This document shows, piece by piece, positions 1 through 14,543 of a DNA stretch of 14,543 bases. Both the position numbers and the translations under genes were made by a program. Under the pieces are notes generated by a model. That model did not search any database, was not told the DNA's origin, and saw nothing but the letters and a program-made list of their open reading frames with translations. Each line of letters begins with the position of its first letter. Within the stretch, counting starts at the first letter, position 1. Source of the DNA: PVC group bacterium (GTDB taxonomy: Bacteria > GCA-001730085 > JADFSZ01); the NCBI GenBank assembly GCA_022560555.1, contig JADFSZ010000020.1, positions 1 through 14,543 on the forward strand. The letters run 5' to 3'.

Positions 1-706
1 CAGCGCGAAATACTTTAAGAATCACTCCAAATGGAATATGCACATCGTCCAATATCGTATGTGCGGGAGGGGCCTTATAAAGGTCCCGGCGGATCGCATA
101 AAGCGCGCCTGTCGCGCCGAGCATAGAGTCAAACCGGGATTCAGATTTCCTCAAAAACTTTTCGTACCGCCAATACATATCCACGCCTTTGGCAAGCGAT
201 GACAAGTTGTCACGTTGAACAAACTCCAGTTCCCCGCTCACGCACCCAACAGCAGGATCCGCAAAATTATCAACAAGGTTACGAACAGCCATCGGATCCA
301 TCATCTCGGCTGCATCCGTAAAAACAATAATGTCCGAATTAAGCGATGACAAGGTTTTGTTAAGCGAGCACATTTTCCCTTCATTCTGTTCATACGCTAA
401 AAGTTTTATTCTGGAGTCCCTAAGAGCATATTCTTCGACAATCGCATGCGTTTGATCTGAAGATCCGTCCGAGGACACCACAAATTCAATTTGATCCCGG
501 GGATAGTCTATTTCCTGGCAATTGTTCAATTTATCCCTCATGACAAACTCTTCATTGTATACAGAAATCACTATAGATACTTTTTTTTGGATAAAGGCTT
601 TTTGAACGGGTCTTCCCGACAAACGTGAACAAACGAAAATCAATAGAGGGTATCCAAGGTAAGTGTATACGATAAATCCGAAGGCGAACCAAAAAAGCCC
701 TGTCAT
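1..706 (-). CDS. Glycosyltransferase family 2, membrane-anchored and synthase-like. Only the N-terminal ~235 aa are present; the gene runs off the window at position 1.
   Basis: Absent from the supplied ORF track because no stop codon falls in the window. Manual reverse-complement translation from the ATG at 706..704 gives MTGLFWFAFGFIVYTYLGYPLLIFVCSRLSGRPVQKAFIQKKVSIVISVYNEEFVMRDKLNNCQEIDYPRDQIEFVVSSDGSSDQTHAIVEEYALRDSRIKLLAYEQNEGKMCSLNKTLSSLNSDIIVFTDAAEMMDP...GATGALYAIRRDLYKAPPAHTILDDVHIPFG, and the frame stays open to position 2. It has an N-terminal hydrophobic helix and GT-A signatures (VSIVISVYNEE, SDGSSD, FTDAA at the DXD position, a later DD). The start overlaps the upstream stop as ATGA (703-706). 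Confidence 0.85.
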   Translation of the reverse strand, partial: MTGLFWFAFGFIVYTYLGYPLLIFVCSRLSGRPVQKAFIQKKVSIVISVYNEEFVMRDKLNNCQEIDYPRDQIEFVVSSDGSSDQTHAIVEEYALRDSRIKLLAYEQNEGKMCSLNKTLSSLNSDIIVFTDAAEMMDPMAVRNLVDNFADPAVGCVSGELEFVQRDNLSSLAKGVDMYWRYEKFLRKSESRFDSMLGATGALYAIRRDLYKAPPAHTILDDVHIPFGVILKVFRA

Positions 707-1488
707 GAGTCCGACCTCATGTGTTGAAAGCGCCGGTACAGTTTGTCATACCGCTTATGTCCGATGAGATTTTGAATCACTTTCTTAAATTGATCCTTTA
801 GACGATTTCTCCACATAATGCCGGGTTTCCTTCTTAGAATATTTTCGAGACAAGTAACACCTGTGTTCTTTCTTATGGCAATACGCGGGATATTAAGAAA
901 CGGTCCCCGGCTGATGTTATCTACAAATTGATATTGACTCGTAAAGATATACTCATATCCTGATTCAAGAGCGATGGTTTGCAGTTCGGGATGTTTTCGT
1001 CCCCCCGGAAGAGACAGCATTTTCACACTCACCGCTAAACGCTCCTCCAGAGTCCGACGGGACTCTTTAAGCTCCTCGGTCAATTCAGAAGTACTTAACA
1101 TGGAAAAAAATCTGTGCGTTAAACCATGGGATCCAATCCCCATCCCCGCGGCCGATATTTCAGCTAAATCCTGCCAACTCATATAACCCGCACAATCTAT
1201 ATGCTCAACGGTGACAAAGAAAACAGCCCGCAAACCACGTTCCTTTAAGATAGGATAAGCCTGAACATAATTATCTTTGTATCCATCATCAAACGTAATC
1301 ACAACGCTCCGGGCCTTTACCTGCTTGGGCCATTCATCCGGAAGCACAACATCCAGAGATTCCCGTTGAATAAGATCAAGATGCCTTAGGAACATCCCCC
1401 TCTCAACAGCATACTCCCTGTCGTAAAGAAGAAGATCGTTCATGCCTATGTGATGATACATCAAAACTGTCGAGCTTAATTTATTCAT
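703..1488 (-). CDS. Polysaccharide deacetylase (NodB homology domain, carbohydrate esterase family 4)
   Basis: 261-aa ORF with an ATG start at 1488. It carries NodB motifs: VITFDDGYKDNY (the TFDDG metal/catalytic Asp motif) and GSHGLTHR (the H-S/T-x-x-H motif). It sits 3 nt after the GT4 stop and overlaps the GT2 start. Confidence 0.9.
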   Translation of the reverse strand: MNKLSSTVLMYHHIGMNDLLLYDREYAVERGMFLRHLDLIQRESLDVVLPDEWPKQVKARSVVITFDDGYKDNYVQAYPILKERGLRAVFFVTVEHIDCAGYMSWQDLAEISAAGMGIGSHGLTHRFFSMLSTSELTEELKESRRTLEERLAVSVKMLSLPGGRKHPELQTIALESGYEYIFTSQYQFVDNISRGPFLNIPRIAIRKNTGVTCLENILRRKPGIMWRNRLKDQFKKVIQNLIGHKRYDKLYRRFQHMRSDS

Positions 1489-1491
1489 ATT

Positions 1492-2679
1492 CTACCCTGC
1501 AGCCTCTTGGTAGACACGGGCCATCTCACGCGCGATTTGCGCCCAATCGTATTTTTCTTCTACAAGCTTTCTCGCGCTTTCGGCTATCCGGAGATAATCA
1601 TCTTTGGATTGTGTCAACAAGGATATTTTTTCAATAAAAGCCTTTGGTGTATCGGCAAGCATAATTTCTTTTTTATCCTCTGCTTCAATTCCTTCGGCTC
1701 CGATCGTTGTGCTCACAACCGGACGACCCAGCGCCATCGATTCCAAAATTTTGATGCGCGTTCCTCCGCCGATACGAATAGGAACAATAAGAATGTCGGC
1801 ATCTAAGAAATACGGACGGATATCCTCCACGTTCTGATACACAGAAATTTTCTCATCCGCAAAATATGTCTTGAGCGAAGAATGGATTTTCCGTCCCACA
1901 ATGGAGCATGTCAACCGAGGTAGTGCTTGCGACAAGCTGCCCCAAATATCCGTAAAAAACCATTTCATCGCGTCAATGTTCGGCCACCAATCTAACGATC
2001 CGATAAAAACCAGTTGTTGAGGTTTTCTCGTATTCATTTGATACGCAAAATCACGGCAATTCACTCCATTTGACGCGACATGAACAGCCCCCTTATGGGA
2101 AAGTTTTTCCAAAAGATTTGCGTCTGTCAGGGAAACCGTGAATACAGCACGGAATTTGTCAATCCGCTCTTTTTCATAAGCCTTCATTTTTGAAGCCTGC
2201 CACTTCACAAAAAACTTCTTAAGGCCAAAAGGCAGCTTTTCACACAATCGCTCAGCAATAATATATTCCACATTATGCTCATCTAAGCAGGCAGGAATAT
2301 CAGGAACAAGATCAACATATTGAGCCATATGTATGTGGTCAAAATGAACAATATCATATTCTCCATCCCTGACTTTCGATTTTAGGACTTCACGCATTTT
2401 CGCGCAATCGTACTTCAAAACCACATACGGCTTTTTCGAAAAAAAAGACATGATCAGGCTCTCAAGCCGGTCCATCCAAGAATTCTTTCTTTTAACGCCG
2501 ATAATTTTCACCTTGCCCAAAAGTTTTTCAAACCCTTCAAGGGTCGCACGATGTCCGGCAAAACCGATCACAGAAACACTATGAAGCGCGCTGAGATTCT
2601 TTATATGGTTATACGTTCTGATTTTCGCGCCGGTATCTATGGGAAAGGGGATCTGAGGGACAACAAAAAGAATTTTCAT
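1492..2679 (-). CDS. Glycosyltransferase family 4 (GT-B fold, Glycos_transf_1 type)
   Basis: 395-aa ORF with an ATG start at 2679. The N-terminus MKILFVVPQIPFPIDTGAKIRTYN is typical of GT4. The C-terminal GGGTRIKILESMALGRPVVSTTIGAEGIE matches the E-x7-E nucleotide-sugar binding signature. Confidence 0.9.
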   Translation of the reverse strand: MKILFVVPQIPFPIDTGAKIRTYNHIKNLSALHSVSVIGFAGHRATLEGFEKLLGKVKIIGVKRKNSWMDRLESLIMSFFSKKPYVVLKYDCAKMREVLKSKVRDGEYDIVHFDHIHMAQYVDLVPDIPACLDEHNVEYIIAERLCEKLPFGLKKFFVKWQASKMKAYEKERIDKFRAVFTVSLTDANLLEKLSHKGAVHVASNGVNCRDFAYQMNTRKPQQLVFIGSLDWWPNIDAMKWFFTDIWGSLSQALPRLTCSIVGRKIHSSLKTYFADEKISVYQNVEDIRPYFLDADILIVPIRIGGGTRIKILESMALGRPVVSTTIGAEGIEAEDKKEIMLADTPKAFIEKISLLTQSKDDYLRIAESARKLVEEKYDWAQIAREMARVYQEAAG

Positions 2680-2699
2680 AAGCCGGTACTATTTTGATG

Positions 2700-3023
2700 T
2701 TATTTTAGCGAGTCTCCAATCCAACTCAGATAGGCCTCATGTCCGGCAATAATAGGTAAAAATAGTATTTCAGGAACTTCGTAGGAATGGACGAGACGTA
2801 CGGCTTCGACAATCTCTTCTTTTTTCTCTTCGATGGATTTCATAATAAGAAGATATTCATCGGCCTTATCAACATGGCCTTGCCACCAATACAGCGATTG
2901 CACGGGACCAACACGGTTTACGCAAGCAACCAGTTTTTTATCAAGAAGCATCCTTGAGATACTTTCAGCCTCTTCTCTTGTGGGAACCGTAACGTAACAA
3001 ACAACATATCCATTGACGGCCAT
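2700..3023 (-). CDS. cutA: Divalent-cation tolerance protein CutA
   Basis: 107-aa ORF. It aligns by eye with E. coli CutA: VTVPTREEAE...KLVACVN...SLYWWQG...YEVPEILFLP...YLSW. An SD-like GGTGTGAGGA lies directly upstream of the ATG at 3023. Confidence 0.9.
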   Translation of the reverse strand: MAVNGYVVCYVTVPTREEAESISRMLLDKKLVACVNRVGPVQSLYWWQGHVDKADEYLLIMKSIEEKKEEIVEAVRLVHSYEVPEILFLPIIAGHEAYLSWIGDSLK

Positions 3024-3033
3024 TCCTCACACC

Positions 3034-3486
3034 TTATTTTTGAAGGTTTGATAGCTGGGACGCCATTTCCATAATCTTTCGATCAAGAGTACTCGCCTCT
3101 TCGTTAAGGCGGTCAATCTCTTTTTCAGCGTCTAAAATAAGGACATTTTTTACCTTATCTCTTCGCCCCATAAGATCGTTGAGTTTTGTCCGAAGATTTT
3201 TGACTTGTATTTCATTCAGATCCGCCTTTATCAGATCCATTTCCTGACTTAACACGCGGATCTTTTGCTGAATGTCGCGAAGAAGCTGTTTTTTCTTCTC
3301 AAGCACCATCCGGTCTTCTTCAGAGAGATCTTCTGTTTTTCCGTCATAAATATTACTGATTTCTTTCTCCAAAATCTCCGCCTGTGTTTCGAGCCCCCCA
3401 ATTTCGGATTCTTTTAGCTTTACTTTCTCCTCCAAATTCTCCAAAGATTGAGCACTTTCATCTTCAACAATATTATCAAACGTCAT
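3034..3486 (-). CDS. Hypothetical acidic coiled-coil protein (150 aa)
   Basis: The ORF is rich in E, K, L and heptad-like periodicity throughout (LENLEEKVKLKESEIGGLETQAEILEKEISN..., LIKADLNEIQVKNLRTKLNDL...). I saw no enzymatic motif, TM helix or signal peptide. Its ATG (3486..3484) overlaps the gltX TGA (3485..3483) as ATGA. Confidence 0.7.
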   Translation of the reverse strand: MTFDNIVEDESAQSLENLEEKVKLKESEIGGLETQAEILEKEISNIYDGKTEDLSEEDRMVLEKKKQLLRDIQQKIRVLSQEMDLIKADLNEIQVKNLRTKLNDLMGRRDKVKNVLILDAEKEIDRLNEEASTLDRKIMEMASQLSNLQK

Positions 3487-4838
3487 CGCCTTTGCTCCCC
3501 ATCGTTAGCCTTGGTCTGAAATGATTTAATGAATTGCAATCCGTATGTCAGGTTTCTTTGGCATCGCTCGGGACCTAAAATCTCCATCACTAAAAAAATA
3601 CTCGGACTAACAGATTTGCCCGTTAAAACCACCCTTAAGGCCTGAAGAAAATCCCGGCTTTTAGTTGAATCATATTTATTGATAAGGGCTCTCGCGGAAA
3701 GCTCGATTTCCTTTGCATGAAACGGAACGATGCTCACTAACGCGTCTGAGACACATTCAATAAAGCCCTCAATCTCTCTATTAAACACTATTTTTTGGCA
3801 TGATGCAATATCATATTGAGGTTCATCAATAAAAAAATAATCCGAGCTTCTCGGCAAATCCTTCATGGTCTTCAGGCGTTCACGAATCAAGCCTATAACT
3901 TTTAGTAAATGCCCCTTGTCATAGGGCGGATCAACATATCCCAATTTGATCCATTCCGGAATAATGATGTTTGTCAGCTGATCTAAAGAACATGTTTTCA
4001 CATAATGAGCATTGATCCATTCGAGTTTTTTCATATCAAAAACAGCGCTCGACTTTCCGATGGCTTTAACCTTAAACTTTTTTATCATTTCAGCTTGTGA
4101 CATTATTTCCTGATTTCCTCCGGGCGACCAGCCTAACAGGCTTAGATAATTCAAGAGGGCTTCGGGCAATATGCCCTCTTTTTTGAAAGCCTCGACAGAA
4201 ACGGCACCATAGCGTTTCGACAAAACAGATCGGGCCTCATTCACAATCAACGGGAGGTGAATGTATTTTGGGGCCTGAAAACCGAGCGCCTTTCCAATGG
4301 CTAACTGTTTCGGTGTGTTTGACAAATGATCATCGCCGCGAAAAACATGTGAAATTGCCATCTCGTGGTCATCAACGGCACACGCAAAATTATACGTCGG
4401 AGTCCCGTCGGATTTCATAATGATAATCTCCGAAAACTCCGAGTTATCAAAAGCAACATCTCCTCTTAAGACATCCCGAACAATCGTTTTTCCCTGAGGA
4501 ACATGCAATACCACGGCCGTTTTTGAACCGTCACAGTATTCGGCCGAACCCATATCAAACAATTTCTCAACTTGCGTTCTATAAAGACTTTTTCTTTTTG
4601 ACTGAAATACCGGCCCCTCGTCCCAATCAAGTCCAAGCCACTGTAAGTGCTTGAGTATGTTCTCGGTTGACTTCCGGCTAGATCTCTCTTGATCCGTGTC
4701 CTCAATCCTGATGATAAAAACCCCGTCTTGGTTTCGCGCGTACAGCCAATTATAAATAGCTGTTCTGGCTCCGCCTATATGAAGCAGGCCTGTAGGACTG
4801 GGGGCAAATCGGACACGAACTGTCGCATCATTATTCAT
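3483..4838 (-). CDS. gltX: Glutamate--tRNA ligase (class I aaRS)
   Basis: It has the HIGH-type signature RVRFAPSPTGLLHIGGARTAIYNWLYAR and the KMSKS-equivalent VLSKR. I place the start at the ATG at 4838 (MNNDATVRVRFAPSPTG), which gives the usual short N-terminus. The track ORF extends to 4898, but that codon is TTG and adds 20 non-conserved residues. The true start is therefore 4838 (preferred) or 4898. Confidence 0.9.
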   Translation of the reverse strand: MNNDATVRVRFAPSPTGLLHIGGARTAIYNWLYARNQDGVFIIRIEDTDQERSSRKSTENILKHLQWLGLDWDEGPVFQSKRKSLYRTQVEKLFDMGSAEYCDGSKTAVVLHVPQGKTIVRDVLRGDVAFDNSEFSEIIIMKSDGTPTYNFACAVDDHEMAISHVFRGDDHLSNTPKQLAIGKALGFQAPKYIHLPLIVNEARSVLSKRYGAVSVEAFKKEGILPEALLNYLSLLGWSPGGNQEIMSQAEMIKKFKVKAIGKSSAVFDMKKLEWINAHYVKTCSLDQLTNIIIPEWIKLGYVDPPYDKGHLLKVIGLIRERLKTMKDLPRSSDYFFIDEPQYDIASCQKIVFNREIEGFIECVSDALVSIVPFHAKEIELSARALINKYDSTKSRDFLQALRVVLTGKSVSPSIFLVMEILGPERCQRNLTYGLQFIKSFQTKANDGEQRR

Positions 4839-4933
4839 GGATGCTTTTCCCACGCAAAACGCACATGGAGTGTGGCAATTTTCATCACGAAACTCCAATA
4901 AGATATAGACATTATGTTCATTCCAAGCTTTGT

Positions 4934-4963
4934 TATATAAATATCTTACGAGTTATATGTCAT
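4934..4963 (-). promoter_or_regulatory. Candidate sigma70-type promoter for gltX
   Basis: The minus strand reads ATGACA (4963..4958), an 18-nt spacer, then TATATA (4939..4934), about 95 nt upstream of the ATG at 4838. Identified by hexamer match only, in an AT-rich gap where such matches arise by chance. Confidence 0.3.
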
Positions 4964-5006
4964 GCGGCCGAATCTTTGGCACATGTTTTGCACGTAACAA
5001 ACACCT

Positions 5007-5078
5007 AAACCGGAGCACTTAGATTAGAGGTTTCCCCTGACGCACCCTAACGCCTCAACCCCTAAGTCTCCGGTTTTT
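5007..5078 (-). terminator. Long imperfect hairpin downstream of ftsA, a possible intrinsic terminator or structured RNA
   Basis: Arms aaaccggagcacttag (5007-5022) and ctaagtctccggttt (5062-5076) are reverse complements apart from one bulged base. The inner segments (cttagattagagg and cctcaacccctaag) can extend the helix with G-U pairs and bulges, leaving an apical region of about 22 nt. On the minus-strand RNA the stem is followed by UUUAGGUGUUUGUU. On the plus strand it is followed by TTTTT (5074-5078). Confidence 0.4.
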
Positions 5079-5097
5079 CATGAAAGCCCGTGCTCCA

Positions 5098-6342
5098 TCA
5101 AAACAAATCACGAAACCAATTTACGACATCATCGCCCCACTGAGACAATCTATTTTTTCGGCGGAACAAAAAGTCACCGCGATTGTTTTGTAAATCAAGC
5201 GCGTATTTAGCGACCCCGATAATGGTCGCATAGCACGGATTACGGATAATCGTATCTAGGCCAATAATATTATGCCCGCTTCCAACACGAACGTAAGTCT
5301 CGAATTCTTCAGCCGCTAAATCCTTAATCCCGCGAATCAAGGCTCCCCCTCCTGTTAAAATCACTCCCGAATTTAAATTTTTATTTAAATGATTTTTTTC
5401 TAATTTTTTGTGAATACTGCAAAAAACCTCTTCTCCCCAACTTTTTATTACACGGCAAAATTCCAGTTTATTAAAAACCGTCGGCGAACTTCGTGAATTC
5501 AAATTAATCGAAACAACTTCAGATTCACTGATATGATCAAGAGCAACATTCGAAAATTTTCTCTTTGTATCTTCGGCCATATCCCGCGTTAACCGGAACT
5601 GGCTTGATATCCTTTCCGTCAAATCATCCCCTCCCATCGGAAGAATTTCCGAATAAGTCAAAAATCCGTTTTGAAAACAGGTGATCGTGGTTGTCCCGGC
5701 ACCCAAATTAATCACAACACTTCCCAATTCGCGCTCTTCAGATGTGGTCACGATTTGAGAACATGCCAAGGCTCCAAAAACAAGCTCCCGGATTTCAACA
5801 CCCGTCCGCTGCACAGCTTTAATCAGATTTTGAATAGGATTGGTTGAAGCCGTGATGACATGAACACAAGCTTCAATCGTGTCCGCCCTCATACCAAAAG
5901 GATTCCGTACTCCCTGCATACCGTCAACGGCAAACCCACGCAGCACAGTGTGTATGATTTCCCGATTATCCGGAAGTGGAACCTGGTTGGAGAGATGGAT
6001 CGCTTGATTAATGTCCCTGTAGGTAACTTCTTGATGACTGTTATCCAGATGGTAATGTCCGGAATTGTTCACCCCCACAATATGCGGCCCGTTCACAGTT
6101 AAATACACAGCTTCCGTTTCAACTCCGGCTAAATCCTCGGCTTCTTCAAGGGAACAAATGACAGCGTTAACAACATCATCCATATCAATGACGATGCCTT
6201 GCTTCACGCCTCGTGAATCCGTTGCCCCCGTTCCAAGAATATTAACCTGACCATTCTCGTCTTCAAACGCGATAATACTGTAGACGGTGTTAGATCCGAT
6301 ATCAATCCCGGCAACGTATTTCCGTGTATGTTTCGTTCGCAC
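5098..6342 (-). CDS. ftsA: Cell division protein FtsA (actin/HSP70-fold ATPase)
   Basis: 414-aa ORF. Motifs include the phosphate-1 motif VAGIDIGSNTV, NLGAGTTTIT, and GVILTGGGALIRGIKDLAAEEF (FtsA-type adenosine motif). The C-terminal amphipathic segment DDVVNWFRDLF resembles the FtsA membrane-targeting helix. The start is GTG at 6342..6340, preceded by AGGAG with an 8-nt spacer. Confidence 0.9.
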   Translation of the reverse strand: MRTKHTRKYVAGIDIGSNTVYSIIAFEDENGQVNILGTGATDSRGVKQGIVIDMDDVVNAVICSLEEAEDLAGVETEAVYLTVNGPHIVGVNNSGHYHLDNSHQEVTYRDINQAIHLSNQVPLPDNREIIHTVLRGFAVDGMQGVRNPFGMRADTIEACVHVITASTNPIQNLIKAVQRTGVEIRELVFGALACSQIVTTSEERELGSVVINLGAGTTTITCFQNGFLTYSEILPMGGDDLTERISSQFRLTRDMAEDTKRKFSNVALDHISESEVVSINLNSRSSPTVFNKLEFCRVIKSWGEEVFCSIHKKLEKNHLNKNLNSGVILTGGGALIRGIKDLAAEEFETYVRVGSGHNIIGLDTIIRNPCYATIIGVAKYALDLQNNRGDFLFRRKNRLSQWGDDVVNWFRDLF

Positions 6343-6350
6343 CCGTAAAG

Positions 6351-6355
6351 CTCCT
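6351..6355 (-). promoter_or_regulatory. Shine-Dalgarno sequence of ftsA
   Basis: Plus-strand ctcct corresponds to AGGAG on the minus strand, 8 nt upstream of the GTG start at 6342. It is the strongest SD in the window. Confidence 0.6.
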
Positions 6356-6362
6356 AACCTTT

Positions 6363-6857
6363 TTATTTCCCCAAAAGACCGCGCTCCTGAAACTCCCGGA
6401 TTCGAGACGCGAGCGATCGGCGAAATTCAACTAAATTATCCTGAACGATACTCATTTCTGCTCGACTCATTCTTCGCTTCTTCGTCTTAGGGATAAATGA
6501 GTCGTACATAAGAGCTCCGTCCTCCAATATCCGCTCATGACGCGGATAATAATTTTTAAGCGTCCGCAACTCCTTGCCCGCGCGTCTCAAAAAACCAGCA
6601 TCTCGTTTTAAGTTATTTCCAAAATTTTTCTCCAATTCCCCCTGATAATATTTCCAGCGATTCACATGCTCGCTTTTCTCTCGATCCTCTTGGGTATAAG
6701 GCATTCTAATCTTCACCTGTTGTTTGGGAATAATTTTTTTCTTCTTACTCGCTGCCGCTTTACGGCCCCTGTACGCGCAAGCATGATTTGGAGCTACCAT
6801 CATCGCGAGCAAGACAAAAAGGAATAGCATCAGTATAGTTCGGGTTTTTCTAGTCAT
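6363..6857 (-). CDS. Hypothetical secreted, highly basic protein (164 aa)
   Basis: The N-terminus MTRKTRTILMLFLFVLLAMMVAPNHACA-YR has the n/h/c regions of a Sec signal peptide and an AxA-type cleavage site. The mature part is K/R-rich (AAASKKKKIIPKQQVKIR, KTKKRRMSR) and I recognise no motif in it. Its ATG at 6857 overlaps the upstream gene's end (6850) by 8 nt. Confidence 0.7.
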   Translation of the reverse strand: MTRKTRTILMLFLFVLLAMMVAPNHACAYRGRKAAASKKKKIIPKQQVKIRMPYTQEDREKSEHVNRWKYYQGELEKNFGNNLKRDAGFLRRAGKELRTLKNYYPRHERILEDGALMYDSFIPKTKKRRMSRAEMSIVQDNLVEFRRSLASRIREFQERGLLGK

Positions 6858-8337
6858 CGTTCTCTTCCTTCATCTGCGACTCGATTCTTTTTATCCCGTT
6901 TTTATCAAGAACAAGACGCAAACGGCGATATTGATTTCTTTCCTTGGCGCAAAACCTTAAAACGATGTTGACATGATACACGCGCTTGCCGGGTATAACT
7001 TGATAGTCCTCGTCATTGAGAACATAAATGTCCGTCACAGGGTCATCCATATATTTAAGCAAATAAGCCACGTTAAATCGCATAATATCCGAGAGGCCGA
7101 AAACAGGGTATCCTTTTTTGGGGATTCTTTTAGAATACAAGCGAATAACTTTTTGGTAAGTTAAAATGTTTTCTCCGTTTGCTTCGTTATCCATCGACGT
7201 GATATGATCCATATTCCGAATACGCAAAATCTCGGCGGGAACATCCTTTCGCCTGACAAAACGAAACATTTCCGAACATACCCCGAGTCGTCCCCGCTTT
7301 TTCAGGTCATAGATAAACGTGCGGATATCATAGAAGCGAGTGATAAATTTATTCTGGATATAATTTCTCATAAAATCTTTCAAACGATCCTTAAACATAT
7401 ACCCGACAACAAGCGCGATAAAGAAAGGCAGGGTAAAATCACCGTATTTTTTCTGGAATAAAAACGCGATAACCGTCGCGACAATCATGGCACATCCCGC
7501 GGCAACGGCATACGCGGCTTCTTTGGCAATTTTAGGCTCTTTGATACTGCGAATCGTTAAAAACAAAATATTGGATATGTGCTTTTTTAAAACACTTCGT
7601 CGGAAGATAAGCTGCTCATTATCTCCGTTTACATCCGGGGCCAGCGGATAGCCGGAATCTTTCCGGTAGCTTATCTCAGAACGTAATAAATCCATAATGG
7701 GCCCTTTAACTTTCAAACAGTCGGATTTTTTTGTATTTTCAACCAGCCGGACTAATCGGTAGGAATACTCTTCCACAAGATAGCTGACATATTCGTCCGT
7801 GTATTGAAGCATCTGTTTCATATGCCGCGTACGCACAATACGTTTATCCAAGTCATGTTTCAGAAGACGCCATACATGCAATATTTTTTTAATTTGACGC
7901 GCATAATTTGCGGCCTCCTCTGTCTCAATTTCTTTATGCCTATCTCGAAGACCCTCAACATAATCTCTAAGCGTACTTTTCATGATACAACCGAACATTT
8001 TAATGTGATACTCCAAAGCATCCGTAAGATTGTCCTGCATTTCCAATTCCTGCCATTGACCCAAAATGAGCAGCGGGCTTGCGGATGAAGTCAGGATATC
8101 CCCCATCGTCATCTTTGGGGTTTTAAATCTGATATACCCGTGCACATCATTGATAAAATCGGTTTTCTTGTACGTGGCTTGGTTAATATTTAAATGATAG
8201 GGAATAAAAAAGAAGGCATCAACTTGATATGAAGTCACTTTTTCATGAGAATTGAGAGGGTAATCAATTTTAATCTCAAACTGATTTCGGTCATGAACCC
8301 GTATAGATGCATCCTTAAAAAACTCTTGCGCAATCAC
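6850..8337 (-). CDS. Hypothetical membrane protein (495 aa) with a central two-TM hairpin flanked by large soluble domains
   Basis: Long uninterrupted ORF with a GTG start at 8337..8335; there is no in-frame ATG for about 75 codons. The two hydrophobic helices are AAYAVAAGCAMIVATVIAFLF and FTLPFFIALVVGYMF (aa ~274-315, nt ~7393-7518). The ~270-aa N-terminal region looks helical. The ~175-aa basic C-terminal region looks beta-rich (VYHVNIVLRF, RLRLVLDKNG). I could find no Walker, HExxH, GxSxG or other catalytic motif. Confidence 0.75.
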   Translation of the reverse strand: MIAQEFFKDASIRVHDRNQFEIKIDYPLNSHEKVTSYQVDAFFFIPYHLNINQATYKKTDFINDVHGYIRFKTPKMTMGDILTSSASPLLILGQWQELEMQDNLTDALEYHIKMFGCIMKSTLRDYVEGLRDRHKEIETEEAANYARQIKKILHVWRLLKHDLDKRIVRTRHMKQMLQYTDEYVSYLVEEYSYRLVRLVENTKKSDCLKVKGPIMDLLRSEISYRKDSGYPLAPDVNGDNEQLIFRRSVLKKHISNILFLTIRSIKEPKIAKEAAYAVAAGCAMIVATVIAFLFQKKYGDFTLPFFIALVVGYMFKDRLKDFMRNYIQNKFITRFYDIRTFIYDLKKRGRLGVCSEMFRFVRRKDVPAEILRIRNMDHITSMDNEANGENILTYQKVIRLYSKRIPKKGYPVFGLSDIMRFNVAYLLKYMDDPVTDIYVLNDEDYQVIPGKRVYHVNIVLRFCAKERNQYRRLRLVLDKNGIKRIESQMKEENDD

Positions 8338-8372
8338 TTTTGATTATCCCGGTCTGCTTTAGTTAAACATAA

Positions 8373-8406
8373 ATTGCATTATATCACTGCAGGGTCATAA
8401 TGCAAT
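8373..8406. repeat. Perfect 10-bp inverted repeat with a 14-nt spacer
   Basis: attgcattat (8373-8382) and ataatgcaat (8397-8406) are exact reverse complements separated by atcactgcagggtc. One arm contains the -35 hexamer above and the other overlaps the -10 hexamer. Confidence 0.8.
8378..8405 (-). promoter_or_regulatory. Candidate sigma70-type promoter for the 495-aa gene
   Basis: The minus strand reads TTGCAT (8405..8400), a 16-nt spacer, then a consensus TATAAT (8383..8378), about 40 nt upstream of the GTG at 8337. It lies in the 90-bp gap after the GT-C-like gene. Confidence 0.45.
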
Positions 8407-8427
8407 GCCTTGGTGCAGCAGCAACGC

Positions 8428-10206
8428 CTATTTCCTTGTCGAATTGATTTTTTTCTCGATGGTATCCAAAAGTTTTTTTGCTTTTTCATACTCCGGTGCT
8501 AGAGCATGCGCTTTTTCAAAATATGATTTGGCAAGATTAACATCTTGATGATTGAGCCAATAAATCCCGAGGTTCACATAGGCCCCTACATAATACGGGT
8601 CCACCTTTAGGGCTCGTTCCCATAAAACTTTTGCCTCTTGCCCAGAACCATCTAAGGCCATCTCGACACCCTTTTCCGTCAGACTTCTCGCGCTCCAGCC
8701 CCAAAAGGGGGTCTGCCGTTTCCTAAGAATAATGTCCGGCGTAATGAATCCGAGTTCAACACATCTCGTAATGAGTGAATCCTTCCAATCCCAAAGCCGC
8801 TCGGGCTTCTTGTCAATGTCAACAGGACTGCTGTTCCATCTTCCGATTTCAAACGAGAAGGCCCCGACAGCCTGTACGGCAATGGAAAAAATAACACAGA
8901 AAATAAAAATATATTTTAAATATTTTTTCGCGAAAATATCATGGATGACAAAAACGAAAAAGAAGCATATCAACGGAAGTAAATCGGCAGAATATCTTAA
9001 GCCAAACGACCAACCGGCCCACCACGCATGAAAACGACTGTACCAGAGAAAGACAATCGCAAGCGCAACTATCAATATTCGATAAAACAAAACCCCCTTT
9101 TTCCAGGCCCGTACCATCCCCCACACGGAAAAAATCAGAAACGGTGTAAACAAAAAAACCCCCCGGCTCGGGCTTACGAATATCCCCAAAAGACCTTTCA
9201 GCATGTTTCCCGACATCACACTTTTTCCTCCCAAATTATATAGTGTAGCTGTCGCGCCCGTTTCGGACATGAGCTTTCGGTATCCGCCCAAAACTGAGTC
9301 AAAATAGATCATGTTATAGATCAAATAGGGCAAAACGGTTATCAAAAACGCGCCCAAAATCCAAAACGACTTTTTCTTATAATTCCACATGAGGTAAGGA
9401 AGCCATATCAAAGCAATCAAAAAATCATTCGGCCGAGACATCACAGCGCAGGCCAAAGCAACACCAACCCACGGCAATAAGCCGACTTTGCCGTCTTTAA
9501 CCTGAAGTGTTAACAAGAGGGATAAACATAAAAATAACGCGCTCGGTCCATGCTGCCAAGCGGCTTGAGAACTAATCGCCCATGTTAATGTCCCAAAGGC
9601 ATATATCAGAGCCAAAAACACAGCGTATCTAAGAGGGACGTAAAGAGTAAAGATATAAAACAAGAGAACGACCGAAACGGAAACCCAAAAACTTGCGCTA
9701 AATTTTGCCAGGAGATCCACCACGGGCCGATTGATGGGATCAAGCCCCTTCATAAGAGGAAGAATATAAAATGGCGTGTTGATGATGCCGGGGAATACCG
9801 GCGAACTTGAAACAACATGCCCCCGGCCTCTTTGGATAAAATAGGGCAGTTCTTTTTCTTCGGCATCCCAAAGAAAATCAAACTCATCTAAATCCAAATT
9901 AAATTCTTTCAAAATCGATATCGGAATATACCGATTAGGAACCGTATCGTTTCCGCTATACTCTCTGAGGTTGATATTATAAACAACAAGGCATAATAGA
10001 AATAAAATAAGTCCCCATTTTTTCCGGCAGCGTACGTTCGGACGGGGCAACCGGAAGGTGTCCGTACGCGATGGAACGCAAGCCTTACGATAGGCGTGAA
10101 CATCTTTATGAGAACAATTCAAAACTCTTGCCATTTGGCGAACGGACTTGTTCTGATAGTGGTCCTCAATATACTTTTTGTCTTGCTTATTTAATTCACG
10201 TGACAT
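8428..10206 (-). CDS. Polytopic membrane protein: N-terminal HTH-like segment, ~12-TM GT-C-fold-like (ArnT/PMT-type) core, and C-terminal TPR repeats
   Basis: 592-aa ORF with an ATG start at 10206. Residues 5-42 (LNKQDKKYIEDHYQNKSVRQMARVLNCSHKDVHAYRKA) follow the sigma70-region-4/LuxR-type HTH pattern. About 12 hydrophobic helices follow, with an acidic first loop (SGNDTVPNRY...DLDEFDFLWDAEEKE), as in GT-C enzymes. The C-terminus GQEAKVLWERALKVDPYYVGAYVNLGIYWLNHQDVNLAKSYFEKAHALAPEYEKA is a clear TPR. The GT-C assignment rests on architecture and the loop motif only. Confidence 0.75.
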   Translation of the reverse strand: MSRELNKQDKKYIEDHYQNKSVRQMARVLNCSHKDVHAYRKACVPSRTDTFRLPRPNVRCRKKWGLILFLLCLVVYNINLREYSGNDTVPNRYIPISILKEFNLDLDEFDFLWDAEEKELPYFIQRGRGHVVSSSPVFPGIINTPFYILPLMKGLDPINRPVVDLLAKFSASFWVSVSVVLLFYIFTLYVPLRYAVFLALIYAFGTLTWAISSQAAWQHGPSALFLCLSLLLTLQVKDGKVGLLPWVGVALACAVMSRPNDFLIALIWLPYLMWNYKKKSFWILGAFLITVLPYLIYNMIYFDSVLGGYRKLMSETGATATLYNLGGKSVMSGNMLKGLLGIFVSPSRGVFLFTPFLIFSVWGMVRAWKKGVLFYRILIVALAIVFLWYSRFHAWWAGWSFGLRYSADLLPLICFFFVFVIHDIFAKKYLKYIFIFCVIFSIAVQAVGAFSFEIGRWNSSPVDIDKKPERLWDWKDSLITRCVELGFITPDIILRKRQTPFWGWSARSLTEKGVEMALDGSGQEAKVLWERALKVDPYYVGAYVNLGIYWLNHQDVNLAKSYFEKAHALAPEYEKAKKLLDTIEKKINSTRK

Positions 10207-10234
10207 GGATCAACTCTTCACCCATAAGTTGGCA

Positions 10235-10780
10235 TTATCTATTTCTCTTCGGGAGACCTTTTTTCTTGAGGAATAATCTGTTTGAGTTATGATCGATAAA
10301 ACCGTCATATTTTGACAAAACATCCTCACCTAAGATACCGGCTACGCCCGGCCTTCTGTTTTGGAAAGGATCCGGAATAATCCAAATCCTAAATTTTCCC
10401 AGAAAAACATTCTCACCCAATACAAAATCATTAATGATCGCCCCCAGGCCTGTCGTCTGCCCGGAGATACCGGAAAAGACGGCCTTGCGTCCGGTCAGTA
10501 TCACATCATACTTTTCTTGCGCGCTGCTGGAAAGAACGGATGATGTTGCCCCTGTATCCAAAAGAAATTTTGTTTTATGCCCGTTAATCGACACATTTAA
10601 AAAAAAGGCGTTCCCATCTTTTTCGAGAGGAATTTCGACATAATCACGCGTCGAAATCCTTAAGCTTTGATGCCCGCCGAAACCAGCCTCAGCAGAATGA
10701 GAAAACAGCACACACTGAAACACAAAACAAAAGAGGACATCATAAATCAAAACACGACAATGGTTTGATTTGTTAAACAT
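10235..10780 (-). CDS. Secreted retropepsin-like (clan AA) aspartic protease
   Basis: 181-aa ORF with a hydrophobic N-terminus ending SHSAEA-G, which is signal-peptide-like. It has the catalytic motif FLLDTGATSSVLS (D-T-G-A) after VSINGHKTK, and the downstream GILGEDVLSKY...RLFL typical of bacterial single-domain retropepsins (gag-polyprotein-like aspartyl protease family). The start lies 2 nt after the upstream stop. Confidence 0.85.
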   Translation of the reverse strand: MFNKSNHCRVLIYDVLFCFVFQCVLFSHSAEAGFGGHQSLRISTRDYVEIPLEKDGNAFFLNVSINGHKTKFLLDTGATSSVLSSSAQEKYDVILTGRKAVFSGISGQTTGLGAIINDFVLGENVFLGKFRIWIIPDPFQNRRPGVAGILGEDVLSKYDGFIDHNSNRLFLKKKGLPKRNR

Positions 10781-10782
10781 AT

Positions 10783-12900
10783 CTAAATCCTTTCTCCGGT
10801 AAAAGGGTTGAATCGATAATGCGCAAACAGATACCAGATGGTCGGAGCTACCGCAAGTTTATCGTCGGATAAAGCCCACCCGCCGTAAGCCGGCGTCCCC
10901 GCGTTACTCGCTTGAGGCAGGGCCAAAGTTGAACGATAATTTTGACTTTCTGTTAACGCACTTTCTACTTCCTTCAAATAATACGCGCCTTCAGATTCGC
11001 GAGCCACAGAAAAATAAGCAAGAGCCATCTGCGCTGTGCCCTCAAACCAAACGGTATCCTTGTCAGGATAAGGACCGTCAGCATACGTCGCGCCAAAATC
11101 AAATCCATCCACCCAAACACCTTTCAAAGAATAATATTTCTGATTTCGGCTTTTCTTTACGGCAAAATCTAAGGTTTCATTATAATCGCTGCCAAGAACA
11201 AGAACGGCCCAACTTGAAACATCCGTTGCATAATTCAAATCATTCTCACCCAAATTAAACCGATTTTCATGCTCGTTCCAAGCCACATTTTTCAGCCATT
11301 GGTGAACTTTTGATGCCGCGTTTTCAAATCTTTTTTCATGTGTTAATGCAGCCAATCCCTTGAGAGCCGCATAACAATCCAAGTTATGTTCCGTACTCGT
11401 CCATGGCATTTTCTTCTTCCTTGTTTCATATCCTCCGGTAATACCACCGTTATCTTTTTGTAAACCACGGAGCCAATCGGCAATCTCTTGGGCAAGATTC
11501 ATATATTTTTTGTCCTGAGTCGCCCGGGTATAATACGTAATCGCCATAAGCAGCCACGCGTTCGGTCCGGCCGCTTTCTTTTGATCGGACCAACCGTTCG
11601 TTCGATAAAAATCGGAAAACCCGTTAAAACGCCCAAACTTCTCTATTTGCTCATCCAATGCATCGTAATAAAAATTCAATATCTGACGCGCCTTAGGTAA
11701 TTGCCCGGTCAAGACATATAGCATTCCCCCCAAAGCCTGATCATAAGTATAACAATCCACGCTCCCTTCATAATTCGCAATAAGAGGGTATGCTTCCTCC
11801 ATCCATGCGGCTCTTGACTGATGCTGCGCCATGATCCAGTCAAATGTTTTCTTTGCATAAAAATTTGATGGTTTTAAATCCTTTAGAACATCCGCATCCC
11901 TCCCTTCATTCCGCTGAGGCCACAAAGATACAAAATCGACTGCATGTATTTTGGATTTTGAGGCTACACTAGATTTGTCCAACACAAGCTCCCCTCCCTG
12001 TTTTAACCCAAGAACAATCTTCGTGTCGTTTTCACGAACAATATCTCCAACCAAGCGGTTGCCGTTAGACAGGATAATTTCATCAATCGTCTCTAGGGAG
12101 AGCTCCTCATGGGCACTATCCCCAAGCAAATCTTTTTTAAGACCGATCAGTTCAGTGTCGATTTGTGTCATGCGCGCCGCAAGTTCAATTTTTTCCTGAT
12201 GAATATATTCAATCGTTTTTTCTAACTCAAGCTCCTTTTCCTGAAAATACAAAATTTGAGCTTGAAGCAACTGAAACGAATCACTGTCACTCTCGCTCAA
12301 GCTCAGGGCCTCTTGCTCGGTTTTGTTAATGTGCTCTCTTAATTGCTCCAGCTCTTTTATTTGAATGGATGAGCTGTACTCTAAAGCAGCATAATTCTTT
12401 TCTACGGAACCTTTTTTCTGAATGAGAACGGATATCTCTCCTTCAAGACCCCGAATACGATCCTGATATTTACCTACATATATGGCTGACACAATGACAC
12501 TTAAAATAAAGAAAATAGAAACGGCCGCGAGTCCATATCGATACCAGCGACGTCTTTTGGCAAATTGCCATAAACGCCGGCTGTACTCAGGCCGTATGTT
12601 TTGATATTCGATACCCATTAAAAGAGCGTCTTTAGAGGACAGCCAACGGATGATCCCGCTCGCTTTAATCGTCCCCCGGCCATGATCATCAATTTCCAAA
12701 TTGACAGTTTGACCTATGCCGAAGTCCAAAGGGTCAAAAGCTTTCAGCTCAAGACAAAGGCCGGTTTTACTGATGTTTTGGGTAAATCCTTGGATAAAGA
12801 GGGATTCTTTTGTGGACTTTGACAAGGGAAAATAGAAAATGCCGACAGGGAAAACAGTATCCATTCGTACATACTGCCGCTTGTCCTCGGGCTTCATCAT
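10783..12900 (-). CDS. PilZ domain / TM helix / coiled coil / small beta segment / C-terminal (alpha/alpha)6-toroid glycosidase-like domain protein (705 aa)
   Basis: Both PilZ c-di-GMP motifs are present: RQYVR (RxxxR, aa 8-12) and NISKTG (D/NxSxxG, aa 42-47). The TM helix YGLAAVSIFFILSVIVSAIYVG (aa ~122-143) is preceded by KRRRWYR. Heptad-rich sequence spans aa ~145-260. The C-terminal ~360 aa has repeated helical-hairpin signatures (YDQALGGMLYVL, GPNAWLLMAITYY, WTSTEHNLDCYAALKGLA, ATDVSSWAVLVLG, FEGTAQMALAYF, VAPTIWYLFAHY) reminiscent of six-hairpin glycosidase, epimerase or lyase folds. Its ATG overlaps the cysS TGA as ATGA (12897-12900). Confidence 0.85.
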   Translation of the reverse strand: MMKPEDKRQYVRMDTVFPVGIFYFPLSKSTKESLFIQGFTQNISKTGLCLELKAFDPLDFGIGQTVNLEIDDHGRGTIKASGIIRWLSSKDALLMGIEYQNIRPEYSRRLWQFAKRRRWYRYGLAAVSIFFILSVIVSAIYVGKYQDRIRGLEGEISVLIQKKGSVEKNYAALEYSSSIQIKELEQLREHINKTEQEALSLSESDSDSFQLLQAQILYFQEKELELEKTIEYIHQEKIELAARMTQIDTELIGLKKDLLGDSAHEELSLETIDEIILSNGNRLVGDIVRENDTKIVLGLKQGGELVLDKSSVASKSKIHAVDFVSLWPQRNEGRDADVLKDLKPSNFYAKKTFDWIMAQHQSRAAWMEEAYPLIANYEGSVDCYTYDQALGGMLYVLTGQLPKARQILNFYYDALDEQIEKFGRFNGFSDFYRTNGWSDQKKAAGPNAWLLMAITYYTRATQDKKYMNLAQEIADWLRGLQKDNGGITGGYETRKKKMPWTSTEHNLDCYAALKGLAALTHEKRFENAASKVHQWLKNVAWNEHENRFNLGENDLNYATDVSSWAVLVLGSDYNETLDFAVKKSRNQKYYSLKGVWVDGFDFGATYADGPYPDKDTVWFEGTAQMALAYFSVARESEGAYYLKEVESALTESQNYRSTLALPQASNAGTPAYGGWALSDDKLAVAPTIWYLFAHYRFNPFTGERI

Positions 12901-14441
12901 AATTGCATACTTGAGATAAGCTCGCTCATTTTTTGATGTGAATTATCCGCTCGCTCCGAGTAAGACGCGACAGTATAATGTTTATCTTCGCCGACTCCCG
13001 GCTTTTTATCTTCGATATCCATATCCGGAAATAATTTTACAAGCTCGTCTCGGATGTCATCAGCCCGATTCCAGTTTTTATCGTCTTTCGCACGGAGACG
13101 CATTTCAAGAAGTTGTCGAATTCCCTCTTTGAGTGGATCCTGACACACAACATCACTTACCACAATAATGCGCCCCGATTGAAATATATTGAGAATTTTT
13201 GACGCTTCATTAAAAAACCCAAATCCCTGTTTTACAAGCAAATATGTGTTTTTAGTGACACTCTCTGCCAAAATTTGATTGAGATCACGAATCAAAGAGA
13301 ACAAAACCCCGATGGCTTTGGGTGTATTAAAATCATCATTCATGGCCGCGGAAAATTCCTCATGATATTTTTTAATCTCCCCAACACGATCGCGAACTTG
13401 TGAATCCATAGAACAGGTGCGCTCAAGATACACTTGCACGTTTTTACTAAATTCATACCCGCGCTTGATCTGCTCATGAATGCCTTCGATCTGCTCGAGA
13501 GAAAAATCGATCGGGCTCCTATAATGCGTGGCCATAATAAAGAATCTTATATCCTCTGGCGGGTATTTTTTAAATAGTTCTGTAAGGGAAAAATAATTTT
13601 TGAGCGATTTGGACATTTTCTTTTTTTCGACGTTGACAAAACCGTTGTGAAGCCAATATTTCGCAAAAAGTTTTTTTGAGCATCCTTCCGACTGAGCGAT
13701 CTCGTTTTCATGATGGGGAAAGGTCAGATCCATTCCGCCTCCATGGATATCAAACGAAACGCCCAGATAATGCGTGGCCATGGCCGAACATTCAATATGC
13801 CACGCGGGCCGGCCCGCTCCCCACGGGCTTTCCCATGAAGGCTCCTGGGGCTTTGCTTTCTTCCACAAGACAAAATCGAGAGGATCTCTCTTTTTCCTAT
13901 CTTTCTCAACACGCGCGCCAATCAAAAGGTCATCGAGATTCTTCTTGGATAATTTACCGTAGGCATGAAATGTTTTTACGGAAAAATACACGTCTCCGTC
14001 AACATCATAAGCCATCTCCTTGCGGATGAGATCCCCTATCATCTCTTGCATGTGTTGAATATGTTCCGTGGCTTTTGGATAATGATCCGCCCGGGCGACA
14101 CCTAAAGCATCCATTTGGGAAAAATAAAGATTTGTATATTTTTCAGTGATCGCTTTTGTGTGCTCAATAAGGGACATTTTTTTATTTTTTTCATGTTCTG
14201 TAACAGCCTTTTTAATAATTTTATCATCGATATCCGTAAAATTCTGGACATAAGTCACCTTGTAGCCAAGATGCCTTAAGTATCGACGCATCATGTCAAA
14301 GGTCACATAAACTCTGCCGTGACCTAAATGACACTCATCATAAACAGTAACACCACACACATACATCCGCACGTGATCAGATTCTATTGGCTCGAAAATC
14401 TCTTTTTTACGCGCCAACGTATTATAAACGTAGAGACTCAT
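12897..14441 (-). CDS. cysS: Cysteine--tRNA ligase (class I aaRS)
   Basis: 514-aa ORF with an ATG start at 14441. Motifs include the HIGH region MYVCGVTVYDECHLGHGR, the zinc/cysteine-binding region GRPAWHIECSAMA, HGGGMDLTFPHHENEIAQSE, and KMSKS (KKKMSKSLKNY). Confidence 0.95.
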   Translation of the reverse strand: MSLYVYNTLARKKEIFEPIESDHVRMYVCGVTVYDECHLGHGRVYVTFDMMRRYLRHLGYKVTYVQNFTDIDDKIIKKAVTEHEKNKKMSLIEHTKAITEKYTNLYFSQMDALGVARADHYPKATEHIQHMQEMIGDLIRKEMAYDVDGDVYFSVKTFHAYGKLSKKNLDDLLIGARVEKDRKKRDPLDFVLWKKAKPQEPSWESPWGAGRPAWHIECSAMATHYLGVSFDIHGGGMDLTFPHHENEIAQSEGCSKKLFAKYWLHNGFVNVEKKKMSKSLKNYFSLTELFKKYPPEDIRFFIMATHYRSPIDFSLEQIEGIHEQIKRGYEFSKNVQVYLERTCSMDSQVRDRVGEIKKYHEEFSAAMNDDFNTPKAIGVLFSLIRDLNQILAESVTKNTYLLVKQGFGFFNEASKILNIFQSGRIIVVSDVVCQDPLKEGIRQLLEMRLRAKDDKNWNRADDIRDELVKLFPDMDIEDKKPGVGEDKHYTVASYSERADNSHQKMSELISSMQL

Positions 14442-14543
14442 GGGATAATGATTGAGGGTTAGTGTAAAGGATTTTTAAGATATGGGAACCAATGGGTCTA
14501 TCCATAACCTTTGATACTATTTTTCATCAAACGAACCAATACG

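Follow-up and report, generated by a model that had tools for sequence, protein, structure and literature searches.

The window analysed here, a stretch of 14,543 nucleotides from a bacterium of the PVC group, carries two genes of unrecognised function directly upstream of ftsA, and the locus raises the question of whether these genes belong to the division machinery or have come to lie beside it for some other reason. A first-pass annotation, made by reading the DNA without database searches, had left two possibilities: lineage-specific divisome or envelope components co-expressed with FtsA, or an unrelated membrane system that had hitch-hiked there. We consider both in the light of family searches, structure prediction and genomic context.

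Results

The gene pair and its probable transcription unit

Both open reading frames are present on the minus strand where they had first been read, with products of 495 and 164 aa, as are the 8-nt overlap between them (ATGACTAG) and the 20-nt gap before the AGGAG-GTG start of ftsA (Table 1). The overlap, together with the AAGGAAG sequence upstream of it, suggests that translation of the two genes is coupled; the same -8 overlap is found in the two available relatives, the near-identical contigs L006 and L007. Measured against these relatives, dN/dS is 0.14-0.21 for the 495-aa gene and 0.14-0.16 for the 164-aa gene, and both are therefore genuine genes under purifying selection. The GC and GC3 contents of the pair equal those of the flanking housekeeping genes, and by composition and dN/dS the pair looks native to the genome.

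The promoter-like TTGCAT-16-TATAAT element that had been noted upstream of the pair is also there, with its -35 at 8400-8405 and its -10 at 8378-8383. The -35 agrees with TTGACA at only 3/6 positions, and because of this weakness a consensus promoter scan passed over the element; the stronger signal is the extended -10, TGATATAAT (8378-8386), which is the sole TGNTATAAT within the window. The palindrome that covers this element is unique in the window, was reproduced by none of 200 shuffles and is identical in the relative L006; it may serve as an operator bound by a dimeric regulator. The 5' leader of the pair gave no significant RNA fold, and searches for a riboswitch or tRNA near the pair found none. 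No terminator separates the 495-aa gene, the 164-aa gene and ftsA, and a terminator-like hairpin appears only after ftsA; this stem-loop, which has no Rfam match, is the likely terminator of a 495-164-ftsA transcription unit in which ftsA is probably the last gene.

Table 1. Features of the gene pair, ftsA and their flanking signals, in positions of the window.
Feature	Position	Strand	Description
Branched stem-loop, then U-rich tract	4991-5093	minus	ftsA-gltX spacer; fold -50.4 kcal/mol, z = -2.9 vs shuffles
ftsA, 414 aa	5098-6342	minus	TIGR01174, Pfam FtsA and SHS2_FTSA; 20-nt gap, AGGAG-N8-GTG start
164-aa gene	6363-6857	minus	ATG start; MCH7504377.1, annotated 'hypothetical'; basic orphan protein
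Putative signal peptide or signal-anchor of 164-aa protein, residues 1-28	6774-6857	minus	A-C-A/Y cleavage-like site; sequence and hydropathy
Overlap of 495-aa and 164-aa genes, 8 nt	6850-6857	minus	ATGACTAG; AAGGAAG Shine-Dalgarno-like sequence upstream
495-aa gene	6850-8337	minus	GTG start; GenBank MCH7504378.1, annotated 'hypothetical'
TM hairpin of 495-aa protein, about residues 275-316	7390-7515	minus	followed by invariant Y313-M-F-K316-D317-R318; hydropathy, AF2, charge bias, conservation stripes
34-nt palindrome	8373-8406		17+17 nt, outer 10 nt perfect, ATTGCATTAT...ATAATGCAAT; spans -35 and -10
Promoter-like element	8378-8405	minus	TTGCAT, 16-nt spacer, extended -10 TGATATAAT; about 41 nt 5' of GTG start

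The 495-aa protein belongs to a large unnamed family

Sequence similarity places the 495-aa protein, over its full length, in a large unnamed family that has a single architecture across about 485-530 aa. All 276 matches of the family search are about 483-538 aa long, and the best non-self matches (E = 1e-107) are 40% identical over 96-98% coverage. A profile search returned no fewer than 2,195 representatives at E<=0.001, each standing for a cluster at 50% identity, and confirmed relatives are present in the genomes of at least 591 GTDB species from over 12 phyla; members occur in Calditrichia, Desulfobacterota, Myxococcota, Gammaproteobacteria, Bacteroidota, Ignavibacteria, Lentisphaerae, Planctomycetota, Verrucomicrobia, Spirochaetota, Chloroflexota, Elusimicrobia, Deferribacteres and Cloacimonadota. 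The cluster representative of the present lineage (P0001, 96% identical to the 495-aa protein) matches the family profile with 570 bits. All 22 of the family-invariant columns are found in the 495-aa protein, which reads YMFKDRLKD at the juxtamembrane motif that follows TM2, Y-[MI]-[FL]-K-D-R-[IL]-K-[ED].

The AlphaFold model of the protein is confident (pLDDT 90.9, pTM 0.86) and displays an N-terminal beta/five-helix-bundle domain, a TM hairpin and a C-terminal beta-rich domain. The first-pass annotation had proposed a central hairpin with both big domains on one side of the membrane, and this is borne out by hydropathy, by the AF2 helices (269-298 and 303-331) and by the distribution of K/R, with 0.6 in the loop versus 5.1 after TM2 across the family; we infer that both large domains are cytoplasmic. 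The second hydrophobic leg of the hairpin is short, at about 13-16 residues. The protein has no match in Pfam, NCBIfam, PADLOC, PHROG or PDB sequences, and PDB sequence searches with the family profile and with a profile of the C-terminal domain returned nothing. Foldseek gave no PDB fold match for the model, a fold search of BFVD was also empty, and no ligand-binding or catalytic motif was identified. A Pfam scan of 73 family members turned up nothing recurrent beyond six marginal matches to ThrE, which fall in the TM region.

The 164-aa protein is an orphan

Among 5.8 billion proteins, the relatives of the 164-aa protein are near-identical (88-95%) only, and a six-frame ORF search of about 90 further loci found none. 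It has no PDB sequence match and no PADLOC or PHROG family. The signal-peptide-like N-terminus and basic tracts reported for it earlier are present: it begins MTRKTRT, continues with ILMLFLFVLLAMMVA and then reads PNHACA/Y (the slash marks the putative cleavage site), such that a positive n-region, an h-region of 10-15 residues and A-x-A at -3/-1 are all readable. The topology is nonetheless ambiguous between cleavage and anchoring, because seven K/R fall within 15 residues after the site; these residues argue for an uncleaved N-out/C-in anchor. The composition of the whole protein is basic (39 K+R versus 17 D+E), and as judged from its sequence it is a genus-restricted basic orphan with a signal peptide or anchor. 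The earlier description of both proteins as uncharacterised families is upheld, given the lack of a known sequence or fold family match for the 495-aa protein and the orphan status of its partner.

ftsA is detached from the dcw cluster

By its profile matches, the gene downstream of the pair is a true FtsA: the product reaches 316 bits with the TIGR01174 equivalog, whose cutoff is 176, contains the SHS2 insert (SHS2_FTSA match, E = 1.5e-18) and has the C-terminal amphipathic helix WGDDVVNWFRDLF in place at its C-terminus. It is very divergent, with its nearest non-self homologue at 35% identity and none between 99% and 35%. The gene order of the contig is cysS, PilZ, Asp-protease, GT, the pair, ftsA and gltX. 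Thus gltX, not ftsZ, comes after ftsA, no mur or ftsQ gene stands before it, and the 14.5-kb contig, all of which lies in the window, holds no other dcw gene; for comparison, one of the closest FtsA homologues (L093) lies in the canonical order ftsW-murC-murB-ftsQ-ftsA-ftsZ. The ftsA of this contig is detached from the dcw cluster. With the whole dcw context missing, the positional analogy to ftsQ carries little weight, and it is misleading to describe the pair, as was first done, as occupying 'the position normally held by ftsQ'. The order GT-495-164-ftsA is retained in both relatives, L006 and L007, which were the only sequences in which it was seen and which, at 88-96% identity, are too similar for the shared order to indicate selection. 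The window documents a PVC lineage in which ftsA stands apart from ftsZ and the rest of the dcw cluster, and is relevant to the rearrangement of division genes within the PVC superphylum.

Genomic context in other lineages

Adjacency of the family gene to ftsA is limited to L006 and L007; in 85 loci from other lineages, neither ftsA nor a relative of the 164-aa gene stands beside it (0/85). The family gene is mostly single, amid metabolic or transport genes. Phosphate or anion genes lie near it in 33 of 81 loci, a count that is dominated by about 25 related Bacteroidota/Ignavibacteria loci and for which some of the neighbour families (GDPD, Ppx, HAD and Metallophos) were chosen after being seen adjacent. 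The Bacteroidota order is PhoU_div-PHO4-porin O/P-LTD-hyp213-CYTH-DASS-[family], while Melioribacter has the different order [family]-PhoU_div-PHO4. One deltaproteobacterium has [family]-PHO4, and [family]-Ppx/GppA occurs in two proteobacteria, in one of which SulP lies upstream. In Verrucomicrobia the order is GDPD-HAD-[family]-GDPD, where the gaps measure 1 and -4 nt, and the MAG concerned also has a paralogue, which adjoins a metallophosphoesterase; in Chloroflexota a GDPD gene is near. Four further loci, taken as a forward test, had a specific phosphate gene in 0/4 cases, one of them with a 5'-nucleotidase three genes away, and the window itself has no phosphate gene near the pair. A literature search found no paper that connects such a protein with CYTH, PHO4 and Bacteroidetes clusters. 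By guilt by association, the genes that recur beside the family gene in other phyla hint that the 495-aa family acts in phosphate or anion homeostasis.

Discussion

Our analysis reads the locus as a phosphate-linked hairpin membrane protein and an orphan envelope protein that lie beside ftsA through a lineage-specific gene order, and we give this reading as a whole, including its element that the 495-aa protein is not a part of the divisome, a probability of about one half. In this model the pair would be transcribed from its own extended -10 promoter, overlapped by the operator-like palindrome, and transcription would probably continue through the pair into ftsA. The 495-aa protein would sit in the inner membrane, anchored by its two-helix hairpin with both large domains toward the cytoplasm, and would most likely either regulate or assist phosphate/anion transporters from the membrane or form an oligomeric two-TM conduit itself; the 164-aa protein would most likely be its envelope-side accessory. 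The adjacency to ftsA would then be a lineage-specific accident of gene order, in a genome whose ftsA has moved out of the dcw cluster. Counter to the view of an accident, the 20-nt gap, the lack of an intervening terminator and the hairpin only after ftsA fit a functional operon.

A narrower version of the same reading takes the family as an oligomeric two-TM ion or anion channel with a CorA/Mrs2- or MCU-like architecture. The layout of the protein lends itself to this idea, with a large cytoplasmic domain, long helices running into TM1, an outer loop of only seven residues and then TM2, and transporters (DASS, PHO4, SulP, TctABC and MFS) are frequent neighbours of the family gene. Conserved residues form stripes at a spacing of 3-4 on both TM helices (A280/G281-M284-A287/T288-F292-Q295 and F306-L309/V310-Y313-K316/D317), but these could equally stem from packing inside the hairpin. 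The majority loop sequence, YGNF, recalls the YGMNF motif of CorA; however, Y298, G299 and N300 are each less than 90% conserved, and the 495-aa protein reads YGDF and so departs from the G-x-N signature. A weak Foldseek match to CtMrs2 (rank 12, probability 0.15) is not significant, with a TM-score of 0.12. On balance we regard a channel as an unlikely reading.

In the divisome reading both proteins, or the 164-aa membrane or envelope protein at the least, are co-expressed with FtsA and assume part of an FtsQ/FtsN/ZipA-type role in a deep PVC lineage with diverged division machinery. The operon-like spacing described above, the gene order common to L006 and L007, the absence of an ftsQ-like gene from the contig and the divergence of FtsA all speak for it, and modified sets of division genes are known from PVC bacteria (PMC5147048). 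Should the 164-aa protein be N-out/C-in, as the positive-inside rule would predict, with its basic C-terminal portion in the cytoplasm, its layout would approximate a ZipA-like tether. Against this, neither protein matches POTRA, FtsQ_DivIB_C, SPOR or ZipA_C models, the order is kept only between sequences too similar to be informative on selection, and the ftsQ analogy is empty where the dcw context is wholly missing. The earlier proposal of 'lineage-specific divisome components' fails on the comparison with relatives that the first-pass annotation had itself named, since the family gene stands beside ftsA in none of the 85 outside loci and has a different recurrent context; the evidence favours its alternative of an unrelated membrane system that hitch-hiked. 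We consider a divisome role improbable, and its failure removes the tempting but wrong annotation 'FtsQ substitute'.

A bolder synthesis can be framed, in which the 490-aa family is an unrecognised class of hairpin-anchored, cytoplasm-facing proteins with a fold absent from the PDB and a phosphate/anion role, for instance as oligomeric two-TM conduit or transporter-coupled sensor, joined, in the present deep-branching PVC lineage, with a new basic envelope protein and a dcw-detached ftsA in one operon that couples division to phosphate status; in this full form we think it very doubtful. An insertion upstream of ftsA, with the pair carried there by a mobile element or by an anti-phage defence module, is scarcely credible: the 495-aa family is patchy across phyla with variable contexts and one locus (L061) has a transposase two genes away, but GC and GC3 are indistinguishable from those of the flanking genes, no integrase, repeats or tRNA mark the borders of the pair, the family gene usually stands singly among metabolic or transport genes, and a defence or phage origin was rejected on the lack of a PADLOC or PHROG profile for either protein and the empty BFVD search.

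The 490-aa family, with thousands of members in more than a dozen phyla and a confident predicted structure, has no name, Pfam model or structural analogue. Its neighbours (Pit/PHO4, PhoU_div, porin O/P, CYTH, DASS, SulP, Ppx and GDPD) provide a concrete and testable hypothesis, and cultivable carriers of the family include Marinifilum, Labilibaculum, Flexistipes and Butyricimonas. If the phosphate hypothesis is confirmed, the family would be a new component of bacterial phosphate or anion homeostasis.

Comparison with known systems

The gene for FtsQ/DivIB, a bitopic POTRA protein, usually precedes ftsA, and the present pair resembles FtsQ in being membrane associated and encoded directly upstream of ftsA. 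The resemblance ends there: FtsQ has one TM segment and a periplasmic domain, whereas the 495-aa protein has a two-helix hairpin, two domains that are probably both cytoplasmic, and an unrelated AF2 architecture. The 164-aa protein is too short and has no detectable POTRA/FtsQ domain, and neither protein matches POTRA_1 or FtsQ_DivIB_C at E<=0.1 in Pfam or NCBIfam. The embedding in dcw also differs, with GT, Asp-protease, PilZ and cysS upstream and ftsA, then gltX, downstream. ZipA, FtsN and B. subtilis Sbp are small membrane-anchored partners of FtsA/FtsZ, and Sbp is encoded just upstream of ftsA; the 164-aa protein shares small size, basic character, a single N-terminal hydrophobic segment and the position directly upstream of ftsA, but differs in having no match to a ZipA_C, SPOR or Sbp-type domain (Pfam/NCBIfam) and no homologues outside one genus-level lineage. 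An identity with FtsQ, ZipA, FtsN or Sbp was rejected for both proteins, as none gave Pfam/NCBIfam matches.

The two-TM-GxN proteins CorA, Mrs2 and ZntB share with the 495-aa protein, in the same order, a cytoplasmic beta-containing domain, a long helical bundle, TM1, a very short loop, TM2 and a basic juxtamembrane stretch, while the 495-aa protein has an additional C-terminal beta domain of 170 residues. A CorA-like GxN channel was rejected: G-x-N is not conserved, the Foldseek match falls short of significance and Pfam CorA gave no match. Alternating conserved charged residues on the strands of the 495-aa protein (Q19-E21-K23, R472/R474, Y454-H455-N457) resemble those of CYTH/TTM proteins, whose gene is a frequent neighbour; a CYTH/TTM tunnel was likewise rejected, with an hhalign probability of 0.1 against 18 neighbouring CYTH proteins and no ExExK. 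No Pfam CYTH match was found in 73 members and no TTM structure among the Foldseek matches, and the conserved 213-aa neighbour is also unrelated to the 495-aa protein.

PhoU_div (DUF47) and PhoU are accessory proteins of the PHO4/Pit and Pst phosphate transporters, and fold as soluble helical bundles that lack TM segments. The 495-aa family has no sequence relation to them, and the link is one of context, which is absent in the window. Its recurrence elsewhere beside PHO4, PhoU_div and other phosphate genes nevertheless makes a regulatory or accessory role plausible for this membrane-anchored family.

The gene pair and a proposed transcription unit

The two ORFs directly upstream of ftsA are real genes: in comparisons with two closely related contigs (L006 and L007) the 495-aa gene has dN/dS values of 0.21 and 0.14 and the 164-aa gene values of 0.16 and 0.14, and the GC and GC3 of the pair equal those of the flanking housekeeping genes. 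Both products are GenBank records found by exact-sequence look-up, MCH7504378.1 (495 aa) and MCH7504377.1 (164 aa), each labelled "hypothetical"; by the same look-up, the window is an entire 14,543-bp contig of an NCBI MAG. The first-pass annotation described two overlapping genes adjoining ftsA, and this observation stands as a whole, as do its coordinates; the overlap is of 8 nt (ATGACTAG, with AAGGAAG just before it), and a 20-nt gap and then the AGGAG-N8-GTG start of ftsA follow the pair.

The promoter-like element noted for the pair, TTGCAT-16-TATAAT, is present, but its -35 agrees with the consensus at only three of six positions, which is why a generic consensus scan missed it. More telling than the -35 is the extended -10, TGATATAAT, the sole TGNTATAAT in the entire window. 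It is enclosed by a 34-nt palindrome, unique in the window and reproduced in none of 200 shuffles, with perfect outer 10-nt arms and covering both promoter hexamers; this looks like an operator for a dimeric regulator. The intergenic region carrying these elements is 99% identical in L006, which is suggestive of constraint, in a stretch too short for proof.

A window scan found no terminator-like site between the pair and ftsA, and in the 199-nt ftsA-gltX spacer a branched hairpin of about -50.4 kcal/mol (z = -2.9) stands before a U-rich run; this stem-loop has no Rfam match and may act either as a terminator or as a gltX leader element. Because the pair has its own promoter-like element, no terminator-like site precedes ftsA, and the hairpin and U-run follow it, a single three-gene 495-164-ftsA transcription unit is plausible. 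Transcription together would not by itself show that the genes share a function.

Features of the window and of the predicted 495-aa structure; the 12 sizeable genes, all on the minus strand, are numbered in transcription order
Feature	Position	Strand	Assigned by
1 cysS		minus	Pfam/NCBIfam
2 705-aa PilZ-domain protein	10783-12900	minus	Pfam/NCBIfam
3 181-aa retropepsin-like aspartyl protease		minus	Pfam/NCBIfam
4 592-aa multi-pass protein, C-terminal TPR		minus	Pfam/NCBIfam
5 495-aa gene	6850-8337	minus	
6 164-aa gene	6363-6857	minus	
7 ftsA	5098-6342	minus	TIGR01174
8 gltX		minus	Pfam/NCBIfam
9 150-aa coiled-coil protein		minus	
10 cutA		minus	Pfam/NCBIfam
11 glycosyltransferase		minus	Pfam/NCBIfam
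12 polysaccharide deacetylase		minus	Pfam/NCBIfam
Palindrome	8373-8406		
Spacer stem-loop	4991-5093	minus	
Model: four N-terminal strands	residues 11-71		
Model: five long helices	residues 88-258		
Model: two helices with hydrophobic hairpin	residues 269-298, 303-331		
Model: nine-stranded C-terminal domain	residues 338-488		

Several neighbouring genes have features of their own. The PilZ gene shares its first 4 nt with the end of cysS. Its product combines the PilZ domain at the N-terminus with a TM segment, a long coiled coil and a large C-terminal domain without assignment, and may be a c-di-GMP-responsive envelope protein. In the region 8428-10780, the 592-aa protein is weakly similar to the putative glycosyltransferases LA_3751/LA_3752 of Leptospira, in addition to its TPR; the aspartyl protease encoded before it bears a signal peptide and weakly matches the PADLOC candidate PDC-M08B. 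The longest gltX ORF has a TTG start and a 20-residue extension, LEFRDENCHTPCAFCVGKAS (window 4838-4898); translation more likely begins at an ATG near 4838 (MNNDATVRVRFAPSPTG...). The 471-aa gltX product is absent from the protein collection, whereas the products of neighbouring genes are present.

Linkage to ftsA and the 164-aa protein

The gene downstream of the pair scores 316 bits against TIGR01174 (cutoff 176), and its product has the SHS2 insert and a C-terminal amphipathic helix, features that identify a bona fide FtsA. The pair had been placed in the position normally held by ftsQ; this has little meaning here, because no mur, ftsW or ftsQ gene lies before the pair and gltX, not ftsZ, follows ftsA (ftsA, spacer and gltX fill 3483-6342). 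No dcw gene besides ftsA was found on the 14.5-kb contig, while among the closest FtsA homologues one, of 32% identity, is encoded in a canonical ftsW-murC-murB-ftsQ-ftsA-ftsZ cluster. The nearest non-self FtsA homologue is only 35% identical, which marks this PVC lineage as deep and poorly sampled, with an ftsA that is detached. Division gene sets in PVC bacteria are known to be rearranged and reduced (PMC5147048).

The GT-495-164-ftsA order is kept in L006 and L007, whose proteins are 88-96% identical to those of the window and too close to inform on selection for gene order. When neighbours were clustered by all-against-all BLAST across 81 other loci (78 from GTDB genomes and three from contig look-ups), the FtsA and 164-aa clusters were confined to the window, L006 and L007, and Pfam-annotated look-ups of eight homologues found no division gene near the family gene. 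Outside the immediate lineage ftsA thus adjoins the family gene at none of these loci, and a lack of such adjacency in relatives was the refuting condition named in the first-pass annotation; on that criterion the divisome reading is refuted for the 495-aa protein. A replacement of ftsQ is unsupported, and the alternative offered with the divisome reading, an unrelated membrane system that hitch-hiked to this site, is the better account.

The 164-aa protein is, on our searches, a true orphan: among 5.8 billion proteins it has only two related clusters (95% and 88% identity), it has no Pfam, NCBIfam or PDB similarity, and six-frame phmmer/jackhmmer searches of about 90 related loci found no relative beside other members of the 495-aa family. 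Its N-terminus resembles a classic Sec signal, with MTRKTRT before a hydrophobic core of 15 residues and P-N-H-A-C-A|Y after it, but seven K/R lie within 15 residues after the putative cleavage site; such a basic stretch speaks against export and would suit an N-out/C-in anchor that is left uncleaved and has its basic domain in the cytoplasm. What survives of the divisome proposal is mainly that this protein may act with FtsA, in a ZipA- or FtsN-like layout. Its gene, which is under purifying selection, is translationally coupled to that of the 495-aa protein, and on the simplest view the product is a young accessory of the 495-aa protein that is specific to this lineage.

A large family with an unmatched predicted fold

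Searches of Pfam, NCBIfam, PADLOC and PHROGs gave no match for the 495-aa protein. Judged by its relatives it is not an orphan: 276 full-length relatives (483-538 aa, all "hypothetical") were found among 5.8 billion proteins, a family profile recovered at least 2,195 of 1.84 billion cluster representatives, and at least 591 relatives were confirmed in GTDB species genomes from more than a dozen phyla. One member, L032, is carried by a 3.6-kb contig assigned to a Nanoarchaeota MAG, probably through binning error or horizontal transfer. Two MAGs carry two paralogues each (L034 and L061; L027 and L051).

AlphaFold2 gave a confident model from a 73-sequence alignment (pLDDT 90.9, pTM 0.86). The second hydrophobic leg of its hairpin is short, at about 13-16 residues. 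The family averages 0.6 K/R in the 10-residue hairpin loop against 5.1 in the 17 residues after TM2, and both large domains, which the first-pass annotation had placed on one side of the membrane, should therefore be cytoplasmic. Conservation in the family alignment is focused in stripes along both TM helices, in an invariant Y313-x-x-K316-D317-R318 where the chain leaves the membrane, and in charged residues on beta strands (E21/K23, R70, E389, R420, Y454/H455/N457 and R474).

Foldseek found no significant PDB match either for the full-length model, where generic helical repeats came out on top (best E = 0.08), or for the C-terminal domain predicted separately (pLDDT 83; best E = 0.23), a BFVD search with the model gave nothing significant, and profile searches of PDB sequences with the family and C-terminal domain profiles were empty. 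A Pfam scan of all 73 members at E<=1 returned only six marginal ThrE matches. A CYTH/TTM-like tunnel was rejected (hhalign probability 0.1), as was a CorA-type GxN channel, its motif being unconserved and the Mrs2 fold match having a probability of 0.15.

Genomic context and possible function of the family

The best functional lead is a recurrent phosphate/anion context. In about 20 Bacteroidota genomes the family gene ends a cluster of PhoU_div, PHO4, porin O/P, LTD protein, conserved 213-aa protein, CYTH and DASS symporter genes; in Melioribacter the order differs, with PhoU_div-PHO4 after the family gene, and in a deltaproteobacterium PHO4 is directly downstream. Two proteobacteria have a Ppx/GppA exopolyphosphatase gene 12-160 nt downstream, one of them also with a SulP anion transporter upstream. 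A verrucomicrobial MAG has the order GDPD-HAD-[family]-GDPD (gaps of 1 and -4 nt) and a second paralogue 3 nt after a metallophosphoesterase gene, and in four Chloroflexota a GDPD gene is no more than two genes away. Such genes occur near the family gene at 33 of 81 loci, a count drawn mostly from related Bacteroidota and including several neighbour families picked once seen adjacent. A forward test found a specific phosphate gene at none of four additional loci, and in many genomes the family gene stands alone. We thus give a role in phosphate/anion homeostasis a probability of roughly 0.4; the protein could be a regulator or accessory of a transporter, or itself an oligomeric two-TM conduit.

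Other features of these neighbourhoods may be recorded. In the verrucomicrobial MAG the two paralogues adjoin different phosphoesterase genes. In a Melioribacteraceae MAG (L069, 8487-12946) the family gene is flanked by the fused tctC-tctB and the tctA of a tripartite tricarboxylate transporter, the gaps being 8 and 9 nt, and PhoU_div-PHO4 lies directly downstream. The 213-aa protein (L049 7042-7683 and equivalents) has no Pfam match, is always encoded by the gene that immediately precedes the CYTH gene of the phosphate cluster, and shows 81% mean column identity across 16 Bacteroidota/Ignavibacteria genomes; it is a candidate for another uncharacterised phosphate-related family.

The expectation that both members of the pair belong to uncharacterised families was borne out and sharpened: the 495-aa protein is part of a large dark family whose predicted fold has no match, and the 164-aa protein is a true orphan. 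It is the family that is of interest here, rather than the locus. The 495-aa family is far from any described kind, and dark families such as this are numerous.

Follow-up and report, generated by a model that had tools for sequence, protein, structure and literature searches.

In exopolysaccharide systems such as Bcs, Alg and Pel, a c-di-GMP receptor is often found together with a glycosyltransferase and a hydrolase of the periplasm, and the products of translationally coupled trp genes belong together as subunits of a single enzyme or pathway. The architecture of Alg44, the alginate co-polymerase and c-di-GMP receptor of Pseudomonas aeruginosa, has been described (bioRxiv 10.1101/814665). 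The locus analysed here lies in a window of 14,543 nt (the whole stretch of DNA analysed, from contig JADFSZ010000020.1), whose source lineage is indicated by a 96% match labelled 'PVC group bacterium' and by relatives labelled Candidatus Omnitrophica. On its minus strand cysS is followed by a PilZ gene (A), a protease gene (B) and a GT-C gene (C), with all coordinates found correct upon re-derivation (Table 1). We consider it probable that these genes belong to an extended gene array, all on one strand and 97% coding, in a compact genome of the Omnitrophota (PVC group), co-transcribed and not a system. The operon as such is of little importance, and the value of the locus lies in three by-products, namely the receptor architecture of A, the family of its toroid domain and the clade of C.

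Gene junctions and shared expression with cysS

The cysS product carries an ∼34-aa tail past the end of the family model, and the gene ends in ...CAA TTA TGA, with the ATG of A lying within TTATGATG, i.e. a 4-nt overlap; the start of A can be off by no more than one codon, given that its RxxxR motif starts at residue 8. The A/B junction (10780/10783) is a TAG-at-ATG arrangement with a 2-nt gap, the B/C junction (10206/10235) has a 28-nt gap carrying the purine-rich GGGTGAAGAG, and a 90-nt gap follows 3′ of C, so that the ATGA overlap, the two short gaps and the first sizeable one described by the first-pass annotation were all confirmed. A Shine-Dalgarno-like purine run was absent 5′ of A, unlike in most genes of the window, while B and C each have their own. 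Gaps of -4, 2 and 28 nt are typical of true operons, and no promoter or terminator consensus was found at the cysS-A-B-C junctions; cysS, A, B and C very probably form one transcription unit. The scan returned 19 terminator-like sites versus 14.6±4.2 expected, i.e. no enrichment. We infer that cysS and the three genes after it would be transcribed together, and that ribosomes terminating at the cysS TGA would restart at the overlapping ATG to translate A, a coupling that is reasonable because A lacks its own ribosome-binding site.

Such packing is pervasive in the window, of which a fraction of 0.969 is coding and every gene lies on one strand. The gaps of its 12 co-directional junctions are 75, -4, 2, 28, 90, -8, 20, 199, -4, 10, 20 and 3 nt; three junctions overlap, two of them of the ATGA type, the second (3483-3486) following gltX, the other aminoacyl-tRNA synthetase gene, with functionally unrelated genes downstream. 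The ATGA overlap is within what chance and genome style yield. In an Omnitrophota relative (L001), functionally mixed genes are equally packed, with 13 of 19 junctions at ≤2 nt. No island signature of horizontal transfer was detected across the window (GC even, 0.39-0.47), and an Rfam search (E≤1) and tRNA scan of the window returned nothing relevant, neither riboswitch nor leader appearing 5′ of cysS or in the gaps. Thus, of the earlier proposal that the three genes are tied to cysS, co-transcription is probable from the gaps and co-translation is plausible, but the linkage is ordinary packing; a distinctive tie to a housekeeping gene is not supported, given the equal ATGA overlap after gltX and the equally packed Omnitrophota relatives.

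In the 90-nt gap, the promoter-like element and the palindrome noted earlier were both found. The former reads TTGCAT-16 nt-TATAAT with the extended -10 TGATATAAT at 8378-8386 on the minus strand, and TGNTATAAT has its sole occurrence in the window there (0.6 expected for the whole window, both strands); the latter has a perfect core (10/10, ATTGCATTAT/ATAATGCAAT). In strain L090 one base of the gap differs and the rest is identical. The element probably serves the next genes (495-aa, 164-aa and ftsA-like), adding transcription beyond C, and the palindrome may be an operator. As an intrinsic terminator it was rejected, given a fold z-score of 0.60 (no better than shuffles), an AT-rich stem and an empty terminator scan at that place.

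Table 1. Features of the cysS-A-B-C region (positions in the window)
Feature	Position	Strand	Basis
cysS, cysteine--tRNA ligase, 514 aa	12897..14441	-	TIGR00435 2.5e-155; PF01406 2.6e-126; DALR_2
ATGA overlap, cysS stop/PilZ gene start	12897..12900	-	sequence ...gcaattATGAtgaag
Gene A, 705 aa: PilZ, one TM helix, coiled-coil linker, (α/α)6 domain	10783..12900	-	
PilZ domain of A, residues 7-113	12562..12882	-	PF07238 2.7e-09, 37.7 bits
Single TM helix of A, about residues 122-143	12475..12537	-	sequence
Leu/Glu-rich coiled-coil linker and small domain of A, residues 143-349	11854..12474	-	composition
(α/α)6 toroid, glycosidase-like domain of A, residues 350-705	10786..11853	-	AF2, Foldseek
Gene B, 181 aa, predicted secreted single-domain retropepsin-like aspartic protease	10235..10780	-	PF13650, PF13975, PF00077
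Gene C, 592 aa, GT-C-fold membrane glycosyltransferase	8428..10206	-	AF2 and Foldseek
TPR region of C, about residues 506-590	8437..8691	-	TPR_2 1.9e-05, below cutoff
90-nt intergenic gap with promoter-like TTGCAT-16-TGATATAAT	8338..8427	-	
Palindrome, 34 nt, overlapping the -35/-10 elements	8373..8406	.	17-nt arms, 82% complementary

Domain architecture of the three encoded proteins

The PilZ match of A exceeds the PF07238 gathering cutoff of 22.5 bits, and both c-di-GMP-binding motifs are intact, i.e. RxxxR as R8QYVR12 and (D/N)xSxxG as N42ISKTG47 (N42xS44xxG47), so its reported identity as a PilZ fusion holds. Both motifs are also kept in 35 PilZ-fused relatives, 33 of which have a TM helix at the equivalent position. 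KRRRWYR precedes the helix in A and, by the positive-inside rule, the PilZ domain would be cytoplasmic and the C-terminal part periplasmic, where the coiled coil would join PilZ and TM helix to the (α/α)6 domain. With this fold and these motifs, A is a putative c-di-GMP receptor of Alg44-like topology, its activity being predicted. The PilZ-TM-coiled coil-(α/α)6 architecture is carried by 35 or more clusters (50% identity), of which the named relatives are labelled Omnitrophica. Literature searches on PilZ with DUF3857 and on PilZ fused to six-hairpin or toroid domains found this architecture nowhere described, which is not proof of novelty; as a putative c-di-GMP receptor type without an earlier description, it is the only new item in the region.

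The toroid domain was modelled with high quality (AF2; pLDDT 89.9, pTM 0.91), and Foldseek returned 331 PDB matches at E≤1e-3, led by GH76, AGE/cellobiose-2-epimerases and MmpH; the top ones, 6u4z (GH76), 8h1l, 2zbl and 7qsj (MmpH), had TM-scores of about 0.57-0.66 at a sequence identity to solved structures of only 9-14%. The model thus supports an (α/α)6 barrel fold. By sequence, the domain fell into no defined GH family in the Pfam and PDB searches: Pfam holds no dedicated model and gave a marginal Prenyltrans match (E 0.005, below cutoff), and a PDB sequence search with A returned nothing for the toroid and otherwise only weak matches to coiled-coil proteins, which are noise. The family comprises 1336 relatives, for which no Pfam/CAZy-type assignment was found here, GH76 Pfam matches being limited to 4 of 57 relatives. 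Its invariant residues are Y386, G445, E504 (in WTSTEHNLD), D560 and E620, with the Glu, Asp, Glu set (E504, D560 and E620) invariant across 57 aligned sequences. The nearest relatives (42-46% identity) are without PilZ and sit in glycan-utilisation loci, i.e. sugar-utilisation clusters with GH2, GH35/42, GH94, CBM30, LacI and ABC transporter genes.

Gene B matched PF13650 (Asp_protease_2) at 5.7e-11 and 43.4 bits (cutoff 24.3) and carries D75TGA, G151EDVL and an N-terminal signal-like segment ending in AEA|G, in agreement with its earlier naming as a protease. TIGR02281 scored 26.4, below its cutoff of 57.95, and the PDB matches were 9iy9 and ApRick 5c9b (∼1e-3). Since it has a single retropepsin-like domain with DTGA, B is predicted to be an obligate homodimer, i.e. 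a putative secreted aspartic protease that would need dimerisation for activity. Among 5.8 billion proteins, its homologues amounted to a single 96% same-species copy, with none beyond the species.

Structure prediction and fold search likewise upheld the GT-C-like identity claimed for C. The model (AF2; pLDDT 80.3) has about 11-12 TM helices, and GT-C enzymes made up the entire top 12 of the Foldseek matches (E from 1e-4 to 1e-2, with TM-scores of just 0.35-0.42), including STT3, PglB, AglB, ALG9, ALG3, DPY19 and PimE. The first-loop motif SGDTxP with D87 is kept in ≥90% of 24 family members; C thus combines a multi-pass GT-C fold with a conserved acidic position in its first extracytoplasmic loop. 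A Pfam search with C itself gave no GT match, a PDB sequence search with the GT-C profile returned no match, and NCBIfam linked C weakly with the putative GT LA_3751/LA_3752 (23 bits versus 200). Some relatives match known families (P0013, P0014, P0019 and P0022 with PF13231; P0027 with PF03901), and the clade of C itself is separate, widespread and unannotated, with clear motifs and 372 genome matches across bacteria and methanogens. The TPR region, which would lie in the periplasm, is supported by the helical repeats of the model and by fold matches to TPRs. An N-terminal extension of ∼60 aa, cytoplasmic, occurs in this species only; a helix-turn-helix in the N-terminal 45 aa was rejected, the model being of low confidence there and no profile matching. 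C presumably draws on a polyprenyl-phosphate sugar donor. Recurrent neighbours of its relatives are GT2, UbiA, EamA/TMEM234 or GT87 genes, of which GT2, UbiA and EamA, adjoining some of them, are typical of lipid-linked-sugar enzymes.

Conservation of the gene order and competing explanations

The comparison covered 170 fetched loci (6573 ORFs), 168 of them outside the species, i.e. 88 A-family loci (relatives of the A C-terminal domain) and 80 GT-C loci (searched over ±10 kb). By tblastn, A, B and cysS had no match in the 80 GT-C loci, and a B or C homologue lay near A-family relatives in 0 of 88 loci outside the species. Across all 170 loci, tblastn, phmmer and a DTGA-motif scan placed B, and A together with C, in L008 only, which is of the same species as the window. 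The order A-B-C recurs in L008 and C-D-E-ftsA in L090; these are independent samples, and because they are 96-97% identical the shared order carries no evolutionary weight. Identities of 46-96% were not represented among the relatives in the protein database. The first-pass annotation had proposed a self-contained A-B-C module and a comparative check of whether the trio stays together: with relatives at ≤46% or ≥96%, and none at the intermediate distance (46-96%), only same-species contigs keep the order, and the trio occurs together in 0 of 168 loci outside the species, so the module is not supported. The adjacency of A, B and C to one another and to cysS is lineage-specific and not a conserved system. 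The PilZ-toroid architecture, recurrent and unannotated, has conserved partners of its own: among the 28 loci with enough flank, a DUF3857/transglutaminase gene lies directly 5′ of it in 16 and a small TPR gene in 15.

A shared role for the three genes is not implausible, all being envelope or extracytoplasmic and two glycan-related. In its fullest form, this would be a dedicated c-di-GMP-controlled system for periplasmic glycan or glycoprotein remodelling, in which the GT-C enzyme builds or transfers, the (α/α)6 domain trims and the protease matures, with constitutive expression driven by cysS and post-translational control through PilZ. The close spacing and translational overlap, the predicted location of all three products outside the cytoplasm, the intact PilZ motifs and the composition common in exopolysaccharide systems would fit it; yet synteny is absent from the 168 loci, the A and C families each have other recurrent partners, B is without detectable relatives save same-species copies, no polyprenyl-P-sugar synthase or flippase gene adjoins C, and gltX shows equal coupling to unrelated genes, so that we hold such a system to be unlikely. 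Another proposal, which we regard as a long shot, takes the PilZ-TM-coiled coil-(α/α)6 proteins as a hitherto undescribed class of inside-out effectors, in which c-di-GMP bound in the cytoplasm would switch a periplasmic glycan-hydrolysing or -binding domain; one of them would have been recruited here beside the GT-C/TPR protein and the retropepsin into a lineage-specific, c-di-GMP-gated and cysS-driven operon for envelope-glycan remodelling.

Little credence, too, is given to transcription of the downstream genes mainly from internal promoters, for instance in the cysS 3′ end, whereby the overlap would be a by-product of compaction and the cysS linkage irrelevant to regulation. On the minus strand, ∼130 nt 5′ of the A start, there is a weak sigma-70-like ATGACA-18-AATTAT (13060-13031), but it matches at 9 of 12 positions and is one of 45 such sites versus 29.7±5.2 expected by chance. 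The Shine-Dalgarno-like runs of B and C would suit independent expression, whereas A has none and overlaps the cysS stop. Homology to L008 does not begin until residue ∼155 of A, and the sequence 5′ of that point is unrelated, which could mean that the downstream part can exist without cysS, but this junction is based on 246 nt of foreign-looking sequence (∼25% GC) and may be an assembly chimera. Co-transcription within a compact array is therefore the reading that we retain, and it implies that in compact Omnitrophota a stop/start overlap or operon membership need not imply shared function, even beside an essential aminoacyl-tRNA synthetase gene.

Comparison with known systems

In NCBIfam and Pfam, A, B and C carried none of the BcsA/B/Z, Alg8/44, PelA-G, Psl or PgaA-D signatures; the earlier statement that the trio could not be matched to Pel, Psl, Bcs, Alg or Pga thus stands, with no NCBIfam match for A, B or C to these systems, and the sole PgaB-like match was a separate CE4 gene at 703-1488. 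The 4-nt stop/start overlap of cysS-A, where A is without its own Shine-Dalgarno, resembles those of E. coli trpE-trpD and trpB-trpA (UGAUG/AUGA), but the products here, an aminoacyl-tRNA synthetase and an envelope protein, are functionally unrelated. B shares a single retropepsin-like domain, DTGA and an N-terminal signal or anchor with Rickettsia APRc/ApRick, the clan AA family TIGR02281 and Caulobacter PerP, and differs from the TIGR02281 family in scoring below cutoff and having no relatives beyond the species. C shares the multi-pass fold and the acidic first-loop residue (D87) with PglB/STT3, ALG9/ALG3, PimE and ArnT/PMT (PF13231), and its C-terminal TPR resembles that of TMTC-type GT-C enzymes.

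The (α/α)6 barrel of the A toroid is common to the periplasmic exopolysaccharide-system hydrolases BcsZ (GH8) and Listeria PssZ and to GH76, MmpH and AGE-superfamily enzymes, from all of which A differs in that its toroid is membrane-tethered and fused to PilZ. Like Alg44, A combines an N-terminal cytoplasmic PilZ domain (RxxxR, D/NxSxxG), a single TM helix and a periplasmic helical domain, which would imply the same inside-out c-di-GMP signalling. Sequence similarity is confined to PilZ, no Alg8-type GT2 adjoins A, and the periplasmic part is HlyD/MFP-like in Alg44, whereas A has a coiled coil and an (α/α)6 glycosidase-like toroid. If functional, the PilZ-TM-coiled coil-(α/α)6 architecture would broaden transmembrane c-di-GMP signalling of the Alg44 type to include a glycosidase-like output in the periplasm.

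Gene packing and the cysS junctions

All ORFs of at least 150 aa lie on the minus strand of the window, which has a coding fraction of 0.969 and an even GC content (0.39–0.47). Its nearest database proteins, at 96% identity, belong to a 'PVC group bacterium' MAG, and remoter relatives carry the label Candidatus Omnitrophica.

Genes of the window in transcription order, and loci with the DUF3857/transglutaminase, TPR and PilZ-toroid gene set
Feature	Coordinates	Strand	Position
Upstream gene, 3′ end only	stop at 14517	minus	first
cysS (cysteine--tRNA ligase)	14441..12897	minus	second
A, PilZ-TM-coiled coil-(α/α)6 protein, 705 aa	12900..10783	minus	directly after cysS
B, retropepsin-like protease, 181 aa	10780..10235	minus	after A
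C, GT-C glycosyltransferase, 592 aa	10206..8428	minus	after B
495-aa, then 164-aa protein, function unassigned		minus	after C
ftsA-like gene (FtsA and SHS2 domains)	5098-6342	minus	after 164-aa gene
gltX		minus	after ftsA-like gene
150-aa coiled-coil protein, then cutA		minus	after gltX
EPS-like set: GT4 glycosyltransferase, CE4 polysaccharide deacetylase, GT2 gene (exits window start)	1-2679	minus	last
Gene set with DUF3857/transglutaminase and TPR	L001:4108-10061, L003:5229-9989, L089:5099-10025, and 13 metagenome loci		

The 12 co-directional junctions measure 75, -4, 2, 28, 90, -8, 20, 199, -4, 10, 20 and 3 nt. The cysS stop had been described in the first-pass annotation as overlapping the start of A, with close A/B and B/C spacing behind it, and the sequence bears this out: ATGA is present at 12897–12900, A and B are joined as TAG-at-ATG, and 28 nt separate B from C. 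Since promoter and terminator consensus sequences were looked for at the cysS-A-B-C junctions and none was found, and terminator-like sites were not enriched (19 versus 14.6±4.2 expected), the four genes are likely, judging from sequence, to form one transcript. Unlike B, C, ftsA, cutA and the 164-aa and 150-aa genes, A has no purine-rich run upstream, from which we fairly infer that A is translated by reinitiation after cysS termination.

The proposed operon and its coupling to cysS are thus reasonable, but ordinary. The same ATGA arrangement joins the stop of gltX, the window's second aminoacyl-tRNA synthetase gene, to the start of the 150-aa gene (3483–3486), where the genes that follow are an unrelated coiled-coil protein, cutA and the EPS-like set. 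Packing is similar in L001, a 1.5-Mb Omnitrophica contig: of 19 junctions there, 13 measure no more than 2 nt, and the genes so joined are unrelated, encoding YjbQ, chorismate-binding, aminotransferase, transglutaminase-like, M48 peptidase, PilZ, HhH-GPD and M28 peptidase proteins. Tight packing with stop/start overlaps is the style of the genome, and the coupling to cysS is not special.

The 90-nt gap reported after C was confirmed at 8338–8427, together with its promoter-like element (TTGCAT-16 nt-TATAAT, extended -10) and palindrome. TGNTATAAT of this gap is unique in the window, where 0.6 would be expected over the full length and both strands. The 34-nt palindrome (8373–8406) folded no better than shuffled sequence (z 0.60), for which reason it was not adopted as a terminator; it is possibly an operator over a putative promoter of the genes that follow. 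In the 97% strain (L090), C, the gap and the next three genes are all kept.

Further along the array, the 495-aa (central TM helices) and 164-aa (signal-like N-terminus) envelope proteins upstream of the ftsA-like gene had no Pfam or NCBIfam match, and the ftsA-like gene is followed, after 199 nt, by gltX, not ftsZ. The listed TTG start of gltX (4838–4898) lies ∼20 residues before the conserved N-terminus and lacks a Shine-Dalgarno sequence; the true start is probably the ATG at ∼4838 (MNNDATVRVRF...), with which the upstream gap would grow to ∼260 nt. In the EPS-like set downstream of gltX and cutA, the GT4 is stp1-like (TIGR03087 at 1.5e-65, yet below that model's cutoff), the CE4 deacetylase has PgaB/PdaB-like matches, and the GT2 N-terminus lies near 708.

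Distribution of the three genes and their usual partners

The loci searched comprised 80 from genomes, each reaching 10 kb to either side of a GT-C relative, 80 from metagenomes, reaching 8 kb to either side of a relative of the C-terminal domain of A, and 10 added by exact look-ups. The tblastn queries were B, C, cysS and A, the last both whole and as separate PilZ and toroid parts. Co-occurrence of A and C was found only in L008, a same-species contig 3 kb long (96–98% identity), as was B, and a phmmer search plus a DTGA...GxD motif scan for B over 6573 ORFs had the same outcome. At the L008 junction (GCA_022561295.1, contig JADFRM010000235.1, positions 1–247 compared with window 12300–12760), homology begins only at about residue 155 of A, so that cysS is missing there along with the stretch of A that carries PilZ and the TM helix; the first 246 nt are AT-rich and unrelated to the window, with an open frame on the other strand. 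The junction may reflect either a genuine rearrangement or a chimeric assembly.

The families of A and C keep other company. For the PilZ-toroid genes of Omnitrophota, 28 loci offer an upstream flank of 3.5 kb or more. A DUF3857/transglutaminase-core gene (∼790 aa) comes before the PilZ-toroid gene at 16 of them and a small TPR gene (∼125–140 aa) at 15, and eight loci additionally carry an M48 peptidase gene. The counts, obtained by single-query tblastn, are minimum values. Together these genes make up a conserved set that is so far undescribed. Around GT-C relatives the 111 co-directional ORFs are heterogeneous, most commonly GT2 (5), UbiA (4), EamA (4), TMEM234 (3) and GT87 (2), and none is a protease, PilZ or toroid gene. 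Neighbours of the GT2/UbiA/EamA type typically accompany enzymes that use lipid-linked sugars.

The trio had been proposed earlier to be a 'self-contained c-di-GMP / protease / GT-C system'. This reading is not supported: its one basis is that the genes adjoin in a single species, whose genome is 97% coding, and among the loci searched the three stand together in none but the same-species contig. The databases searched contain no relatives of A, B or C at 46–96% identity, and a module restricted to this Omnitrophota family is conceivable. Given the lack of co-occurrence outside L008 and the other partners of the A and C families, the trio is not a conserved unit.

The protease and the GT-C protein

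B gave retropepsin-like profile matches above threshold, carries the motifs D75TGA and G151EDVL and has an N-terminal hydrophobic segment ending AEA|G. Its resemblance to Rickettsia ApRick and to a structure labelled 'exported protein' is weak, and the protein homology search detected no relatives beyond one 96% same-species copy.

For C, the sole profile match was a sub-threshold TPR, and some family members match PMT_2 (PF13231) or GT22 (PF03901). Its AF2 model (pLDDT 80.3) has ∼11–12 TM helices and a C-terminal TPR, and every one of its top PDB matches is a GT-C enzyme (STT3, PglB, AglB, ALG9, ALG3, DPY19, PimE), with TM-scores of only ∼0.4. The family conserves W395, R404 and the motifs SSQxxWQHG, SPSRG and N-x-N-LR-x-I-x-SGDT-x-P, the last of which has D87 in the first loop. 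This widespread clade comprises 372 genome hits, the best just 39% identical, from Rokubacteria, Binatia, Bryobacteraceae, Nitrospirae, Planctomycetota, Omnitrophota, Methanosarcina and Methanothrix. An N-terminal extension of C (residues 1–45, window 10072–10206; MSRELNKQDKKYIEDHYQNKSVRQMARVLNCSHKDVHAYRKA), predicted to be cytoplasmic and modelled with low confidence, is shared by this species with its 97% relative alone, and the remaining 22 aligned members lack it.

The PilZ-TM-toroid family

The family of A is the most interesting outcome of the analysis. Residues 7–113 match PilZ above threshold with both motifs intact (R8QYVR12, N42ISKTG47), and a single TM helix (∼122–143), preceded by the basic KRRRWYR, leads into a Leu/Glu-rich coiled coil (143–349) and the glycosidase-like toroid (350–705); by the positive-inside rule, the PilZ domain would be cytoplasmic and the remainder periplasmic. 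This architecture is recurrent: both PilZ motifs occur in 35 of the proteins examined, 33 of which have a TM helix at ∼120–160.

A search of 1.84 billion representatives gave 1336 relatives of the toroid (E≤1e-3). Relatives show the domain joined to CBM11, CBM56, dockerin and fn3 domains. No Pfam model is dedicated to the family, which matches Prenyltrans-toroid and GH76 only marginally. Across 57 sequences, Y386, G445, E504 (in WTSTEHNLD), D560 and E620 do not vary. The closest relatives (42–46% identity) lack PilZ and lie inside sugar-utilisation clusters with GH2, GH35/42, GH94, PF10091, CBM30, LacI and ABC sugar transporter genes. In one of these (L006:314-14000), a PilZ-less relative of 44% identity lies with a PF10091 'glycoamylase', CBM30/CBM11, an ABC sugar transporter, GH35/42 and a GH94 phosphorylase, which hints that this unclassified (α/α)6 family acts on a glucan-type substrate.

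The AF2 model of the toroid is a confident (α/α)6 barrel (pLDDT 89.9, pTM 0.91) whose best PDB matches, at TM ∼0.6 and just 9–14% identity, are GH76 mannanases, AGE/cellobiose-2-epimerase enzymes and the mannan hydrolase MmpH. No description of the PilZ-TM-toroid architecture was found in a PilZ architecture survey or the other literature searched. The topology of A is like that of Alg44, with a predicted periplasmic output domain that is new.

Follow-up and report, generated by a model that had tools for sequence, protein, structure and literature searches.

A PilZ receptor joined across the membrane to a predicted glycan-active toroid: a probable route for c-di-GMP to the cell envelope in Omnitrophota

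Introduction

What might a protein do that carries a c-di-GMP receptor domain of the PilZ type at one end and an enzyme-like barrel at the other, with a membrane helix between them? This question is raised by a gene of an uncultivated Omnitrophota/PVC bacterium, located in a stretch of DNA of 14,543 nucleotides (contig JADFSZ010000020.1; hereafter the window, meaning the whole stretch that was analysed). The PilZ effectors known so far have targets that are cytoplasmic or embedded in the membrane, among them glycosyltransferases, flagellar stators, pilus ATPases and transcription factors. A PilZ receptor and a periplasmic alpha/alpha-toroid enzyme that cleaves glycans are also found within one pathway, as in the systems of BcsA-PilZ with BcsZ (GH8) and of AlgL (PL5). 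In these systems, however, receptor and toroid are separate proteins and it is a glycosyltransferase that the PilZ domain gates, whereas in the window both belong to one polypeptide with no synthase linked to it. AlgL is mentioned in PMC8829089.

Omnitrophota are known to encode GGDEF and PilZ proteins (bioRxiv 10.1101/2023.11.21.568195). The architecture analysed here is typical of this widespread uncultivated phylum, the envelope biology of which is almost unknown, and the protein probably represents an undescribed route for c-di-GMP to act on the cell envelope. The most likely reading, to which slightly better than even weight is given, is that of an inside-out c-di-GMP effector controlling or positioning a periplasmic glycan-active enzyme.

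The gene and its neighbourhood

An earlier note on this DNA had reported an open reading frame at positions 10783–12900 and left its strand unstated; the frame is present and lies on the minus strand, as do all features given below. It begins with ATG and, by its translation, encodes the whole PilZ-TM-stalk-toroid protein of 705 amino acids. Coding on the plus strand of the same interval was rejected, the translation being full of stops. The ATG overlaps the stop codon of cysS by 4 nt (ATGA), and a gene for a secreted, retropepsin-like aspartic protease of clan AA begins 2 nt past the stop of the PilZ-toroid gene. In addition to cysS and the protease, a GT-C-like membrane protein and ftsA were identified among the window neighbours with Pfam and NCBIfam, and the same searches revealed no polysaccharide synthase or export operon (alg8 and others) among them. 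Comparison of the 11 window neighbour proteins with 85 homologous loci showed that linkage is not conserved, the sole match being one GT4 in one locus. The base composition is uniform with no island signature, tRNA and Rfam features were not found, and an exact look-up of the protein in the assembly collection gave no record.

The PilZ domain

Residues 7–113 (12562..12882), the predicted cytoplasmic c-di-GMP receptor module, match the Pfam PilZ model PF07238 with 37.7 bits against a gathering score of 22.5 (E 2.7e-9), and a family-specific PilZ HMM, built without the window protein, scores it at 72.5 bits. In the AlphaFold2 model, for which the pLDDT block means in this part are only ~50–85, a seven-stranded beta-barrel (residues 10–100) is followed by a helix from residue 104. 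Of the two motifs by which c-di-GMP is bound, RxxxR is present as RQYVR at residues 8–12 (12865..12879), with R8 and R12 invariant in the 18-sequence alignment A4, and D/NxSxxG is present as NISKTG at residues 42–47 (12760..12777), with G47 invariant in the same alignment. Among PilZ-type relatives, RxxxR was found in 38 of 39, while the [DN]x[ST]xxG form is absent from 12 of 39; in variants read by eye, Gly replaces Ser (HNIGKEG in P0005, HDIGRGG in P0006).

The closest solved match to the family PilZ profile is Bacillus subtilis YpfA/MotI (5vx6, E 1.2e-6), in which RRQYVR and NISAGG align with the PilZ motifs of the window family, NISAGG being aligned with the second motif of the family profile. 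MotI, however, is soluble, consists of two domains and targets the flagellar stator; it has neither a TM helix nor a periplasmic domain. From these sequence features, the N-terminal PilZ domain of the window protein is expected to bind c-di-GMP. Searches with the PilZ and TM module alone, and with the 18-sequence profile, yielded nothing useful on other outputs.

Membrane helix and stalk

The protein contains a single TM helix at residues 122–143 (12472..12537), which is its highest hydropathy stretch (Kyte-Doolittle mean 2.6 over 19 residues) and the sole strongly hydrophobic one. On the basis of flank charge, the basic cluster KRRRWYR, residues 115–121 (12538..12558), is placed on the cytoplasmic side of the helix: the N-terminal flank has a net charge of +6 and the C-terminal flank one of 0, compared with family means of +4.3 and +1.8, and all of the 40 PilZ-type proteins (40/40) have one TM helix at the same place with the N-flank more positive. 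The positive-inside rule is thus obeyed, with PilZ inside. That the toroid lies outside the cytoplasm is further argued by its non-PilZ relatives, since these carry signal peptides and CBM56, CBM11, dockerin, LysM or T9SS elements.

The stalk follows at residues 145–260 (12121..12468) and consists of two heptad segments, 145–197 and 206–260, split by SLSESDSDS. A consistent a/d register runs over residues 129–191 and another over 206–254; the mean a/d fraction of LIVM is 0.58, as against 0.449 +/- 0.037 in shuffles, of which 1 in 500 reaches 0.58. Moreover, residues 145–265 are without proline, and AlphaFold2 models a helix from residue 104 to about 260. In the family, the linker measures 98–212 aa (median 139), which, if helical, would extend over ~20 nm, about as far as a periplasm is wide. 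Rigid helix-to-helix transmission is not guaranteed, because in most relatives a W-x-P-R motif is conserved ahead of the TM helix.

These results bear out most of the layout that the earlier note had proposed, namely an intact PilZ domain with both c-di-GMP motifs, which it had suggested be checked with HMMER against Pfam, a single TM helix with KRRRWYR on its N-terminal side, a coiled coil of ~115 aa, and an extracytoplasmic C-terminal part, the last being indicated by the flank charges together with the secreted or CBM-bearing relatives that lack PilZ.

Between stalk and toroid lies a lineage-specific insert, residues 263–341 (11878..12114), which is missing from every other PilZ-type homologue and for which the model stays below a pLDDT of 50. 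It includes a beta-like segment, ILSNGNR...DKSSV (residues 276–312, nt 11965–12075). A sub-threshold match of the insert to NF047433 (21.8 bits, cut-off 43) was seen, and a Pfam search of residues 258–345 gave no match.

The toroid

Residues 345–705 (10786..11868) form, by AlphaFold2 and Foldseek, an (alpha/alpha)6 toroid that is predicted to be periplasmic and glycan-active. The model of residues 330–705, built from a 29-sequence alignment, reaches a pLDDT of 92.4 and a pTM of 0.92 and shows 12 helices in six hairpins, with long and short connections alternating. A Foldseek search against the PDB returned 381 matches at E <= 1e-3, with (alpha/alpha)6 enzymes at probability 1.0, and the 50 of these 381 that were listed are all carbohydrate-active (alpha/alpha)6 proteins with TM scores of 0.5–0.7. 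They include MmpH, sugar 2-epimerases, GH76 and GH15, none of them close; even the best match, MmpH (7qsj), is at E 1.4e-9, TM 0.66/0.71, 12% identity and an rmsd of 5.2 A. This methylmannose polysaccharide hydrolase and the GH15/GH125-type hydrolases have the 12-helix barrel in common with the window toroid, and in MmpH short beta-hairpins decorate one end of the barrel, the central cavity of which is acidic (PMC9883506).

By sequence, the toroid belongs to a large family without a Pfam model or a solved relative: the family comprises 1341 clusters (50% identity) at E <= 1e-3, Pfam and NCBIfam contain no above-threshold family for the window toroid, the full protein and the 29-member toroid profile found nothing below E 0.1 among PDB sequences, and the same profile reaches the MmpH sequence only at E 0.8. 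The glycosidase-like toroid that the earlier note had placed at residues 345–705 is therefore upheld by the 12-helix model and the carbohydrate-active matches; its proposed check with AlphaFold and Foldseek returned the fold, and conserved acids were found by comparing family members, but no specific six-hairpin family could be assigned. With this, each structural claim of that note stood up to testing.

In a set of 145 diverse members, three residues are invariant (145/145): Y386 of the YDQAL motif at the start of inner helix 2 (11743..11745), E504 of STEHNLD at the start of inner helix 6 (11389..11391) and D560 of ATD at the start of inner helix 8 (11221..11223). E620 of EGTxQM, at the start of inner helix 10 (11041..11043), is conserved in 144/145, or 99%, and each of the four is present in 100% of the 37 PilZ-type members of the set; E504, D560 and E620 are candidate catalytic residues. 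All conserved motifs are located at the N-termini of even-numbered helices, after the six long loops. In six-hairpin enzymes such as the GH15-type barrels, the active-site funnel sits after those loops, at the N-termini of the even helices. The sequence conservation thus delineates a plausible candidate active site, which the earlier note had made a point on which its proposal depended.

Membership in GH76 (PF03663), the alpha-1,6-mannanases with which the window toroid has the fold in common, was considered and rejected, as the matches are partial and borderline and the catalytic Asp-Asp pair is replaced by Gly-Pro. The pair consists of adjacent Asp124/Asp125 in BcGH76 (PMC8362039). In a weak alignment of the relative P0016 with GH76 6u4z (E 0.016), which pairs YDDNVW with iGPNAW, it corresponds to G445-P446 of the GPNAW motif (11563..11568); G445 is invariant in the toroid family, and the window protein has P446 beside it. 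The window protein itself does not match the GH76 Pfam model at E <= 1. Weak partial matches were seen in 8/11 relatives of one set and 2/29 of another, and P0016, which NCBI names 'glycoside hydrolase family 76 protein', and P0008 score 28.8 and 26.0 bits against a threshold of 25.9, over ~115 of 366 model positions.

The relatives of the toroid that lack PilZ are secreted proteins with signal peptides, and carry CBM56 (150 bits), CBM11, dockerin, LysM, Fn3 or T9SS tails; in two MAGs, the nearest secreted homologues adjoin LacI-family sugar regulators. In the preferred explanation, the toroid is probably a member of a large and unclassified family of secreted enzymes that act on carbohydrates. 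With its invariant Tyr, Glu and Asp and a near-invariant Glu, this family is a candidate new CAZy family.

As a side observation, alpha/alpha toroids include non-glycan proteins, and sub-threshold matches to prenyltransferases and to the alpha-2-macroglobulin TED were recorded and counted against the assignment. As primary readings of the toroid, both were rejected, given that relatives are fused to CBMs, that the listed structural matches are carbohydrate-active and that CxEQ is missing.

Distribution of the architecture

The PilZ-TM-stalk-toroid architecture is present in at least 61 GTDB species representatives, nearly all of them Omnitrophota, and in 38 of the best 150 clusters at 50% identity, which argues that the fusion is under selection and is no assembly artefact. 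Together with the 1341 clusters related to the toroid, this recurrence also speaks against a chance pattern. Its members bear only the names 'PilZ domain-containing protein' and 'hypothetical protein' in their sources, and no paper describing the architecture was found in the literature searches. The earlier note had not recognised the combination as a described effector class; this stands as far as the literature searches are concerned, but the combination is common in Omnitrophota.

In the main Omnitrophota clade, the neighbourhood is conserved and comprises a lipoprotein that combines TPR with a transglutaminase core, as well as a small TPR protein and an M48 peptidase, the gene for the lipoprotein lying on the same strand, at most 2.5 kb upstream, in 26 of 42 PilZ-type loci. 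The transglutaminase, TPR and M48 neighbours of this clade are absent from the window.

The window copy combines the PilZ module of the family with a toroid of a different, normally secreted subfamily. Tentatively, and with rather less than even weight, the PilZ-TM-stalk part could be regarded as a portable inside-out module, joined at least twice in Omnitrophota to different subfamilies of one hitherto unrecognised GH-like family, through which cytoplasmic c-di-GMP would directly switch or position a glycan-cleaving enzyme, periplasmic or on the cell surface, held ~20 nm from the inner membrane. If this were true, a new c-di-GMP effector class and a new GH family would be at hand, and the system could serve to remodel the envelope or matrix, or to attack host cells, in these bacteria, which are ultra-small and may be predatory.

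Proposed mechanism and alternatives

Among the closest known systems is Alg44, the alginate co-polymerase of Pseudomonas aeruginosa. Like the window protein, it has a canonical, cytoplasmic PilZ domain at the N-terminus that carries both RxxxR and DxSxxG and ends in a helix running towards the membrane, then a single TM helix and a coiled-coil element in its periplasmic C-terminal part. The outputs differ, the periplasmic part being an HlyD/membrane-fusion domain in Alg44 and an (alpha/alpha)6 toroid in the window protein, in which Pfam and NCBIfam found no HlyD/MFP match. Moreover, Alg44 is accompanied by an alg8-like synthase and an alginate operon, whereas the window has neither and belongs to another phylum (Omnitrophota/PVC). 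An Alg44-type layout without the membrane-fusion domain, as initially proposed, accords with the N-in/C-out signals of the TM helix and with this negative search.

In the preferred explanation, the protein would be a bitopic inner-membrane protein, with PilZ in the cytoplasm and the toroid, its conserved Tyr and three conserved carboxylates at the barrel mouth, carried into the periplasm by the TM helix and a stalk of about 115 residues of heptads plus the lineage-specific insert. Binding of c-di-GMP to the PilZ barrel and the N-terminal RxxxR arm may change how the C-terminal helix of PilZ, which continues into the TM helix, packs or oligomerises, and this change would travel along the coiled-coil stalk to the periplasmic enzyme and affect its activity, access or position, such that cleavage or modification of envelope or matrix glycans would track the cellular level of c-di-GMP. 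Such inside-out signalling would resemble that of Alg44 or LapD, except that here output enzyme and receptor are one protein. If true, c-di-GMP would, by way of a PilZ domain linked through the membrane to an enzyme-like domain, gain direct control over extracytoplasmic glycan chemistry, and the protein would offer a simple single-polypeptide system in which transmembrane signal transmission by PilZ can be studied.

A scaffold or tether, with the toroid constitutively active or purely binding and PilZ recruiting the protein in a c-di-GMP-dependent manner into an envelope machine, e.g., for polysaccharide secretion or a cell-surface complex in the manner of the Alg44 co-polymerase scaffold, is an unlikely alternative overall. 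Alg44, with the same PilZ-TM-periplasmic layout, works within a complex, and the TPR/transglutaminase lipoprotein, small TPR protein and M48 peptidase of the main clade suggest partners. However, synthase or export genes are linked to the architecture neither in the window nor in the homologous loci examined, and the strict conservation of three carboxylates favours catalysis.

Still less probable is a signal in the opposite direction, in which the toroid would sense a periplasmic glycan, by binding it or turning it over slowly, and relay this inwards, and PilZ would engage a cytoplasmic target only when glycan and c-di-GMP coincide. PilZ is known as an N- or C-terminal add-on to transmembrane sensors such as chemoreceptors, and long coiled-coil stalks are a usual feature of receptors that transduce signals; yet PilZ has no known enzymatic output, the only conserved cytoplasmic partner seen is the small TPR protein, in the other clade only, and relatives that are freely secreted and bear CBMs have the very same catalytic-looking residues as the toroid.

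In LapD, cytoplasmic c-di-GMP binding is relayed through the membrane to a periplasmic output (PMC3032553, PMC3032545). It appears quite improbable that the window protein works in the same way in detail, its periplasmic part binding or releasing a protease upon c-di-GMP, or the protein itself being cleaved from its stalk. In the window, the protease concerned would be the secreted retropepsin-like protein, and in the main clade this part would fall to the transglutaminase-like lipoprotein. LapG, the protease that LapD controls, is a cysteine protease of the transglutaminase-like kind. A likeness exists in that the main clade has a neighbour of this fold, the lipoprotein encoded upstream in the 26 loci, and in that the aspartic protease gene directly behind the window gene has a secreted clan-AA counterpart at locus L086. 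However, the LapD receptor consists of a degenerate EAL/GGDEF pair with HAMP, compared with PilZ in the window protein, the two having no sequence relationship; the periplasmic domain of LapD is a binding module and that of the window protein an enzyme-like toroid; and EAL/GGDEF, HAMP and LapG-binding domains were not found in the window protein with Pfam and NCBIfam. Homology to the LapD periplasmic domain or to LapG is likewise absent, the two kinds of protease neighbours are mutually unrelated, and the enzyme-like conservation of the toroid would be left unexplained.

Finally, it is very improbable that the toroid is not carbohydrate-active at all and instead binds prenyl or terpenoid compounds or is LanC-like or thioester-domain-like, acting on envelope lipids or peptides: sub-threshold matches to Prenyltrans (4/29 members, best E 9e-7), squalene-hopene cyclase repeats and TED were obtained, and an LQxxDGGIxGG repeat appears to resemble the QW-type repeat of prenyltransferase and squalene-hopene cyclase toroids, but the CxEQ thioester motif is absent from the sequence, family members carry carbohydrate-binding modules, dockerin or LysM and lie next to LacI sugar regulators, and all of the 50 structural matches listed are glycan-active.

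Domain architecture of the PilZ-toroid protein

The PilZ-toroid gene (10783-12900, minus strand) is a 705-aa ORF with no coding frame on the plus strand over the same interval, and the earlier note was right to treat it as a real gene. Residues 7-113 of its product match Pfam PilZ (PF07238) with 37.7 bits, above the gathering score of 22.5, and both motifs that had been read as signs of an intact domain are present, RQYVR at residues 8-12 and NISKTG at residues 42-47. Scored with an HMM that was made from the N-terminal parts of 39 relatives and left the window protein out, the module reaches 72.5 bits, which places it in their particular subfamily. In an alignment of 18 such modules from PilZ-type relatives, namely those with an N-terminal PilZ and transmembrane (TM) module joined to the toroid, R8, R12, P18 and G47 are invariant, and most relatives conserve W-x-P-R where the TM helix meets the cytoplasm, the window protein having WYRYG there. 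In twelve of the 39 PilZ-type relatives the second motif departs from [DN]x[ST]xxG; those of the twelve that were read by eye (e.g. the related proteins P0005, P0006 and P0010) carry [DN]xGxxG instead. The best solved relative of the profile is Bacillus subtilis YpfA/MotI (5vx6, E 1.2e-6), to which both motifs align, and the AlphaFold2 model shows a barrel of seven strands and then a helix from residue 104.

A single TM helix, with the KRRRWYR cluster on its N-terminal side, had been proposed, and residues 122-143, directly after this cluster, are indeed the sole strongly hydrophobic stretch of the protein. The helix lies at the same place across 40 PilZ-type proteins, in which the mean net charge is +4.3 on the N-terminal flank and +1.8 on the C-terminal flank, compared with +6 and 0 in the window protein. 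The coiled coil predicted to follow is likewise borne out: residues 145-260 are proline-free, hold the heptad register in two runs, score 0.58 for heptads versus 0.449 +/- 0.037 in shuffled sequences (reached by 1 of 500 shuffles), and are modelled as helix by AlphaFold2.

The distance from TM helix to toroid ranges from 98 to 212 aa in the family, with a median of 139, and is longest in the window protein because of a lineage-specific insert between stalk and toroid (residues 263-341; 11878-12114, minus strand) that is missing from every other PilZ-type homologue. The insert, modelled at pLDDT < 50, contains the beta-like segment of the earlier note, residues 276-312. It has no Pfam match and a sub-threshold one to NCBIfam NF047433, the N-terminal domain of Leptospira LA_0442/LA_0875 (21.8 bits versus a cut-off of 43).

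The toroid and its family

The C-terminal part, described earlier as a glycosidase-like toroid, was modelled over residues 330-705 with 29 homologues. The model (pLDDT 92.4, pTM 0.92) has the 12 helices of an (alpha/alpha)6 barrel, with a long loop ahead of each of helices 2, 4, 6, 8, 10 and 12, and a short turn behind it. Foldseek returned 381 matches in the PDB at E <= 1e-3, and all 50 matches listed are carbohydrate-active (alpha/alpha)6 proteins. The best is MmpH (TM 0.66/0.71, 12% identity); after it come the 2-epimerases of glucose, cellobiose and GlcNAc, and YihS; further matches include GH76, the GH15 isomaltose glucohydrolase, CPF_2247 and dextran dextrinase. None is close to the window toroid, no solved structure is found by sequence below E 0.1 with either the protein or the family profile as query, and Pfam matches are sub-threshold only (GH76, GH127, GH88, C5-epimerase and Prenyltrans). 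The toroid has a six-hairpin fold but is a member of no curated family.

Across 145 near-full-length members of this family, Y386, G445, E504 and D560 are invariant, while E620 and D387 are conserved in 99% and 92%, respectively; in the 37 PilZ-type members all six are 100% conserved. These residues stand at the N-terminal ends of the inner (even-numbered) helices, which is the site of the funnel in six-hairpin enzymes.

Membership in GH76 was considered and excluded. Pfam GH76 matches of the relatives are partial and borderline, the window protein has no Pfam GH76 match at all, and the adjacent Asp-Asp pair on which GH76 catalysis depends (PMC8362039) aligns with the invariant G445 and P446 of the window protein. 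One relative, P0016 (MDD5066326.1), is named 'glycoside hydrolase family 76 protein' at NCBI; the name stems from a partial match just over threshold, the catalytic Asp-Asp pair is absent, and the label is probably an over-annotation.

An exhaustive HMMER search with the toroid finds relatives in 1341 clusters at 50% identity with E <= 1e-3, and in 610 with E <= 1e-10. Members without PilZ have signal peptides and carry, variously, four CBM56 modules (150.7 bits), CBM11, dockerin, LysM, Fn3/Ig domains and T9SS tails, in keeping with the extracytoplasmic placement claimed for the window toroid. Moreover, LacI-family sugar regulators lie directly downstream of its closest secreted homologues (44-46% identity) in two unrelated MAGs (L011, 9647-10669; L020, 9631-10686). 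These homologues, of about 590 aa, consist of the toroid and a C-terminal domain of ~190 aa, and near them are genes for a GH2-like/TPR protein, a CBM30-like protein and PEP-CTERM/exosortase functions. Together, the conserved residues, the signal peptides, the module fusions and the LacI neighbours point to a family of putative extracytoplasmic carbohydrate-active enzymes without a current classification.

Distribution and module shuffling

The N-terminal PilZ and TM module is present in 38 of the 150 best clusters. Relatives of the window protein are encoded by 532 stretches from GTDB species representatives, and 61 of the best 80 align with it from end to end (residues about 1-700), with 24-30% identity; these are nearly all labelled Candidatus Omnitrophota, the rest bearing coarse 'uncultured Planctomycetia' labels. 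Source names are solely 'PilZ domain-containing protein' and 'hypothetical protein'. A preprint on Omnitrophota (bioRxiv 10.1101/2023.11.21.568195) records GGDEF domains in the phylum, together with small pilZ genes. Full-text literature searches brought up no account of PilZ fused to a toroid or a glycosidase, and none is mentioned in the Galperin and Chou survey of PilZ architectures. What is new is a putative PilZ effector with an extracytoplasmic enzyme-like output on an unclassified toroid family.

The two ends of the window protein have different nearest relatives. Its toroid (10786-11868, minus strand) shares 44-47% identity with secreted toroids that lack PilZ, but only 24-33% with other PilZ-type toroids, and a neighbour-joining tree places it outside the clade of all 37 of the latter, while its PilZ (12562-12882, minus strand) is that of the main subfamily. 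Judged from these sequence relationships, a PilZ of one lineage joined to a toroid of the secreted kind fits module shuffling.

Proposed function

The domain matches, fold model and topology signals confirm the observation made in the earlier note and support its overall interpretation, with function as a prediction. On balance, we lean towards the window protein being an inside-out c-di-GMP effector, in which a cytoplasmic PilZ would be coupled to a putative periplasmic glycan-active enzyme. On the cytoplasmic side, the PilZ domain is predicted to bind c-di-GMP, and this would be coupled to the enzyme by way of TM helix and coiled-coil stalk, through altered activity, oligomeric state or reach. 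With about 139 residues, the stalk would, if helical, be some 20 nm long. The protein resembles Alg44 in topology, but has neither an MFP domain nor a synthase operon.

A scaffold or tether role is a possible though clearly less favoured alternative. Outside-in sensing, in which the same parts would signal in the opposite direction, is unlikely.

Control of a neighbouring protease in the manner of LapD is more doubtful still. LapD is akin to the window protein in the signalling logic proposed, but the latter has no EAL, GGDEF or HAMP domains. LapG of the LapD system is a transglutaminase-like protease. In the main Omnitrophota clade, a lipoprotein of ~790 aa with TPR, DUF3857 and transglutaminase core domains is encoded on the same strand within 2.5 kb upstream in 26 of 42 loci, these being the PilZ-type GTDB loci with enough upstream sequence (e.g. 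L001, 6108-9999; L004, 7229-10008). In addition, a small TPR protein (~130 aa, without signal peptide) occurs in 15 loci and an M48 membrane peptidase in 10. The gene context of the window differs from that of the main clade, and none of these three genes is present in it. A non-glycan toroid is very improbable beside the carbohydrate-active company of the family.

Gene neighbourhood

The window's own neighbour genes were not found beside homologues in the loci compared. Every large ORF of the window lies on the same strand, with uniform base composition throughout. At its stop codon, cysS (12897-14441, minus strand), a tRNA synthetase gene, shares 4 nt (ATGA) with the start ATG of the PilZ-toroid gene, a hint that the latter is co-transcribed or translationally coupled with this housekeeping gene. 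A 181-aa retropepsin-like aspartic protease of clan AA with a DTG motif (10235-10780, minus strand) starts 2 nt past the PilZ-toroid stop codon and may be an operon partner; its hydrophobic N-terminal stretch resembles a signal peptide when read by eye.

Next is a 592-aa multi-pass membrane protein (8428-10206, minus strand) with a soluble N-terminal segment of ~60 aa and C-terminal TPR. It weakly matches the putative (GT-C-like) glycosyltransferase family of Leptospira LA_3751/LA_3752 (23 bits versus a cut-off of 200) and could produce a periplasmic glycan. Two proteins encoded between this gene and ftsA, one of 495 aa with internal hydrophobic segments (6850-8337, minus strand) and one of 164 aa that is basic and begins with a hydrophobic stretch (6363-6857, minus strand), are assigned to no Pfam or NCBIfam family.

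The pairing with the retropepsin-like gene recurs in L086, a contig of another 'PVC group bacterium' assembly (GCA_022561295.1) that is 97.4% identical to window positions 9654-12429 and has the same downstream genes. The protein deposited from it, P0001, is 578 aa long and lacks PilZ and TM helix because the first 254 nt of L086 are unrelated to the window; this PilZ-less end is likely an assembly break or chimera, not a real variant.
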